DNA from: Longimicrobiales bacterium | GTDB taxonomy: Bacteria; Gemmatimonadota; Gemmatimonadetes; Longimicrobiales; Gaopeijiaceae | NCBI GenBank assembly: GCA_965198065.1 | Contig: CBDAON010000004.1 | Location: 32,001 to 96,000, forward strand | Length of the DNA: 64,000 nt | Reading direction: 5' to 3' | Shown here: positions 1 to 64,000 of the stretch, piece after piece | How the letters are laid out: the number at the start of each line of letters is the position of its first letter | How positions within the stretch are numbered: the stretch's first letter is position 1 | Translations under genes and position numbers: made by a program | Notes under the pieces: model-generated | Told to the model about the DNA's origin: nothing | Database searches by the model: none | What the model saw: the letters and a program-made list of their open reading frames with translations, nothing else

Positions 1-495
1 CCGGAGGCGCCGGTCGGGCACTGCGTGCACAACATTGCCATGCACCCGAGCCGCCCGAATACCCTGTTCATGCAAAAGCACTGGGACGTCTGCCGCTCCG
101 ACGACGCCGGGGCGAACTGGCGAAAGGTGAGCGGGAACCTCCCCACGGACTTCGGCTTTCCGATCGGGGTCCACCCGCACGAGCCGGAGACGATCTACGT
201 GGTTCCGATTGTCAGCGATGCTCACCATTTCCCGCCGAACGGCCGGCTCCGTGTGTACCGGAGCCGGACCGGGGGGGAGGAGTGGGAGCCGCTCTCGAAG
301 GGGCTTCCCCAGCGGAACTGCTACGTGAACGTCCTCCGTGACGCGATGTCCGTGGATCGGATGTCAGACGCGGGAATTTACTTCGGCACCACGGGGGGGC
401 AGGTCTTCGCCTCGGCCGACGGCGGCGACTCGTGGAAGGCGCTCGCGAAGCACCTTCCGGCAGTCTATTCGGTCGAGGTCCAGACGATCCAGTGA
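1..495 (+). CDS. BNR/Asp-box repeat beta-propeller protein (sialidase/VPS10-like), 5'-truncated by the window edge
   Basis: Repeated Asp-box motifs [24 protein letters not shown]; frame is open back to base 1. Confidence 0.85.
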
Positions 496-806
496 GCAGG
501 ATTCGGGTCGAGCTCCCCGCTCACCTGCGGAGCCTGGCTCGGGTCGGTGGGGATGTGACCGTGGAGGCCGGGGCGTTGCCGACGATCGAGAGCGTCCTGG
601 CCGGGCTCGAAGCGGCCTATCCGGTCTTAAAGGGCACGATCCGGGACCACGGGCGCGGAGATCGCCGCGCGTTCATGCGGTACTTCGCCTGCGGCCACGA
701 TCTCTCGCACGAGCCCCCCGACACGCGCCTCCCCGACGCCGTGGTGTCGGGCGAAGAGGCTTTCACGGTGATCGGAGCCATCGCCGGAGGCCGGCGGCAG
801 GCGTAA
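492..806 (+). CDS. MoaD/ThiS ubiquitin-like sulfur-carrier family protein
   Basis: GTG at 492 overlaps the upstream [15 protein letters not shown]-terminus and IGAIAGG near the C-terminus, followed by RRQA. Confidence 0.8.
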
Positions 807-818
807 GAGGCCGGCGCG

Positions 819-1160
819 TCAACCGTCAACGGGTCCCGATCCGGGAGGCGGGGCCATCCCCACGAAGAGGACGAGCCGCTCGGGCCCCGCGTTCACGACC
901 CCGTGACGCGCGCCCGCCGGCGCCCAGACGATAGCGCCCGGCTTCGCCTCGAACCCCGTGTCCCCGACCGAGAATCGCCCCCGCCCCTCTTGAACGATGT
1001 AGAACTTGTCCTGGTCGTCGTGCGTGTGCTCTTCCTGAGCCTGGCCGGGCTCCAGGCAGTTCACCCCGACGAGGAGGCGCTGGCCCCGGAAGACGGTGCT
1101 CTTGAAGTGTCTTCCGTCGCGGGCTCCCACGTGGGCCCGGTAGTCCGCGAAGTAGTCCAT
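819..1160 (-). CDS. Cupin domain protein
   Basis: Cupin motifs HTHDDQDKFYIVQEG and APAGARHGVVN. Confidence 0.85.
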   Translation of the reverse strand: MDYFADYRAHVGARDGRHFKSTVFRGQRLLVGVNCLEPGQAQEEHTHDDQDKFYIVQEGRGRFSVGDTGFEAKPGAIVWAPAGARHGVVNAGPERLVLFVGMAPPPGSGPVDG

Positions 1161-1406
1161 GTGCTTCCTCGGTCGGCAGGTGAGGGGTCAGGAGTGCGGG
1201 GCGGCGTCAAATCTAGCCGGTTACACTAGGTTGGCGACCGCTCGGGGTCGCTGGCAGTGGGTGACTCACTACGGGAGGTGCCGCCCGCGGGTTGATCGCC
1301 GAGGGGGACGCGCTAGCTTCCCACCTTTCCCGGCGCGCAGGACGATGTGGCGGGTCGCTGAAGCCCCGGCGCACGCCCACCCGGCGCTTGGCCGGAGCCC
1401 CGTCCC

Positions 1407-2333
1407 GTGATACGAATCACGTTCCTCGGTACTTCCGCCTCGCGGCCGACCGTGGGTCGGAACGTGAGCGCGCTGGCGCTCCAGCGGGAGGGGGAGGTGT
1501 TCCTCCTCGACTGCGGGGAGGGCACGCAGCGCCAGATGATGCGCTTCGGCACGGGGTTTTCGGTCGAGCACATCTTCATCTCCCACCTCCACGCCGATCA
1601 CTTCCTGGGGGTGATCGGCCTCATTCGGACGATGGCCCTCCAGGGACGAACGGAGCCTCTCGTCCTCTACGCCCCCCTGGGCTCAAGGGATACCCTGGGG
1701 GAAGTCGTAAGGCTCGGGGGAGGAAAGCGGACACACTTCCCGATCGAGATCCGTGAGATGGAACCTGGTGATCGGCTGTCGGGGGTGGGGTACGACGTCG
1801 AGGCTCTCGTCGTGCGTCACGGAACGCCGGCCCTCGGCTTCGCCTTGCGCGAGCATCCACGTCCCGGGCGATTCGACGTGGAGAAGGCCCGCGCCCTCGG
1901 GGTCCCCGAGGGGCCGCTCTTCGGGAGGCTGCACGGAGGAGAAGCGATCGAAGTGAACGGCCGTAGCATCGAACCGGCTCAGGTCGTCGGACCGCCCCGC
2001 GCAGGGCGGCTCGTGGTCTACAGCGGGGACACCGCGCCCGCCCCCGAGGTGGTCGAGGCCGCGGCCGGGGCGGACATGTTGATCCACGACGCCACCTTCT
2101 CGGAAGAGGAGGTGGCGCGGGCGCGCGAGACGTTCCACAGCACGGCTAAGGGAGCGGCTGAGGTCGCGCGGGACGCGGGAGTCCACCGCCTCTACCTCAC
2201 GCACCTCTCGGCGCGCTACTCCGCGAACCCGCAGCCGCTCGAGCGCGAGGCCCGCGAGGTGTTCCCCGTGACCGAAGTGGCGTACGACGGGCTCGCTGTC
2301 GAGATCGGGTTCGAGTCGGACGGCGATTCGTGA
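1407..2333 (+). CDS. rnz: Ribonuclease Z
   Basis: FLGTS, DCGEGTQ, SHLHADH metallo-beta-lactamase motif, GVPEGPLFG flexible arm, HDATF, THLSARY. Confidence 0.95.
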   Translation: MIRITFLGTSASRPTVGRNVSALALQREGEVFLLDCGEGTQRQMMRFGTGFSVEHIFISHLHADHFLGVIGLIRTMALQGRTEPLVLYAPLGSRDTLGEVVRLGGGKRTHFPIEIREMEPGDRLSGVGYDVEALVVRHGTPALGFALREHPRPGRFDVEKARALGVPEGPLFGRLHGGEAIEVNGRSIEPAQVVGPPRAGRLVVYSGDTAPAPEVVEAAAGADMLIHDATFSEEEVARARETFHSTAKGAAEVARDAGVHRLYLTHLSARYSANPQPLEREAREVFPVTEVAYDGLAVEIGFESDGDS

Positions 2334-2385
2334 ACGCCGTCGCGCTGAGCGCCGTCAGGTGGGGTGCCCCGAAGGAGTGAGTGGT

Positions 2386-3222
2386 GTGAATACGGTCACG
2401 GTCGTGGGGCTCGGGCTCATGGGAGGCTCGCTCTGTCGGGCCCTCAAGGCCGAGGAACGCCCGCCGACGGTCCTCGGGGTGGATCCGGACGTGACCCGGG
2501 GTGCGCAAGCGGTGGAAGCGGGAGTTGTGGACGGGTTTTCGCCGGACGGAAGGGACGCGGTGGCCCGCGCGGACGTCGTCGTCTACGCAACCCCCCTCGG
2601 CGCGACCCTCGCCCTTCTCCGTGAGCAGGCGGCTTCCTGGAGCAGGGAAGCGCTCATCACGGACTTGGTGTCGCTCAAGGCGCCTCTACTGCGGGCCGCG
2701 GGCGCAGGCGGCTTCGCGGACCGATACGTGGGCGCCCACCCGATTTGCGGGGGGGAGGCTTCAGGGTTCGAGCACTCGCGGGAGGGGCTCTTCCGGGGCG
2801 CGAGGATCTGGCTGTGCGCGGGCAACGGAGTCACCGACGAAGGCAGGGAGCGAGGCCGGTCGTTCTGGGCGGGGGTCGGGGGCGACCCGGAGTGGATCGA
2901 GGCGCGTGCGCACGACGAGATGATGGCGTGGGTATCCCACCTCCCCCAGCTCGTGTCGAACGCCCTGGCCGGTGCGCTGGATTCCGCGGGGATCGACCCG
3001 TCCCGGCTGGGACCCGGGGGTCGGGACATGACGCGGCTCGCCGGCTCGAGCCCCAACCTGTGGAAGGATCTCCTGGAGGCCTCCGCTCCCGTGACCGGGG
3101 TCGGCCTCACATCCGTCGCCAAGGCCCTGAACGTGCTCGCTGACCTCCTGGCCAGAAGGGACGTCGATCGGATCGCAGAGTTCATGGAGCGCACCCGCCA
3201 GTGGCGAGAGGGAGGAGCGTGA
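2386..3222 (+). CDS. tyrA: Prephenate/arogenate dehydrogenase
   Basis: GLGLMGGS Rossmann motif, HPICG, HDEMMAWVSHLP, RDMTRLAGS; GAAGGAG before GTG at 2386. Confidence 0.9.
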   Translation: MNTVTVVGLGLMGGSLCRALKAEERPPTVLGVDPDVTRGAQAVEAGVVDGFSPDGRDAVARADVVVYATPLGATLALLREQAASWSREALITDLVSLKAPLLRAAGAGGFADRYVGAHPICGGEASGFEHSREGLFRGARIWLCAGNGVTDEGRERGRSFWAGVGGDPEWIEARAHDEMMAWVSHLPQLVSNALAGALDSAGIDPSRLGPGGRDMTRLAGSSPNLWKDLLEASAPVTGVGLTSVAKALNVLADLLARRDVDRIAEFMERTRQWREGGA

Positions 3223-4568
3223 TCACGGTTCCGGGCGACAAGTCAATCAGCCATCGAGCCCTCCTTCTGGGCGCGGTCGCGTCGGGCGAGAGCCGTATCC
3301 GCGGAGTCCTCTCCGGGGAGGACTGCCAGAGTACGGCCTCCGTGCTCCGGAGGCTGGGCGCGCCCGTCCCGACCGTTCCCGGAGACGGATCGGAGATGCG
3401 GCTTCCCGGAGTTGGGCTTAGCGGGCTCCTCGCTCCCGACACCGAGCTCGATTGCGGGAACTCCGGGACGACCGCGCGGCTCCTCCTGGGCCTTCTTTCC
3501 GGGCTCCCGATCGAAGCCACGATCGTGGGGGACCCCTCACTAAGCTCCAGGCCGATGCGACGGGTGACCGAGCCGCTCGCCAGGGTTGGAGCGCGCTTCC
3601 AGGAACTGGGTGGGGAGGGGCAGCTCCCCCTCCGGGTGACGGGCGGAGCGCTCCGCCCCATCGTGCACGTGTCGCCTGCGGCGACCGCCCAGGTGAAGAG
3701 CGCTCTGCTCCTCGCGGGGGTGACGGGCGGAGTCGCTGTCCAGGTGACCGAGCCCAGCCCCTCCCGCGATCACACGGAGCGAATGCTCCGAAGGATGGGC
3801 GTCCGGGTGGACTCGGGGCCGGGGCCGGAGGGATGGACTGTCCGGCTCGTCGAGGCGCCCGAGAGCCTCCGCTCCCTGGACCTCCAGGTGCCGGGCGACT
3901 TCTCGTCCGCGGCCTTCCTCGTGGCGCTGGGCCTCCTGGGGGGCGCGGGGGACGGGCTCCGGATCGAGAACGTCGGTTTGAACCCCACCCGCATCGGGCT
4001 CCTGGACCTGCTCCGGGAGATGGGCGCCGACCTCGACGTCGAGAACCCGCGCGAGGCCACCGATCCGGCGGGAGAGCCCGCCGGTGATCTGGTCGTGCGG
4101 CGCTCGGAGCTCCGGGGCGCGTCCGTGGGCGGCGACATGATCCCGCGACTGATCGACGAGCTTCCCGTGCTGGCTGTGCTGGCAACCTGCGCGGAGGGCG
4201 TGACGGAGATCCGGGACGCCGCCGAGCTGAGAGTGAAGGAGTCGGACCGGATTCGCGCCATGGCCGCGAACCTGGGTCGGGTCGGCGCGCGGGTCGAGGA
4301 GCTCCCGGACGGTCTCCGGATCGAGGGCGGCGGTGGGCCCCTGGAGGGAAGGGTCCAGGCGTTAGGCGACCACCGAGTCGCCATGTCCTTCGGCATCTTG
4401 GGTGCGCTCCCCGGCCAGCGGGTCACAGTTGACGACTCGGCGGCGGCAGCGGTCAGCTTCCCCGGATTCTGGAAGCTCCTGGACGAGCTCCGGTCGAGTG
4501 GTGCGGATCCGGTGTGCTCTAACGGGGGCCCGTTTCCGACGAAAGCGCCGGGAGGGGCCCCGGCGTGA
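3219..4568 (+). CDS. aroA: 3-phosphoshikimate 1-carboxyvinyltransferase (EPSP synthase)
   Basis: PGDKSISHR, DCGNSGTT, RVKESDR, DHRVAM motifs; GTGA overlap with the tyrA stop. Confidence 0.97.
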   Translation: MITVPGDKSISHRALLLGAVASGESRIRGVLSGEDCQSTASVLRRLGAPVPTVPGDGSEMRLPGVGLSGLLAPDTELDCGNSGTTARLLLGLLSGLPIEATIVGDPSLSSRPMRRVTEPLARVGARFQELGGEGQLPLRVTGGALRPIVHVSPAATAQVKSALLLAGVTGGVAVQVTEPSPSRDHTERMLRRMGVRVDSGPGPEGWTVRLVEAPESLRSLDLQVPGDFSSAAFLVALGLLGGAGDGLRIENVGLNPTRIGLLDLLREMGADLDVENPREATDPAGEPAGDLVVRRSELRGASVGGDMIPRLIDELPVLAVLATCAEGVTEIRDAAELRVKESDRIRAMAANLGRVGARVEELPDGLRIEGGGGPLEGRVQALGDHRVAMSFGILGALPGQRVTVDDSAAAAVSFPGFWKLLDELRSSGADPVCSNGGPFPTKAPGGAPA

Positions 4569-5287
4569 GCCTGGGCCGGGCGAGCGGCAGCCGACCCCCG
4601 GTCGTGACGATCGATGGGCCGGCGGGATCGGGGAAGTCCACGACCGCCGCCGCGGTAGCCGCGCGCCTGGGCTTGCGACACCTCGACTCTGGGGCTCTCT
4701 ATCGTGCCCTCACCGTGGCGTTCGTTCGACGTGGAGTCCCGGGGGAGCGGTGGCCCGAGATCGGGCCGGCCGCGGTCGCAGCCATCGACATCCGTCTCGA
4801 GCCCCGGCCCGGCGGCTTCGAGGTGCTGCTGGACGGGGCCACCCCCGGCCCGGAGCTTCGCGCGCTCGAGGTGACCGAGAAGGCCTCGCGACTCGCGAGG
4901 ATCCCGGCGGCACGTGCCCGGTTGCTCAGGCTCCAGCGGAGTGCTCCGGGGTTCGGGGGCGTGGTGGCGGAAGGCCGCGACATGGGCACGGTGGTCTTTC
5001 CAGAGGCGCCACTGAAAGTCTTCCTGACCGCCGACCTCGACACTAGGGCGGTCCGCAGGCTTCTCCAGGAGGGAAGGGAGGAGACGCCAGAGGCGATATC
5101 CAGAGCGGTCGCCCGGATCCGAGAACGCGACGCGAGGGATGAAGGCCGCGAGCTGGCCCCCCTCCGGACCCCCGCGGGGGCTCTCGTGATCGACACGACG
5201 AGCATCACGTTCGAAGGCCAGGTCGAGCGCATCACCAGGGATGCCTCTGAGGTCTTCGGGTTGACCGACGAATCCTCCACGGAATAG
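4565..5287 (+). CDS. cmk: Cytidylate kinase
   Basis: IDGPAGSGKST P-loop, DSGALYR, EGRDMGTVVFP; aroA-cmk-rpsA order. Confidence 0.95.
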   Translation: MSLGRASGSRPPVVTIDGPAGSGKSTTAAAVAARLGLRHLDSGALYRALTVAFVRRGVPGERWPEIGPAAVAAIDIRLEPRPGGFEVLLDGATPGPELRALEVTEKASRLARIPAARARLLRLQRSAPGFGGVVAEGRDMGTVVFPEAPLKVFLTADLDTRAVRRLLQEGREETPEAISRAVARIRERDARDEGRELAPLRTPAGALVIDTTSITFEGQVERITRDASEVFGLTDESSTE

Positions 5288-5290
5288 TTT
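5261..5290 (+). promoter_or_regulatory. Candidate sigma70 promoter for rpsA
   Basis: TTGACC-N18-TAGTTT ending about 155 nt upstream of the rpsA ATG. Confidence 0.4.
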
Positions 5291-5445
5291 CCGGGCTTGT
5301 AGCCGAGCGAGGTTCACGTCCCCCAGGACGACCCCGAGACCGCGGGCCCGGTACGCTTCCCCCGGGAAACGCCATGTCAGGGGCGTCCCTAGGCCCCCCG
5401 GCCGTCAGTCTCCGCGCCCCGGGGGAGAAGCGATCCCGATCCCCG

Positions 5446-7560
5446 ATGTCCAACCAGACCGCAGACCAGCCCGACCAATCCTCTCCTGTCGGCCTCTCTC
5501 CCGAGCTGTCGAGGGATCCGTACGGTGAGGAGCAGATGGATATCTCGCGCGACGACTTCGAGGCCATGCTCGATGAGTTCGGCGGGGAGATGCAGAATGC
5601 CCGGGAGGGCGAGATCGTGAAGGCGAAGGTCCTCTCCCTCACGGAAGGCTCCGTCATCTTGGAGTTCGGCTTCAAGAGCGAGGGATCCGTTCCCCTCGAC
5701 GAGTTCAAAGATCCTCAGGCGCTCTCGCCCGGAGACGAGGTCGAGGTGCTCCTCGAGAGCCTGGAGGACGATGACGGAGTCGTCGTCCTCTCCAAGCGTA
5801 AAGCGGACTTCCTCCGAGTGTGGGAGAAGATCAAGGAGGCTTACGAGAACGATCGCCCCGTGAAGGGCACGCTCGCCCGTAAGATCAAGGGCGGCGTGAC
5901 GGTGGACCTAATGGGGGTGGACGCCTTCCTGCCGGGCTCGCAGATCGCGCTTCGAAGAGTTCCACACATCGAGGATCTCCTCGGCGAGACGCACAGGTTC
6001 AAGATCATCAAGCTGAACAAGCGCAGGCGGAACATCGTGGTGTCCCGGCGCGTGATCTTGGAGGCGGAGCGCGAGAAGAAGCGGGAGAACCTGGTGAAGG
6101 AGCTTCTGGTGGGGCAGGTGCGCGAGGGGCTCGTGAAGAACATCACGGACTTCGGCGCCTTTATCGATCTGGGCGGGCTTGACGGGCTCCTCCACATCAC
6201 GGACATGTCGTGGGGTCGGGTGGGGCACCCGTCCGAGGTCGTTCAGATCGGGCAGGCGGTGGACGTGAAGCTCCTGGACATCGACTGGGACCGCGAGCGC
6301 ATCTCTCTCGGGCTCAAGCAACTCCTCCCCTACCCGTGGACGGACATCGACAAGAAGTATCCGGTGGGCTCGCGGGTCCGCGGGAAGGTCGTGTCCATCA
6401 CGAACTACGGGGCCTTCGTGGAGCTGGAGAAGGGCGTCGAGGGTCTCGTGCACATTTCCGAGATGTCCTGGACGCGGAACATCCGGCATCCGTCGAAGCT
6501 CGTCTCGATCGGGGACGAGATCGAGGCCGTGGTCCTCAAGGTGGACCCGAACGACGAGAAGATCTCGCTCGGGATGAAGCAGATCGAGGAAGATCCTTGG
6601 CTCTCCCTCCCCATGCGATACCCGACCGGGGAGATCCTCGCAGGCACGGTCAGGAACCTCACCTCGTTCGGTGCTTTCGTCGAGATCGAGCCTGGTATAG
6701 ACGGCCTCGTACACGTCTCGGACATGAGCTGGACGAAGCGGGTGGAGCATCCCTCGGAGGTGATCGAGGGGGCCGACGTCCAGGTCATGGTCCTGGACAT
6801 CGACTCGGAGCAGAAGCGGATCTCGCTCGGAATCAAGCAGCTCTCGGAGGACCCGTGGCCGGGAATCGCGGAGCGCTTCTCGCCAGGTGTCGAGTGGCAG
6901 GGGAAGGTCACGCGGCTGCAAGAGAAGGGCGTCGTAGTTGACCTCGGCGACGACATCGAGGGCTTCGTGCCCGCTTCTCACGCGGTGGTGGACGACGCCA
7001 GCCGCCTGGACGAGTATTACCGACCCGGGGAGCCGGTGGACCTTCGCGTGCTCGAGTCCGACGCGGCGAACCGGAGGATCGTCCTCGAGGTCACCTCGCA
7101 GCCGGAACATCAGCCGCGACCGGAAGGTGCGGAGGGTGCCCCCGAAGGGCAGGTAACGGCCGAAGAGACAACGGCGCCAGGTGAGGCGTCCACCGAAGCG
7201 CCGGGTGAAGTGCCCTCCGAAGCATCCGGTGAGGCGCCCACCGAAGCGTCAGGCGACGCATCCACCGAAGCGCCGGGTGAAGTGCCCTCCGAAGCATCGG
7301 GTGAGGCGCCCACCGAAGCGTCAGGCGAAGCATCCACCGAAGCCTCGGGCGAGGCGTCCACCGAAGCGCCGGGTGAAGTGCCTTCCGAAGCCTCGGGTGA
7401 GGTGCTCACCGAAGCGTCAGGCGAGCCGTCCACCGAAGCCTCGGGCGAGCCGTCCGCTGAAGCCTCGGGCGAGCGGTCCATCGAAAAGTCAGGCGAGCCG
7501 TCCACCGAAGCCTCCGCCGCGTCCCCTGAAGAGGGCGAGACCGCGTCGGACACGGGCTGA
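5446..7560 (+). CDS. rpsA: 30S ribosomal protein S1 with acidic repeat tail
   Basis: Tandem S1 domains (KNITDFGAFIDLGG, GLLHITDMSW, GLVHISEMSW); start chosen at MSNQTAD. Confidence 0.97.
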   Translation: MSNQTADQPDQSSPVGLSPELSRDPYGEEQMDISRDDFEAMLDEFGGEMQNAREGEIVKAKVLSLTEGSVILEFGFKSEGSVPLDEFKDPQALSPGDEVEVLLESLEDDDGVVVLSKRKADFLRVWEKIKEAYENDRPVKGTLARKIKGGVTVDLMGVDAFLPGSQIALRRVPHIEDLLGETHRFKIIKLNKRRRNIVVSRRVILEAEREKKRENLVKELLVGQVREGLVKNITDFGAFIDLGGLDGLLHITDMSWGRVGHPSEVVQIGQAVDVKLLDIDWDRERISLGLKQLLPYPWTDIDKKYPVGSRVRGKVVSITNYGAFVELEKGVEGLVHISEMSWTRNIRHPSKLVSIGDEIEAVVLKVDPNDEKISLGMKQIEEDPWLSLPMRYPTGEILAGTVRNLTSFGAFVEIEPGIDGLVHVSDMSWTKRVEHPSEVIEGADVQVMVLDIDSEQKRISLGIKQLSEDPWPGIAERFSPGVEWQGKVTRLQEKGVVVDLGDDIEGFVPASHAVVDDASRLDEYYRPGEPVDLRVLESDAANRRIVLEVTSQPEHQPRPEGAEGAPEGQVTAEETTAPGEASTEAPGEVPSEASGEAPTEASGDASTEAPGEVPSEASGEAPTEASGEASTEASGEASTEAPGEVPSEASGEVLTEASGEPSTEASGEPSAEASGERSIEKSGEPSTEASAASPEEGETASDTG
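7183..7518 (+). repeat. In-frame 24-bp tandem repeat, about 14 units, encoding ExxxE[AK][SP]G
   Basis: Units such as gaggcgtccaccgaagcgccgggt and gaagtgccctccgaagcatccggt; translation EASTEAPG-EVPSEASG-EAPTEASG... Confidence 0.92.
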
Positions 7561-7587
7561 GGGTCGCGTCGGCGGAGACGTCAGGGC

Positions 7588-9465
7588 GTGCGACACACGG
7601 CAGGCTTTCAGCGGAGTTCAGTAGGACGCCTCTCGGTTCCCCTGTGCGGCTGTGCGATCGCGCTGGCCGGATGTGCGCTGGCGGGAGGTAGTGCGCCTGG
7701 CGGCGCGACAGACACGTCCCTTCCGGACGCGCCCCCGATCCGCATTGGGCTTCGGACCGAAGCCGAGGCGCGCGCGGCCGTAACGCTGTTGACGGAGGGG
7801 GAGGAGCTTCTTCGCGAGGGAAGCTTCGCCGAGGCGAGGGAGCGGGCCGAGGCGGTCGAGCGGGACTATCCGGAAGCGACCGGCTCGAGCCTCGCCCTCT
7901 GGCTCGGAGCGCGCGCGGCGGCCCGGCTGGACGACTGGCCGGGGTCCCGATCATTCGTCGAGCGTTATCTGGAGGTCGTGGGCCCGGTTGGTCCCTATTA
8001 CGCCGCCGCCGTCCTTCTGCACGCCGAGGCCCTGTGGGAGACGGGAAGCAGAGACGCGCTCGACGCGCTCCTCGCGGTCCCGTCCGACGCAGGGGAGGAC
8101 GTGCTCGCCACGGGCGACTCGCTGGCGATCGCGCTCGGGCGCGGCATGGAGACATCGGAGCTCAGCGAGCTCATCGCCGGACCTTCCGGACACCCGAGAT
8201 TCTTCCCTTCGTTCGTGGCCGAGATGGGGGTCCGGAGGTACCTGGCCGGGGCCGAGGCCGAGGGGAGGGCGCTGGCGGAGCGGGCGCTCGCTATGGCGCC
8301 CGGGCCCAGCGTCGCCGCCCGGGCCCGAAGCGTCGTCGAGGGCAGGGTGGAGGAAGAGCTCCCTGTGTCGGCCCGGTTGGGTGCCATCCTTACGGGCTCG
8401 GGAGCCCCCACGTTCGTCCAGCTCTCGCAGGCGATCCGGGAGGGCGTGGAGTTGGCCCTGGCTGAGGTTGCGGGAGCGAGTCCCCTCAGCCTCGCGTCCG
8501 ACGCGGGAGACCCGGCCCGCGTGGCCCTGGCCATCCAGGGTTTCGAGCGGACGGGAGCCGTCGGGGTCGTGGGCCCGCTGGTGGATCCCCTCCTCGAGGC
8601 GGCCGCGCGTTCGCGGACCGGCCTGCTTCCCATCGTGTCCCCCACGGCCGCAACCGTCCCGGACGGGCTCGAGGGCGTTTTTTCCCTCGGCGGCGTCGAC
8701 CCCGAGGCGGGACGGGCGCTCGCGGCCCTCGTCTCGGCGGAGGGCATGCGGGACGTCGTGGTTCTCCACCCCTCGTCGGTGGACATGTTCGAGGAGGCCG
8801 GGTGGTTCCGGCAGGCCCTCGGGGGCGCGGGCGGGCCGTACGTACGTACGTTGACCTACCCTGTAGGCACGACCGGATTCGGGCCTTACCTCGAGGAAGT
8901 GATCAGGCTCATCCCGACCGAGCTGGTCCCGGTTGAGGTGACCCCCGATTCGACTGAGCTGGTCCGGACGGTGATGGCTCCGGCGGGGCTCGTCGTGCTG
9001 CTCTCTCCGGGGACGGACGACGTCGAGCTCTTGGCACCGCAGATCTCTTTTTACGGTGTGCGCGAGATCCAGGGCCTCCAGCTGTTCGGCAGCGAGAGCT
9101 GGACGGAGTCGGCCGTCCTGGAAGCAATCCAGCCGAGGCATACGGACGGCGTGCTCGCCGTGACGAGCTGGCCCCAGGAGGGCGAGTTCGGGCCGGCATG
9201 GCCCCGGTTCGTGGCCGCGTACGAGGGGCACTTCCAGCAGACGCTTCGCTCACCGACGGCAGCCCTCGGGTACGATGCCGCCCGCCTGCTACTCACCGCC
9301 GCGCGACTGGGTGGAGGCGTTCCTTCCGGGACGTTGCGCGCCCTGAGGGAGATCCGCGACTTCGCCGGCGCGACGGGCGTGCTCTCTGTGGTGGACGACC
9401 GCATCGTGCGCCGGCATTACCCCGTTCGGATCGAGAGCCGGCGGCTCGTTCCCCTTTTGCCCTGA
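7588..9465 (+). CDS. Lipoprotein, LpoA/LppC-like (TPR-like N-terminus plus type I periplasmic-binding fold)
   Basis: Lipobox LAGC; GVVGPL, ELLAPQISFY, ALGYDAARL, FAGATGVL motifs. Confidence 0.7.
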   Translation: MRHTAGFQRSSVGRLSVPLCGCAIALAGCALAGGSAPGGATDTSLPDAPPIRIGLRTEAEARAAVTLLTEGEELLREGSFAEARERAEAVERDYPEATGSSLALWLGARAAARLDDWPGSRSFVERYLEVVGPVGPYYAAAVLLHAEALWETGSRDALDALLAVPSDAGEDVLATGDSLAIALGRGMETSELSELIAGPSGHPRFFPSFVAEMGVRRYLAGAEAEGRALAERALAMAPGPSVAARARSVVEGRVEEELPVSARLGAILTGSGAPTFVQLSQAIREGVELALAEVAGASPLSLASDAGDPARVALAIQGFERTGAVGVVGPLVDPLLEAAARSRTGLLPIVSPTAATVPDGLEGVFSLGGVDPEAGRALAALVSAEGMRDVVVLHPSSVDMFEEAGWFRQALGGAGGPYVRTLTYPVGTTGFGPYLEEVIRLIPTELVPVEVTPDSTELVRTVMAPAGLVVLLSPGTDDVELLAPQISFYGVREIQGLQLFGSESWTESAVLEAIQPRHTDGVLAVTSWPQEGEFGPAWPRFVAAYEGHFQQTLRSPTAALGYDAARLLLTAARLGGGVPSGTLRALREIRDFAGATGVLSVVDDRIVRRHYPVRIESRRLVPLLP

Positions 9466-10754
9466 ACGGGTCGCCGACCCTCCCCGAATCCGTCCGGATC
9501 GACGGGATCACGTCCGAGGGGGCGGGTGCCGGACGCCTCGCCGACGGCCGGGTCGTGTTCGTCCACCGTTCCGCTCCGGGCGATCGGATTCGGCTGGCGC
9601 TCACGAAAGAGGCTGGGCGGTGGACTCGGGGCCGGCTCGTCGAGGTCGTGGCATCGGGACCCCACCGTCGAGCGGCCCCATGTCCTTACCATGATCGGTG
9701 CGGGGGGTGCACGCTCCAGCACGTCGAGTACTCGGCTCAGCTCGCGGTCAAGGGGAAGGTCGTGACGGACGCCCTCCGGAGGATCGGGGGGCTCGACGCC
9801 ATGCCGGAGCCCGAGCTCAGGGACTCCCCGTCCGAGTGGCGGTACAGGAACCGGGTGACCTTCACGCTCCGCCGGACGGGGGCGAGCGTGACGGCTGGCT
9901 TCCACGCCCTCGAGGACCCCGCTTCGGTCGTGGACGTGGACGAGCGATGCCTCCTGCCAGAGGGTCCGGTCGCCGAGGCGTGGGCCGCGCTCCGCCGGTC
10001 GTGGGGGCCGGAGGCCCGCCACCTGCCCTCGGGAGCGGAGCTTCACCTCACGCTCCGGGCCAACCATCGGGGAGACGTGCTCCTTCTCGTGCGGGGGGGC
10101 CGAGGGCGTGGAAATCCGGAGCTCCTACTCGAGCGCATCCCGCCCGTTCGGGCGATCTGGAAGGCGTTCGGTCGAAAGGGCGGACCTCCCCGTCTCCTGG
10201 CGGGGGCGGAGAGACTCGAGGAGGAGTGGTACGGTGAGCCCCTCGATCTCGTACCAGGGGCCTTCCTGCAGGGGAATCGCGAGGCCGCGAAGCGACTCCA
10301 CGACGCGGTCCTGGGCGAGCTCGGGGAAGTCCGCGGCAAGCGGCTCGTGGATGCGTACTGCGGGTTCGGGCTCTACGGACTCGTCTCCGCAAGGCGAGGC
10401 GCGAGCGCCGTGGGCATCGAATCGGACCCGGCCGGGCTCCAGATGGCCGGCGGCCTCGGGGCCGAGGGGTTCCGCATCCTGGCCGGCACCGTCCAGGAGC
10501 GCTTACCGGACGCGCTTCCCGCCGATCTCGTGGTCGTGAATCCGCCCCGCCGTGGGATTGCGTCAGGCGTCGCGGAGATGCTCGTGACCGGGGTCACGGA
10601 GCGGATCGTGTACGTGAGCTGCGACCCCGCCACTCTGGCCCGGGACGTCCGCCGTCTCCGGGGCGGCTTCGAAATCCGGCGTCTCCAGGTGTTCGACCTG
10701 TTCCCTCAGACGGTGCACGTCGAAGTCGTCCTGACCCTCGACCGCAGCCGGTGA
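9462..10754 (+). CDS. TRAM-domain RNA (uracil-5)-methyltransferase, RlmD/TrmA family; start uncertain (probable CTG)
   Basis: CPYHDRCGGC Fe-S motif, YRNR, FLQGN, DAYCGFG, NPPRRG, YVSCDPATLARD, DLFPQT. Confidence 0.88.
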   Translation: MNGSPTLPESVRIDGITSEGAGAGRLADGRVVFVHRSAPGDRIRLALTKEAGRWTRGRLVEVVASGPHRRAAPCPYHDRCGGCTLQHVEYSAQLAVKGKVVTDALRRIGGLDAMPEPELRDSPSEWRYRNRVTFTLRRTGASVTAGFHALEDPASVVDVDERCLLPEGPVAEAWAALRRSWGPEARHLPSGAELHLTLRANHRGDVLLLVRGGRGRGNPELLLERIPPVRAIWKAFGRKGGPPRLLAGAERLEEEWYGEPLDLVPGAFLQGNREAAKRLHDAVLGELGEVRGKRLVDAYCGFGLYGLVSARRGASAVGIESDPAGLQMAGGLGAEGFRILAGTVQERLPDALPADLVVVNPPRRGIASGVAEMLVTGVTERIVYVSCDPATLARDVRRLRGGFEIRRLQVFDLFPQTVHVEVVLTLDRSR

Positions 10755-10811
10755 CCCGTTAGGTTTCAGCCACGGCCTGACGCAAACGTCGCCGCGAGCA
10801 CGGCAAACCGC

Positions 10812-11162
10812 ATGCCCACGTACGAGTACCGCTGCACCGCCGGTCACGACTTCGATCTCGTCCAGAAGATGTCGGCCGAGCCGCGCGCCAGCTGTCCCGA
10901 ATGCGGCAGTGAGGCACGGCGCCTCCTCTCGGCCGGGGCCGGCCTCCTCTTCAAGGGAGAGGGATTCTACATCACCGACTACCGATCCGATGCCTACCGG
11001 GAGGCTCAGAAGGCTGAGACGAAGGGCGGGGAAGGAGCAAAGCCGGAGGCGAGCAAGGGGAAGGACGCCGGATCCGACGGAGCGAAGCCCTCGAAGCCGA
11101 AGGCCGGCAGCGGAGCCTCCTCGAAGCCGGGGAAGCCGCCCGCTTCGGGCTCATCCCCCTGA
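10812..11162 (+). CDS. FmdB family zinc-ribbon protein
   Basis: MPTYEYRC..GH, CPECG, FKGEGFYITDYR and a low-complexity tail. Confidence 0.9.
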   Translation: MPTYEYRCTAGHDFDLVQKMSAEPRASCPECGSEARRLLSAGAGLLFKGEGFYITDYRSDAYREAQKAETKGGEGAKPEASKGKDAGSDGAKPSKPKAGSGASSKPGKPPASGSSP

Positions 11163-11169
11163 GCGCGGG

Positions 11170-12882
11170 ATGACGCTGGAGCGCGTGCGCGGGCTCGTCG
11201 AAGCAGCCCTCTGCGAGCTCGGGGTCGAGAACGTCGAGGTGCGCCTCGAGCGTCCTCGCGACCCGACGCATGGAGATCTTGCGACCAACGTGGCGCTCTC
11301 CCTCGCGTCCAGGCTCGGTAAGCCTCCTCGTGTCATCGCGCAGACGATCGCCGAACGGATCCCCACCGGGTCGGGGGGCGTCGAGTCCGTCGAGGTCGCG
11401 GGACCAGGGTTCCTGAACTTCCGGATCTCGTCCGCCGCGGTCGGCAGCATCCTGGAGCAGATCCTGGCCGCAGACGAGCGCTGGGGCCGCCTCGAAGTCG
11501 GGCACGGCGAGCGGGTGAACGTGGAGTTCGTGTCCGCGAACCCAACCGGCCTCCTCCACATCGGGCACGGCAGGCAGGCCGCGCTCGGCGACGCCATCGC
11601 CTCGCTCCTGGAGTGGACGGGGTGGTCCGCGTACCGCGAGTTCTACTACAACGACGCGGGCCGCCAGATCGAGCGACTCTCGGAGAGCCTACTGGCGCGC
11701 TATCGCCAGCAGCTTGGGCAGGACGCGGACTTTCCCGAGGACGGCTATCACGGCGACATCGTCGTCGAGCTCGCGAAGGAGCTGATCGAGAAGGAGGGCG
11801 ACCGCTGGCTCAGTGCGGACGAGACGGAGGCACTCGAGCGGATGCGCCGCTACGGGATCTCCCGTCTCCGGGAGGAGCAGGACAGGGACCTCGCGGCCTT
11901 CGGGGTGCGCTTCGATCACTATTTCCTCGAGTCGTCCCTCTACGAGGACGGGCTGGTCGTGGCCACTGTCGAGCGGCTCCGCAAGACCGGCCTTGTCTTC
12001 GATCTCGACGGGGCGGTGTGGCTCCGCACGACCCGATTCGGGGACCAGAAGGACCGCGTGATGGTAAAGTCGGACGGGTCAGCCACGTACTTCCTTCCCG
12101 ACGTTGCCTACCACGTGACAAAGTGGGAGCGCGGCTTCCACCACGCCGTGAACATTCAGGGGGCCGACCATCACGGCACGGTGGCCCGCGTGAGGGCGGG
12201 GCTCCAGGCGCTCGAGCTTCCCGAAGGATACCCGGAGTACGTCCTGCACCAGATGGTCACGGTCGAAGAGGGGGGCCGGGAGGTCAAGTTCTCCAAGCGT
12301 GCCGGCGATTACGTGACCCTCCGGGAGCTCGTGCGGGAGGTCGGCGCGGACGTGACGCGCTACTTCTTCCTCATGCGAAAGCCCGACGGGCACTTGGTCT
12401 TCGATCTGGAGCAGGCCTTGGACCAATCAGACCGGAATCCTGTCTACAAGGTCAAGTACGCCCACGCCCGCATGTGCTCCATCTTCCGGAAGGTGGGGGT
12501 GGACCAGGCCGACGTGGGCCCGGGGTGGGGCGATCCCGCGCTCCTCGTCGAGGAAGGGGAGCGTGAGCTGATCCGCCAGCTCGGGGAGTTTGGGGAGCTT
12601 GTCCGGAAGGCGGCCGAGCTCAGGGCCCCACACCTGGTTTGCGAGTACCTCGACCGGACGGCAGGCGCCGTGAATTCGTGGTATCATGCCGGGAACCCGA
12701 CGAGAGACCCGAGGCTCGCCGTCCTCGTGGATGATCTGGAACTTCGGCGAGCGCGGCTGATGCTCACCCGCGGGGCTCGGGTCGTTCTCCGAAACGGGCT
12801 CCGCCTCCTGGGGCTGGACGCGCCCGAGGCGATGCGGCGGGAGGAGGAGGGAGGGTCTATCCAAGAGCAGGGAAGGGGGTAG
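11170..12882 (+). CDS. argS: Arginine--tRNA ligase
   Basis: EFVSANPTGLLHIGH (HIGH), GADHHG, FSKRAG, YAHARMCSI. Confidence 0.97.
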   Translation: MTLERVRGLVEAALCELGVENVEVRLERPRDPTHGDLATNVALSLASRLGKPPRVIAQTIAERIPTGSGGVESVEVAGPGFLNFRISSAAVGSILEQILAADERWGRLEVGHGERVNVEFVSANPTGLLHIGHGRQAALGDAIASLLEWTGWSAYREFYYNDAGRQIERLSESLLARYRQQLGQDADFPEDGYHGDIVVELAKELIEKEGDRWLSADETEALERMRRYGISRLREEQDRDLAAFGVRFDHYFLESSLYEDGLVVATVERLRKTGLVFDLDGAVWLRTTRFGDQKDRVMVKSDGSATYFLPDVAYHVTKWERGFHHAVNIQGADHHGTVARVRAGLQALELPEGYPEYVLHQMVTVEEGGREVKFSKRAGDYVTLRELVREVGADVTRYFFLMRKPDGHLVFDLEQALDQSDRNPVYKVKYAHARMCSIFRKVGVDQADVGPGWGDPALLVEEGERELIRQLGEFGELVRKAAELRAPHLVCEYLDRTAGAVNSWYHAGNPTRDPRLAVLVDDLELRRARLMLTRGARVVLRNGLRLLGLDAPEAMRREEEGGSIQEQGRG

Positions 12883-12883
12883 C

Positions 12884-13813
12884 ATGTCCATCCTCGTCGT
12901 CGGAAGCGTGGCGCTCGACACGCTCGAGACGCCCTTCGGCCGCGAGACGGACATCGTGGGGGGATCCGCCGTCCACTTTTCGGCTTCGGCCTCGCTATTC
13001 GCTCCGGTTCAGCTCGTCGCGGTCGTGGGAGAGGACTATCCCCGATCTCGCCTCGACTTCCTGTCCGAGCGGAGTGTGGACCTCGCGGGGCTCGAGACCC
13101 GCTCAGGAGAGAGCTTTCGCTGGTCCGGGCGGTACGGCGACGACCTCTCGACCGCGCACACCCTCGAGACGCGGCTCGGGGTCTTCGCCAACTTCCACCC
13201 GCGAATCCCCGACACCTTCAAGTCTCCCGGCATCGTCTTCCTCGGGAACATCGATCCGGTCCTCCAGCTCGAGGTGCTGGACTCCGTCGGGGAGCCCGAG
13301 ATCGCCGCGTGCGACACAATGAACTTCTGGATCGAAGGCAAGCGACTGGAGCTGGTCCGGGTTCTCGAGCGGGTGGACGTCCTCTTCGTGAACGACGCCG
13401 AGATCCGGCAGCTGGCGGAGGAGCCGAACCTGTTGAGGGCCGCACGGTGGGTGCAGGAGCGGGGACCGGGGAGAGTGGTGGTCAAGAAGGGGGAGCACGG
13501 TGCGGTGCTCTTCGACGGGGACGAGATCTTCTTCGTTCCCAGCTATCCGCTGGAGCAGACGAGGGATCCTACGGGAGCGGGCGACAGCTTCGCGGGGGGG
13601 GTGCTCGGGTTCCTTCACTACGTCGGCGACGCCTCGCGCGCCTCGCTACGGCGGGCCGCCGTCTACGGGTCGGCCGTGGCCTCGTTCTGTGTCGAGGACT
13701 TCGGGGTCTCCCGGGTCGAGCGGCTGACGCCCGACGAGGTCGCCGACCGGGTCCGGGAGCTTCGCGACATGACCCACTTCGAGATCGTTCCGTCGCCGTC
13801 TGGGGTGTCGTGA
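12884..13813 (+). CDS. PfkB family carbohydrate/nucleoside kinase
   Basis: VVGSVALD, KKGEHGA, DPTGAGDSFAGG signature. Confidence 0.92.
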   Translation: MSILVVGSVALDTLETPFGRETDIVGGSAVHFSASASLFAPVQLVAVVGEDYPRSRLDFLSERSVDLAGLETRSGESFRWSGRYGDDLSTAHTLETRLGVFANFHPRIPDTFKSPGIVFLGNIDPVLQLEVLDSVGEPEIAACDTMNFWIEGKRLELVRVLERVDVLFVNDAEIRQLAEEPNLLRAARWVQERGPGRVVVKKGEHGAVLFDGDEIFFVPSYPLEQTRDPTGAGDSFAGGVLGFLHYVGDASRASLRRAAVYGSAVASFCVEDFGVSRVERLTPDEVADRVRELRDMTHFEIVPSPSGVS

Positions 13814-14844
13814 GCGGTCGGCGTGGGCTGGACTACCGGTCCGCGGGTGTGGATCTCGAGAAGGCCGACCGCGAGAAGGAGGGGTTCCGCGACCTACTCG
13901 AGTCCACCCGAGACGGGCGGACCCTGTCGGGGCTCGGGCTCTTCGGCGGGCTCTACCAGGTGCCTCCCGAGGTTGGCGATCCCGTGCTCGTCTCCTCCGC
14001 GGACGGGGTCGGATCGAAGCTCAAGGTGGCCTTCCTGTCCGGTGTCCACGATACGGTCGGTCGGGACATCGTGAATCACTGCGCGAACGACATCCTCGTC
14101 CAGGGCGCCGTCCCCCTGTTCTTTCTGGACTACCTCGCCGTCGGGGTGGTCGCGGAGGACGTCGTCCAGGCGGTCGTGCGAGGGGTCTCGGAGGGATGCC
14201 GGGAGAACTGCTGCGTCCTCCTCGGCGGCGAGACGGCGCAGATGCCCGACTTCTACGCGGCGGGCGAGTTCGATCTGGCGGGGTTCGTCGTCGGGATCGT
14301 CTCCCGCGATCGGATTCTCGACGGGAACGGGGTCCGCGCGGGGGACGTTCTCCTGGGCCTCCCTTCCTCCGGCCTCCATACGAACGGTTACACCCTCGCT
14401 CGAAAGATCCTCTTCGACGCCGGCGGGCTCCATGTGGACGACCCGTTTCCCGGGCTCGACGGCTCGGTGGGCGAGGTGCTCCTCCGGGTTCACCGGAGCT
14501 ATCTCCCGCTTCTCCGTGGAGAGCTGGAGCGTGGGTCGCTTCGGGCGCTGGCCCACGTTACGGGCGGGGGAATCCCGGGGAACCTCCCGCGCTCCCTTCC
14601 TGCCGGACTCGGGGCCGAGATTCGGCGGGACTCGTGGTCGGTGCCGCCGCTCTTCCGATCGCTCCAGGAGATGGGATCGGTGGAGGAAGAGGAGATGTTC
14701 CGCGTCTTCAACATGGGCGTGGGGATGGTGCTGGTCGTCTCTCCGGAAGACGCCGAATCGGTGTTCGGGCGACTCGAGACGTCGGGCGAGCGAGCTTGGG
14801 TCCTCGGGCACGTGGTGACGGAGCCCGGTGTCCGCTTCATCTGA
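13810..14844 (+). CDS. purM: Phosphoribosylformylglycinamidine cyclo-ligase (AIR synthetase)
   Basis: YRSAGVD, DGVGSK, GGETAQMP, SSGLHTNGY, HVTGGG, FNMGVG; GTGA overlap. Confidence 0.96.
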   Translation: MSGRRGLDYRSAGVDLEKADREKEGFRDLLESTRDGRTLSGLGLFGGLYQVPPEVGDPVLVSSADGVGSKLKVAFLSGVHDTVGRDIVNHCANDILVQGAVPLFFLDYLAVGVVAEDVVQAVVRGVSEGCRENCCVLLGGETAQMPDFYAAGEFDLAGFVVGIVSRDRILDGNGVRAGDVLLGLPSSGLHTNGYTLARKILFDAGGLHVDDPFPGLDGSVGEVLLRVHRSYLPLLRGELERGSLRALAHVTGGGIPGNLPRSLPAGLGAEIRRDSWSVPPLFRSLQEMGSVEEEEMFRVFNMGVGMVLVVSPEDAESVFGRLETSGERAWVLGHVVTEPGVRFI

Positions 14845-14875
14845 CCCTCCCGCGCCCACTACGGGGGCTCCCGCC

Positions 14876-15901
14876 ATGGGGCCCGTGCGCGGTCGGCCGC
14901 TCACCGTATGCGGCCGGCCCCTAGCGGTGCTCGGGCTCGCGCTCGTCCTGCCCGGCGCGGCCCATGCGCAGGGGGACGTCGAGGCGCTCTACGCCGCGTG
15001 CTCCGAAGACGCGAGTGACACGGTGGCCGGTCGTTGCGCGGATGCGGCACTGACGATGGAGGCGCTCATGGGGGGTGTCGGCCTGCTCATGAGCGCCGGC
15101 AGCGCGCTTCCCGTGAGCCCGAGTACGGCGGGCCGGCGCTTCGCGACCCAGCCTCGGGTGGTCGTGGATGCGGGGCTCGCGTGGTCCACCGTGCGGCATC
15201 CGGACTTGTCGTCGCCCCTCGATGTGGACGGGCCTCCCGACCGCCGGAGCTTCCTTTACGGGGCCAAGCTCAGCGTGGTCGTCGGCGTCTTCGAAGGGTT
15301 CTCTCCGGTCCCGGGGGTCGGGGGCTTGCTGTCTCTGGACGGGATCGGGGGCGCCCAGCTCCTCCAGGTGGACGGGCTGGACGGGGCCACCGAGTCCGTG
15401 GGGTCGTGGGGCGGTGGCGTTCGCCTAGGCTTGTTCCGGGAGTCGTTCTCGCTTCCCGGCGTAACCCTTTCGGCGACGTACCACCGTGCGGGTGAGATGG
15501 AGTACGGGAACACGGGGGCCAACGGCGGAACCATCGGAATGCGGCTGCGGGCGCGCTCTCTCCGGGCCGTCGTCGGGAAGGACCTTCTAGCCGTCGGGAT
15601 TTCGGCCGGAGCCGGATGGGACGAGTACACGGCGTCTGCCCGGATCACGGCCCGGGGGTCCCTCGAGCTTCCGTCGGCCCCGCCCGAGCTCGAGGAGCGG
15701 TCCGCCGGCCCGGTGGACTCCGTCGTGAGGAAGCGTTACGTGTTCGGGGGGGCCAACCTGACCTGGCTCGTGGCCCAGCTCGCCGGCGAGGTCGCGTGGG
15801 TCTGGGAGGGCTCCTCGGCTCCCTCGATCGAGGGGAGCGGCCCGTACAGTCCCGGAGAGATGGAGCTTCTCGGTGCCGTCACGGTCCGAATCACCTATTG
15901 A
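14876..15901 (+). CDS. Hypothetical exported protein, possible outer-membrane beta-barrel
   Basis: Signal peptide ending AHA-Q; alternating hydrophobic strands; C-terminal VTVRITY. Confidence 0.55.
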   Translation: MGPVRGRPLTVCGRPLAVLGLALVLPGAAHAQGDVEALYAACSEDASDTVAGRCADAALTMEALMGGVGLLMSAGSALPVSPSTAGRRFATQPRVVVDAGLAWSTVRHPDLSSPLDVDGPPDRRSFLYGAKLSVVVGVFEGFSPVPGVGGLLSLDGIGGAQLLQVDGLDGATESVGSWGGGVRLGLFRESFSLPGVTLSATYHRAGEMEYGNTGANGGTIGMRLRARSLRAVVGKDLLAVGISAGAGWDEYTASARITARGSLELPSAPPELEERSAGPVDSVVRKRYVFGGANLTWLVAQLAGEVAWVWEGSSAPSIEGSGPYSPGEMELLGAVTVRITY

Positions 15902-15923
15902 AGGGGCGGGTGCGCTTGCCTCG

Positions 15924-17141
15924 ATGGTCACGTTGAGCCCGGCTCCGGTCGGCCCGACCGGGGACCCCGAAGGAGCCGCTTCCGTGCGCCTTACGGACCG
16001 AGAGCGGCAGCTCCTCGCTCGGGCCGTCGAGCTGGGCAGGCGAGGGTGGGGACGGGTCCACCCCAATCCTCGCGTGGGATGTGTCGTCGTCCGGGGCGAC
16101 GAGCTCGTGGGGGAGGGATGGCACGCTGAGTTCGGCGGCCCCCACGCCGAGGTCCTGGCCCTGGCCGAGGCGGGCGAGCGGGCCGAAGGGGCGGAGGTCT
16201 TCGTGAGCCTCGAGCCCTGCTGCCACGAAGGGAAGACGCCCCCGTGTACGCGGGCGCTCCTCGGCGCCGGCGTCACGCGTGTCGTGTACGGCGCCCCGGA
16301 TCCCGGGGAGGTGTCCGGGGGTGGGGCGCAGGCCCTTACCTCCGCCGGGATCGAGACCGTCGGCCCGGCGCTTGACAAGAGAGAGGCACGCTGGGAGAAC
16401 CCCTTCTTCTACCACGGCCGGAGCGACCGACCCTGGGTCGGGCTCAAGCTGGCCATGTCCCTGGACGCGAGGATCTCGGGCCGGGAAGGGGTGCGAACAC
16501 CGCTCACGTCCGAGGAGGCCAATGAGGAGGTGCATCGGCTTCGGGCAGGGTTCGGCGCCATTCTGGTCGGCACGCGGACGGCGCTGATCGACGACCCCCT
16601 CCTCACCGTGCGGGGCCCGGTCGTGCCCCGGGTACTGCCCCGAAGGATTTTCCTGGATGCCAAGGGAAGCATCGATCCCCGTGCCCGGGCCTTTTCGGCA
16701 CCCGGGGGGGAGGTCTGGGTCGTGACGACCGACGCGTCGTCACAGGTGTGGAGGGACGGGATCCGGGAACGCGGCGGCCATGTGCTGGTCGCTCCTCTCG
16801 AGGGGGACTCCCGGGTGAGTTTGGGCGCGGTTCTCGCCGGCCTCGCGGAGGAGGGGGTGGACTCCGTCCTGTGCGAGGGAGGGGGACGCTTGGGCACGGC
16901 GCTCCTGGCCGGTGGGCACGTGGACCGCCTGTATCTGCTCGTGACTCCCAGGATCCTTGGAGCTGAGGGCGTTCCGGCGTTCCCAGGACGCTTCCCGGAT
17001 GCCGCCGACGAGGCGTGGCGGTGGCGTCCGGGGGAGGCCCCTCGCCTGCTGGGTTCCGACGTGTGGATCGCGCTCGAACCCGAGCCAGCGTCCGAGTTCC
17101 CCGAGCCCGAGGCTGATATCAAGCCCTCGGGGGCCCTCTAG
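15924..17141 (+). CDS. ribD: Bifunctional riboflavin biosynthesis deaminase/reductase; start uncertain
   Basis: PNPRVGC, HAE, LEPCCHEGKTPPC, KLAMSLD, EGGG. Confidence 0.95.
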   Translation: MVTLSPAPVGPTGDPEGAASVRLTDRERQLLARAVELGRRGWGRVHPNPRVGCVVVRGDELVGEGWHAEFGGPHAEVLALAEAGERAEGAEVFVSLEPCCHEGKTPPCTRALLGAGVTRVVYGAPDPGEVSGGGAQALTSAGIETVGPALDKREARWENPFFYHGRSDRPWVGLKLAMSLDARISGREGVRTPLTSEEANEEVHRLRAGFGAILVGTRTALIDDPLLTVRGPVVPRVLPRRIFLDAKGSIDPRARAFSAPGGEVWVVTTDASSQVWRDGIRERGGHVLVAPLEGDSRVSLGAVLAGLAEEGVDSVLCEGGGRLGTALLAGGHVDRLYLLVTPRILGAEGVPAFPGRFPDAADEAWRWRPGEAPRLLGSDVWIALEPEPASEFPEPEADIKPSGAL

Positions 17142-17777
17142 ATGTTCAGCGGCATCGTCGAGGCCGTGGGCGAGGTGGTGCGATCCGAGGACGAGGACGG
17201 GTCGCGGCGCTTCCGAATCCGGGTCGCGGGGGACTTCCTTTCGGAGCTTGGGCCCGGCTCGTCGGTTTCGGTGGACGGGGCCTGTCTCACGCTCACCGAG
17301 GTGGCCGACCGGGAGTTCGTCGCCCAGGCGATCGGAACGACCCTCTCCCGTACGGTGGCGGCCCACTATCGGGAAGGGACGTACGTCAATCTCGAGAGGG
17401 CCCTCCGGATGGGCGGGAGAGTGGACGGGCATCTCGTTCAGGGTCATGTGGATGGAGTCGGTCATCTAATGCAGATTACGAATGACGGGAGCTTCCACTT
17501 GCTCGAGGTGGCCATCCCGTCGGAAGTTCACCGACTGACCGTGGACCATGGCTCGATCTGCCTGAATGGCGTCAGCCTCACAGTGAACCGGCTCCTCCCC
17601 GACCACCGGATCGAGGTCGGGATCGTCCCGCACACGTGGAGCCACACGAACCTGGGGAAGCTGACGGTGGGGGACCCGGTGAACGTGGAGGGGGACCTGA
17701 TCGGCAAGTACGTGGGTACGCTGGTCCGCTCTGGATCGGAAACGGGGGATGACGCCGGAGGAACGCATGGCGCCTGA
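17142..17777 (+). CDS. ribE: Riboflavin synthase
   Basis: MFSGIVE, GACLT, NLERAL, GHLVQGHVDG, NGVSLT. Confidence 0.95.
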   Translation: MFSGIVEAVGEVVRSEDEDGSRRFRIRVAGDFLSELGPGSSVSVDGACLTLTEVADREFVAQAIGTTLSRTVAAHYREGTYVNLERALRMGGRVDGHLVQGHVDGVGHLMQITNDGSFHLLEVAIPSEVHRLTVDHGSICLNGVSLTVNRLLPDHRIEVGIVPHTWSHTNLGKLTVGDPVNVEGDLIGKYVGTLVRSGSETGDDAGGTHGA

Positions 17778-18987
17778 AGGCGTGGAAGCACCGTTCGACC
17801 GCGTCGAGGATGCCATCGAGGACATCCGGAGCGGTGGGATGGTCATCGTGGCGGATGACGAAGACCGCGAGAACGAGGGGGACCTCGTCTGTGCGGCGGC
17901 CATGGTGACCGCCGACAATGTGAACTTCATGACGAAGTTCGGGAGGGGGCTCATTTGCGTCGCCCTCACCCGCGAGCGTGCCGACCAACTTGATCTGCCG
18001 CTCATGATCGAGCGAGGGACCGACCCGCACAACACGGCCTTCACCGTATCCGTCGATGCCCACCAGCGCTTCGGGGTGAGCACCGGCATCAGCTCGCAGG
18101 ATCGGGCCACCACCGTTCACGTCCTCGCAGACGATAAGTCGGGCCCCGGGGACCTCCGCCGACCCGGGCACATCTTTCCCCTCAGGGCGCAGCCGGGCGG
18201 GGTGCTCCGCCGGGTCGGGCAGACTGAAGCCTCGGTGGATCTCGCACGGCTCGCGGGTCTCCCTCCGGTCGGGGTGATTTGCGAGATCCTGAATGAGGAC
18301 GGGTCGATGGCCCGGCGCCCGCATCTGGAGGAGTTCGCTCGGGAGCATCGCCTCCGCTTCATTACGGTGGCCCAGCTCGTGGCGTACCGGCTCACGCGGG
18401 AGCGGCTCGTACGCCGGATCGCGAGCGTGAGCCTTCCCACGCACCGCGGGGACTTCCGTCTCATCGGGTACGAGAGCGTAATCGACGACCGCGAGCACGT
18501 CGCTCTGCTCAAGGGGGAGGTGGACGGGAAGGACGACGTCCTTGTCCGGATGCACTCAGAGTGCCTCACCGGCGACGTCTTCGGATCGCTCCGGTGTGAC
18601 TGCGGGGAGCAGCTCGATGCCGCGATGGAGCGGATCCAGGCGGAAGGCCTGGGGGCGATCGTCTACCTGCGCCAGGAAGGGCGAGGCATGGGACTCGGCA
18701 ACAAGCTCCGGGCCTACGAGCTCCAGGACGAGGGCCAGGACACCGTGGAAGCGAACCTCACCCTGGGGTTCAGACCGGATCTCAGGGATTACGGAATCGG
18801 GGCGCAGATCTTGATCGACGTGGGGCTCCGGAAGATCCGCCTCCTCACGAACAACCCGAAGAAGATCGTGGGGCTGGAGGGGTACGGGCTCGAGATCACC
18901 GGACGAGAGCCGATCCGCGTCGAGCCAGGCCGTCACAACGAGCAGTATCTCGAGACGAAGCGCAGAAAGCTGGGGCACCTCCCCTGA
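17767..18987 (+). CDS. ribBA: Bifunctional DHBP synthase / GTP cyclohydrolase II
   Basis: DDEDRENEGD, RPGHIFPL, RMHSECLTGD, RCDCG, QEGRG, LTNNP. Confidence 0.97.
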   Translation: MAPEGVEAPFDRVEDAIEDIRSGGMVIVADDEDRENEGDLVCAAAMVTADNVNFMTKFGRGLICVALTRERADQLDLPLMIERGTDPHNTAFTVSVDAHQRFGVSTGISSQDRATTVHVLADDKSGPGDLRRPGHIFPLRAQPGGVLRRVGQTEASVDLARLAGLPPVGVICEILNEDGSMARRPHLEEFAREHRLRFITVAQLVAYRLTRERLVRRIASVSLPTHRGDFRLIGYESVIDDREHVALLKGEVDGKDDVLVRMHSECLTGDVFGSLRCDCGEQLDAAMERIQAEGLGAIVYLRQEGRGMGLGNKLRAYELQDEGQDTVEANLTLGFRPDLRDYGIGAQILIDVGLRKIRLLTNNPKKIVGLEGYGLEITGREPIRVEPGRHNEQYLETKRRKLGHLP

Positions 18988-19454
18988 GGGAGATCACCGG
19001 CACCCGGGACGGAGAGGGACGGCGCTTCGCGGTCGTGGCGTCGCGCTTCAATTCAGTGGTGACGGACGAGCTGGTGGGCGGTGCGCTCGACGCGCTTCGC
19101 GAGCACGGTGTAGCCGACGCCGATGTCCAGGTGATTCGCGTTCCCGGAGCCTGGGAGCTTCCCGCTGCGTGCCAGCGCGTGGTCGAGCGCGGCGGATCGG
19201 ACGCAGTCGTCGCGCTCGGGTGCGTGATCCGGGGGGAGACGCCCCACTTCGAGTACGTGGCGGGAGAGGCCTCCAGAGGGCTCGGAGCCGTGGCCCGCTC
19301 CGCATCGGTCCCCGTGGTGTTTGGGGTGCTCACGACCGACACGCTGGAGCAGGCCATGCGGCGAGCAGGGAGCCGGGACGAGAACAAGGGATGGGAGGTG
19401 GCTCTCGCTGCCCTCGAAATGGCGGGTCTCTACCGCGAGTTGGACGGGAGGTGA
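18984..19454 (+). CDS. ribH: 6,7-dimethyl-8-ribityllumazine synthase (probable CTG start)
   Basis: SRFN, VPGAWELP, GCVIRGETPHFEYV, FGVLT; in-frame extension LREITGTRDGEGRRFAVV back to CTG 18984. Confidence 0.95.
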   Translation: MREITGTRDGEGRRFAVVASRFNSVVTDELVGGALDALREHGVADADVQVIRVPGAWELPAACQRVVERGGSDAVVALGCVIRGETPHFEYVAGEASRGLGAVARSASVPVVFGVLTTDTLEQAMRRAGSRDENKGWEVALAALEMAGLYRELDGR

Positions 19455-19912
19455 CCTCCGTGAGCCCCGCCCCCGCCCTCACCTGGCAGGAGCGCATCCA
19501 GCGCACGCGCGCCCGCTCCTGGGTGCTCCACATTCTCTATCAGTGGGAGAGCACGGACCCGCATCGCCCCCTTGCCGAGGTGATGGAGGAGACCCTCAGA
19601 CGGCGGCGGGTGGCCGTGGACCGGGTGCCCCTCGTTCGGCGCCATGTGACTGCTCTCGCCGACCACCAGGCGGAGGTGGATCGCGCCCTTCTCGAGGCCA
19701 TGGAGAACTGGCGGCTCGATCGCCTCTCCCGTGTGGACCGCGCGATCCTTCGGCTGGCGGTCGCTGAGATGCTCTTCCTGGAGGACGTGCCGCCCAAGGT
19801 GGCGGTTCAGGAAGGCATCCGGCTCGCCGGCCAATACGGGGGCCACGACTCGCCCCGGTTCGTGAACGGGGTCCTGGACGCCGTCCTCCGGTCACTCGGA
19901 GACCGTTCCTGA
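19451..19912 (+). CDS. nusB: Transcription antitermination factor NusB
   Basis: RTRAR..LYQ, NWRLDRL, DRAILR, PPKVA..E, FVNGVLD; ribH-nusB order. Confidence 0.93.
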   Translation: MTSVSPAPALTWQERIQRTRARSWVLHILYQWESTDPHRPLAEVMEETLRRRRVAVDRVPLVRRHVTALADHQAEVDRALLEAMENWRLDRLSRVDRAILRLAVAEMLFLEDVPPKVAVQEGIRLAGQYGGHDSPRFVNGVLDAVLRSLGDRS

Positions 19913-21024
19913 AGCTGCTCGTCACGAACTGGCTGGACCGGGAGAACCCCCAGTCCGGCGGTGCCGAGACCCACCTCCACGAGTGCTTCGGCCGCCTGGT
20001 CCGCCACGGATGGGAGGTCACGCTCGTTACGTCGGGCTGGCCGGGCGCTGCGGCCCGCGCGACGGTGGACGGCCTCGACGTGCATCGGGTGGGCGGGCGC
20101 TACACCTACGTGACACGCGCGCCCGCCTACGTTAGGGCGGAGCTCCAGGAGTTGGCGTTCGACCTGCTCGTGGAGGATCTGAACAAGGTCCCCCTGTTCT
20201 CACCCGTGTGGTCGCGCTGGCCGGTGGTGCTCCTCGTCCATCACCTGTTCGGCGGAACCGCGTTTCACGAGGCCGCCCTTCCGCTCGCTTTGCCCACGTG
20301 GCTGCTCGAGCGTCCGATCCCGCTCGTCTACCGGGGCGTCCGGGTCGTGGCGGTCTCCGAGAGCACGAAGCGTGATCTAGCGCGGCGTGGGCTCCCCGCC
20401 GATCGGATTCGCGTGATCGAGAATGGGGTGGACGTGAACCGGTTCGTACCGCCTTCCGAGGGTAAGCGCTTTCCCGAGCCCACGCTCCTCTACCTGGGTC
20501 GGCTGAAGCGGTACAAGCGGGTCGATCTGATCCTCGAGGCGGTCGCGGAGCTCCGCCGTCTAGGCGAGGAGGTTCGACTCCTCGTGGCCGGTGAGGGCGA
20601 CCAGCGCGAGTGGCTCCAGCGCCGGGCGCGAAAGCTGGGCCTCGGCGAGGAGGATGCGCGGTTTTTGGGCTTCGTGCCCGAAGCGGAGAAGGTCGAGCTT
20701 CTCCAGAGGGCCTGGGTACACACCCTGACTTCGGTAAAGGAGGGATGGGGCGTCTCGATCCTCGAAGCGGCCGCCTGCGGGACTCCCAGCGTGGTTAGTG
20801 ACTCCCCCGGCCTCCGCGATGCGGTCCTTCACGAGCGCACCGGATTCCTGGTTCCGCACGGTGACGTCCGGGCCCTCGCAGACCGCCTGAAACACCTGCT
20901 CGACGACGCCCGCCTGCGCGCCGGAATGGGCGGAGCGGCTCGAGAATTCGCGGAAGCTCACACCTGGGAGAGGAGCGCGGAGCGACTCTCGCGAGCGCTA
21001 GGGGCCGCGGTGGCTTCGGGCTGA
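19909..21024 (+). CDS. GT4 family glycosyltransferase (probable CTG start)
   Basis: In-frame N-terminus LKLLVTNWLDRENPQSGGAE; GRLKRYK and EGWGVSILEAAACG. Confidence 0.9.
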   Translation: MKLLVTNWLDRENPQSGGAETHLHECFGRLVRHGWEVTLVTSGWPGAAARATVDGLDVHRVGGRYTYVTRAPAYVRAELQELAFDLLVEDLNKVPLFSPVWSRWPVVLLVHHLFGGTAFHEAALPLALPTWLLERPIPLVYRGVRVVAVSESTKRDLARRGLPADRIRVIENGVDVNRFVPPSEGKRFPEPTLLYLGRLKRYKRVDLILEAVAELRRLGEEVRLLVAGEGDQREWLQRRARKLGLGEEDARFLGFVPEAEKVELLQRAWVHTLTSVKEGWGVSILEAAACGTPSVVSDSPGLRDAVLHERTGFLVPHGDVRALADRLKHLLDDARLRAGMGGAAREFAEAHTWERSAERLSRALGAAVASG

Positions 21025-21094
21025 ACCGGCAGGTACCTTATGTGGTTTCCGATCGGGGGCTCGTCGGCCCGTCGAGATCCTGAGGAGGGGAAGC

Positions 21095-21172
21095 GTGAGA
21101 GTCCAGGTGACCCAACATCACGGACCCGGGCTCAGGGACATCGTAGGAGAGACGGTCGGAGAGACGGAGTGA
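21095..21172 (+). pseudogene. 25-codon ORF, possible truncated hpf/raiA remnant
   Basis: Strong SD GAGGAGG before GTG; MRVQVTQHH resembles an HPF N-terminal strand; lies immediately before hprK. Confidence 0.4.
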
Positions 21173-21179
21173 CGCGTAC

Positions 21180-22142
21180 GTGGCGCCAACCCTGCGCATA
21201 CAGGAGCTCGTAGAGGCACGGGGGGCGTCGCTGTCCCTCGAGCTCCTGACGCCGGGGGTCTCCCTCGAGCGGGACTGCTCCGACTCGGACGTGGCGAGCC
21301 CGGGCCTGGCCCTGGCCGGGTTCGTGGACCGGTTCCCCGACGGGCGCATGCAGGTGTTCGGGGAGACGGAGATGCTCTACCTGTCCACCCTGGCTCCCGA
21401 CGTCCAGGCCGAGCGGCTCGCGGCCTTTTTCTCGCGCCACGTTCCCGCTGCCTTCGTGACCAAGGGCATGGACGTGCCGCCCGCGCTCATCGAGGCGGCG
21501 AGCCGCAAGGGAGTCCCGCTCTTTCGGTCGGTGCTTTCGACCAGGGACTTCTTCCGACGCGTCAAGCCGTACTTAGAGGTGGTCCTGGCGCCGTCCACGG
21601 CGGTGCATGGATCGCTGGCTGACGTGTACGGCGCGGGGCTGCTCTTCATGGGGAAGAGCGGTATCGGAAAGAGCGAGTGCGTCCTGGATCTGATCGAGCG
21701 AGGGCATCGCCTGGTAGCGGACGATGTCGTGATGGTGTCCCGGCGGGGGAACGACGTGCTGATCGGGTGCGGGCACGATCTCCAGCGGCATCACATGGAG
21801 ATCCGGGGGATCGGGATCGTGGACGTTCGTGCCCTCTTCGGCATCCGCGCCATCCGGCAACAGAAGCGCATCGAGGTCGTGGTCCAGCTCGAGGAGTGGG
21901 ACGACACGCAGCCGTACGACCGGACCGGTCTGGACGTAGGGGAGACCGAGATCCTCGACGTCCCGATCCCGATGGTCACCATCCCGCTCAATCCAGGGAA
22001 GAACCTCACGGTCCTCTCCGAGGTCGTCGCCATGAACCACCTCCTCAAGTACGCGGGCGTGGACTCGGCGGCCGAGTTCGAGCGCCGGCTCACGGCGGAG
22101 ATGGCGCAGATCGACGAGTATCTCGAGGAAGACTATGAGTGA
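21180..22142 (+). CDS. hprK: HPr(Ser) kinase/phosphorylase
   Basis: GKSGIGKSE Walker A, RGHRLVADD, MEIRGIGI. Confidence 0.96.
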   Translation: MAPTLRIQELVEARGASLSLELLTPGVSLERDCSDSDVASPGLALAGFVDRFPDGRMQVFGETEMLYLSTLAPDVQAERLAAFFSRHVPAAFVTKGMDVPPALIEAASRKGVPLFRSVLSTRDFFRRVKPYLEVVLAPSTAVHGSLADVYGAGLLFMGKSGIGKSECVLDLIERGHRLVADDVVMVSRRGNDVLIGCGHDLQRHHMEIRGIGIVDVRALFGIRAIRQQKRIEVVVQLEEWDDTQPYDRTGLDVGETEILDVPIPMVTIPLNPGKNLTVLSEVVAMNHLLKYAGVDSAAEFERRLTAEMAQIDEYLEEDYE

Positions 22143-22569
22143 GGCGACGCCCCGGGCGGTCCGGGGAATCGTCGTCACGCACGGGTCCCTGTGCTTCGGT
22201 ATGGTGGACGCGGTCCGGAGAATCGCCGGATCGTCTGCGGACGCCCTGATCCCGATCTCGAACGACGGAAAGGGTCCCGACGAGCTCCTCGGGTCGGTGT
22301 CCGAGCTCGCGGGCGACGGGCCGACCATCATCTTCACCGACTTGGAGACGGGAAGCTGCGCGCTCGCGGCCCAGTTCGCCTGCCGCGATCCGGCGGGGCG
22401 CCGGGTCGTCTTCGGCACGAACCTCGCCATGCTCCTCGACTTCGTGTTCCATCGACGCCTTCCTCTGGACGAGTTGGTCACGCGGTTGGTTGATCGCGGA
22501 AGGGCGGCCGTCCGCTCCTTCGAGCCCGGGGAGGGTCGGGTTGGGAATCGTTCTGCTGCGGGTGGATGA
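22135..22569 (+). CDS. PTS mannose/fructose-family EIIA
   Basis: GIVVTHG, IFTDLETGSC, GTNLAMLL. Confidence 0.9.
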   Translation: MSEATPRAVRGIVVTHGSLCFGMVDAVRRIAGSSADALIPISNDGKGPDELLGSVSELAGDGPTIIFTDLETGSCALAAQFACRDPAGRRVVFGTNLAMLLDFVFHRRLPLDELVTRLVDRGRAAVRSFEPGEGRVGNRSAAGG

Positions 22570-23023
22570 GCGGCTCATTCACGGCCAGGTCACCCTGGGG
22601 TGGGGGAGCCAGCTTCGCCCCTCCGCCTACTGGATCGTGGACGACGACCTGGCGGAGACGGAGTGGGAGCAGGAACTGTACCGCCTCGGCACGCCCGCGG
22701 ATGCGATCTCGGACTTCTTCAGCGTGCGGAGCGCTCGCGAGCACTTCTCCGACTGGAAGGCATCTCCGAGCCGCTCCGTCGTCCTGACCCGGGATCTCGA
22801 CCACATGCTTCGCCTCGCGCGGGGCAGGCTCCTGGCCGGCGAGTCGGTGAACCTGGGGGGGATCCATCACCGGCCGGGTCGCACGGAAGTCCTCCCGTAC
22901 CTTTTCCTGGACGACGACGACCGAGGCCGCATCCGTGCCGTCGAAGCCGAGGGCGTCGAAGTCTGGGCCCAGGACCTTCCAGGGGCGGGCGAGGTCCGGG
23001 GGTCGGCCCTCCTCCATGGTTGA
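22541..23023 (+). CDS. PTS mannose/sorbose-family EIIB (TTG start)
   Basis: RVDERLIHGQV, VNLGG, QDLP. Confidence 0.92.
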   Translation: MGIVLLRVDERLIHGQVTLGWGSQLRPSAYWIVDDDLAETEWEQELYRLGTPADAISDFFSVRSAREHFSDWKASPSRSVVLTRDLDHMLRLARGRLLAGESVNLGGIHHRPGRTEVLPYLFLDDDDRGRIRAVEAEGVEVWAQDLPGAGEVRGSALLHG

Positions 23024-23708
23024 GCCCGGCGGGGCACTTCTTCTTCTTCTCCTCCTGGCCGCGTGGGTGGCCCTGGACGGGACGAGCTTCGCGCAGATCA
23101 TGGTGTCGAGACCGCTGGTTGCGGGAACGCTGGCGGGATGGATCCTGGGCGACCCCGGTACCGGATTCCTCGTGGGCGGGCTCCTCGAGGCGGCGCACCT
23201 GGGAGCGGTTCCGATCGGCGCCGCGCGGCTCGCGGAGCCCGGGCCGGCGGCCATTCCCGCCGTCGCGGCGGCCGTGTGGCTGGGAGGCGCCGGCGGCATC
23301 GGCATCGGCGTGGCGCTGGGAGTCGTATGGAGCGTGCTGGGCGGGGCCTCGACGGTGGCGCAACGCCGGTTGAACGGCGCGATCGTGGGGGGGCTGGACG
23401 AGGGGGAGGGGAGCGCGGGTGCCCTGGTTCGACGGCACCTGGCCTGTGTGACTCTGGATGCGCTCCGCGGCGTGTTCCTGGTGGCGCTCGGTCTCACGGC
23501 CGCCCTCCTTCTCCCTCCGTCCCTCGCGCGGGTGTGGGCGGTGAGCGAACCCTCGACCGTGGCGTTCCTCGCCCTCCCCGGCGCTTTCGCGGGAGGCTCG
23601 CTCTTTCGCAGGTGGTCGGTCGCTTCCGGAGGGGTCCGGTGGGGGGCGTTCCTCTTCGCGGGCGGGCTCCTCGCGGGATGGCTCCTCGGCTCAGGGACGG
23701 CGGGATGA
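23016..23708 (+). CDS. PTS mannose-family EIIC
   Basis: QIMVSRPLVAG..G..LGD..TG..G..LE, PIGAA; polytopic. Confidence 0.88.
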   Translation: MVEPGGALLLLLLLAAWVALDGTSFAQIMVSRPLVAGTLAGWILGDPGTGFLVGGLLEAAHLGAVPIGAARLAEPGPAAIPAVAAAVWLGGAGGIGIGVALGVVWSVLGGASTVAQRRLNGAIVGGLDEGEGSAGALVRRHLACVTLDALRGVFLVALGLTAALLLPPSLARVWAVSEPSTVAFLALPGAFAGGSLFRRWSVASGGVRWGAFLFAGGLLAGWLLGSGTAG

Positions 23709-24457
23709 AGAGCGTTGGCCTCAGGTGGCGGGTGGTTTTCCGCTCCCTCCTCATCCAGGGCTCTTGGAACTACCGGACGCTCCTCGGAGCCGGGCTCGGG
23801 TGGGCCCTGCTTCCGCTCCTTCCCAGGGGACCGGGGCACGAGTCCTCCGATCGAATTGCCCGGCTGGCGGCCCCGTTCAACTCGCATCCGTACCTGGCGG
23901 CCCTCGCCATCGGCGCTCTGGTCAAGGTAGAGTCGGAAGGTGCCGACGCAGACCGGGTTCGTCGGTTCAAGGACGCCTTGAGAGGACCGCTCGGGAGCCT
24001 GGGGGACGGGTTCGTCTGGGGTGTGTGGAGGCCGCTCTGCCTCGTCGGCGCCCTTTCGGCCGGCCAGCTCGGCGCCCCTCCCTTGGCGGTGGTTCTCGGC
24101 TTCGTCGTGGTGTACAACGCCGTAAACCTGGCGCTTCGCGTGTGGGGGGCCAGCGTGGGGCTCGAGCTGGGCTTCGGAGTGGGGGAAGGGATCCGTCGCC
24201 TCGATCTCCCGGCATGGACGGAACGCACCGCCAGGGCCGGGGTCCTCTTCCTCGGCGTCGCGTCCGGGATAATGCTGTCGGCCGGGCTCGATCTGACCTC
24301 TCCGCGGATGCTCCTCGCGGTGGGCGCTTCGACTTGTTTTGGGGCGGGGCTCCTCGCGGGAGAGTCGCGGCAGAGGTGGGGGCCCCTCCTCCTGCTCCTG
24401 ATCGCCTTGGTGGGGTTTGTCTGGGGGTCCGCGTCTCCGCTCCCGGCGGGGAGCTGA
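23705..24457 (+). CDS. PTS mannose-family EIID
   Basis: QGSWNY, FNSHPY, GPLGSLGD motifs. Confidence 0.9.
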   Translation: MKSVGLRWRVVFRSLLIQGSWNYRTLLGAGLGWALLPLLPRGPGHESSDRIARLAAPFNSHPYLAALAIGALVKVESEGADADRVRRFKDALRGPLGSLGDGFVWGVWRPLCLVGALSAGQLGAPPLAVVLGFVVVYNAVNLALRVWGASVGLELGFGVGEGIRRLDLPAWTERTARAGVLFLGVASGIMLSAGLDLTSPRMLLAVGASTCFGAGLLAGESRQRWGPLLLLLIALVGFVWGSASPLPAGS

Positions 24458-24458
24458 C

Positions 24459-24743
24459 ATGAGCGAGACCTCCGTCGCGCAGCGGAAAGTGAAGATCAGG
24501 AACCGTCTGGGTCTCCACGCCCGGCCCGCGGCCGAGCTCGTCAAGCTCGCGGGCCGCTTCCAGTCTGAGATCAGCCTGTCCAAGGACGTGCTCACGGTGA
24601 ACGGGAAGAGCATCATGGGCGTGCTCATGCTGGCCGCGGAGCAGGGTAGCCATCTCGTCATCCGAGCCCAGGGCGCGGATGCCGTCCAGGCGGTGGACGC
24701 GCTGGCCGCCCTGGTCGAGCGCGGATTCAAGGGGGAGCCGTAG
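24459..24743 (+). CDS. ptsH: Phosphocarrier protein HPr
   Basis: GLHARPAA (His15 motif) and NGKSIMGVLML (Ser46 motif). Confidence 0.96.
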   Translation: MSETSVAQRKVKIRNRLGLHARPAAELVKLAGRFQSEISLSKDVLTVNGKSIMGVLMLAAEQGSHLVIRAQGADAVQAVDALAALVERGFKGEP

Positions 24744-24745
24744 CG

Positions 24746-26521
24746 GTGGGCCGCATCCACGAAGGGCTCCCCATCTCGGAGGGAATTGCCATCGGCCCCG
24801 TCCGGCGGGTCCGCTGGGGTGTGCCCGAGGTCCCCCATCTGACGGTGCCCGAAGAGCAGGTGGACCGGGAAGTGGAGCGCTTTCACGAGGCCCGAGCCTG
24901 GGCGCGCGACTGTCTGGACGCGATCCGGGAAGGGACTGCCCAGCGCCTCGGAAGCATGGAGGCCCGGATCTTCGAGCCCCAGCTCCTCATGCTGGACGAC
25001 CCCGACCTCGTGGACGGAACGCTCCGCTACATCCGGGAAAACCGACTGACGGCGCCCCGCGCCTTCGAGTGGAGAGTCCTGGAGCTCCAGGCGCTCTGGG
25101 TGCGGACGTCGAATCCGCTGGTGCTGGACCGGCTGAACGATCTGGAGGACCTTCTCGTCAGGGTCCTCCATCGCCTGCTCGATCTTCCCGAGCCTGACGA
25201 CATGGTCGGGGACGGATCCGGCGCCATCGTGGTCGCGAGGAACCTGACTCCGTCCCTCACGGTCCTGATGGATCCCTCCCAGGTCCTGGGGATTGCGACG
25301 GATCTCGGAACGAGAACCTCCCACTGGGCCATCCTTGCTCGCTCCGCCGGGATCCCGGCCGTGGGGGGGCTCGGGGACGTGTCTCAGCGCGTCCGCGTGG
25401 GCGAGCAGGCCATCGTGGACGGGCGGGTCGGTCGAGTGATCCTGGATCCGAGCGAGAGAGAGCGGGCGGTCTTCTCAGAGCGGAAGGGAAGGATCCGGGC
25501 CTGGGAGCAGGGACTGGCCGAGCTCGCCCAACTCGATCCGGTGACGCTCGACGGTCAGCCGGTCGCCCTTCGCGCGAACATCGACCTCCCGAACGAGGCC
25601 GCGCGCGCTCGTGACTACGGGGCCGAGGGCGTTGGTCTCTTCCGCACCGAGTTTCTCGTCGTGGGGCGGAGATCCATGCCGGAGGAGGAAGAGCAGTACG
25701 AGAGCTATCGACAGGTCGTGGACGTGTTCCCCCAGCAGGCGGTCTTCATCCGGACGTACGATCTGGGCGGAGACAAATTCCCCATGTTCTTGAGCATGCC
25801 GGCCGAGGAGAACCCGTTCCTCGGATGGCGGGGGATCCGGGTATGTCTGGACAAACTCGATCTCTTCCGCCCTCAGCTCAGAGCCATCCTTCGGGCCACG
25901 GCCCACGGGGACGTGCGCATCCTGCTCCCTCTGGTGAACGACGTGGACGAGGTCGCGCGAGTGCGTGAGCTCCTCGCGGAGGAGGAGGAGGCGCTCAAGC
26001 GTGCGGGCCATCCATTCTCGTCCGGATACAAGCTCGGCTGCCTGGTCGAAACCCCTGCCGCCGCGCTGGACGCGGTGGAGCTCGCACGACATTGTGACTT
26101 CTTCTCGGTCGGGACGAACGACCTCGTTCAGTACACGCTGGCGGTGGATCGCACGAATGCCAGACTCGCGAACCTGTACAATCCGTTCCACCCGTCCGTC
26201 GTACGGCTGCTGCACCAGGTTTCCCGGGTCGGCCGGGCGGCGGGGATCGAAGTGAGCGCCTGTGGAGAGATAGCGGCGAACCCGCTCGGGACCTTTCTGC
26301 TGTTGGGCCTGGACATTACCGCCCTGTCCGTGTCCTGGCCGTCACTCCCCGAGGTGAAGAAGGTGATCCGGAGCGTCCGGATCGAAGACGCGCGCGTGGC
26401 CGCGCGCAAGGCGCTCGCGGCGCCGACCTCGCGCGACGTGACGCGGGCCCTGGCGGAAGGGATCGGGTCGGCCGTGGATCTCGCCGCGTTTTCCGGCCGC
26501 TGGAGCCTCTCACTCACCTGA
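24746..26521 (+). CDS. ptsI: PEP-protein phosphotransferase (Enzyme I)
   Basis: [41 protein letters not shown]. Confidence 0.96.
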
Positions 26522-26541
26522 ACCCTGGTTGCCCCACGCCC

Positions 26542-27774
26542 ATGGAGACCACTCGTTCGACCGAACCCAAGCCCGCCCTGCGAAAGGACAATGCTCTGAG
26601 CATCCGGCAGTTCTCGTCGGAGTCGGTGTGCGAGGGGCATCCAGACAAGGTGGCGGATCAGATATCGGACGCGGTGCTGGACTGCGTCCTCGCGTCGGAC
26701 GTGGAGGGGCGGGTGGCCTGTGAGACGCTCGTGACGACCGGCCTCGCGCTCGTGGCCGGGGAGATCACCACGAGCGCGCGTATCGATATTCCCGAGATCG
26801 TGCGGGAAACGATCGTTGGCATTGGGTATGACGATCCGGCGTACGGGATCGACGGAAAGACATGCGCTGTCCTCGTCGCGATCGATCGCCAGTCCGACGA
26901 CATCAAAATCGGGGTCGATACCGGAGGGGCCGGCGATCAGGGGATGATGTTCGGGTTCGCGACCGACGAGACCGAGGAGCTCTTGCCGGCTCCAATCGTC
27001 TTCGCCCACCGGCTCACCCGGGCCCTGTCCGACGCACGTCGAAGCGGGACGATCCCGTGGCTCCGCCCCGACGGGAAGTCCCAGGTCACGGTGGCGTACG
27101 AAGGCGATCGCCCGGTTCAGGTCACGGCCGTCGTCCTGAGCGCGCAGCACGAGCCCGACGTCTCGACAGCCGAGATCCGCGATGTCCTCCGGCGGGAAGT
27201 AATCCTGCCGTCGTTGCCCTCCGATCTGTTCGATGCCGAGAGCGCGGCCGTCCACGTGAATCCGACGGGGCGGTTCGTGACCGGGGGACCCCAGGGAGAC
27301 GTGGGGCTCACCGGGAGAAAGGTCATCGTGGACACGTACGGCGGAATGGGGCGTCACGGAGGCGGCGCGTTCTCGGGGAAGGACCCCACCAAGGTGGACC
27401 GCTCCGCCGCCTACGCCGCGCGGTGGGCCGCCAAGCACGTGGTGGCCGCGGAGTTAGCCCGGCGCTGCGAGATCCAGCTCGCGTACGCCATCGGGGTCGT
27501 GGAGCCCGTATCCATCCGCGTGGACACTCTCGGCACGGGCGTGGTTCCCGACGACAAAATCTCGCGCGCCCTCCGGTCCGTCTTCGAGTTTCGCCCCGCC
27601 GCCATCATCCGGGATCTCGGCCTCCGGAACCCCATCTTCAGTCCCACCGCAGCGTACGGGCACTTCGGGAGAGCCTCCGAGAGCCAGGTTCGAGACGGGC
27701 GGACGGTCTCTCTGTTCCCATGGGAAAGAACGGATCGGGTCTCCGACTTACTGTCCGCCGTCGAGGCGAGCTAG
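26542..27774 (+). CDS. metK: S-adenosylmethionine synthetase
   Basis: [26 protein letters not shown]. Confidence 0.97.
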
Positions 27775-27860
27775 CGGCAGGTCGCTAGTGTTCCGAGTCA
27801 CTGGTTGGCCGGCGCTCGGGAACCCGCCATCCCACGGGGGGTTGGAATCGGGCGCGATGG

Positions 27861-27888
27861 GTTCGTCGAGGCGGGAGCCTCGACGAAC
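27861..27888 (+). other. Perfect 12-bp hairpin with GGGA (GNRA) tetraloop in the intergenic region
   Basis: gttcgtcgaggc-ggga-gcctcgacgaac; no U-tract. Confidence 0.6.
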
Positions 27889-27928
27889 ACGGGGGGACGC
27901 CACGAGGGATGCCGGATGAGGAGGGAGC

Positions 27929-28465
27929 GTGCTGGTTGAGGTCAAGGTACAGAGCCTGGGACTCGACAGAGCTTCGAACACGCCGGTCCTCATCCTCAGG
28001 GAGCTCGAGGGTGATCGGGTCCTCCCGATCTGGATCGGTCCCGGTGAGGCCAGCGCCATCGCGATGCAGCTGGCCCAGATGAAGTTTTCTCGCCCGTTGA
28101 CCCACGACCTGATTGTGTCTGTCGTCTCGGGCATGGGGGGGGATCTGGATCGGGTGGTGATCACGAAAGTGGCCGACTCCACGTATTACGCGGAGCTCGT
28201 GATTCAACGGCCCGACGACACGATTAGCGTGGACGCTCGTCCGTCCGACTCGATCGCGGTGGCGCTCCGGACCGACGCCAGGATCTTCGCGGAAGACGAT
28301 CTCCTGGAGCTCGCGTCCATCGAGGTGACGGACGACGAGGTCCAACTTTCCACTGAGGGCGGGAGCCGCGCGAAAGGGGAGGGGGCGGCGTTCGCGGACG
28401 CCGATGAGCTGAAGGAGTACCTCCGTCGGCTGAATCCGGAGGACTTCGGCCGCTTCTCTCCCTGA
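27929..28465 (+). CDS. Bifunctional nuclease (DUF151) family protein
   Basis: LPIWIG..EA, RPLTHDL, DARPSDSIA. Confidence 0.93.
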   Translation: MLVEVKVQSLGLDRASNTPVLILRELEGDRVLPIWIGPGEASAIAMQLAQMKFSRPLTHDLIVSVVSGMGGDLDRVVITKVADSTYYAELVIQRPDDTISVDARPSDSIAVALRTDARIFAEDDLLELASIEVTDDEVQLSTEGGSRAKGEGAAFADADELKEYLRRLNPEDFGRFSP

Positions 28466-28476
28466 CCGGAACACGT

Positions 28477-29637
28477 ATGCGCGCGAGCGAGTTCCGGAAA
28501 CCTCCCCCCCTGACCCGGCTCGCTCTCGCGGGCCTCTTCCTCATCCCGGTCGCCGCGGGCGCCCAGGAGACCGTACGGGCAGCCGTTTCGGGGCAACTTC
28601 TCGTCGCGGGTCTTCCAGCCGACTCGGGTACCGCAGTTCTCCATCGGATCACACCGGAGGACGATCAGGGCGAGCTGGCGTCGGTCGTGGTGGATCCCGA
28701 CGGCTTCTTCCTGCTCCAGCTCCCGAATCTTCCGGTGCCCGGGACGGACACGTTCCTCGTTACGACCCGATACGACGGGATTCTCTATTACGGGCCGCCG
28801 ATCCGGACGCCGGCGCAGCTGGACTCCCTCTACGTCGTTCAGGCGTTCCCGGCCGAGGCCGCCCCGGAGAGCGGGATCCGCTTTCCCATCGCGCTCCTGG
28901 AGATCACCGTCGAGGAGGGGCCGAGGGGGTGGCTGGTGACCGAGGCCTTCATCGTGAGAAACGACTCTGGGGTCACGTACGTCCCCAGCGGAGCCGGGGG
29001 CACTGTTTGGCAATACCCGCTTCCGGCCGGCGCTCTCGCTCCGCGCGTGGTCGAGCGGGGGCCCGCGGAGGGCCCCGTGGGGTTTGAAGACGGTCGGATC
29101 GTCGCCCGGAATCCGATCCTTCCGGGGCCCATGAACTACTTCATGGTCGAGTACGACGTCGAGAGCCTCGAGATCGACTTCGAGATGCCAGGCGAAGTGC
29201 AGGCGGCCCAGATCTTCGTCCGCGAGCCGGCCCCCTCGATCCTGGTGAACGGTATGGCCCCGATCGAGCCTGTGGAGGACGGAGGCACGTCGTACCTCCG
29301 ATGGGTCGCCCAGGGGATCAGGGACCAGATGGTCCAAGTGCGAATCGGGGAGGACACGGGTCCCGGCACCGGGGTCTGGTTCTCCATCACCCTGGCCCTC
29401 CTCCTGGTGGCGGGCGGAATCTGGGGTGTGGCGCAACAGGGAAGGCCGGCCCGTGGCGGTCCGGGGCCCGAGCTCGCCACGGCGGGTGGTACCGTGCCGA
29501 GGACGCGCAGGGATATTCTCCTCGAGGTCGCGCGACTGGACGAGGACTTCCACCGGACGGGGGAGCCCGGGGGAGCGGCGTGGAACCGATACTTAACCCG
29601 GAGAGCCGAGCTTCTGCGCGAGCTGTCTGGGCCCTAG
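28477..29637 (+). CDS. Exported, membrane-anchored hypothetical protein (Ig-like domains, C-terminal TM and helical tail)
   Basis: Signal peptide AGA-Q; TM segment VWFSITLALLLVAGGIWGV; tail LLEVARLDEDF..RRAELL. Confidence 0.65.
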   Translation: MRASEFRKPPPLTRLALAGLFLIPVAAGAQETVRAAVSGQLLVAGLPADSGTAVLHRITPEDDQGELASVVVDPDGFFLLQLPNLPVPGTDTFLVTTRYDGILYYGPPIRTPAQLDSLYVVQAFPAEAAPESGIRFPIALLEITVEEGPRGWLVTEAFIVRNDSGVTYVPSGAGGTVWQYPLPAGALAPRVVERGPAEGPVGFEDGRIVARNPILPGPMNYFMVEYDVESLEIDFEMPGEVQAAQIFVREPAPSILVNGMAPIEPVEDGGTSYLRWVAQGIRDQMVQVRIGEDTGPGTGVWFSITLALLLVAGGIWGVAQQGRPARGGPGPELATAGGTVPRTRRDILLEVARLDEDFHRTGEPGGAAWNRYLTRRAELLRELSGP

Positions 29638-29640
29638 CCG

Positions 29641-30456
29641 ATGACGCTCGTCACCACGCGGGCGATCTTACTCCGTTCCCATCCGTACTCGGACTCATCC
29701 AGGATCCTGAGATTTCTCACCCGTGAGCGAGGTCTGATGGGCCTCGTGGGGAAGGGTGTACGGGCCCGAAGCTCGAAAGGGGAGGCCGGCCTGGATACGT
29801 TCGCCGAGGGCGTCCTGACCTTCTTCTTTCGCTCCGCCCGGGAGCTCCAGACGATGAGGGGGTTCGAGCGCACCAGCAACTCGCTCGAGCTCGGGCGGGA
29901 CCTTCCGCGCTTCCTGGGAGCCTCCCTCGTGGCCGAGCTCCTCCTCGCGCACGCCCTCGAGGAGGGCGATCCAGAGCTGTATGACTGGATCTCGGCCGTC
30001 CTGGCGCGCCTGGGAGACGCACCCGCGGCTGAGGTTCCGGGGTGGATCCTCGCCGGGGCCTGGCGTACCCTCGCCCACCTCGGATTCGCGCCCGGGCTCA
30101 CGAGTTGTGTGGGCTGCGGGCAAGCTCCAGCGTGGGGTGACGGTGATCTCTACCGTCTGGACGCGGCCTCCGGCGGAATCCGTTGTCCGGACTGCTCGGT
30201 CGGGCGAGAGCTCCCCCGGGTCGGGCCGCGGGCCCACGCCGACCTGCTGAGGCTCGTCCAGGGCGACCCGCCCCCGCTCCTTCCCGGCGTCCGGGGACAT
30301 CTTCGCTATCTGGAGGCTTTTTCCAGCCATCACCTGGCCCCCACACGCCGGTTTCGGTCCTTTGCGCTGCTCCGGCCCTTCGTTGGGACTTCCGAAGGGG
30401 CCGAGGCCGATCAGGGAAGGCAGGGGAAAAGGGGGGCCGATAGAGAGATGGCTTGA
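29641..30456 (+). CDS. recO: DNA repair protein RecO
   Basis: AILLR..PYSDSSRI..LT..G, KGVR, CxxC..CxxC zinc finger. Confidence 0.92.
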   Translation: MTLVTTRAILLRSHPYSDSSRILRFLTRERGLMGLVGKGVRARSSKGEAGLDTFAEGVLTFFFRSARELQTMRGFERTSNSLELGRDLPRFLGASLVAELLLAHALEEGDPELYDWISAVLARLGDAPAAEVPGWILAGAWRTLAHLGFAPGLTSCVGCGQAPAWGDGDLYRLDAASGGIRCPDCSVGRELPRVGPRAHADLLRLVQGDPPPLLPGVRGHLRYLEAFSSHHLAPTRRFRSFALLRPFVGTSEGAEADQGRQGKRGADREMA

Positions 30457-30483
30457 CCGCCCGATTGAAAGTCCATAGATAAT
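30453..30483 (+). promoter_or_regulatory. Candidate sigma70 promoter in an AT-rich gap
   Basis: TTGACC at 30453 followed 17-19 nt later by TAGATAAT. Confidence 0.35.
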
Positions 30484-30573
30484 GAAGGCAACTATTCGTG
30501 AAGTCATGTAGTCAAACTTCAAGGAGCACTATTCCTTTTTCTGGTACGATGAGAGGAGTGTGCGGAGGGTCGG

Positions 30574-31026
30574 ATGCGGCACGCGTTGCTGTTCGTGCTC
30601 GTCCTGATCTCCGCGCCGCTGTCGTCTGAGGGGCTTTACGCCCAGCAGGCGGGTGCGGCAGCCGGGGCGCCGGAGGCCTCGGAACTGGGGTTCCAGCTCG
30701 GGACCAATTACCCCAATCCGTTCAGTCCCGACACGAGAATCCCGTTCGAGCTCTTCGAGAGCCTCTTTGTGGGTGGGCGGTCGGCGAGTGTCACGGTCCG
30801 GGTATACGACATTCTCCGGCAGTATGTAGCGTCGCCCACCGCATTGGGCCATCCGGCAGGAGATGGGACACCTGTGATCGACCTGGAGTATACGGCTCCG
30901 GGGCGATACGAGGCGTATTGGGACGGGCGGAACCGTTCCGGCGCCTACGTGCCGTCGGGGGTCTACATCCTCGAGCTCAGTGTGAACGGGCAGTCCCAGA
31001 ACCGCCGGATTTTCGTAGGGAGCTGA
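30574..31026 (+). CDS. Small exported FlgD-Ig-like / T9SS-CTD-like domain protein
   Basis: Signal peptide; LGTNYPNPF, VYDIL, WDGRNRSG..PSGVYI. Confidence 0.8.
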   Translation: MRHALLFVLVLISAPLSSEGLYAQQAGAAAGAPEASELGFQLGTNYPNPFSPDTRIPFELFESLFVGGRSASVTVRVYDILRQYVASPTALGHPAGDGTPVIDLEYTAPGRYEAYWDGRNRSGAYVPSGVYILELSVNGQSQNRRIFVGS

Positions 31027-31128
31027 AGGCGCGGGCCCCACCCGCGAGCGTCGTTTTACACACCCCGACATACCGCAGGATCGACCTCCTGAGAGATCGA
31101 CGCCTCGCGTCCCAGAAGGGACAACAGG

Positions 31129-31581
31129 CTACCAGGCCCTTTCTTCCAGCAGCTCGAGGAATTCGCTCGGGTCGGACAGCCCGGAGAGGCGCTGGGGGAC
31201 CGCGGGATCCTTCGCGAACTGGGCGATCTTGCCGAGCACCGGCAGGTATTGATTCGAGATCTCCAGGGGGGGCGCGACGATCAGGAAGAAGTGTCGGACC
31301 GGCTGGCCGTCAATGGCATTGAATTCCATCCCGTCGATCTTTCGCCCGTAAGCGAGTCGGAGCTTGTTCACGACGAGCGATCGACAGTGCGGGATCGCGA
31401 TGCCCTTGCCGATTCCGGTAGAACCCAGGTTCTCCCGTCGGTTGAGCGTCTTGTAGAGGTTGGCCTCCGATTTCTCGTCCAGTCTAAGAAGGCCGATCAG
31501 CTCGCTCAGGGAGTCGTCCTTGAGCGTCGAGGCCATGTCGAGCTGGACTGTCGAGAGTGTGAAGAAATCCCTCAGCTTCAT
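31129..31581 (-). CDS. PTS EIIA, Ntr/fructose-mannitol type
   Basis: RENLGSTGIGKGIAIPHCR, DGQPV..FF; ATG at 31581. Confidence 0.92.
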   Translation of the reverse strand: MKLRDFFTLSTVQLDMASTLKDDSLSELIGLLRLDEKSEANLYKTLNRRENLGSTGIGKGIAIPHCRSLVVNKLRLAYGRKIDGMEFNAIDGQPVRHFFLIVAPPLEISNQYLPVLGKIAQFAKDPAVPQRLSGLSDPSEFLELLEERAW

Positions 31582-31640
31582 TCGAGTCGCCTCCGGGGCG
31601 ATTTCCGTGACGGTGCGGGTGCTCGGGTTGCGAAGCGCCA

Positions 31641-31669
31641 ACCTTACTGGAACGCGAGATCCATGTCAA
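31641..31669 (-). promoter_or_regulatory. Near-consensus sigma70 promoter for the EIIA gene
   Basis: Minus strand TTGACA-N17-TAAGGT, about 60 nt upstream of the ATG. Confidence 0.65.
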
Positions 31670-31742
31670 AGCAGAAGCGCGCCCTGCAGGTCGGGGCGGG
31701 GCAGAGCTTCTCCGGCCTCACGTTGCGGGGTAGGTTCCTCTC

Positions 31743-32777
31743 ATGGCTTCGACGGTGCTGGACCTTCTGACCGGCTCGTACACGCCGCTCTATCTGGCCC
31801 CCCAGGCGGGGGTGAGCGAGTCCCCGTTCCGGCGCCTCTGTCGGCGTTTTGGGGCCGATGTCGTGGTCAGCGAGTTCGTGAGTGCGGACGGGATTTGCCG
31901 GGGGAACGAGCGCACCCTCGGATACCTTCGGTTCGAAGAGGAAGAGCGTCCCATCGGGGTCCAGATCTTCGGATCGGACCCTGCCATGATGGCGGACGCG
32001 GCGATCCTGGTTCACGAAACGTTCGCGCCCGACTTCATCGACATCAACTTCGGGTGCCCGGTCAAGAAGGTGGTGAAGCGCAACGGTGGCTCGGGATGCC
32101 TGAAGGACCTGGGGCTGGTGGCCCGGATCATCCGGAGCGTCGCTGAGGCCACGACCATGACTACGACGGTGAAGATCCGGAGCGGGTTCGACGAGAACAG
32201 CCGGAATCCCGTGCGGATCGGGAGGGTGTGCGAGGAGGCGGGAGCGAGGGCGATCACCCTCCATCCCCGAACCCGTGCGGACATGTACTCCGGGGAGGCT
32301 CGGTGGGAGGAGATCCGTGACCTCAAGGAGGCCGTGGGCATCCCGGTGATCGGGAATGGGGACATCCAGAGTGGTCGGGACGCGGCGCGCATGCGGGACG
32401 AGACCCGGTGTGACGGCATCATGGTGGCGCGTGGCTCTCATGGGGACCCGTGGATCTTCCGGCAGGCCCGGGCCGCGCTCGAGGGGGAGGAGATCCCTCT
32501 CGATCCCGATGCAGCCGAGCGCTTCGGGATCTGCGTGGAGCACGCCGAGAACGCGATCGCTTACGGAGGCGACCTAGAACGGGCTGTCCGCGAGTTCAGA
32601 AAGCACCTGGGCTGGTATACGAAGGGGCTCCCCGGTGGGAAGGATCTCCGGCAGGAGCTCTTCGCCGTCACCTCGCTAGAGCAGGTGAAGGAGCTTCTGA
32701 GCGGTTACCTGGAGCGCCACTCCGCTACACGGGAAGGAGGCCGGGAACCCCGTCCTGCCGAGGCCGTGTTATCTTGA
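31743..32777 (+). CDS. dusB: tRNA-dihydrouridine synthase
   Basis: LAPQAGV, QIFGSDP, DINFGCP, KIRSG, HPRT, GNGDI, RKHLGWY. Confidence 0.93.
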   Translation: MASTVLDLLTGSYTPLYLAPQAGVSESPFRRLCRRFGADVVVSEFVSADGICRGNERTLGYLRFEEEERPIGVQIFGSDPAMMADAAILVHETFAPDFIDINFGCPVKKVVKRNGGSGCLKDLGLVARIIRSVAEATTMTTTVKIRSGFDENSRNPVRIGRVCEEAGARAITLHPRTRADMYSGEARWEEIRDLKEAVGIPVIGNGDIQSGRDAARMRDETRCDGIMVARGSHGDPWIFRQARAALEGEEIPLDPDAAERFGICVEHAENAIAYGGDLERAVREFRKHLGWYTKGLPGGKDLRQELFAVTSLEQVKELLSGYLERHSATREGGREPRPAEAVLS

Positions 32778-32816
32778 GTCACGCGCCGTCCCGAACGACG
32801 GCGACGGGACTGGACT

Positions 32817-33176
32817 GGGGGCGTCACGGTTTCGACGCGTTCAGTGAAGTCGATGCAGCGTGCCGAGGTCCCGGGGCCTCGTAAACCTCTCGGGGAATAC
32901 ACAACTGCCAACAACAACTTGGCACTGGCTGCGTAAGGTTCTGCCTTAGCTGTAGCCCGTCGCCGGAAGAGCCCGCCCGAGGCGACTCCGGATGACGTCG
33001 AAAAGTCGGGCTGGTCCCTGGGTGCCGCCGCCCCGGCCGGGACGAGATCGATTGGGCGGCTAGCTCGGGCAGGCCGCGCCCCGGCCTCGTCCGATCGCGA
33101 AGCCAACGGGGTGACACGCACGTAGACGCTTAGACGGATCGGTTCGCGGACGCGGGTTCGACTCCCGCCGCCTCCA
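32817..33176 (+). ncRNA. ssrA: tmRNA; tag peptide ANNNLALAA at 32907-32936; CCA not fully encoded
   Basis: 5' GGGGGCGTCACGGTTTCGAC; 3' T-arm GCGGGTTCGACTCCCGC and acceptor CGCCTCCA with G3:U; internal ORF GCC AAC AAC AAC TTG GCA CTG GCT GCG TAA. Confidence 0.96.
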
Positions 33177-33191
33177 CTGCTGCAAAGAACC

Positions 33192-33231
33192 CGAACCGCC
33201 GCCCGGGCCTTCGTGTCCGGGCGGCGGTTCG
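33192..33231 (+). terminator. 15-bp GC-rich hairpin directly after ssrA
   Basis: cgaaccgccgcccgg ... ccgggcggcggttcg perfect inverted repeat; lacks a U-tract. Confidence 0.6.
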
Positions 33232-33322
33232 AGCAATGCGATACAGTCAATCGAGGTCCGCGCCAGGTAGTAGGGCCGGCCGACGTCGCCTTGCATGGGC
33301 TCCAGCCGGATGGTCCCGGTCC

Positions 33323-34174
33323 ATGAATCCCATCGAGCACGTGTACGTGCTTTGCCACGGCGCCGACCTGTGGATGGCCCGCATCTGCGTAGCGAGCATC
33401 CGTTACTGGTACCCGGACATTCCGATCACGCTTCTCAAGAACCAGACGCGCCTGGACACCTCCCCCCTGGAATCCGGCTTCGGAGTGCGCGCCAGGAACG
33501 TCTCGCCACGCTGGGCGGGGAGCGCTTTCGCCAAGCTGGAGCTGCTCACGCGACCGGAGCGCGAACGCTACCTGTACGTGGACGCCGACGTCGTGTTCGT
33601 GGGGCGCGTTCTCGACTCCCTGGCGGAGATGGGAGAGGACCTCGTCGTGGCGACCCACCTGGAGACGCCGCCGGACTCTCCGGCCATGCGTAGGTATTAT
33701 CACATCGAGGCGCTCCGGGAGCTGGACCCCGCCTTCGAGCCACCAGGCTTCTGCTTCAGCGCGGGCCACTACGTGGCCACCTCCGGCCTCTTGAGGCCGG
33801 AGGACCTCGACGACTTCGTGGACTTCTCCTCCTCACCACCCAGGCATCGCACGAAGGGCATCTTCCACGGAGTGGACCAGGGCCTGTGCAACTACCTCTT
33901 TCCCAGAAGGGCGCAGGAGGGGGTCTGGTCTCTGGGCAGGGTCCCCTTCGCGTGGTGGGCCCGAGGAGAAGAGGCGGCGAGCCTCGAGCGGCGGGACATC
34001 TTCGAGGGACCCGGCGTGCCCAGGATGATCCACTGGGCTGGCACCCAGCTTCCGGTCCTTCGCCGGCAACCCCGGGCCGATATCCTCGCGTCCTATGAGG
34101 CGATGTACGTCGCGGCCACCCGCCGGGGCTGGGCGCACAGGACCCTACCCTCGAGCACCTCTCCACCGGCCTGA
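33323..34174 (+). CDS. Putative GT-A fold (GT8-like) glycosyltransferase
   Basis: FAKLELL, YLYVDADVVF (DxD), FSAG, DQGLCNY, IHWAG. Confidence 0.7.
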   Translation: MNPIEHVYVLCHGADLWMARICVASIRYWYPDIPITLLKNQTRLDTSPLESGFGVRARNVSPRWAGSAFAKLELLTRPERERYLYVDADVVFVGRVLDSLAEMGEDLVVATHLETPPDSPAMRRYYHIEALRELDPAFEPPGFCFSAGHYVATSGLLRPEDLDDFVDFSSSPPRHRTKGIFHGVDQGLCNYLFPRRAQEGVWSLGRVPFAWWARGEEAASLERRDIFEGPGVPRMIHWAGTQLPVLRRQPRADILASYEAMYVAATRRGWAHRTLPSSTSPPA

Positions 34175-34343
34175 GTTGGGCGACATGGCGAGCGAGGTCC
34201 AAGCTCGACTACGCGCTCCGCCGGAGGTGACGGGGTCGCCACCGCGTCTCGCCGCAGTGGCCCCCGGGAGCGGCCAGGCGACACCCGCGTGCGGACCCCT
34301 TCGTTCCCTGATGGCGTCCTTACGAACGGGAACCAGCAACGAC

Positions 34344-35306
34344 CTACCGCACGTCGATCCGGCGACGCCAATCCGCGATCGCACGTCCGATCATCTCTGG
34401 CTGGTCCTCTTGGATGTAATGGCGCCCGGCGCCCACGAACGTGGACTGGATGTTCGGTACCCGCTCGACTAGCGCTTCCACTACGCTCACCGGATTTAGC
34501 GCGCCGGGTCGGGCCCAGAGGTGCAGCATCGGGATCTCGGTTTCTGTCATCCACTCACCAATCGCGGTAACGACCTCCACATTTCGCGCGGGCTCACCCA
34601 CAGCGGGCAGCTCCCGGGGCCATTGGAGCGTCGGAAGGCGCGACTCGGGAGTTGGATACGGTTCGCGGTAGCGCCGCATTTCCTCCTCCGTGAGTCCGCG
34701 GAGGACGCTTCCCGGAAGGATCTGCTCCACGAACATGTTCTGCTGGAGAACGAGCTCCTCTCCTCCCGGACCTCGGAAGCGTCCGAGAGAGCCTCCAATC
34801 GGGTCGAGGCGCGGGTACCGGGGCGGGATGATCGCCTCCATGAAGGCGATGCCGAGGACGTTGTCCTCATGACTCCGGGCGTAGTCGAAGCCGAGCACGC
34901 TGCCCCAGTCGTGAATCACGAGAGTGATGTCCTCGAGGCCGAGTGTCTCAATGAACGCGTTGAGGTAACGCGCGTGGTCCTGATACGTGTAGCCAATGTC
35001 GGGCTTGCCCGACTTCCCCATACCGATGAGGTCCACGGCGATCGCGCGATAACGGTCCGTGACGTAGGGAATGATGTTCCTCCAGAGATAGGACGATGTG
35101 GGGTTCCCGTGGACGAATAAGATGGGATCGCCCTCGCCCTCATCCACGTAATGCATTGTGGATCCGAGCACCTCGACGTAGCGCGACTCGAAGGGAAAGT
35201 CGGCGGAGATGTCCGGCGCCTGGCCACGCGCCGCGGGGGTGGACCAGAGCAGCAAGACCGCCGAACTGACACCGAGGACCCGAGACCAGGCTGAGAACGC
35301 CGGCAT
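34344..35306 (-). CDS. Haloalkane dehalogenase (DhaA/LinB-like) with a predicted signal peptide
   Basis: HGNPTSSYLWRN, IHDWGS nucleophile, FMEA, WPRELP, HYIQED. Confidence 0.9.
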   Translation of the reverse strand: MPAFSAWSRVLGVSSAVLLLWSTPAARGQAPDISADFPFESRYVEVLGSTMHYVDEGEGDPILFVHGNPTSSYLWRNIIPYVTDRYRAIAVDLIGMGKSGKPDIGYTYQDHARYLNAFIETLGLEDITLVIHDWGSVLGFDYARSHEDNVLGIAFMEAIIPPRYPRLDPIGGSLGRFRGPGGEELVLQQNMFVEQILPGSVLRGLTEEEMRRYREPYPTPESRLPTLQWPRELPAVGEPARNVEVVTAIGEWMTETEIPMLHLWARPGALNPVSVVEALVERVPNIQSTFVGAGRHYIQEDQPEMIGRAIADWRRRIDVR

Positions 35307-35322
35307 GGAGGATTCCTCTTTT

Positions 35323-35640
35323 CTACGTGATCGCCAGGCCTTCCGCTTCGAGCGCCTCGATTACCTGCGCACGGAGCTCGGGCGGCACCCGGCTTACCCG
35401 GGACGCCCTGGCGACCGCCTCGAGGAACGATCGCTCGAACACGAGCTTAGGATAACACCGAGCGCACGTCTCCAGGTGAGTGCCGACCCGTTTCTCCAGG
35501 TCAGGAGGCAACTCCCCGTCCAGCCAGTCGAAGAGCACCTCCGCCGCCTCGTGGCACGAGATCCCGCCCGGGGGATCCGCATCCGGCGGCTCCCCTGTGA
35601 CTCCACGGAGCAGGCGCCGCAACTCCTCGATCCAGTTCAT
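35323..35640 (-). CDS. Zinc-binding anti-sigma factor (zf-HC2/ZAS)
   Basis: SCHEA..L..WLDGEL..HLETCARC; directly downstream of the ECF sigma. Confidence 0.9.
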   Translation of the reverse strand: MNWIEELRRLLRGVTGEPPDADPPGGISCHEAAEVLFDWLDGELPPDLEKRVGTHLETCARCYPKLVFERSFLEAVARASRVSRVPPELRAQVIEALEAEGLAIT

Positions 35641-35686
35641 CCCTGATTACCCTCCTCCGGCCCACGGCGGCCGTTGGGCGGCCCGC

Positions 35687-36262
35687 TCACGACGACGACG
35701 CGACCGCGTACTCGTAGAGGCTCTCCTGAAGCATCCGGCGGCCCCGAAAGAGCCGGCTCTTCACGGTGCCAACAGGCACGTTCATGACCTGAGCGATCTC
35801 ATTGTACGAGAGGTCCTCGAGGTCCGAGAGCACTACGGCTTCTCGAAACTCGTGAGGCAGGGTGTCGATGGCTCGCAGCACCTCCTCGTCGACGACATTC
35901 CTCCAGAACTTGCCTTCAGGATCACGATTCGCCGTTGCCATGAACACCGTGGTCTCTCCAGAAATGCCGCGCGGGTCTTCGTCTGCCAGGACGGCCACGA
36001 TTTCATCATGGCGCCGATCTCTTTCCTCGGCTCGGAGCATGCTGTTCTTGCAGATTGTGAACAGCCAACTCTTCACCCGAGTGCCTGGCGTGTAGCTATC
36101 CCAGCTGCGATAGGCACGCAAGTACGTCTCCTGAACCAGATCCTGGGCCCGCTCGGCGTCCTTGGTGAGACGGTGCGCGAAGCGATAGACGGCCTCCATT
36201 TGCGGAACCGCCTCCTCGCGAAAGGAATCGTCCCGATCCAAGGACCCCCTCACGACCGGCAA
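35687..36262 (-). CDS. ECF sigma factor (SigH/SigR-like)
   Basis: AQDLVQETYLRAY, SWLFTI, LSYNEIAQVMNVPVGTVKSRLFRGR. Confidence 0.94.
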   Translation of the reverse strand: MPVVRGSLDRDDSFREEAVPQMEAVYRFAHRLTKDAERAQDLVQETYLRAYRSWDSYTPGTRVKSWLFTICKNSMLRAEERDRRHDEIVAVLADEDPRGISGETTVFMATANRDPEGKFWRNVVDEEVLRAIDTLPHEFREAVVLSDLEDLSYNEIAQVMNVPVGTVKSRLFRGRRMLQESLYEYAVASSS

Positions 36263-36495
36263 GCACGTGGCGCCGAAGGGCCGTGGGTCCTCCCGACCCC
36301 GAGGACCGCGGCGGCCCAGCGGGAGGCCCGCAAGCCCGGCCTCTGCGAGCGGCGTCGGTGGCCCCGAAACGTCGGCATCATAACTACTGAATCCGGCCCA
36401 GCGGGTCTAAGTTCCCGAAGCGGCGGCAGCACCCGTGCTCTGGCGGAGCAGCCTTCGCTCCGCGTCCTCACCACGACTTCGGACCGGACGTCGCG

Positions 36496-36521
36496 GGAAC
36501 CCGATCCTAGGGTCGCGAGTT
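36496..36521 (+). promoter_or_regulatory. ECF (SigR/SigH-type) promoter
   Basis: GGAAC-N18-GTT ending about 64 nt upstream of the ATG at 36585. Confidence 0.6.
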
Positions 36522-36584
36522 CGGGTGAGCACGAGCGGGGACGTCTCTTTAGCACACATCAAACCTCAGCGGAGAGAGACCGCC

Positions 36585-37038
36585 ATGAATATCGCTTTCG
36601 GAAAAGCCGTCTTCGCCGGTGTCCTGGGAACGGTCGTCATGACGATTGTCGGTACGTGGGTGGCGCCCATGATGGGAATACCTCCGATGAACCCCGCAAA
36701 CATGCTGGCGGGAGCGATGGGTGGGGTGCTGATACTCGGCTGGATCGGTCACTTCATGATCGGAACGATCCTTGCCTTGACCTACGCGGCCGTGGCTCCC
36801 TGGCTTCCCGGTCCGTCGGTGGTGCGGGGAGCCCTGTATGGGGATAGCTCCGTTTCTTCTCGCGCAGATTGCGGTCATGCCGATGATGGGGATGCCCCTG
36901 TTCTCGGGATCCGTCACGTTGGCGATGGGTAGTCTGGTGGGACACCTCTTCTACGGAGGCGTGGTGGGCGGCGTCTACGGTGCGCCTCCCGCACTGGCGA
37001 CCGTGACCGCCGGCGGCTCCCCGCAGGCCGCTGGCTGA
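36585..37038 (+). pseudogene. Small multi-TM membrane protein with conserved His in helices, split by a +1 frameshift
   Basis: MNIAFG..GWIGHFMIG..RGALYG continues as IAPFLLAQ..GSLVGHLFYG in another frame; GGGG run at 36840-36843. Confidence 0.75.
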
Positions 37039-37066
37039 CCAACGTTTTCAACAACAGGAGGCAACG

Positions 37067-37504
37067 ATGCCCCGTACGAATCCGACGGCTTGGCCACTGA
37101 TCGGCTCCCTCGTGGCGATGGTCCTCGCCGTCCCGGCGGTCGAGGCTCAGGCGAGTTCGTCCACCGCCACGGCGCACACCAAGGAAGCGTTCACGCACGA
37201 GCGCTTCGAAGAGCTTCAGGCTCAGGACGCGCTGATTTTGGTGGACATCTTCGCGGACTGGTGCCCGGACTGCGCGATCCAACAGACGGTGTTAGAGGCG
37301 TATCGAGAGCGGAGACCCGACGTCGCCCTTCATACGCTCGTGGTGGACTTCGACACGGAGAAGGATGTGGTCACGTACTTCCGCGCTCCGCGTCAGTCCA
37401 CGCTGATCCTCTACCGGGGGACCGAGCGGCTGTGGTTCAGCGTCGCCGAAACGCGCGAAGAGATGATCTTCCAGGCTCTGAATGAGGGGGTGTCCACGCG
37501 GTGA
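37067..37504 (+). CDS. Exported thioredoxin-family protein
   Basis: Signal peptide VEA-Q; FADWCPDC; QSTLI. Confidence 0.9.
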   Translation: MPRTNPTAWPLIGSLVAMVLAVPAVEAQASSSTATAHTKEAFTHERFEELQAQDALILVDIFADWCPDCAIQQTVLEAYRERRPDVALHTLVVDFDTEKDVVTYFRAPRQSTLILYRGTERLWFSVAETREEMIFQALNEGVSTR

Positions 37505-38214
37505 CGCTCGACGTCACGGCGATCCCCCTCGCCCTTCTGGCCGGGGTCGTCGGCGTGATGTCTCCGTGCGTATGGCCGCTGGTACCGGTGGTCATGGCCT
37601 CGGCGGCCACGGGTGGCCGAGGGGGGCCGTTCTTCCTGGCTGGGGGGCTCAGTCTTTCGTTTGGGGTTGCGGGCACGTTCCTCACGTTTCTCCTGGTCAG
37701 TACCGGGCTGGATCCCGAGCTTTTCCGGTACGTCGCGGCCGGCGCTCTGGTGGCGATGGGGATCTTGCTCGTCGTGGACCGTCTGGGCGAACGGGCGGCC
37801 GCCGTGCTCTCGCGCCTCACCGCGGGGTTCAATCCTGGCCGGAGCCTGAGCGCCGGGGGTGGTCCGGCGCAGTTCGGGGTGGGAGCGCTCCTGGGGGTTG
37901 TCTGGCTCCCCTGCGTCGGTCCCACCGTTGGCGTTGCGATCGCGCTCGCGGCCTTGGGGGAAAATCTTCTCAGCTCCTTCTCGGTCATGCTCTCGTACGG
38001 GGTGGGCACCGGGGGGGTACTGCTCGGCGTAGGGTTGTTCTCCGGAAGGATCCTGAAGAAACGGAACGGCCTCGGGTCCTCGGGACGCGCGCTGGGAAAG
38101 AAGATCCTGGGTTGGTCCGTGCTCGTTCTCGGGACGCTGGTGTTCACCCGGCTGGACAAGGTCCTGGAGGCCTGGGCCGTGGACCTCCTCCCGACCTGGG
38201 TCTTCACCTTATGA
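37501..38214 (+). CDS. CcdA/DsbD-family transmembrane electron transporter
   Basis: SPCVWPLVP and WLPCVGP twin-Cys motifs. Confidence 0.9.
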   Translation: MTLDVTAIPLALLAGVVGVMSPCVWPLVPVVMASAATGGRGGPFFLAGGLSLSFGVAGTFLTFLLVSTGLDPELFRYVAAGALVAMGILLVVDRLGERAAAVLSRLTAGFNPGRSLSAGGGPAQFGVGALLGVVWLPCVGPTVGVAIALAALGENLLSSFSVMLSYGVGTGGVLLGVGLFSGRILKKRNGLGSSGRALGKKILGWSVLVLGTLVFTRLDKVLEAWAVDLLPTWVFTL

Positions 38215-38427
38215 GCGGGCGCGGAAGCTGCGGTCCTGGCCCTTCGCTGGGGGACGATACTGGCTTCACTGTCCCTACTCCACCGGTCGACCACAGGGAT
38301 CGTGAGAGCGCCTCGTAGTCGATTCATCGCCACGGCCCTCGATCACGGCTCTGCCTTGCGGGCCTCCCCCCGCCCCGGCGACATTCGGCCCCACGCAGGC
38401 ATCGACGGACAATCCAGGAGGTCCTGC

Positions 38428-38904
38428 ATGAGGAGCGCCGCGCTCGCGGTCGGAGTCGCCGTCTTGCTGGTCTCCTCGGGGCTCGAGGGTCAGCAGCCCC
38501 TCGAGGGGGCCTGGCGCGTGACGGAAGTAGCGGGCCCGGGGCCGGGCGCCCCCGTGCTCGACTCACCCCAGCCTGGCCTCCTGCTCTTCACGGGCCGGTA
38601 CTACAGCTACACCCTCATTACGGGTGACCAGCCCCGTCCGGACCTGCCGAGCGGCGTGGTCTCCGCTACGGATCTGCTCAGGGCATGGAATCCGTTCACG
38701 GCGAACGCGGGCACCTTCGAAGTCTCGGGCAACACGATGATCCGGCGACCGATGGTTGCGAAGAACCCAGGCACGATGGCACCGGGAGTATTCAACGAGT
38801 ACACGTTCCGACTGAGTGCCGATACGCTGTGGGTCACGACGGTTGGGACCGAGTCGGGTCCTGCGATGAGCTCGCCTACGGTCAAGTACCTCCGCGTCCG
38901 CTGA
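38428..38904 (+). CDS. Exported lipocalin-like hypothetical protein
   Basis: SD AGGAGG; signal peptide; LEGAW, GLLLFT, ANAGTFEV. Confidence 0.7.
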   Translation: MRSAALAVGVAVLLVSSGLEGQQPLEGAWRVTEVAGPGPGAPVLDSPQPGLLLFTGRYYSYTLITGDQPRPDLPSGVVSATDLLRAWNPFTANAGTFEVSGNTMIRRPMVAKNPGTMAPGVFNEYTFRLSADTLWVTTVGTESGPAMSSPTVKYLRVR

Positions 38905-38969
38905 TCGAGGGTCGGGCTTCGATCAGGACCGGTGGCATGTGTTGCCCGTGTTCCTTCCTCGGCGACCAG

Positions 38970-39764
38970 CTAGGGGGAAGGCGCCTCCCTAGGATCCGCA
39001 GAAAAGGTGTTCGAGAGTGTCCCGATCCCATCAACGCGGACCTCCACCGTAGAGCCCGGCCTCATGGGAAGGGCCCCGGTCGACGTCCCGCACGCGATGA
39101 GATCTCCCGGCATGAGCGTCATGTCGCGCGACGTCCGCTGCACGAGGGCGAGGGGGGTGAAGAACATGTCGTTCACGCCGTAGTCCTGCCGCATCCGGCC
39201 GCCGACGTGGGTCGTCACCCGCAGCGATCCGGGGTCCAGATCCGTCGCGATCACCGGTCCGAAGGGACCGAACGTGTCGAAGCTCTTCGCGCGGCACCAT
39301 TGGGGAAAGGAAAGATCCTCGTGAATCACCTGGACGGCGGTGACGTCATTCACGCACGTGTACCCGAAGACGCAGTCGGCGGCCTCTGCTTCGGAGACCT
39401 CGCGGCAGCGCCTGCCGATCACGACTCCGAGCTCGCCCTCGAAAGAGACCCTGCCCTCGTAGGATCGAGGCCTCACGATCGCCCCTCCGGGAGCGAGGAG
39501 GGACGACGGAGATTTCATGAAGTAGAGGGGCTCCTTGGGCTCGGCCCACCCCTGCTTCGTCGCCGCCGGGCGCAGGTTGTTCCACAGCCCGATCATCTTG
39601 GTAGGCTGGCACGGGGTCAGGACCTCTACCGCGGTGAGCGGGATGCGCTCTGATGTCGCTTCCGGGTGGTCGAACATCTCCCCCCGGTGGACGGTGATCT
39701 CGCCTTCCTCCAGGGTTCCGAACTTGACGTCCGCGTCGTGCCTGACCCGGATCCAGAGCGCCAT
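38970..39764 (-). CDS. Fumarylacetoacetate hydrolase family protein
   Basis: EPLYFMK, FEGELG, GYTCVNDVT, AKSFDTF, PGDLIACGT. Confidence 0.93.
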   Translation of the reverse strand: MALWIRVRHDADVKFGTLEEGEITVHRGEMFDHPEATSERIPLTAVEVLTPCQPTKMIGLWNNLRPAATKQGWAEPKEPLYFMKSPSSLLAPGGAIVRPRSYEGRVSFEGELGVVIGRRCREVSEAEAADCVFGYTCVNDVTAVQVIHEDLSFPQWCRAKSFDTFGPFGPVIATDLDPGSLRVTTHVGGRMRQDYGVNDMFFTPLALVQRTSRDMTLMPGDLIACGTSTGALPMRPGSTVEVRVDGIGTLSNTFSADPREAPSP

Positions 39765-39941
39765 GATGGTCTTTCGCTCGTTTCGGGGGAACCCGCGAGC
39801 CTCGGGGAGCGTCAGGGTAGGACCGAAACGCGCCCCTTCGCAACGCGGGCGGCGGGAGGCGCTACTGCGACCATGCTCGAGAGGCGCTCTTCACCCCGCC
39901 GCCCTCGCGCGAGTGCATGAAGCGAACTTGGACTGGGAGGA

Positions 39942-41477
39942 ATGATCGTGCCCGAGGCTACCACCGTACGAGCGCTCCTGGAGCGCGGTGAGGCCAGCGC
40001 CGTTGCAATCGGGGCTCCCGGACGCTCCGACCTCGACTATGCAGGCCTGAGAGATCACGTCGCTCGGACGGTCACCGCCCTAAACGAGATGGGCCTCGGC
40101 CGGGGCGACCGCGTGTGCATCGTGCTTCCGAACGGGCCGGAGATGGCGTCCGCGTTCGTGTCGATCGCGGCGGGAGCCGCCACCGCGCCGCTGAACCCCA
40201 ACTACCGACGTAGGGAGTACGATTTCTACCTGGAGGATCTCGGAGCAAAGGCACTGGTCGCCGAGGCCGGAAGTGGGTCTGATGCAGTGGAGAGTGCGCG
40301 AAACCTGGGGATCGCCGTGCTCGAGCTGCGAGTTCCGGACGGCGCGCGCGCGGGCGAGTTCGAGCTCGTGCCCGACGCTGGCTCCGACCTGGAGTCGACG
40401 ACGTCGCCCGGACCCACCGGTGCGGACGACGTGGCGCTCGTGCTCCACACGTCGGGCACCACCTCGCGCCCGAAGATCGTCCCGCTCCTTCAGGGAAACG
40501 TCTGCGCGTCGGCGAGGAACATCGTCGCCACCCTTCGACTGACTTCCGACGATCGATGCCTGAACGTAATGCCGCTCTTTCACATCCACGGGCTCATGGC
40601 GCCGGTCTTCGCGTCGCTCTCGGCCGGTGCGTCCGTGGCGTGCACTCCGGGGTTCAACGCGCTCAAGTTCTTCGCGTGGCTAGATGAGGTTCAGCCTACG
40701 TGGTACTCCGCCGTCCCCACGATGCACCAGGCGATCCTCTCCCGGGCGGTAAGGAATGCGGAGGTCATTGCACGGGCTGGGCTCCGCTTCATCCGTTCTT
40801 CTTCCGCATCCCTGCCGCCACAGGTCCTTCAGGAGCTGGAGGACGCGTTCGGGGCTCCGGTCGTGGAGGCGTACGCGATGACCGAGGCCTCCCATCAGAT
40901 GACGTGCAACCCGCTGCCCCCCGGCGTCCGAAAGCCCGGGACGGTGGGACCCGCAGCAGGACCCGAGGTCTCCATCATGGATGACGAGGGTAACCTGCTG
41001 GAGGCCGGCCAGGTCGGTGAGGTCGTCATTCGCGGCCCAAACGTCACCGGCGGATACGAAAACAACCCCGAGGCCAACGCCAAGGCCTTCACCAACGGAT
41101 GGTTTCGCACGGGGGACCAGGGCATCATGGATGGGGAAGGCTACGTCACCCTCACGGGCCGTCTCAAGGAGATTATCAACCGTGGGGGAGAGAAGATCTC
41201 GCCCAAGGAAGTCGACGAGGTCCTGATGGATCACCCCGCGGTTGCGCAGGTCGTGACCTTCGCGGTCCCGCACGACAAGCTCGGCGAAGAGGTCGCGGCG
41301 GCCGTGGTGCTCCGGGAGGGCGCTTCCGCGACTCCGGCGGAGCTGCGTGACTTCGCGGCCGGGCGCCTTGCCGACTTCAAGGTCCCGCGCCAGATCCTCC
41401 TGACGGACGAGATTCCGAAAGGCCCGACGGGCAAGCTTCGCCGGATCGGACTGGCCGAGCAGCTCGGAATCGCCTGA
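39942..41477 (+). CDS. Acyl-CoA synthetase, oxalate--CoA ligase-like
   Basis: LHTSGTTSRPK, PLFHIHG, WYSAVPTMH, FIRSSSASL, EAYAMTEASHQM. Confidence 0.85.
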   Translation: MIVPEATTVRALLERGEASAVAIGAPGRSDLDYAGLRDHVARTVTALNEMGLGRGDRVCIVLPNGPEMASAFVSIAAGAATAPLNPNYRRREYDFYLEDLGAKALVAEAGSGSDAVESARNLGIAVLELRVPDGARAGEFELVPDAGSDLESTTSPGPTGADDVALVLHTSGTTSRPKIVPLLQGNVCASARNIVATLRLTSDDRCLNVMPLFHIHGLMAPVFASLSAGASVACTPGFNALKFFAWLDEVQPTWYSAVPTMHQAILSRAVRNAEVIARAGLRFIRSSSASLPPQVLQELEDAFGAPVVEAYAMTEASHQMTCNPLPPGVRKPGTVGPAAGPEVSIMDDEGNLLEAGQVGEVVIRGPNVTGGYENNPEANAKAFTNGWFRTGDQGIMDGEGYVTLTGRLKEIINRGGEKISPKEVDEVLMDHPAVAQVVTFAVPHDKLGEEVAAAVVLREGASATPAELRDFAAGRLADFKVPRQILLTDEIPKGPTGKLRRIGLAEQLGIA

Positions 41478-41490
41478 CCCGGGAAGGTCG

Positions 41491-42483
41491 ATGCGGATCT
41501 GTATCTACGGAGCGGGCGCGATTGGCGGCTACCTGGGCGCCGAGCTGGCCCGGGCCGGCGAGGAGATCACTCTCATTGCCCGGGGCCCTCACTTGGAGGC
41601 CATGCGGAAGAGTGGCCTGAGGCTCCTCATCGATGGCGAGGAGCGCGTGGCGCACCCCGTCTGTACGGATGACCCGGGCGAAGCGGGCATCCAGGATTAC
41701 GTGATCATGACGGTAAAGGCGCACTCCGCGCCCGCGATCGTCTCGCCCATGCAGTCCCTGCTCGGCCCTGACACCGCAGTGGTGACCGCCATGAACGGCG
41801 TGCCCTGGTGGTATTTCTACGGAATCGAGGGCCCGTGGCAGAACCACCGGCTCGAGAGCGTCGATCCAGGTGGGGTTCAGTGGGAGGGGATCGGGCCGGA
41901 GCGGGTGATCGGATGCGTCGTTTACCCCGCTACGGAAGTCGTGGAGCCCGGGGTCATCCGTCACATGAGCGGAAACCGGTTCACGCTCGGTGAGCCGTCC
42001 GGAGATAAGACGGATCGTGTTCAGGCACTCTCGGCGGCGCTCATCGCCGCCGGGATGCGAGCTCCGATGCGAAGCATCCGGGACAAGATCTGGGTGAAGC
42101 TTTGGGGAAACCTCTGCTTTAATCCGATCAGCGCCTTGACCCTGGAGACTCTCGATGTTGTAGCCAGCGAGAGGGGCACCCGCGGCGTAGCCCGGGCCAT
42201 GATGACCGAGGCTCAGTCAATCGGCGAGAAGCTGGGGGTGCGGCTGCCGGTCGGGATCGAGAAGAGAATCGACGGAGCCGCGGCCGTCGGAGCCCACCGG
42301 ACCTCGATGTTGCAGGACCTGGAGCGCGGACGTCCGATGGAGATCGACGCTCTCGTCACTGCGGTCCAGGAGATGGGCCGCCTCGTCGGCGTCCCGACGC
42401 CCACGATCGACGTCGTGTTGGCGCTGGTCCAGCAGCGAGCCCATCAGGCCGGCCTGTACGAGTATGCGGCCGGGAGTCGGTAG
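41491..42483 (+). CDS. Ketopantoate reductase-family protein (possible oxalyl-CoA reductase)
   Basis: GAGAIGG, MNGVPWWYF, WVKLWGN, TSMLQD..GRPMEID. Confidence 0.85.
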   Translation: MRICIYGAGAIGGYLGAELARAGEEITLIARGPHLEAMRKSGLRLLIDGEERVAHPVCTDDPGEAGIQDYVIMTVKAHSAPAIVSPMQSLLGPDTAVVTAMNGVPWWYFYGIEGPWQNHRLESVDPGGVQWEGIGPERVIGCVVYPATEVVEPGVIRHMSGNRFTLGEPSGDKTDRVQALSAALIAAGMRAPMRSIRDKIWVKLWGNLCFNPISALTLETLDVVASERGTRGVARAMMTEAQSIGEKLGVRLPVGIEKRIDGAAAVGAHRTSMLQDLERGRPMEIDALVTAVQEMGRLVGVPTPTIDVVLALVQQRAHQAGLYEYAAGSR

Positions 42484-42492
42484 AAGCCGAGC

Positions 42493-44001
42493 CTACCCGC
42501 CGACGATCGGGACCCAGATTGTCCAGTAGATCAGAACCAGCGTCATCCCCGTGAAGACCACGAGGCTCATCCAGCCGAACCACCGGGCGAAGGTCGACGG
42601 ATAGAATGCCCGATCCTGCCTGGGGATCACGACCAGACAGTAGTAGAAGTTCAGGAAAAAGATGACGGGGGCGACGAAGGCAGCGAGCGCCGAAGCGACC
42701 AGGACGAGAAAGACGGGACGCTGAAGGCCCGCGATGATCGCGACCGACGCGACGAGGGAGTACATCATCGTGGCGCGGTAGATGTTGTATTCGGAGTACC
42801 AGATCCGCCGATGCTCCGACGTGAGACCTTCCGGGTCGGTGCCGCTGAGCCCGGCCGTCCCGCGGAACAGGTTGCGACAGCAGGCTCCCACGATCCTGGG
42901 CCAGCCGTCGAAGTAGTTGAAGGCTGTCGAGAAGGTGGCAGCGAAGGCTCCCACCATGAACACGGCCATCATGCCCTGGCCGAGGCTCTGGGTGAAGATG
43001 CCCGCGATCTCGCCCATCACGGCCCGACCCTCGATCGGGCTCGGAAAGAGCCACACAGCCGCGAGCAGCAGGAAGATGGACGCGAGCACAAAGGAGACCA
43101 CGTGGCCGGCACGGAAGTCCCACGTGCCGATCTTGAACCACCTTCTGCAGTACTCCGCCGCGTTGGCCGGAAGCCTGCCTGTGTCCACGCTGAGGTCGTC
43201 CCGGTTGGGTGCGAACGGGTCGAATCGGTTGGCGAGTCCCAGGCCCTCGAGCCGCTCGCGAATCTTGCTCATCCCCTTCTTCTTCGCCTTCCCCCACTCG
43301 GACGCCTGGAGCGACACGTCCATTCCGGTCGGCAGCAGACCCAGAAAGGCAGCGATGATGAGCCAGGATCCTTCGGGGACCTCCACCGTGAAGAAGCGCC
43401 CCATGTCCGAGAGCGGAGCGGGCTCCGCCACGTACACTGCCAGCGTGGACAGGACTAGCACCGCCGCGAGGAGCTTGGCGGCGATCTCCACCGCCTTGTA
43501 GCGACCCCGGAGAATGATGGCCACCGAGATCACGGCGAGGATGAGGCCGTACACCGGAAGCGAGACGGGAAGGCCCATCACCTCGGATCCCACGTAGAAC
43601 AGGACTGCCGCGGCGGCGATGAGGCGCCCCGCCTGCCCCAGGGCGCACTGGATGAGCGTCGTGATCAGCACGTACCACAGCGGCCACTTCTTCCACGCCG
43701 TGCTATACGCCTCAATCATGCTCTTTCCGGTGGCGTTCGTGAAGCGGAAGGCCATCTCGAAGCCGTAGTACTTGAACACGTACGCCACGGGAACGCACCA
43801 CAGGAGCGCATAGCCGAAGCGCCCCCCCGCGGTGGGAGCGGTGACCAAGTGGCTCGTTCCGATCCCCGTCATCATCAGGATTATGCCGGGCCCGAAGTGA
43901 TTCATTAGGCCCCGCGGGGTCAGGTCGGGCATCGCCAGGTCCGAGAACGCTTCGTTGGCGCTGGGAGAGGTCGTGACGGGGTCGGTTGGATCGGAGGCCA
44001 T
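42493..44001 (-). CDS. NRAMP-like (APC superfamily) transporter
   Basis: GPGIIL..IGTSHL..GGRFGY.LLW, RFTNATGKS, AATFST; multiple TM helices. Confidence 0.8.
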   Translation of the reverse strand: MASDPTDPVTTSPSANEAFSDLAMPDLTPRGLMNHFGPGIILMMTGIGTSHLVTAPTAGGRFGYALLWCVPVAYVFKYYGFEMAFRFTNATGKSMIEAYSTAWKKWPLWYVLITTLIQCALGQAGRLIAAAAVLFYVGSEVMGLPVSLPVYGLILAVISVAIILRGRYKAVEIAAKLLAAVLVLSTLAVYVAEPAPLSDMGRFFTVEVPEGSWLIIAAFLGLLPTGMDVSLQASEWGKAKKKGMSKIRERLEGLGLANRFDPFAPNRDDLSVDTGRLPANAAEYCRRWFKIGTWDFRAGHVVSFVLASIFLLLAAVWLFPSPIEGRAVMGEIAGIFTQSLGQGMMAVFMVGAFAATFSTAFNYFDGWPRIVGACCRNLFRGTAGLSGTDPEGLTSEHRRIWYSEYNIYRATMMYSLVASVAIIAGLQRPVFLVLVASALAAFVAPVIFFLNFYYCLVVIPRQDRAFYPSTFARWFGWMSLVVFTGMTLVLIYWTIWVPIVGG

Positions 44002-44167
44002 GGCGCTCTTGGCTGATCAGTCTGGGGAACCAGCTCCTGCGGCGTGGGGGTCCATATTGTGGGGGCTGCGATTAGGAGGCAATGGTGGTCCTCCAGCTCC
44101 ACGAGGGGCCGAGCTCGGGCGCATTAACGCCCCCGCTCTGGACCCGGAGGCGGCCCGGGCTCCGCCC

Positions 44168-46930
44168 TTACCTCGCCACCCCGACCGCCTCACGGGGCCG
44201 TCCGGCCGGTTCCGTCGCCGCATGGCGAAGCGCGGCTTGGGCCGCGGCCAGTCGGGCCACCGGGACGCGGTAGGGCGAGCAGCTCACGTAGTCCAGGCCG
44301 AGACGATGGCAGAGCTCGATGGATTTCGGGTCCCCGCCGTGCTCCCCGCAGATCCCTACCTCGAGGTCGGGCCGGACCCGCCGCCCAAGCTCGAGTGCCG
44401 TGCCCATGAGCCGTCCGACCCCCTCCGGGTCGAGCGTCGCGAACGGGTTTTCGGGGAAGATCTTGCGCTGTACGTAGGCGGCTACGAACCCGGCCTCCGC
44501 ATCATCGCGTGAGATCGCGAACACGGTCTGGGTCAGGTCGTTCGTGCCAAACGAGAAGAACTCGGCGACGTCGGCAATCTGGTCCGCGGTGAGAGCTGCT
44601 CTCGGCACCTCGATCATGGTCCCGAGCTTGAACGGGATCTCGATGCCGCGCTCCGCCATGACCTCGCGCCCCACGGCTTCCACTTCCGCCCGCTGGGTGC
44701 GCAGCTCTTCCACGTGCGCGACGAGCGGAATCATGATCTCCATTTTCACGTCCACTCCATCCTCGAGGCACGTCGCGGCAGCCTCGAAGAGCGCGCGGGC
44801 CTGCATCCGGGTGAGCTCCGGGAGGAGGATCCCGAGCCGGCACCCGCGTGTTCCCAGCATAGGGTTCGACTCCCGGAGGCTCTCGGTCCGCTCGAGGAGG
44901 CGTACCTTCGCCTGCAGCTCTGCCGATACGGATTCCAGCTCGGCCGGGTCCTTCGACGTCCGCATCCGGGCCCGGAGCTCGGCGGTCTCCACGAGGAGGC
45001 CCTCGTAGCTGGGCAAGAACTCGTGCAGCGGAGGGTCGAGCAGGCGCACCACCACCGGGAGCCCGTCCATAACCCGGAAGAGCCCCTCGAAGTCCATCCT
45101 CTGGTACGGAAGGAGCTTGTCGAGCGCTTCGAGGCGGTCGTGGGGGCTTCGGGCCATGATCATGTCCCGCATGATCGGTAGCCGGTCTTCCTCGAAGAAC
45201 ATGTGCTCCGTGCGGCAGAGCCCGATGCCCTGCGCGCCGTTTTCCCGTCCGCGGTGGGCGTCCCTCGGGTAGTCGGCGTTCGTCCAGACCCCGAGCCGTC
45301 GGATCTCGTCCGCCCAGTCGAGCAGGCGAGACAACCACTGGTCCCGCACGTCCGGAACGATCGTGGCGACCCTTCCCAGATAAATCTGTCCCCGCTCTCC
45401 GTCGATCGAGATTGCTTCCCCCTCTCGGATCACGAGGTCTCCTCCCACACGGATCTCCCGCGCCTCGAGGTCGATGTCCAGGTCCTCGACGCCGACCACG
45501 GCCGGTTTCCCGAACTGGCGCGCCACGAGGGCGGCGTGGCTCGTGCGGCCGCCCCGGCTCGTGAGGATCCCGCGGGCCGCGAGCATCCCGTGCACGTCGT
45601 CGGGCCTGGTCTCGGGACGCACCATGATCACGTCCTTCCCCTCCTGGCCTCCCCAGCGCTCCGCCGTGTCAGCATCGAGCGCCACGACTCCGACGGCCGC
45701 TCCCGGAGACACGTTCAGTCCCTCGGCCACGAGGCGAGCGGCCCGACGGGCGGACTCGTCGAACTGGGGGTGGAGGAAGAAGCTCAGCTGGTCGGGCGAC
45801 ACTCGGAGGACGGCCTCGTCACGGGAGATGAGCCCTTCATCCACCATGTCCACCGCGATGCGCACCTCGGCCTGGGCCGTCCGCTTTGCGTCCCGAGTCT
45901 GGAGCAGCCACAGCGTGCTGCGCTCGACTGTGAACTCCATGTCCTGCATGTCGCGATACCGACGCTCGAGCGCCTCCGCGATCCCGACGAGCTTCCGGTA
46001 GGCCTCGGGGAAGCGCGCCTCCATGGTTCCGATGGGGAGCGTCTGACGAATTCCCGCGACGACGTCCTCGCCCTGGGCATTCACCAGGAAGTCGCCCTCG
46101 AGACCCGGCTCTCCCGTGGACGAGTTCCGGCTCATCGCGACGCCGGTGACCGAGTCGTCCCCCATGTTTCCGAAGACCATGGCCTGGACGTTAACCGCGG
46201 TACCGAGGTCGTGAGGAATCTCCACGGCGTTCCGGTAATCCACGGCACGTTTCCCGTTCCACGACCGGAACACGGCTTCCGTGGCTCCCCGGAGCTGCAC
46301 GCGAGGGTCCTGAGGGAACTCGGCCCCTGTGTCCCGGCGGACCAGCTCCTTGAAGGCTTCGGTGACCTGGCGCCAGTCGTCGGCTCCGAGATCGGCATCG
46401 GACGAGACCCCCGAAGCACGGCGTCGCTCAGCAATCACCTTCTCGAACGCCTGGTCTCCCATGCCCTTCACGACCAAACCGTACATCTGGACGAGCCGGC
46501 GGTACGAGTCGAATGCGAAACGCTCGTCGCCGCTCAGGTTCGCCACGCCCTCGGCCACTTCGTCGTTCATGCCGAGGTTCAGGATCGTGTCCATCATCCC
46601 GGGCATGGAGAACTTCGATCCAGACCGGCAGGACACGAGAAGCGGGTTCGCGGGGTCCCCGAACGCCTTTCCGGTCGCTTCCTCGATCCGACGGATGGCG
46701 TCTTCGATCTGCGCCCAGATGTCCGGGGCGAGCGTCTCACCCCCGTCGAGGTAGGCGATGCACGCCTCGGTCGTCACGGTGAACCCCGGCGGCACCGGGA
46801 GCCCCTGCCGCATCATGTCGGCGAGATTGGCTCCCTTTCCTCCGAGGAGCCCACGGACCCCCTCCCAGCCCTCCGTCCTGGCCTCGACCTTCCCGAGGTC
46901 GGTCAGCAGGTAGACCCACGGCCGATCCAT
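44168..46930 (-). CDS. ppdK: Pyruvate, phosphate dikinase
   Basis: LGGKGANL, SMPGMMDT, GGRTSHAALVAR, GLCRTEHMF, FSFGTNDL, GICGEHGG. Confidence 0.97.
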   Translation of the reverse strand: MDRPWVYLLTDLGKVEARTEGWEGVRGLLGGKGANLADMMRQGLPVPPGFTVTTEACIAYLDGGETLAPDIWAQIEDAIRRIEEATGKAFGDPANPLLVSCRSGSKFSMPGMMDTILNLGMNDEVAEGVANLSGDERFAFDSYRRLVQMYGLVVKGMGDQAFEKVIAERRRASGVSSDADLGADDWRQVTEAFKELVRRDTGAEFPQDPRVQLRGATEAVFRSWNGKRAVDYRNAVEIPHDLGTAVNVQAMVFGNMGDDSVTGVAMSRNSSTGEPGLEGDFLVNAQGEDVVAGIRQTLPIGTMEARFPEAYRKLVGIAEALERRYRDMQDMEFTVERSTLWLLQTRDAKRTAQAEVRIAVDMVDEGLISRDEAVLRVSPDQLSFFLHPQFDESARRAARLVAEGLNVSPGAAVGVVALDADTAERWGGQEGKDVIMVRPETRPDDVHGMLAARGILTSRGGRTSHAALVARQFGKPAVVGVEDLDIDLEAREIRVGGDLVIREGEAISIDGERGQIYLGRVATIVPDVRDQWLSRLLDWADEIRRLGVWTNADYPRDAHRGRENGAQGIGLCRTEHMFFEEDRLPIMRDMIMARSPHDRLEALDKLLPYQRMDFEGLFRVMDGLPVVVRLLDPPLHEFLPSYEGLLVETAELRARMRTSKDPAELESVSAELQAKVRLLERTESLRESNPMLGTRGCRLGILLPELTRMQARALFEAAATCLEDGVDVKMEIMIPLVAHVEELRTQRAEVEAVGREVMAERGIEIPFKLGTMIEVPRAALTADQIADVAEFFSFGTNDLTQTVFAISRDDAEAGFVAAYVQRKIFPENPFATLDPEGVGRLMGTALELGRRVRPDLEVGICGEHGGDPKSIELCHRLGLDYVSCSPYRVPVARLAAAQAALRHAATEPAGRPREAVGVAR

Positions 46931-47066
46931 GTACTCTCTTCCGGCTCGAGGTTGTGCACCATCCGGTTCAGCCGCGCGGATTCTAACACATGCGCCGCCG
47001 GGCTGGCGAGCGCCTCCGGCGGAGCCATTCTTCCCCCTCGTCCCGGCCGTGGGTAGCTTAACCCTC

Positions 47067-49556
47067 ATGAACATCCCAGGGCTCGCCGGACCGTCCTTCC
47101 GCCTCGCCGGCCCCCTCCTACTCCTCTTCCTTGCAGCCCCCTCCGACCCTGTCTCCGCTCAGCTCCGGGGACCGAGCGTTGGGGTCGTCGAGGCCGCGGA
47201 GCTGTTGCGGCAGCTCGACGGCGAGAAGCGGGTGCTCATGATCGGCGCCCACCCGGACGACGAGGACACGTCCATGCTGGCGGCGCTCGCGCGGGGGCAC
47301 GGCGTGCGGACGGCGTACCTTTCTCTCACGCAAGGCGAAGGCGGGCAGAACCTGATCGGCCCCGATCTCGAGGAGGGGCTCGGCCTCATCCGGACTGGCG
47401 AGCTCGTGTCCGCGCGCTTGGTGGACGGCGCCGAGCAGTACTTCTCCCGAGCGATCGACTTCGGGTACTCGAAGACGCTGGAGGAGGCGCTCGGACACTG
47501 GCCGGAGGAGGAACTGGTTGGGGACGTCGTGTGGGTCGTCCGCCTCTTCCGGCCCCACGTCATCCTCTCGGTCTTCACCGGCACACCCTCCGACGGGCAC
47601 GGCCAGCACCAGGCTGCCGGCGTGGCCGCGCGACTCGCGTTCGAGGCGGCAGCCGATCCCTCCCGGTTTGTGGACCAGCTCGCGCTCGGGGTGGAGGCGT
47701 GGGCGACCCCGAAGCTGTACCAGCTTCGGCGGGGCGGGGGCCAGGTGGCGGACGTCCTGGTGGAGACGGGCCAGCTGGACCCCCTGCTGGGGCGGTCGTT
47801 CCACCAGGTCGCGATGGAGAGCCGGAGCCGCCACCGCTCCCAAGCCCAGGGGGCGTCCCAAGCGCCGGGGCCGCGGGCCTCCGGGGGGACTCTCGTGGAG
47901 AGCCGCGTGTCGGGCTCGGGCGTCGAGGACGGGTTCTTCGTCGGGATCGACACGACGCTCGTGGGGATCGCTCGGGCCGCGGGGGGGCCGGCCGAGGCCG
48001 TCCTGCTGGAGCTGATACGGGCGTACCGCGAAGCCCTGTTGGCGGCGGCGGAGACGTTGCAGGTCGCCGATCCCGAGCCCGCCGTGGCCCATCTTGTCAC
48101 CGCCCTGAGCCACCTCGAGGACGCCCGGGCGGTCGCAGCCGAGGCGCCGGCGGGCCCCGGCCGCACTGAACTGGTGAACGTACTTGAGAGGCGGGGGGCG
48201 ACGCTGGCTCGCGCAATTGCCGCAGTTGGAGGGATCGTGATGGACGCCCGCGCCGACCGGGCGCGGGTGAGCCCTGGGGAAACGATCGGAGTGGACGTCG
48301 TCGTGTGGAACGGGGGCGCGCGTGAGATCGTCGTGACCGCGGTCGATCTGGCCCTTCCGAGCGGATGGACGTCCAGCGGACCCGTGTCGGCTCCCTACGC
48401 GGTACCCCCGGGCGAGCTTGAGACGATCGAGATCACGGTGGAGGTGCCCGAGTCCGCGGAGATCGAGAGGGCCGCGAGCTACGTGGGGGTGGAGCGAGCG
48501 TCCGGCGAGTACCGGGTTCCGCTCCACGTGCTTCCGCGGATGGCCGTCCAGGTGGAGCGGAGGAGCATGGCCTGGCCGGCTGGGGAGGCGGGGGCACGGC
48601 CAGTTTCGGTCCGGGTGTCGAACCTCTCCGCTGCGGGGACCGAGGGCGAGCTCAGGCTGATCCCCCGCGCTGGGTGGACGGTTTCCCCGGAGCTCCACCC
48701 TGTGGAGCTACCCGAGCCCGGAGGCGAGGCGACGTTCGCCTTCCAGATCCGGCCGACCCCCGGGGCCGCCCCGGGTGTCGCGGGGTTCCGTGCGGTGGTG
48801 ACCGATGGGGGAGGGGAGCTCGACGAAAGCGTGGTAATGGTGGACTACCCGCACATCGAGCCGGCGCCGCTCATCGAGCCAGCCGAGCTCTGGGTGTCGT
48901 ACTTCCCCGTCCGGGTCGCTGAGGGGCTGAGGGTGGGGTACGTCCAGGGCCCGGGGGCGGGCGACCTCACCGGCCTGGCCGACCTCGGCGTGGACGTGGA
49001 GGCGCTCGTCCCAGAGGACCTCCGCTCGGGCTCGCTGGATCGGTTCACGACCATCCTCGTCGGAATCCGAGCCTACGAGACGAGAGACGACCTCGTGGCG
49101 TCGAACCAGCGGCTTCTCGATTTCGCACGGGACGGGGGAACGGTCGTCGTTCAATACAATCAGTACGCGTTCGCGAACGGGGACTTCGCCCCCTACCCGG
49201 TCGAGATGGCCCGCCCGCACGATCGGGTCACGGACCCGGACGCGGAGGTCACGTTCCTGGATCCGGGACACCGGGCCCTGACGGCTCCGAATCCGCTCTC
49301 CGCCTCGGACTTCGAGGGATGGGTGCAGGAGCGGGGGCTCTACTTCCTAAACCGGTGGGACGACCGCTACACGCCCCTCCTCCGAATGGCGGACCCGGGA
49401 GAGGAGCCGAACAGCGGCTCCCTGGTCGTCGCGCGAGTGGGAGAAGGAGCCTACGTGTACACGGGGCTGGCGCTCTTCCGCCAGCTTCCGCGAGGCCTGC
49501 CGGGCGCGTTCCGAATCCTCGCGAACCTGATCTCTCTCCGCGGCTCGGAGTTGTAA
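47067..49556 (+). CDS. Exported PIG-L/LmbE family deacetylase with Ig-like (NEW3-like) and C-terminal GATase-like domains
   Basis: Signal peptide; AHPDDED, GEGGQN, HGQH; GIRAY, WVQERGLYF. Confidence 0.88.
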   Translation: MNIPGLAGPSFRLAGPLLLLFLAAPSDPVSAQLRGPSVGVVEAAELLRQLDGEKRVLMIGAHPDDEDTSMLAALARGHGVRTAYLSLTQGEGGQNLIGPDLEEGLGLIRTGELVSARLVDGAEQYFSRAIDFGYSKTLEEALGHWPEEELVGDVVWVVRLFRPHVILSVFTGTPSDGHGQHQAAGVAARLAFEAAADPSRFVDQLALGVEAWATPKLYQLRRGGGQVADVLVETGQLDPLLGRSFHQVAMESRSRHRSQAQGASQAPGPRASGGTLVESRVSGSGVEDGFFVGIDTTLVGIARAAGGPAEAVLLELIRAYREALLAAAETLQVADPEPAVAHLVTALSHLEDARAVAAEAPAGPGRTELVNVLERRGATLARAIAAVGGIVMDARADRARVSPGETIGVDVVVWNGGAREIVVTAVDLALPSGWTSSGPVSAPYAVPPGELETIEITVEVPESAEIERAASYVGVERASGEYRVPLHVLPRMAVQVERRSMAWPAGEAGARPVSVRVSNLSAAGTEGELRLIPRAGWTVSPELHPVELPEPGGEATFAFQIRPTPGAAPGVAGFRAVVTDGGGELDESVVMVDYPHIEPAPLIEPAELWVSYFPVRVAEGLRVGYVQGPGAGDLTGLADLGVDVEALVPEDLRSGSLDRFTTILVGIRAYETRDDLVASNQRLLDFARDGGTVVVQYNQYAFANGDFAPYPVEMARPHDRVTDPDAEVTFLDPGHRALTAPNPLSASDFEGWVQERGLYFLNRWDDRYTPLLRMADPGEEPNSGSLVVARVGEGAYVYTGLALFRQLPRGLPGAFRILANLISLRGSEL

Positions 49557-49574
49557 CGCCCGTTCCGGAGCTTC

Positions 49575-50627
49575 ATGCGCCGAAGTTCTCTCACCCGGGT
49601 CGGAAGCCTACTGTTCGTGGCCAGCCTGTGGGCCTGCGACGGCGGTAGGGGAGACGCGCTCGTCGTCTACACTCCGCACGGAACGGATCTGTTGGAGCAT
49701 TTCGCGGCCCGGTTCCAGGCCCTGAACCCCGAGATCGTCGTAGAGTGGCTGGACATGGGATCCCAGGAGGTGCTAGACCGGCTCCGATCGGAGCGGGCGA
49801 ACCCGCAGGCGGACGTCTGGTGGGGCGCACCGGCCGAGATCTTTGTGCAGGGCGCAGAGGACGGGCTCCTCGATCCGTATCGGCCCACCTGGGCCGAAGC
49901 GCTTCCACCGGAGGGCCGCGGGCCCGGGGACCTCTGGTTCGCGACGTACCTCACACCGGAGGTCATTGCGTACAACTCGGACGCGGTCTCCGCGGACGAG
50001 GCGCCGAGGGAGTGGGACGACGTGCTGGACCCGCGCTGGCGCGGGGAGGTTCTGATCCGGGATCCGCTCGCGTCCGGGACGATGCGCGCCATCTTTTCGG
50101 CGATCATCTGGCGGGAGTCGCGGGGCACCGGTGACCCCTCGGCCGGATACGAGTGGCTCCTCCGCCTGGACGCGCAGACGAGGGAGTACGTGTTGAACCC
50201 GACCCTCCTGTATCAAAAGCTCGCTCGCCAGGAGGGGATGGTGACGCTCTGGGCCATGCCGGACATCGAAACGCTTCGCGCGACGACCGACTATCCCATC
50301 GATTACGTGATTCCCGAGGGAGGCACGCCGGTCGTGATCGACGGGGTCGCAGTTGTCCGCGGCACCCGCCACCCCGAGCTGGCACGCGCGTTTGTGGAGT
50401 ACGTGGGGAGCGAGGAGGCGCTCATCGAGGCCGCCCAGTCGTTTTTCCGAATCCCCGCGCGAGACGACGTGGATCCCGCGCGCCTCCCAGAGTGGCTCAG
50501 GCAGTCCCTCACCAGCATTCGCCCCATGGAAGTGGATGCCGAGCTCGTCCGGGAGCGGACCCCGGAGTGGATGAGATACTGGGACGCGAACATCCGCAGA
50601 AGGGGCGAGGCTCTCGGCTATGAGTGA
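49575..50627 (+). CDS. ABC importer substrate-binding lipoprotein (FbpA/AfuA-like)
   Basis: Lipobox LWAC; NPQADVWWG, DPLASGT, PEGGT. Confidence 0.88.
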   Translation: MRRSSLTRVGSLLFVASLWACDGGRGDALVVYTPHGTDLLEHFAARFQALNPEIVVEWLDMGSQEVLDRLRSERANPQADVWWGAPAEIFVQGAEDGLLDPYRPTWAEALPPEGRGPGDLWFATYLTPEVIAYNSDAVSADEAPREWDDVLDPRWRGEVLIRDPLASGTMRAIFSAIIWRESRGTGDPSAGYEWLLRLDAQTREYVLNPTLLYQKLARQEGMVTLWAMPDIETLRATTDYPIDYVIPEGGTPVVIDGVAVVRGTRHPELARAFVEYVGSEEALIEAAQSFFRIPARDDVDPARLPEWLRQSLTSIRPMEVDAELVRERTPEWMRYWDANIRRRGEALGYE

Positions 50628-51762
50628 GGGGAGGGAAGATGGGATCCTTCACCTCGATCGAGTCTCGCGCCGCTTCCCGGAGGTCGTAGCCGTCGATCAA
50701 CTCTCGCTCATGGTAGGGGCGGGGGAGCTCGTCACCCTCCTCGGCCCCTCCGGGTGCGGGAAGACCACCGCCCTTCGACTCATCGCCGGATTCGATACGC
50801 CCGACGAGGGCCGCGTCTGGTTCGAGGGGCGGGACGTCACGACCCGGAAGCCCCAGGAGCGCGGCTTCGGGATGGTGTTCCAGAGCTACGCGCTCTTCCC
50901 CCACCTGAACGTGTTCGAGAACGTGGCCTTCGGGCTCCGCGCCCGCGGGATACCCGAGCCTCGCCTCCGGGAGCGCGTAGCATCCGCGCTGGAGCTCGTG
51001 GCGCTCCCGGATCACGGGGACCGGGCTGTCCAGGCCCTTTCGGGCGGGCAGCAGCAGCGGGTCGCCCTTGCCCGGGCGATCGCGACCGAGCCACCGCTCC
51101 TCCTCCTAGACGAGCCGCTCTCGAATTTGGATCAGACGCTCCGGGTGAAGACGCGCGCGGAGCTCCGAGGCCTCGTGAGAGAGCTCGGCATCACGGCGAT
51201 CTTCGTGACCCATGATCAGGAGGAGGCGTTCGACCTCTCGGATCGGATCGGGGTGATGCGGTCCGGGAGGCTCGTCCAGATCGGGAGCCCGCGGGCTCTG
51301 TACGAGGAACCGGCCGACCGGTTCGTGGCGAGCTTCGTGGGACGGGCGAGCTCGCTCGCGGTGACCCTCGAGACGACCGGTGTCCGGATCTCGGACGGCG
51401 TGGTCTGGCCGTTCTCGGGCCCGGCCACCGGAGGATCTGGGTCCTCCGGGGCGGCCCGCCCCACGCCCGGCTCCCTGGCCATCCTGCTCTTTCGGCCCGA
51501 GGAGCTCGCGCTCGTGGACGGGGAGCCGGACCCGGATCTGGGCGCCCCCCTCCTTGGAGTGGTCCGCGACCGCCGCTTCCGGGGACGTTCAGCCCTCTTT
51601 CAGGTGGAAGTGGAGGCGCGGGCGCCGGGCTCCGCGCCCTCGTCGGTGCGGGCGGTCGTCGAGGTGCTGGGCCCGCCCGGTGGTCCCGCCCCGGGAACGA
51701 CTGTGAGGATCCAACCCCGAAAGGGTGCCCGGCTCCACCTGTTTCCCGAGGAGCCGGCGTGA
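50620..51762 (+). CDS. ABC importer ATP-binding subunit (FbpC/PotA-like)
   Basis: GPSGCGKT, LSGGQQQR, LLLDEPLSNLD, VTHDQEEA. Confidence 0.94.
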   Translation: MSEGREDGILHLDRVSRRFPEVVAVDQLSLMVGAGELVTLLGPSGCGKTTALRLIAGFDTPDEGRVWFEGRDVTTRKPQERGFGMVFQSYALFPHLNVFENVAFGLRARGIPEPRLRERVASALELVALPDHGDRAVQALSGGQQQRVALARAIATEPPLLLLDEPLSNLDQTLRVKTRAELRGLVRELGITAIFVTHDQEEAFDLSDRIGVMRSGRLVQIGSPRALYEEPADRFVASFVGRASSLAVTLETTGVRISDGVVWPFSGPATGGSGSSGAARPTPGSLAILLFRPEELALVDGEPDPDLGAPLLGVVRDRRFRGRSALFQVEVEARAPGSAPSSVRAVVEVLGPPGGPAPGTTVRIQPRKGARLHLFPEEPA

Positions 51763-51865
51763 GCGAGCCGCCGATGGCCGGGGCTCCGGCGGTTCGACGA
51801 CGTTCCGCAACTCGACGGCATCCCGCGGTTCAGCGTCCCCCGGTTCCCAAGCGTACCCGGGTTCC

Positions 51866-53545
51866 GTGACTCAGGGATCGAAGGCGCCTTGGTGGCTCGC
51901 CTTTCCCTTGGTCGCGGTCCTACTCTGGGCGATCCTCTACCCGAACCTGTTCGTGCTCAGGGATTCGGCGTGGGTCGACGGAGCCCTGTCGTTGGAGGGA
52001 TACCGGACGTTCCTCACGAGCCGTGCCGAGCTCGAGGCGCTCTGGGGAAGCCTCTGGATCAGCGCCGGAACCGTGGCCCTGTCGGCGGCCATCGGCATCC
52101 CACTCGGATTCGCGTTCTCGTACTTAGACTTTCCCGGAAGAGCCTTCTTCGGCGCCCTTGCGGCGGTGCCGGTCCTTCTCCCGCCTCTCGTGGGGGTGAT
52201 CGCATTCCTCTTCCTCTACGGGGAGAGCGGGATCCTGACCCGCACGGTGCAGCTCGTCCTGGGGCTGGACAACCCCCCGTGGCGGATGGTCGGTGGGTGG
52301 GCAGTCCTCTTCGTGCACGCGTACACGATGTATGTCTATTTCTATCTCTTCACCACGGCCGGCCTCTCCAGGCTCGATCCGTCGGCCAAGGAGGCCGCCG
52401 AGTCCCTGGGAGCCGGACGCTGGCGTACGCTCTTCTCCGTCACCCTCCCCATGCTCGCTCCGGCCCTCGGTGCCGCCTCGGTCCTGGTCTTCATGACGTC
52501 GATGGCCTCGTTTTCCGCGCCGTACATCTTCGGCGGCGGCTACCGCGTGCTCACGACGCAGATCTTCGCGAGCAAGGTGAACGGGCAGCTCACCATGGCC
52601 GCGGTCGAGACCGTGGGGCTGGCGGCCGCCTCCCTCCTCTTTCTCGTGATCCTCCGAAGGCTCGAGCGGGGCCGCGAGTTCGCGACGGTAGGGAAGGGGT
52701 TGGGTGCCGCCCGGCGCGCCGTCACATCGCGCGCCGCGAGGATAGGCGTGCCCGTTCTGGGCGTGGGTGCCGTCCTCTTGCTCCTGCTCCCGCACCTGAC
52801 CCTCGTGCTCGTGTCGTTCGTGCCCGAGGGTGCTTGGACGACCCAGATCATCCCGACCCGATACTCGCTCGAGAACTACCGGACGCTCTTCTTGAGCGCT
52901 CAGCTCTGGACACCGGTCCTGAACTCTCTCCAGATGGCCTCGATCGCCACGGCCGCGAACTTGGTGTTCTGCTTCCTCCTCGCCTACGTGCTCGTCCGAC
53001 GCAGAATTCGGGGGAAGGGAGCCCTCACGCTCCTCATGATGCTCCCGTGGGCGCTCCCCGGTACCGTCATCGCGATCGCGCTCGCGACTGCGTTCTCGGT
53101 GAGCCAGCCGTGGTTCGGGAGATTCGTCCTCGTGGGCACGTTCTGGATCCTGCCGCTCGCCTACTTCGTGCGAAACGTGCCCCTGGTCGCGCAGGCGGCC
53201 ATGGCCTCGTTCCGGCAATACGACTCCTCCGTTGAGGAGGCCGCGGAGTCGCTCGGCGCGAGCTGGTTCACAGTGATGCGGAGGGTCGCGGTGCCCCTGG
53301 TCCTCCCGGGTCTGGCCGCGGGCGGGCTGCTCGCGTTCGTCACGGCCCTAGGAGAATTCGTCTCGTCGATCCTCTTGTACACGTACCGGTCCCGGCCAAT
53401 CTCGGTCGAGATCCTGTCCCAGCTCCGGGCGTTCGACTTCGGGGCCGCCGCCGCCCTCGGTGTCGTGCTCGCTTTCCTGATGGCCGCCGTCTTCGGGTTC
53501 GGAGAACGATGGGTGAGGGGTGGGATGGTCGGCTCCGGAAGCTGA
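51866..53545 (+). CDS. ABC importer permease with two EAA loops (FbpB-like); start uncertain
   Basis: EAAESLGA occurs twice; about 12 TM segments. Confidence 0.9.
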   Translation: MTQGSKAPWWLAFPLVAVLLWAILYPNLFVLRDSAWVDGALSLEGYRTFLTSRAELEALWGSLWISAGTVALSAAIGIPLGFAFSYLDFPGRAFFGALAAVPVLLPPLVGVIAFLFLYGESGILTRTVQLVLGLDNPPWRMVGGWAVLFVHAYTMYVYFYLFTTAGLSRLDPSAKEAAESLGAGRWRTLFSVTLPMLAPALGAASVLVFMTSMASFSAPYIFGGGYRVLTTQIFASKVNGQLTMAAVETVGLAAASLLFLVILRRLERGREFATVGKGLGAARRAVTSRAARIGVPVLGVGAVLLLLLPHLTLVLVSFVPEGAWTTQIIPTRYSLENYRTLFLSAQLWTPVLNSLQMASIATAANLVFCFLLAYVLVRRRIRGKGALTLLMMLPWALPGTVIAIALATAFSVSQPWFGRFVLVGTFWILPLAYFVRNVPLVAQAAMASFRQYDSSVEEAAESLGASWFTVMRRVAVPLVLPGLAAGGLLAFVTALGEFVSSILLYTYRSRPISVEILSQLRAFDFGAAAALGVVLAFLMAAVFGFGERWVRGGMVGSGS

Positions 53546-53618
53546 GGCGGCCGCGCAGCCGCCCATGGGAGCGCTCCTGCGGTCGGATACGCCTCCCGAT
53601 GTCGAGCTCGAGTCTCCC

Positions 53619-56600
53619 CTAGATCTCCTCGGTGTCGGGCACGGGTCCCAGGCGCATAAGGAGCTCCCCGGGCGTCACCTCATCCCCCTGACGAACCAGC
53701 ACCTCCTCCACGACTGAGTCACGGGGCGCCGCCACAGCCGTCTCCATTTTCATGGCCTCGGCGATCAGGAGGGGCGCTCCCCGGGGCACGGAATCCCCTG
53801 GATGCACCAGAACCCGAGTGACCTTCCCCGGCATCGTGGCGCCGACCTGCGTCCACTCCCCTGGGTCGGCCTTCGGGCGGAGCAGCGGCGCGTCCGCCAC
53901 CGCCTTCTCGTCCTCGATCCGCACCTCGCGCGCGTGGCCGTTCAGCTCGAAGAGAACGGTCCGCGTCCCGTCGGGTCGCTCCTCTCCCACGGATATGAGT
54001 CGAATGATCAGGACCTTCCCCGGCTCGATCTCGACGGCCACCCGCTCTCCGAGCTCGAGCCCGTAGAAGAACGTCGGCGTGTCGAGCACGGACGTGTCCC
54101 CATACTCGCTCCGATGCTCCACGAACGACCGAAAGACGTCCGGGAAGAGGATGGAGCTCAGGACATCACGGTCGGTGACCTCCCGGGGCACCGCGTCACC
54201 GGCCGTGAGGATCCGGATGTTCTCCCGGATGGGCTCGAAGTCGACCTGGGAAAGGAAGGCGCCCGGGCGATCCGAGAGCGGCTCCTCGCCCTTGAGCACG
54301 GCCGCCTGAAGCTCCATCGGAAACCCGTACGGCGGACGTCCGAGCCGGCCCTTGAGAAGCCCGACGACGGAATCCGGGAAGATGAGCTCCGGTGCCCGGG
54401 CCAGAAGGGTCTCGCCGGTGAGCTCGTTTTGGACCATGAAGAGGGCCAGATCCCCCACGGCTTTGGACGACGGCGTGACCTTGATCAGCTCGCCCAAGAG
54501 GGCGTCGGCCTCCCCGTAGGCGCGGACGACCTCGCGCCAGCGTGTCTTGAAGCCCAGGGCCGCTGCCTGCTGTTTCAGGTTCGTGAACTGACCGCCCGGA
54601 ACCTGGTGGCGGTAAACGCCAGCGTCGGGATGCACGGGGCCACCCTCGAGAAACCCGTAGTATGCCCTCACGGCAGCCCAGTAGTCCTCGAGAGGCTGCA
54701 CAGCGTCCAGGTCGAGCGTGGGCTCCCGCTCCGTTCCGCGAAGCGCGGCGGCGATTGCCCGGAGGCTCGGCTGTGACGTTCCCCCGGCCAGCGCGTCGAT
54801 GCAGCCGTCCACGACGTCGGCTCCGGCGAGAGCCGCCCTGGCGGCGGTGGCGACTCCCACTCCGGCGCTGTCGTGCGTGTGGAGGTGCACCGGGATGCCG
54901 ATGGCCTCCTTCAGGGCGCTGACCAGCCGGTGGGCTGCCTCCGGCTTCAGGAGGCCCGCCATGTCCTTGATCCCCAGAATGTGCGCCCCCGCACCCTCGA
55001 GCTCGCGTGCCAGGTCCACGTAATAGCTCAGGTCGTACTTCTTTCGGCCCTTCTCCAGGAGGTCACCCGTGTAGCAAAGGGCCACCTCCGCCACCTTCCC
55101 CTCTGCCCTCACGGCGTCAATTGCGACGCGCATATTGGGGAGCCAGTTCAGGGAATCGAAGATCCGGAAGATGTCGACCCCCGCTGCGGCCGCCTCCCGC
55201 ACGAACGCCCGAACCACGTTGTCCGGGTACGCCGAGTACCCAAGCAGGCTCTGCCCCCGGAGGAGCATCTGGAGGAGGACGTGGGGGATCTTCTCCCGGG
55301 TGGCCGCAAGCCTCTCCCACGGATCTTCCTTGAGGAAGCGGTAGGCCGTATCGAAGGTGGCACCGCCCCAGACCTCCATCGAGAACAGGTCCGCTGCGAG
55401 CCGCCCGGTCGCCTCCGCGATCCGAAGGAGATCCGCGCTCCGCATGCGGGTGGCAAGGAGGGACTGGTGGGCATCCCGGAACGTCGTGTCGGTGAGGACG
55501 ACCGGCCCATGGGCGAGCAGGCGATCCGAGAGGGCCTCCGGCCCCCGCTCGTCCAGGCATGTCTTCAGGGTGTCCGCCGGCGGCCGCCAATCGGGTCGAA
55601 AGGCCGGCACGGGAACGGGTCTGAACGCGGGCTTCTGGCGGGCTCGGGGGCCGCCTTCCTGACCGTTCACGACGATGCGCCCGATGTAACGCAGCAGGCG
55701 AGTCCCCCGATCCTTCCGCGGCCGGAAGTCGAAGAGCTCTTCGTGATCCTCGACGAACCCGGTGTCCACCCGCCCCGCGAGGAAGTCCGGGTGGGTGACG
55801 ACGTTCTCGAGGAAGGGGATGTTCGTCTTCACCCCCCGAATCCGGAACTCCGCGAGGGCCCGGTGCATCTTCTGCGCCGCGTCCTCGAAGCGGAGCGCGG
55901 TCGTGCACACCTTCACGAGAAGCGAGTCGTAGTGCGGGCTAATGTAGGCCCCCGAGAACGCGGTCGCTCCATCCAGCCGCACGCCGAAGCCGCCCGGTGA
56001 TCGGTAGTGCGCGATCCGTCCAGCGTCCGGAAGGAAGTCGCGCTCCGGGTCCTCCGTCGTCACACGGCATTGGATCGCGAACCCCCTCGCATCCGGGATC
56101 GGGTCCGGCAGGCCCGCGCTCGCGAGATCGTGCCCTTCAGCGATCCGGATCTGCGCCTGCACGATATCCACGCCCAGCACCAGCTCCGTGACCGTGTGCT
56201 CGACCTGAATGCGGGGGTTCACTTCGATAAAGTGGAAGGCGCCCGGTTCCTCGACGAGGAACTCGACCGTGCCCGCCCCACGGTATCTGGTGCCGTCCAT
56301 GAGCGTCTTGGCCGCCGCGCAGACCGCGCGTTGGATCTCTTCCGAGAGCCCGACCGCCGGTGCGACCTCGATCACCTTCTGGTGCCGGCGTTGAATGGAG
56401 CAGTCCCGTTCCCAGAGGTGCTCGATCTGTCCCGCGGCGTCCCCGAGCACCTGTACCTCGATGTGCCGGGGGCGCTGGAGGAAGCGTTCCAAGTAGACGG
56501 TGCCGTCTCCGAACGACGCCTCCGCCTCTCGCCGGGCCACCGGAAAGACAGTCTCGAGCTCCGCCGGGTCCCGAGCCACACGCATCCCGCGTCCCCCACC

Positions 56601-57095
56601 TCCCGCCGCCGCCTTCACGATCACGGGAAAGCCCGCGCTCCTGGCGAAGGCCAGCGCCTCCTCCGCCGTGTCCACCCGATCATCGGTTCCGGGAAGCGTG
56701 GGTACGCCCCGCGAGCGGGCCAGCTCGCGAGCGCGGAGCTTGTCCCCGAAGAGCTCGAGGTGCTCTGGGGACGGCCCGATGAACGCCAGGCCCTCCTCCG
56801 CGCAACGCCGGGCGAACGCCGGGTTTTCTGCGAGGAACCCGTACCCCGGATGGATGGCATCTACCCGACGCTCGACCGCGAGCGCCAGGATCGCCTCGAT
56901 GTTCAGGTACGACTCGACCGGCCCACCCGCATGCTGGAGGAGGTAGGCCTCGTCCGCCTTGTATCGGTGGAGAGCGAGGGAGTCCTCCTCGCTGTAGATC
57001 GCGACGGTGCGCTTGCCGAGCTCCGTGCAGGCGCGGAAAACCCGAATGGCGATCTCGCCGCGATTCGTGACGAGGACGCGACGAAAGTCCTTCAC
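53619..57095 (-). CDS. pyc: Pyruvate carboxylase
   Basis: NRGEIA, HPGYGFL, RDCSIQRRHQK, RDAHQSL, KDMAG, HTHD, EAMKME biotinylation site. Confidence 0.97.
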   Translation of the reverse strand: MKDFRRVLVTNRGEIAIRVFRACTELGKRTVAIYSEEDSLALHRYKADEAYLLQHAGGPVESYLNIEAILALAVERRVDAIHPGYGFLAENPAFARRCAEEGLAFIGPSPEHLELFGDKLRARELARSRGVPTLPGTDDRVDTAEEALAFARSAGFPVIVKAAAGGGGRGMRVARDPAELETVFPVARREAEASFGDGTVYLERFLQRPRHIEVQVLGDAAGQIEHLWERDCSIQRRHQKVIEVAPAVGLSEEIQRAVCAAAKTLMDGTRYRGAGTVEFLVEEPGAFHFIEVNPRIQVEHTVTELVLGVDIVQAQIRIAEGHDLASAGLPDPIPDARGFAIQCRVTTEDPERDFLPDAGRIAHYRSPGGFGVRLDGATAFSGAYISPHYDSLLVKVCTTALRFEDAAQKMHRALAEFRIRGVKTNIPFLENVVTHPDFLAGRVDTGFVEDHEELFDFRPRKDRGTRLLRYIGRIVVNGQEGGPRARQKPAFRPVPVPAFRPDWRPPADTLKTCLDERGPEALSDRLLAHGPVVLTDTTFRDAHQSLLATRMRSADLLRIAEATGRLAADLFSMEVWGGATFDTAYRFLKEDPWERLAATREKIPHVLLQMLLRGQSLLGYSAYPDNVVRAFVREAAAAGVDIFRIFDSLNWLPNMRVAIDAVRAEGKVAEVALCYTGDLLEKGRKKYDLSYYVDLARELEGAGAHILGIKDMAGLLKPEAAHRLVSALKEAIGIPVHLHTHDSAGVGVATAARAALAGADVVDGCIDALAGGTSQPSLRAIAAALRGTEREPTLDLDAVQPLEDYWAAVRAYYGFLEGGPVHPDAGVYRHQVPGGQFTNLKQQAAALGFKTRWREVVRAYGEADALLGELIKVTPSSKAVGDLALFMVQNELTGETLLARAPELIFPDSVVGLLKGRLGRPPYGFPMELQAAVLKGEEPLSDRPGAFLSQVDFEPIRENIRILTAGDAVPREVTDRDVLSSILFPDVFRSFVEHRSEYGDTSVLDTPTFFYGLELGERVAVEIEPGKVLIIRLISVGEERPDGTRTVLFELNGHAREVRIEDEKAVADAPLLRPKADPGEWTQVGATMPGKVTRVLVHPGDSVPRGAPLLIAEAMKMETAVAAPRDSVVEEVLVRQGDEVTPGELLMRLGPVPDTEEI

Positions 57096-57124
57096 GTTGG
57101 CGCCGGCAAGGACCCCTCGGGCGC

Positions 57125-58138
57125 TCAGAAGATGGCGAGCGGGTTCAGGGGAGAGCCTGTGGCTCCCGGAACGGCGAGCGGAGCGGCCACGAGCAGGAAC
57201 TCCCAACGCTGATGCTCTTGCGCGGCCGCGGCCAGCGCCTCGAGGTCCAGGTTGTCGAACAGGGGAAGCCCCATGGCCACCAGGGCGAGCTGGTGGATCG
57301 GCATCGAGACGCCTTCCACGCCTGAGGGGAGCACGTCGTTCGTGTAGTCACTGCCGAGCACGGCGACCTGACGCTGGTGAAGCCACGCTGCGACCGACGC
57401 GTGCAGCCCCGCGGCGAGGCGGCCGGTGGCCCAGGGACCCTCGACGTCGCGGCGCGCCCACCGACCGCTTCGGATCAACACGACGTCCCCGCTCCGGATG
57501 GTGATTCCGGTCTCGGCCTCCCAGGCCTCCAGGTCTTGCACGAGGATCGGTGTGCCGGGCTCGAGATAGTCCAGCCCCCGAAGGCGCGCGACGTCGACCA
57601 GGACTCCCCGTGTGACGATCCCGCTCTTGGCCGCAGTAATGGCCAGGCGTCCACAGCCGTTGTCCTGATCGTAGGCGTCTCTCGAGAAGCCGTTGTACAT
57701 GATGCCCTGGCTTGCCATGTGGCACAGCGCATCCAGGTGGCTGTGCGCATATCCGTGATACGACACCTCGAACCGGTCGCTCACGAACGAGCCAGCCCCC
57801 GTGCTGAGGAGCTCGTGCCCGAAGGGTGAGGTCGCGTCGGCAGCCTCCTCCTTGATGTAGTCGTGGGACAGGGACACCGAGACCCCCGTCCGAACCAGCC
57901 GCGTGGCCGCGACGCTCACCTGGGGCGTAATGAAGTTCAGGGTCCCCCGCTCGTCGGCGCGCCCCCAGCGACCCGCGTTCGAGAGCTCCACCATCCAGCG
58001 CTCGACAGTCTCGCTCGTGACCGCGGGCGGCTCCTGCGCCCGGGCCGGAGAGAGGGGGATCGTGGCCGCGAGGGCCAGGAAGGCGACCGCTCCGATGGAC
58101 GGGGAACGTCCCGTCCGCTCCTCCCATCGAGTGCTCAT
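57125..58138 (-). CDS. Cyclase / kynurenine formamidase-like metallohydrolase with a signal peptide
   Basis: RWG.DERGTLN, HSHLDALCH, RGVLVD, GATGSPLNPLA. Confidence 0.88.
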   Translation of the reverse strand: MSTRWEERTGRSPSIGAVAFLALAATIPLSPARAQEPPAVTSETVERWMVELSNAGRWGRADERGTLNFITPQVSVAATRLVRTGVSVSLSHDYIKEEAADATSPFGHELLSTGAGSFVSDRFEVSYHGYAHSHLDALCHMASQGIMYNGFSRDAYDQDNGCGRLAITAAKSGIVTRGVLVDVARLRGLDYLEPGTPILVQDLEAWEAETGITIRSGDVVLIRSGRWARRDVEGPWATGRLAAGLHASVAAWLHQRQVAVLGSDYTNDVLPSGVEGVSMPIHQLALVAMGLPLFDNLDLEALAAAAQEHQRWEFLLVAAPLAVPGATGSPLNPLAIF

Positions 58139-58311
58139 CTTTCCCCCTCCCCTGCCCGCGTCATTACGCGTGGCGTAGAGACAATTTCGTCCGACCGGCC
58201 TTCCTGGCAGACAGTCCTCGCCGACAGTAGGAGGGGCGCGTCCCGGCAGCAAGGGAGGGCGGCCGGGTGTGGAGGAACACGCGACCGGGGACGGACGGGC
58301 ATGCGAAGACG

Positions 58312-58989
58312 TCAGGCCATTCCCCCGAGGTAAAGGAAGAACACCCATTTCGCGAGGGTGAGGGCAAGCCAGACCGTGCCCACGGAGACGAGGGCGGCGC
58401 GGAGCGGAAGTCCCGGTCCGTTCTCGAGCGCGAGGATGAAGATGCCCGCCCACGCCAGATCGAATACGGAGACCTGGGTGGCGAGGAGGTACACCGCTCC
58501 CGGAACGTCGCTCCCCAACCTGAGCAGGCCGGCCAGGGAGCCCGGTAGCTCTTGGGGCAGTCCCTGAAGAAGCGCGGCGGGAGGGAGCCCGGCCAGCCAG
58601 TGCGTCTGGACGATGCTGCCCGCCAGGAGGGCGAAATGGGCCCATAGGGCCGCGCGAAAGATCCGTCCGATCGGAGGGTTTCGGATCCACGGGAGGAGCG
58701 CGAGCTGGACGATGAGGGACACGAGCCCTGCTCGTACGACGACTCCGACGGGCGCGAGCAGGTAGGTCAGGCGCTCCCACCGGCGGGCCGCCTCGACACC
58801 TGCTGATCCGGCCCCAAGGAGGGCGGGGAAGAGGTCGTCCCCGATCACGATCCGGTTCATGTACGCCACCGAGGCTACCTGGAGGCCAGCCATTAGGACC
58901 ACGAGCTGCCAGGTGAGGAGCCGGGGCGCCGTGGAGGCGTCCGCGTCCGGCGCGCGAAGGTCGTCCGACCCGTCAGGCCCCGCGGTCAC
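58312..58989 (-). CDS. Yip1-like multi-pass membrane protein at the end of the bacteriocin-like cluster
   Basis: About 5 hydrophobic helices; start overlaps the PCAT 3' end; family call is by architecture only. Confidence 0.6.
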   Translation of the reverse strand: MTAGPDGSDDLRAPDADASTAPRLLTWQLVVLMAGLQVASVAYMNRIVIGDDLFPALLGAGSAGVEAARRWERLTYLLAPVGVVVRAGLVSLIVQLALLPWIRNPPIGRIFRAALWAHFALLAGSIVQTHWLAGLPPAALLQGLPQELPGSLAGLLRLGSDVPGAVYLLATQVSVFDLAWAGIFILALENGPGLPLRAALVSVGTVWLALTLAKWVFFLYLGGMA

Positions 58990-60882
58990 CGTGGCTCCTC
59001 ACCTGAACGGGGACGTTACGAACAAGCTGGCGGATCTCGCCAGGACGGCCCTCGCCCCTGACCCGTCCGGCCTCGAGCAGGTAGACGTGGTCGGATCGAT
59101 CAAGAACGTGGGCATCGTGGGACACGACCAGCACCGCGTGTCCGACCGCATATGCAGTCAGCGCCTCCATCAGCACAGTGGCCAGCCGCCCGTCGATGGC
59201 ACCGAGCGCCTCGTCCACGAGGAGCACCTCCGGCGTGGTGGCCACGGCCCTGAGGAAGCCGACGATCTGCCGCTCGCCGCCGGACAGGCGTCGGCCGTCC
59301 TCACCCACCCGGGTGTCCCATCCGGCCGGGAAGCGGGTGAGGAAAGAGGCCAGCCCGAAGCCCGCGGCCCAGGCCGTGAGCCCATTCAGGCGTTCCGGAT
59401 CGCGACCGAGCAGGACGTTGTGACCCAACGTCCCGCGAAAGATTCGCGGGCTGCCGGGGCAGAGGGCGATGCGCTTCCGGTACTCTCCGAGCGCGTACTC
59501 CTCGGCCGGCGCGCCGTCCACCAGCAGGCGCCCCGCGGTGAGCGGGATGAGCCGCGCCAGGGCCCGCATCAGGGTGGTCTTGCCGGCGCCGTTCGGGCCG
59601 AATAACGCCGTGAGCCGGCCGCGGGAGACCACGAGGTCGATCCCTTCCAGCACGGGACGCCCCGGGGGCCACTCGACCGTGGCGTCCCTCAGCCGGAGCT
59701 CTCGCGTGACCCGGAGTGGCGTCCGCCCCCCTTCGAGCGTCTCGGGCCGGGCCAGGACCACGTCGAGGAGCCGGTGGGCCGATACCGACGCCTCCTGGAA
59801 GGTCCCCACGGCACCCACGAGACGGTCAGCGGAAGGAAGCATCCCCCCGAGAAGGGAATAGCCGGCCACTAACTCGCCCAGTCGCAGGGTCCCTGAGTCG
59901 CCACGTGGCCCCGAGAAGAAGAGTCACGTAGACGGGAACCGCGGCGAGCGCCAGCACCGCCAGGGGCGGAGCGAGGACGGCGAGGAGCACGAGGGATCCG
60001 GCAACCACGAGGCCGTCGATGATGACCGTCCCGAGCATCTCCGCAAGCGGCGTCCTGAACCCGGACCGCCTCGGCTAGGCGGACCGTGACGTCGCCGGTC
60101 GCGCGACTCTCGAAGAACCGGAGGGGGAGCCGGAAGAGGCGCGCGAGAAAGTCCTGATTCATCCGGCTGCTCACGGCGCACTGAAGTGAGATCAGAAGCC
60201 CTCTACGCACATGGCCCAGGAACGTGCGGAGGACGAGCAGCGCCAGCAGGAGCTCGCCCGTCGCCGCGATCATGAGCGGGTCCCCCTCGGGGATGAACCG
60301 GTCGATGATCTGCTGGACACAGAGAGCCGTCACGAGCCCCAGGGCCGTGCCCGTGGCCCCGAGAAAGACGGACTGGACGATCCAGGCGCCGTGGCCACGG
60401 GCGTACCCCGCCAGCCATGGGATCCAGCTTCCCGGGGGCGCCCGGCGGAGCTGGGCCGTGGGCTCGAGGAGCAGAGCCGCGCGGCTGGTCCAGAGACGCT
60501 CCATCTCCCGGCGCTGCAGGGTCTTTGGGCCCGCCGACGGGTCTCCTAGGGAGACTCGATGCGCATCCGCGTTCCACCAGACCGCGTAGTGCGCGTCACC
60601 CTCGCTCGAGGTGAGGTGAACAATGCACGGGAAAGGCTGACGGGAGACCACCTCGTCGTACGAGCCGCGAACGCCTCGCGCCTCGAATCCGAGGGCCTCC
60701 GCGGCCCGTTTGAGCCCCCAGAGGGTCGTCCCCTGCGCATCGGTGAGCGCGAGCTCCCGTACCTCGACCAGGCTCGTATCGCCGCCCCAGTAGCGGAGGA
60801 TCGTGAGCAGGGAAGCGGGCCCGCAGTCCGTCGGCTCATGCTGCCGAACGAGAGGGCGCCGCCTAGGGAAGACGCGGATCAC
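58973..60882 (-). pseudogene. C39 peptidase-containing ABC transporter (PCAT), frameshifted with an apparent internal deletion
   Basis: QHEPTDCGPA (Cys), AHY (His), GDP (Asp); TMD FFESRATGD; NBD GPNGAGKT, LSGGERQ, LLVDEA; spread over three ORFs with breaks near 60048 and 59890. Confidence 0.9.
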
Positions 60883-61628
60883 GGGCCTCCTCCCGTGATC
60901 CGCAGGAAGACGTCCTCAAGAGCCTCGCTCCCGTCGGTTCCGTGCCGTTGGCGGAGCTCGTCCGGCGTACCCTCGAACCGGAGCGCCCCGTCGTGGAGGA
61001 TCGCCAGCCGATCCGCGAGACCCTCCACGATCTCGAGCACGTGTGTGGTAAAGAGGACGGCCCGCCCGCGGTCACGCATAGAGATCACGGTCTCCTTCAC
61101 CCGGCGTGCGCTGGCCACATCCAGTGTGTTGGTGGGCTCGTCTAGGATGAGGACCTCCGGCTCGTGCACTGTCGCGGCAAGGAACGCGACCTGCTTTCGC
61201 ATGCCCGCCGAGTAGGTCCGGATCGGGGCGTCTGCGACCTCTGCCAGCCCGAAGGTCTGGATCCCTCGCTCAATTGCCGCCGCCCGCTCGGACCGTACGC
61301 CGCGCAGCTCGAGGATGAACTCCAGGAGCTCCCGGCCCGTCAGCTGCGGATAGAGCACGGGAGTCTCGGGCAGGTATCCAACGCGTCTGCGGGCCCGATG
61401 GATTTCCGAGGAGCGGAGGCTCGATCCCAGGATCCGGGCGTCCCCGGATGTCGGGTTTCGGAGTCCCATCAGGAGGTGCAGGGTCGTCGTTTTGCCCGCT
61501 CCATTCCGCCCCAGGAGGCAGATGCACGTGGCGGGGGGCAACGTGAATGTGAGGCGGTCCACCGCCGCCCGGGCACCGTAGCGCTTGGTCAGCCCGACGG
61601 TCTCGATCGGGATGGGTTGAGGCGTCAA
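60879..61628 (-). CDS. ABC exporter ATP-binding protein (TTG start overlapping the permease stop)
   Basis: GRNGAGKTT, YSAGMRK, LILDEPT, TTHVLE, LEDVFLRIT. Confidence 0.92.
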   Translation of the reverse strand: MTPQPIPIETVGLTKRYGARAAVDRLTFTLPPATCICLLGRNGAGKTTTLHLLMGLRNPTSGDARILGSSLRSSEIHRARRRVGYLPETPVLYPQLTGRELLEFILELRGVRSERAAAIERGIQTFGLAEVADAPIRTYSAGMRKQVAFLAATVHEPEVLILDEPTNTLDVASARRVKETVISMRDRGRAVLFTTHVLEIVEGLADRLAILHDGALRFEGTPDELRQRHGTDGSEALEDVFLRITGGGP

Positions 61629-63335
61629 GGCTCCATCCGGTTCGACCACGGGAGCGCCCATCCTGCCAGGAGTGTCGCCCCGCCACCTACGCACACGACT
61701 AGCACCCCCACCACGGCGCTGAGATGAGCGCCCGAGAGCGCGCCGGCACTCTTGAGGGATCGGGCGACCAGGTAGATGGAACCCGTCGCGCCGCCCACCA
61801 TCGCGTAGAGCGTCTTCGCGGCGAGGGAGGCACCGGGCGGCACCCCACCGCCCCGCTCGAGGCCCGGCAGAAGGAATCCGAGCGAGGTCCCGAGGATGGA
61901 GAAGAGAAGGCCTGCTGCGACCGCCTCCGCCGCGAGGAGGGGGACGTCGGGCGCCGGGAGGCCCACCGCCCGCCCGCCGAGAAGCACGAGCACGACGTAC
62001 GCGACGGCGTGACTGACGCCGAAGAGGGCGGCGCCCAGGACCTTGCCCTGGAATAGCCTGGCCGGGGACACAAGAGGCCGGAGAAGCGCGATGCCCTCGC
62101 CTTCCTCCCCGAGGGAGCCGAGGGAGCGCCCAGCCGCGGTCCATCCGACTCCGAACAGAAGGGCGGCCTCGAAGGCGAGAGTGTGGCCGGGACCCGACTG
62201 CGGGCCCCCGAGTCGGGATGCCACGACCAGTCCCGCGAGCAGTGCGGCCACGGGGATCACCTGGCCCTGGAGGTAGGAGAGCGGATCCCGCCGCACGGGA
62301 AGAGCCACGTCCTTCGTCCAGAAGAGGCGAGCGATCGTGGCGCCCGCGGGCCACGCGCCACCCAGCCGCCCGAGTGCCGAGAAGGCGCTGACATAGCGGG
62401 GAACGCGGATGGCGTGCAGATCGATCGGGAGGTCGGCCAGGGCGCTCCCCCTCCACCGCCAGACGGCCCGGCCGGCCAGCGCCGCCGCCAGCGTGGCGGT
62501 CCCCCCCCAGGTAAGGGTCACCCACCACGCTCCGCGGCCGATCGAGTCGGCCACCGCCGCCGGAGCCTGAAGGAGGTAGAGCCAGCGTGGGCCCGCGAGC
62601 CCGAGAGCGGCTACCCAACGCGGCGCCTGATCGAGCAGGACCGTCGGGAGGACCACGAACAGGGGGAATGTCAGGAGGAAAGGCACGATCGTGAGCCGCT
62701 GGATGCGCCCGGCGCGCGCTCCTGCGCCGGTGCCGACAATGACGGCCCGGAGCACCGCCGCGACGAGCGCGCCGAGCGCTCCGGACCAGGCCAGAGCCGT
62801 GGTCCCGTGGCCGATCAGCGTCCAGCCGGGCGCAGGCCCCACCCCGACGAGGAGATGAAAGTGGAACAGGTAGAAAGAACGCCCAGAGATAGAGCGAGAT
62901 CAGCGCGATCGACTCCGCTACTGCGAGAGCGGCGAGGTCCGGTAGGACCCACGGGTGAGCGAGGAGGGGATCGTCATGCCGCCCGAGCACCAACCCCTTC
63001 AATAGCTGGGCCACCAGCATGACCACGAAGCACGCGGTCAACCCCACGTGCGCGAGGATCAGCGCACCCCAGCGGGAGGGCTCATCGAGGTCACCGCGCC
63101 CGAGGCCCCAGTCGCCCCGAGCAAGGTGCCAGACGGACGGCACGGCCAGGGCCCGTGACTAGTAGCATGACGCGCCCCTGGAGCGTTCCAAAGGCTTTGT
63201 CCACGAGGTCACGGGCCCCGATTCGGTACCTCCCCAGCGCGCGAGACAGAGAAACCGAGCCAGCGCGGGGTCGCCGGACGCCGGAGTCCTCCGCCAGGCG
63301 ACCCCTGCGTCGGGCCTCGGGGGCCGCCCGCTCAC
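61625..63335 (-). pseudogene. Large polytopic ABC-exporter-type permease with frame disruptions
   Basis: C-terminal part 61625-62870 (ARLFWTKD..RRDP, SLGEEG..LLRP..GK); N-terminal TMs in another frame to 63143; probable true start GTG 63335 overlapping the precursor-2 stop. Confidence 0.7.
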
Positions 63336-63535
63336 CGGAAGCGGGCCAGCCCCACTCTCGGCGAGGTCGCGGCGGCCAGCGTGCACGCCACCAGAGTTTT
63401 GTTCACGGTCAGAAGAAACCCCGTGACCCCGTAGAGCATGGTCGCGGCGATCGACACACCGAGCGTGACGCCGCACGTGGTCCACCCCACTCCGGCCGAG
63501 ATCCGCTCCATTTCGATTCTCCGGAGCTCGCTCAT
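63332..63535 (-). CDS. Bacteriocin-like precursor peptide 2 (67 aa, double-glycine-type leader)
   Basis: MSELRRIEMERISAG leader (ELxxxEMxxIxAG); hydrophobic core with Cys21/Cys51; ATG overlaps the precursor-1 stop. Confidence 0.82.
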   Translation of the reverse strand: MSELRRIEMERISAGVGWTTCGVTLGVSIAATMLYGVTGFLLTVNKTLVACTLAAATSPRVGLARFR

Positions 63536-63738
63536 CGCATCCCCCCCAGGACCCGGGACCGGAATGCGGTCACGCACGAAAGGAGGCCGCCCCCGTAAGC
63601 AATGAGTGCGATCTTGCTCAGAGGATCAGGTTGTAGCGCCAGGTAGAAGGAGGAGACGATGCCGAGCCCGCAGGCGACCCCGGACCAGAAGCCGTCGCCG
63701 GCCAGACCCGTCATCTCGGGGTGTGTCAACTCCGTCAT
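63532..63738 (-). CDS. Bacteriocin-like precursor peptide 1 (68 aa, double-glycine-type leader)
   Basis: SD AAGGAGG; MTELTHPEMTGLAG leader; core with GxxxGxxxG and Cys23/Cys55. Confidence 0.85.
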   Translation of the reverse strand: MTELTHPEMTGLAGDGFWSGVACGLGIVSSFYLALQPDPLSKIALIAYGGGLLSCVTAFRSRVLGGMR

Positions 63739-63753
63739 GGTTTGCCCTCCTTC

Positions 63754-64000
63754 TCACGGATCCCGAGCTAGGTACTCGAAGGAGCGGGGTCCGACGCTCC
63801 CCCGGGTGCGCTCCGGGCCCACCGGAACGCGCCCGAAGGATTCATGGCGTCGGGGTGCCCGACCATGGCCGGATCGGCCTTCGGTGTACCGACCGAGGAG
63901 TGGAGGTCGAGCGGGGGGCGATGCGGGAACGGGGGTGGCGTCGTGCACCCGCGCCGTTGAAATTCCCTCCCGGAACTGCCCGGGCCCACGCGCGACGATG
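63754..64000 (-). other. Possible 3' end of an upstream cluster gene entering from beyond the window
   Basis: Minus-strand frame open from 63999 to TGA at 63754, ending just before the precursor SD; no recognisable motif. Confidence 0.25.

Follow-up and report, generated by a model that had tools for sequence, protein, structure and literature searches.

The DNA analysed here, a stretch of 64,000 nucleotides from a Longimicrobiales genome (the window), carries a cassette of six co-oriented genes, which on the minus strand run from 63738 to 58312 in the order peptide A, peptide B, permease, ATPase, C39 transporter (PCAT) and Yip1-like protein. The initial annotation had reported six such genes linked by overlapping stops and starts, and all five junctions were recovered from the sequence: ATGA (A/B), GTGA (B/permease), TTGA (permease/ATPase), GTGA (ATPase/PCAT) and a 17-nt overlap between the PCAT and the Yip1-like gene. 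The ORFs of the window and the associated features are the following (basis of each call in brackets):

63746..63752, minus strand: AAGGAGG ribosome-binding site of peptide A (sequence)
63532..63738, minus strand: peptide A precursor, 68 aa, frame open (sequence, homolog alignment)
63332..63535, minus strand: peptide B precursor, 67 aa, frame open (sequence, homolog alignment)
61625..63335, minus strand: ABC exporter permease, a pseudogene here (frames, contigs, orthologs, model of ortholog L053)
60879..61628, minus strand: ABC ATPase of the DrrA/NodI type, 249 aa, frame open (TIGR01188, sequence)
58973..60882, minus strand: PCAT (C39, membrane domain and ATPase), a pseudogene here (profile matches, orthologs, contigs)
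59887..59888, minus strand: junction where 260 nt are deleted from the membrane domain of the PCAT (contigs X3, X4 and X5; ortholog gap)
58312..58989, minus strand: Yip1-like helical membrane protein, 225 aa, frame open (model pLDDT 84, ESM Atlas)

By consensus scan, neither a sigma-70-like promoter nor a terminator 3' of the last gene was found, and the cassette contains no sensor or regulator gene and no membrane-fusion or TolC gene. Because the stop of peptide B overlaps the start of the permease gene, there is no room for a small immunity ORF between the pair and the permease. The earlier observation that no modifying enzyme, HlyD or TolC is visible extends to the upstream sequence retrieved beyond 64000, which holds lspA on the other strand and then a CNNM-family gene; across the compared loci, no modifying-enzyme gene travels with the cassette.

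The six genes recur together in 21 Gemmatimonadota genomes, i.e. the conservation beside homologous PCATs that had been proposed as a test is indeed found. The cassette is no chance finding, as peptide A homologs are present in 18 of 256 genomes of the same family, and a permease profile matched 4 of 401 genomes of the phylum, all four of them cassette carriers. In several genera the cassette occupies a fixed site beside lspA. Plasmids gave no match to the permease, the Yip1-like protein or peptide A, viral contigs gave two short weak matches, and a DNA search of 60 relatives returned only ABC-motif fragments. The matches L059, L060, L109 and G514 were rejected, as they do not represent this cassette.

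Both precursors start with a leader of 15 residues, which is of the double-glycine type and ends in Gly (-2) and Asp (-1) in peptide A, and which ends in Ala (-2) and Gly (-1) in peptide B. The description of two small hydrophobic peptides with ELxxxEMxx[IL]-type leaders holds, in that the consensus positions L(-12)...E(-8)M(-7)..L/I(-4).G/A(-2) are present in both. When 50%-identity representatives were searched with peptide A, 42 of them matched at E<=0.001, and an alignment was made of 32. Gly at -2 is found in 38/38 A and 22/24 B peptides, and residue -1 is highly variable (Gly, Glu, Ala, Ser, Asp, Thr, Arg, also Ile, Met and Leu). The Asp at -1 of peptide A had been considered as a sign of decay, a reading that was dropped since intact carriers have Glu there.

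The core of peptide A contains Cys23, Cys55, a GxxxG motif and a central PDP turn, and that of peptide B contains Cys21, Cys51 and GxxxG. Two cysteines near the core ends are present in 37/38 A and 24/24 B peptides, mostly at a distance of 31-32 residues (A) and 29 residues (B). GxxxG, a feature of class IIb bacteriocins (PMC2850506), occurs in 37/38 A and 24/24 B peptides, which are raw counts for cores that are Gly-rich. The cores are 44-53 aa long, have a mean hydropathy of 1.1-1.2 and carry few charges. All 20 loci compared encode one A-type and one B-type peptide, the best match being of the same type for 20/20 A and 20/20 B peptides; the mean similarity amounts to 0.35 for A-A, 0.23 for B-B and 0.06 for A-B. 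The similarities of A and of B correlate (rho 0.68), which we do not use as evidence of co-evolution because it reflects shared ancestry. With respect to disulfide formation, this genome (G000, 88% complete) gave no match for DsbB or VKOR, and among intact carriers DsbB was found in 3/5 and VKOR in 0/5.

Known families were approached only at a distance. The best score against PF10439 (Bacteriocin_IIc) was 18.2 bits (E 0.0025), below the gathering cut-off of 27.1 bits; at E<=0.05 the model matched 2/38 A and 3/24 B peptides, and neither of the window peptides. Pfam and NCBIfam gave nothing at cut-off for peptide A, peptide B, the permease or the Yip1-like protein, and a PDB sequence search with profiles of each peptide and of the Yip1-like protein gave nothing under E 0.03. 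The ESM Atlas clusters nearest to peptide A are named bacteriocins (0.87-0.89) and are taken as leads only. The daptide precursor model matches 4/38 A peptides weakly (best E 0.0017). Daptides are defined by an invariant C-terminal Thr together with a decarboxylase, an aminotransferase and a methyltransferase (PMC10036551); the A and B cores lack this Thr at their end and the three enzymes were not found with the cassette. In a variant of the cassette both precursors carry Sec-like signals ahead of their leaders.

The C39 domain of the PCAT (PF03412, E 2.7e-29) has Gln14, Cys20, His98 and Asp114, in agreement with the C39-peptidase ABC transporter and Cys/His/Asp triad reported earlier, and is combined with a membrane domain and an ATPase domain, as expected of a PCAT. 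It is the only C39 found in G000, and orthologous PCATs are whole in e.g. L053 and L043. With one HlyD query no membrane fusion protein was matched across 33 loci, and of the 7 PF13437 matches in G000 each is at a long distance from the cassette; a membrane fusion protein encoded elsewhere might serve the PCAT in trans.

The permease, about 550-570 aa in orthologs, is predicted to adopt in its C-terminal half the fold of type V ABC exporters (PmtD/CcmB/ABCG). Residues 305-550 of the L053 model matched CcmB (Z 14.9, rmsd 4.3, 215 aligned), PmtD (Z 14.2, rmsd 3.9, 216 aligned) and ABCG1 (Z 13.8), and the first 13 rows all have the type V exporter fold; for helical proteins a Z below about 13 can be chance with this tool, and the best permease rows lie just above that value. 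Foldseek gave no match at E<=0.001 for the permease model or the Yip1-like model. The ATPase matches TIGR01188 with E 4.7e-53, below the cut-off of that model. For the last gene, the label 'Yip1-like' has partial support: one ortholog adjoins an ESM Atlas cluster that is 54% PF04893 (score 0.94), but 12/12 orthologs have no Pfam match, and the model of the protein had no Foldseek match in the PDB. It is a candidate immunity or accessory subunit, and either this gene or the type V exporter may serve as immunity.

The permease and the PCAT, for which the initial annotation mentioned no lesions, are both broken in this genome. The permease needs four frames, with extra bases near 63232, 63152 and 62874, while in the PCAT one base is added near 60049 and 260 nt are missing at 59887/59888, i.e. 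about 87 residues of its membrane domain when compared with orthologs; contigs of runs X3, X4 and X5 have 260 more letters at this position. That all of this merely reflects assembly errors in an intact cassette is most improbable. Several of the extra bases do lie in short homopolymer runs, X1, the contigs of which equal the window sequence, may be the source sample and hence not independent, and the X8/X9 contigs are shallow (depth about 4). The latter, however, come from another study and share the frameshift alleles 60049, 62874, 63152 and 63232, X3/X4 contigs share allele 63152, and 0/25 other G000 genes tested were split. According to the public contigs the lesions are real alleles, and neither a PCAT of its own nor a complete permease can be made by the window copy; because these two genes are broken, the window cassette is likely inactive. 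Sister strains carry other lesions in the cassette, and strain differences amount to 25 synonymous and 17 non-synonymous changes (a ratio of about 0.27 per site). All six frames are open in 10/21 carrier genomes and 11/21 are broken; among the ten broken ones other than G000, some breaks may stem from assembly, since the control on flanking genes of other genomes (13 frame changes in 96 flank matches, some of them artefacts) is too noisy.

The anatomy of the cassette, unlike its sequence, corresponds to that of the gallocin A / brochocin C subgroup within class IIb, represented by gallocin A, brochocin C, thermophilin 13 as well as ABP-118 (PMC10100652). Shared are two different adjacent precursors, double-glycine leaders, PCAT export, and long, weakly charged cores with two cysteines near the ends (42 and 60 aa versus 44-53 aa here); gallocin A needs both peptides and disulfides (PMC10100652). 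That subgroup has Gram-positive producers, whereas the host of the cassette is diderm, and in the gallocin A locus the pair is followed by a small immunity peptide (GIP), a thioredoxin-like helper and a two-component regulator being encoded there as well; none of these is in the cassette. Instead, the cassette has a type V exporter and a Yip1-like gene, without a Pfam match at cut-off. New with respect to the gallocin A type are the diderm host, the lack of a membrane-fusion/TolC gene and of a small immunity gene, the second ABC exporter with its predicted PmtCD-like fold and the variant that carries Sec-like signals ahead of the leaders.

Other systems share parts of this anatomy. Class II microcins of the MccV type (PMC12219008) likewise combine a Gram-negative producer, a double-glycine signal and a PCAT, some contain disulfides, as the two cysteines of the cassette cores would allow, and their immunity proteins are small membrane proteins of up to 216 aa, to be compared with the 225 aa of the Yip1-like protein. 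They are, however, single peptides exported via a PCAT, a membrane fusion protein and TolC, whereas in the cassette the pair is fixed and a gene for a membrane fusion protein is absent. The S. aureus PmtCD/AbcA system for phenol-soluble modulins also has two ABC exporters for hydrophobic peptides, and PmtCD protects cells from amphipathic peptides (PMC9974410). The C-terminal half of the permease has the predicted PmtD-type fold, a match with 10% identity that extends over less than half of the permease's 550 aa; the modulins are single amphipathic helices, unlike the cassette peptides. A Yip1-type membrane protein that accompanies an ABC transporter in the context of peptide toxins is found in YknWXYZ of Bacillus (PMC4887032) and in circular and leaderless bacteriocin clusters (PMC8659200), where Yip1 genes are common (PMC8659200, PMC11580447). 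The partners of YknW are a MacB-type permease and a membrane fusion protein, neither of which was found in the cassette, and circular bacteriocin clusters carry SpoIIM/DUF95 (PMC8659200), which matched no cassette protein scanned (13 permeases and 12 Yip1-like proteins had no Pfam match at E 0.05).

We conclude that A and B probably act as a gallocin A-like two-peptide bacteriocin, of which the copy in this genome is broken and likely inactive. Of the two-component peptide system proposed in the initial annotation, we retain two peptides that are encoded together next to a PCAT, have double-glycine leaders, are unmodified and are probably closed by disulfides; a working copy in the window is not retained. 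The peptides would be made from one translationally coupled operon, the overlaps being seen and an output of 1:1 being presumed. Given the C39 triad and the leader consensus, the PCAT would cut after residue 15 and move the cores across the inner membrane; in the periplasm each core would then close as a helical hairpin via its two cysteines, as the conserved cysteine spacing and gallocin A suggest. A and B may pair through their GxxxG faces and permeabilise the target membrane, and we infer membrane activity and a 1:1 synergy. By analogy with PmtCD and YknW, and on the basis of a predicted exporter fold, the type V exporter and the Yip1-like protein would pull the peptides out of the producer's inner membrane, resulting in release and immunity. 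This leaves the exit through the outer membrane unexplained, since there is no membrane-fusion/TolC gene, whereas class II microcins use one (PMC12219008). It is conceivable, though doubtful, that a novel two-step route operates in this diderm phylum, in which the PCAT, or Sec in the signal-peptide variant, takes the cores to the periplasm only, after which the type V exporter and its Yip1-like partner lift the A/B pair from the inner membrane for release without a type I secretion channel.

Several observations were counted against a bacteriocin: the fixed lspA site, unlike many mobile weapons; the lack of PF10439 at cut-off, of a small immunity gene and of a DsbB/VKOR match in G000; and the variable residue -1, the Ala at -2 of window peptide B and a fold Z barely above ~13.

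Rather than being a weapon, the pair might remain within the envelope of the producer, where it would form a small membrane complex or act as a signal, its placement and recycling being the task of the type V exporter together with the Yip1-like protein. The absence of membrane-fusion/TolC and small immunity genes, the constant chromosomal position next to lspA in several genera, the nearly uncharged cores and the Sec-like signals on both variant precursors, which suggest the periplasm as the first destination, would all fit; yet the patchy spread (18/256), the frequent breakage (11/21) and the fast divergence of the cores suit a dispensable conflict system, and a sensor or regulator gene is missing from the cassette, so that we consider this rather unlikely. 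A modified or head-to-tail cyclised RiPP, with enzymes acting from elsewhere, is brought to mind by the combination of Yip1, a large membrane protein and an ATPase, which recalls circular-bacteriocin clusters (Yip1 genes being common there and in leaderless ones), and by the 4/38 weak daptide matches; with no enzyme gene travelling with the cassette, no SpoIIM/DUF95 match in the proteins scanned and cores that do not end in the daptide Thr, it is improbable. Quite improbable, too, is self-assembly of the secreted peptides into fibres or a matrix scaffold, as in Acinetobacter microcins, for which fibres are reported in PMC13188072: hydrophobic, Gly/Ala-rich cores would suit it, but a homopolymer accounts less well than a defined pair of hairpins for the strict A+B pairing and the conserved cysteine spacing.

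The window copy itself matters less, and shows a peptide system that is being lost by several routes within one species. For the two-peptide bacteriocin reading, the disulfide-hairpin members in the cited literature are Gram-positive, and the cassette adds a mostly uncultured Gram-negative phylum, with 20 natural A/B pairs that are short enough to synthesise and to cross-test for partner specificity. The cassette moreover offers a clean genetic setting for what bacterial Yip1-like proteins do, the question left by PMC11580447 and PMC8659200, and allows one to ask by which route the substrate of a PCAT gets out of a diderm cell if there is no membrane fusion protein.

The six minus-strand genes that run from 63738 to 58312 (peptide A, peptide B, permease, ATPase, the C39 transporter or PCAT, and the Yip1-like gene) are joined, as read from the sequence, by exactly the junctions described in the initial annotation (ATGA, GTGA, TTGA, GTGA and a 17-nt overlap), and in the window an AAGGAGG site precedes peptide A. 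The proposed C39 peptidase triad was also recovered (E 2.7e-29; Cys20, His98 and Asp114, together with Gln14), in a domain that is the sole C39 found in G000, the genome that carries the window. A modifying enzyme or HlyD/TolC gene, which had been thought possible beyond 64000, does not follow there; lspA comes next on the opposite strand, then a gene of the CNNM family and a set resembling MlaEFD (labelled by tblastn and by eye from the translations). The stretch downstream of the cassette (53619-58127, same strand) holds what read by eye as a cyclase-like gene and an intact gene for pyruvate carboxylase, ordinary neighbours that recur in loci L085 and L100. At L086-L090, L095 and L098, representing three genera, the cassette is found near a pair of genes labelled, by eye, as PfaD-like and as a type I polyketide synthase.

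C39 domain matches were obtained in 58 of the 401 phylum genomes, and three of the 10 top C39 regions opened contain the same six genes, one of them in a different order. The peptide A profile recovered 42 representatives at E of 0.001 or less; six long repeat proteins and four hits that were only partial were set aside, and the other 32 went into an alignment together with six genomic copies. The profile matched 20/401 order genomes and 18/256 family genomes. The Yip1-like profile matched 21 of 300 family genomes, largely those with peptide A, and the permease profile matched four of 401 phylum genomes, each a cassette carrier; the search tallies and the control query pools include the unpublished genomes G037, G056 and G212, on which no conclusion otherwise depends. 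The closest syntenic loci are labelled Gemmatimonadetes or Longimicrobiales, with the exception of one Gammaproteobacteria locus and one Chloroflexota contig of 2 kb, which are probably mislabelled, their sequences being close to Gemmatimonadota loci.

Conservation of the peptides beside homologous PCATs, the check set by the initial annotation, was observed: counting each genome once, the cassette is present in 21. All six frames are open in 10 (G125, G570, G621, G622, G677, G678, G682, G688, G706 and G717) and a break, putative outside G000, occurs in 11 (G000, G036, G197, G272, G592, G623, G641, G643, G665, G673 and G695). This count excludes L052, L057/L058 and metagenome loci (contig ends within the cassette), the partial or different G649, G670 and G018, and the remnant in G558. 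At L125 (G670:C38:47803-53380) a Yip1-like gene, a PCAT and an ATPase are found where neither the peptide nor the permease profiles matched; this may be a sister cassette that carries different cargo. L099 (G514:C10:2761-5830, 10488-11336), which encodes nine short double-glycine-leader peptides without cysteines near a response regulator, three of them near-identical repeats, is a different system.

Each of the 20 loci compared encodes an A-type and a B-type peptide, one of each and in varying order, and the best match of every A and B is of its own type (similarity 0.06 between A and B, 0.35 within A and 0.23 within B). Judged against the consensus for double-glycine-type leaders, the leaders are mostly 15 residues long and hydrophobic at -12, -7 and -4, with Gly at -2 in 38/38 A and 22/24 B and a highly variable -1. 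The cores of both are hydrophobic, weakly charged and GxxxG-bearing, and two cysteines are present in 37 of 38 A and 24 of 24 B, mostly 31-32 (A) or 29 (B) residues apart; a Pro-Asp/Glu-Pro turn sits at the centre of most A cores, which would fit a helical hairpin. By eye, a Sec-signal-like stretch lies ahead of the leader in six A-type proteins (P0010, P0021, P0022, P0028, P0030 and P0049), and on the short contig L103 (30-637) both peptides have one, followed by the cassette permease. A third peptide gene is a diverged B duplicate at L043:11903-12061, L058:4687-4842 and L106:7338-7493, and a second A at L096:3181-3372; at L097:7825-8016 (G570) the second cysteine of peptide A is replaced by Arg, though all six frames are open.

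The copy in G000 is itself broken, i.e. a pseudogene, a fact absent from the initial annotation. Its permease is spread over four frames and its PCAT over three, the latter being short by about 87 membrane-domain residues relative to orthologs; in a control with 26 G000 genes that have a homolog of at least 50% among the fetched loci, the PCAT alone was split. Contigs of seven runs out of 15 were compared with the window. Those of X1, possibly the source sample, are identical to it. At 59887/59888, X3, X4 and X5 (about 99% identical, from two other studies) have an additional 260 letters, and none of the three has the extra base at 60049, 62874 or 63232, so that their PCAT frame would be whole (about 722 codons, by arithmetic). 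The window alleles at 60049, 62874, 63152 and 63232 are common to X8/X9, from a fourth study (depth about 4), and X11 has two frameshifts in common with the window; its contig pieces break off, with loose letters, at the deletion point, suggesting that the 260-nt deletion arose later. With the same alleles found in separate studies on one side and the identity of the X1 contigs with a possible source sample on the other, we give hardly any credence to the breaks being an assembly artefact. Every strain compared carries some lesion: X3/X4 retain the 63152 frameshift, X5 has indels of its own at 62129 (permease) and 61136 (ATPase), and X8 has one at 60272. Among the strain differences listed, 25 are synonymous and 17 non-synonymous (a ratio of about 0.27 per site; 42 of 44 classed, one in a wrongly framed segment and one outside all segments being left out). 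Judged from these sequences, purifying selection formerly acted on the cassette genes, which are now in decay. In a 1.8-Mb relative (L126, G558:C8:38848-39066), the Yip1-like gene survives beside lspA only as a stop-containing remnant, and nothing else of the cassette is left at this site.

No Pfam match was obtained for the permease in 13 orthologs. Over residues 305-550, the predicted model of the L053 ortholog, from an intact carrier (pLDDT 81, pTM 0.54), resembles domains of type V ABC exporters (CcmB Z 14.9, PmtD Z 14.2, ABCG1 Z 13.8), and Foldseek returned weak rows only. The last gene encodes a predicted helical membrane protein (pLDDT 84) with no match in Pfam or, by model search, in the PDB; in the ESM Atlas one ortholog adjoins Yip1 clusters (0.94). 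Other PCAT loci of the phylum have HlyD-like genes and different peptides, whereas the cassette yielded no HlyD match (one query, 33 loci), and in G000 the genes of the HlyD family and those for outer-membrane efflux are located away from it. In three such loci (L044:6624-10359, L048:6036-10801 and L049:1240-6007) the PCAT is accompanied by an HlyD-like gene, a membrane protein of 290 aa and acidic leader peptides, either one or two of them. Class II microcins are exported by a PCAT-MFP-TolC route (PMC12219008), in a paper whose main text contains neither 'Gemmatimonad' nor 'two-peptide'.

On the observed gene content, A/B pairing and motifs, we favour with some confidence a gallocin A-like two-peptide bacteriocin system that includes clearance by the exporter and the Yip1-like protein. 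In this system, every function of which we infer, the PCAT would cleave the leaders and export the cores, disulfides would close A and B into two hairpins, A would pair with B to permeabilise the membrane, and the type V exporter with the Yip1-like protein would clear the producer's own membrane; PmtCD is described as shielding cells from amphipathic peptides (PMC9974410), and YknWXYZ of Bacillus is treated in PMC4887032. Counted against a bacteriocin are the lack of a route past the outer membrane and of a small immunity gene, a chromosomal site fixed in several genera, and the absence of any DsbB or VKOR match in G000; DsbB occurs in three of five intact carriers. It is a doubtful but conceivable variant that the PCAT or Sec delivers the peptides to the periplasm, from where the type V exporter and its Yip1-like partner would lift out the A/B pair without a type I channel.

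An A/B pair resident in the producer's envelope, to be set beside the same missing route and immunity gene, is in our view unlikely. Yip1 genes are frequent in circular and leaderless bacteriocin clusters (PMC8659200, PMC11580447) and daptides are defined in PMC10036551, and no modifying enzyme follows past 64000; a modified or cyclic RiPP would be quite improbable. Peptides that form fibres, as is reported for microcins (PMC13188072), are scarcely to be expected of these paired, two-cysteine cores.

Among the searchable papers, which exclude most subscription titles, none was found that joins Yip1, bacteriocin and C39, or class IIb, Gram-negative and C39, and titles and abstracts on gemmatimonad bacteriocins and Longimicrobiales RiPPs leave the cassette undescribed among the matches listed. 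The passages of PMC11316326 on marine Gemmatimonadota name microcin, lasso and Nif11-type clusters, the cassette not being among them; large mining tables (e.g. PMC12648112) could already list the peptides. The novelty claimed in the initial annotation holds in part: the cassette is real and conserved and apparently undescribed as a cassette, and at the same time close in kind to the known disulfide-hairpin (gallocin A) subgroup (as defined in PMC10100652) of class IIb, of which GxxxG is a feature (PMC2850506), whose mode of action it would share and of which it is a candidate member.

Follow-up and report, generated by a model that had tools for sequence, protein, structure and literature searches.

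A conserved pair of putative two-cysteine bacteriocin precursors encoded beside a C39 transporter in a two-membrane bacterial lineage

Near one end of the window (the whole 64,000-nucleotide stretch of DNA that was analysed) lies an operon, encoded on the minus strand, in which two small precursor genes, here called P1 and P2, precede four genes for membrane and transport proteins. Read in the direction of transcription, its features are as follows.

63746..63752, minus strand: Shine-Dalgarno-like sequence AAGGAGG preceding P1
63532..63738, minus strand: P1, A-type precursor of 68 aa, with a 15-aa leader ending in GD in the window strain and a core containing C23 and C55
63541..63547, minus strand: G-run within the P1 tail, placed where a ribosome-binding site for P2 would lie
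63332..63535, minus strand: P2, B-type precursor of 67 aa, with a leader ending in AG and a core containing C21, C51 and the motif CGxxxG
61625..63270, minus strand: orphan multi-pass membrane protein of about 550 aa, likely an ABC-2-type permease (start approximate)
60879..61628, minus strand: ABC ATPase of the DrrA/ABC-2 type, an open frame with Walker A, signature and Walker B (start inferred)
58973..60882, minus strand: C39 peptidase-containing ABC transporter (PCAT), broken, with the catalytic Q/C/H/D kept
58312..58989, minus strand: Yip1-like membrane protein of about 225 aa, open frame

The P1 core reads as a helix, a PDP turn and a second helix, followed by a species-specific 9-residue tail. 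As a preliminary description of this DNA had stated, the two leaders align with E3-L4, E8-M9 and L/I12 in common and with GD (P1) or AG (P2) at positions 14-15, and the second Cys follows the first after about 30 residues, the spacings being 32 (C23/C55) and 30 (C21/C51). Trp is found at core position +3 in P1 and P2 alike, three Arg lie downstream of the second Cys in both, the net charge of the cores is +3 in P1 and +4 in P2, and the two reading frames overlap at ATGA. The GxxxG motifs pointed out earlier are present, but in P1 and P2 alone they show no excess over shuffled sequences (two in the P1 core versus 1.3, p 0.38; one in the P2 core versus 0.5, p 0.45); summed over homologues, which are kin and not independent of one another, they number 47 versus 21 and 43 versus 12. 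No promoter or terminator consensus was found at 62900-64000, and the spacer between P2 and the permease folded no better than shuffles (z -0.25). A 108-aa ORF at 63159-63485 was considered as a further gene and rejected, its end being the first piece of the broken permease.

To follow the peptides beyond the window, we combined peptide and permease searches. P1 had one clear relative (G036) among 60 other genomes, and a peptide profile matched 19 of the 401 genomes of the order, one of them spuriously; G716, matched at an E value of 7e-4, was dropped because it lacks the operon. A permease profile matched 20 of 314 genomes from one family of the order, spread over 9 of its 81 genera, and 3 of 401 genomes across the phylum, where it added G197 from another family (a repeat search gave the same three). 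The preliminary description had taken P1 and P2 for a two-peptide pair, and such pairing is kept throughout: an A-type and a B-type gene adjoin, one of each, in 21 of 21 operons (20 genomes in one family and one outside), the B gene being frameshifted in G623. Where the contig allows, the peptide genes are followed by those for the orphan permease, the ABC ATPase, the C39 exporter and the Yip1-like protein, in that order, several copies being truncated or split; the A gene comes first in 7 operons and the B gene in 14. Four genomes (G272, G197, G717 and G738) were reached via the permease and not via the peptide profile, and all eight of their A and B peptides contain both Cys. A search of 1.84 billion representative sequences gave 39 matches, of which 24 were used, all with two Cys, while 15 long, short, frameshifted, duplicate or marginal forms were left out. 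The A set is partly circular in this respect, as the profile contains the Cys and the ORF filter required a leader and an early CG. In the counts that follow, each genome contributes one A peptide, P0003 stands for the window species, and the extra copies in G706 and G197 and the frameshifted B of G623 are excluded.

These extra copies are a second A-type precursor in G706 (L051:2862-3372) and a shorter second B-type precursor in G197 (L016). Five further A-type cores (P0005, P0018, P0021, P0023 and P0024) carry an N-terminal extension of 20 to 33 residues that resembles a signal peptide, strongly hydrophobic and with a basic start in four of the five, with a leftover double-glycine-type leader behind it; such cores have possibly been rerouted to Sec export. 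On plasmids, neither the permease nor the Yip1-like protein had relatives and an A peptide gave only a match at E 0.9. Viral contigs held no relatives, and a metagenome scan gave a single 14-residue match (L018), which was not counted.

Both the Cys and the leader residues are conserved among the homologues. The Cys pair is present in 20 of 21 A cores and in all 20 B cores, with a spacing of 30 to 36 residues in the genome-linked set; the exception is the A peptide of G570, which has no second Cys in an operon whose transport genes are unbroken. Every A core (21/21) contains GxxCG and every B core (20/20) CGxxxG. In the leaders, positions -12, -7 and -4 are hydrophobic and -2 is Gly (19/20 A, 16/18 B and 24/24 representatives; the B leader filter demanded G or A at -2), which together make up the pattern recognized by PCATs (PMC6363468; PMC10885120). 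This pattern is more than chance, with the Cys pair, the leader positions and both motifs (GxxCG and CGxxxG) retained in homologues. The early Trp is a different case, as it is shared by P1 and P2 but is not family-wide (14/21 A, 5/20 B). Cores are 42 to 53 aa long, near-neutral and very hydrophobic (GRAVY 0.67-1.56), and extend 2 to 16 residues past the second Cys. Within a genome, A and B cores are 10 to 26% identical, and in a tree of 20 pairs they fall on separate sides (support 95/88). Since the A and B profiles nonetheless align over 59 columns, leader included, with a probability of 97.3%, the two are likely old paralogues. Their co-inheritance (Mantel r 0.90) is what linkage alone would give.

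The last residues of the leaders vary more. A leaders end in GG (12), GM (4), GE (2), GI (1), GR (1) and ST (1), and B leaders in GG (7), GS (4), GM (3), GA (3), AG (2) and GL (1), so that 26 of 41 have GG, GA or GS, the canonical C39 sites in reviews (PMC10885120, PMC7018657), and 15 have another ending. Five genomes with non-GG sites (G682, G688, G621, G677 and G717) have their permease and PCAT each in a single frame, which argues that relaxed sites are not just a product of decay.

Strain variation was assessed by comparing contigs of 4 runs from 4 studies, among 15 runs, across 58200-64000. X1, X3 and X5 cover P1 and P2 whole and X8 covers 63273-63646 only; X1 does not differ from the window and may come from its source sample. 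In X3 and X5, a T>C change at 63695 turns codon 15 of P1 into Gly, and the P1 site also reads GG in P0003, P0004 and P0006. The GD of P1 is therefore a one-base strain allele, while no run listed a difference at the AG site of P2. Non-GG sites as such are nevertheless common family-wide. The suspicion that the tails were read-through artefacts can be set aside: the contigs of these 4 runs show no listed indel within P1 or P2, so the tails are real DNA and not sequencing read-through. As a shared feature of the peptides the cationic tails fare worse, being confined to the window species (one A core of the 20 with two Cys, and one B core of 20), and elsewhere the cores have a median charge of +0.5 (A) and +1 (B). 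DNA junction comparison showed that in three relatives the A-type core ends directly after AF, and in G621 and G622 it extends 4 to 5 residues further. The distance from Cys to the next start is shortest in the window, 41 nt versus 47 to 112 nt, and in keeping with this, the loss of a stop codon together with the spacer would account for the P1 tail as well as for the ATGA overlap. In P2, the tail stems from a 30-nt (10-codon) in-frame insertion ahead of a terminal FR-stop that G621 and G622 have as well. The overlap had been read as translational coupling for 1:1 synthesis. Of the 21 operons, however, a single one has it; the rest have spacers of 26 to 83 nt in which the Shine-Dalgarno sequence sits, and as the gene order also flips, the overlap gives no evidence for selected 1:1 coupling.

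The window's own copy of the operon shows signs of decay. In its PCAT gene a base is inserted at 60049, and 260 nt that are present in X3 and X5 are absent between 59887 and 59888; the break lies downstream of the C39 domain, and about 84 residues are lacking in comparison with the protein of G197. The permease has three frame switches, near 63232, 63152 and 62874. This amounts to four frameshifts and one deletion in about 4.3 kb. As a background, 20 gene matches outside the operon in the same genome, together 26.6 kb with overlaps partly counted double, contained a single frame switch. The inserted base at 60049 recurs in X8, a contig from another study with the window's P2 alleles, although X8 has low depth and a separate gap at 60272. 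The small indels of the window operon sit in short homopolymer runs. X3 retains the break at 63152 and X5 has another at 62129, so that a fully open permease was seen in none of the compared strains of the window species. With both exporter and permease broken, the window copy is likely non-functional, as far as the sequence indicates.

Damage is also seen in the operons of relatives, at L010 (G036), L049/L061 (G665), L050 (G673), L027 (G643), L031 (G570) and L039 (G623), although some cases may be assembly errors. In these operons a truncated exporter is fused to what is left of a Yip1-like gene, IS-like ORFs adjoin the peptide genes, a start codon or a second Cys is lost, or the B gene is frameshifted.

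The preliminary description had seen in both precursors a Cys...Cys helical hairpin, and the helix-turn-helix plan is kept in both lineages, in AlphaFold models of low confidence. With the P0003 (P1-family) alignment, AlphaFold2 placed helices at 17-35 and 40-65 (pLDDT 67, pTM 0.38), and for P2 at 16-35 and 38-57 (pLDDT 62, pTM 0.30), with a short leader helix ahead of the helix-turn-helix in both lineages. In these low-confidence models the Cys lie 14 to 18 residues on each side of the turn, roughly symmetrically, which is compatible with a cross-hairpin disulfide in A and B cores. A predicted complex of the two cores scored 0.06 versus a mark of 0.32 and is counted neither way.

Database comparison linked the peptides to bacteriocins at sub-threshold levels. 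Neither P1 nor P2 matched PF10439 (Bacteriocin_IIc) or TIGR03949, and no family member reached their cut-offs, the best homologues scoring 23 bits versus 27.1 and 14.3 versus 21.5, respectively. Sub-threshold Bacteriocin_IIc matches were found in 11 of 18 picked homologues, one B homologue weakly matched PF17508 (MccV, E 0.009), and ESM Atlas neighbours at 0.89-0.90 bear bacteriocin names. In PDB sequence searches, the best match of the A profile was to the leader region of the carnobacteriocin B2 precursor (E 0.078) and that of the B profile had an E value of 0.41, the permease profile had none, and Foldseek of the P1-family model against PDB gave nothing at E <= 0.001. Readings as daptide (MpaA1) or BlpC were rejected, as their matches were far too weak and modifying enzymes are absent.

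Among the partner proteins, the permease gave no Pfam match better than E 0.035 in 10 homologues and no NCBIfam match in 3. We take it to be ABC-2-like because of its partner ATPase, for which the best NCBIfam match is DrrA (below the cut-off), and of a likeness in motifs. The catalytic Q, C, H and D are kept in 19 of 19 aligned C39 domains, and no active-site change tracking the non-GG sites could be seen by eye. In the window genome, which is 87.6% complete, the operon's C39 domain is the only one. In five tested genomes of the 21, no HlyD-type membrane fusion protein (MFP) gene scored above the TIGR01843 cut-off, and weak MFP matches, TolC-type (OEP) genes and, in all five, DsbA-like Thioredoxin_4 genes lie away from the operon. 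The Yip1-like protein had no match to Pfam Yip1; its homologue in G197 lies at 0.93-0.94 from Yip1-bearing ESM Atlas clusters, a language-model lead only. Its closest Atlas cluster is a Bacteroidota hypothetical protein. The permease directly follows the peptides, and no small dedicated immunity gene was seen in an unsystematic view of the short ORFs. Nor does the five-gene layout include a sensor kinase or regulator gene.

On the sequence evidence, A and B are a real, conserved peptide pair, in which the tails, the overlap and the GD ending are local and the relaxed sites extend beyond one locus. We propose, with a probability of roughly 0.6, that the pair, with P1 as its A and P2 as its B member, is a gallocin A-like bacteriocin of two peptides that acts on membranes. 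Gallocin A consists of two Cys-closed hairpins with few charges, for which disulfide and synergy have been shown, and forms a class IIb subgroup with brochocin C and thermophilin 13 as well as ABP-118 (PMC10100652); this plan has so far been described from Gram-positives. The A/B operons resemble this subgroup in having two different double-glycine-type precursors together with a peptidase ABC exporter, and in the long, sparsely charged cores, which have a Cys close to either end and are predicted to form antiparallel helical hairpins (PMC10100652). They differ in their two-membrane host, in the core length of 42 to 53 aa, in lacking a small GIP-type immunity gene and a two-component regulator, in having the orphan permease, ATPase and Yip1-like genes, and in the many leaders that end in other than GG, GA or GS, with no curated family cut-off reached.

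In the proposed mechanism, leader removal and core export would both fall to the C39 transporter of the operon, with cleavage after residue 15 even where this is Met, Glu, Arg or Asp. Because no membrane fusion protein is linked, the cores would be released into the periplasm, where a DsbA-like protein encoded elsewhere may oxidize them. A and B cores would fold as helical hairpins, likely disulfide-closed, and act together on the membranes of rival cells, the orphan permease and ATPase might serve as an immunity or peptide-extraction pump, and the Yip1-like protein could be an export helper. The lack of a linked MFP or TolC in the five genomes weighs against this reading, as it offers no route past the outer membrane of a two-membrane cell. 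A more detailed version is tentative, and we doubt that it holds in every part: the peptides would be two-peptide, disulfide-stapled membrane toxins of two-membrane bacteria, the C39 domain would naturally accept a bulky or charged residue just ahead of the cut (Gly-Met, Gly-Glu, Gly-Arg, Gly-Leu, perhaps Gly-Asp), delivery would be periplasmic and MFP-free, the ABC permease would extract or export the oxidized hairpins, and some relatives would be Sec-rerouted.

Two groups of Gram-negative peptides offer partial parallels. Bacteroidetocin loci have four genes, for toxin, PCAT, a 5-TM protein and a thiol oxidoreductase (PMC6671954). Like the A/B operons, they come from a Gram-negative host, have a leader of 15-16 aa and at least two Cys, and combine a PCAT with a five-TM accessory protein, with no immunity peptide and no HlyD named in the main text, homology of the TM proteins not being implied (PMC6671954). 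Unlike the A/B peptides, they are single class IIa-related peptides with a linked thiol oxidoreductase (PMC6671954), whereas A and B form an obligate-looking pair, lack a linked oxidoreductase and are accompanied by a further ABC system. Class II microcins of the MccV type share the double-glycine signal (15-18 aa), the PCAT and, in some, disulfides, but use PCAT with MFP and TolC, GG/GA sites and a membrane immunity protein (PMC12219008). The term "two-peptide" was not found in the text of that paper (PMC12219008). A survey of marine Gemmatimonadota reported Nif11-type bacteriocins, microcin annotations and lasso peptides (PMC11316326), and we found no literature on the A/B family itself, in a search that did not extend to subscription journals and with supplementary catalogues that could list such peptides.

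Other readings of the pair were weighed against this one. The peptides might not be weapons at all but envelope-resident hairpin proteins or signals, with the PCAT delivering them to the periplasm or the inner membrane and the orphan ABC system handling them there. Linked MFP or TolC genes in 0 of 5 genomes, near-neutral and very hydrophobic cores (GRAVY 0.67-1.56), related A-type peptides with a Sec-like signal in front and the lack of a visible immunity peptide would all suit such a role. We nevertheless regard it as unlikely, given that a patchy spread (20/314 genomes, 9/81 genera) and repeated breakage or loss (G000, G036, G665 and G673) fit a dispensable competition locus, that the five-gene layout comes without a sensor kinase or regulator, and that bacteroidetocins kill from four-gene loci with no HlyD mentioned in the main text (PMC6671954). 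Ancient paralogues could also act separately, either as two single-peptide, disulfide-containing microcin-like toxins or with one hairpin as a decoy that neutralizes the other. The alignment of A and B over 59 columns (97.3%), the extra copies in G706 (A) and G197 (shortened B) and the variable gene order and spacing are in line with this idea, and the gallocin immunity peptide GIP has also been modelled as a hairpin (PMC10100652). It is made quite improbable by the retention of both lineages, each with an export leader, in 21 of 21 operons, and by the invariant Gly pattern that each has of its own (GxxCG in 21/21 A, CGxxxG in 20/20 B).

Cyclization of the cores head to tail, as in circular bacteriocins and carried out by the large membrane protein and the Yip1-like protein, appears very improbable. 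Clusters for circular bacteriocins do contain transporters, unknown hydrophobic proteins and often Yip1 (PMC8659200), and Cys near both ends would draw the termini together. Yet the SpoIIM/DUF95 gene that defines such clusters (PMC8659200) had no match among the scanned operon proteins, permease and Yip1-like protein included, the operon does encode a C39 exporter and leaders of the double-glycine type, and the second Cys is followed by anything between 2 and 16 residues.

If the two-peptide bacteriocin reading is right, the gallocin-type disulfide-hairpin class IIb plan of lactic acid bacteria would also occur in a two-membrane lineage that is uncultured, and the family would provide C39 proteases with a relaxed P1 site, which could serve to remove leaders and to probe the strictness of the double-glycine rule. 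The 21 natural peptide pairs are small enough for synthesis and testing. Signal mining patterns that demand G[GAS], as in PMC12219008, would miss 15 of the 41 precursors. The operons also raise the question of how PCAT cargo passes the outer membrane when no fusion protein is linked.

As to the surroundings of the operon (window 57125-58300 and L001 10000-11917), it is flanked on one side by what are presumably a lipoprotein-signal-peptidase-like gene and a hemolysin/CBS-like gene, and on the other by a cyclase-family gene and a pyruvate carboxylase-like region. The same neighbours are found in G272, G623 and G678, and in G036, G592, G641, G643, G682 and G688 the operon instead lies just before a PfaD-like and polyketide-synthase-like pair. 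The cyclase-family gene past the operon of G272 (L015:12004-12576) looks internally deleted in comparison with that of the window.
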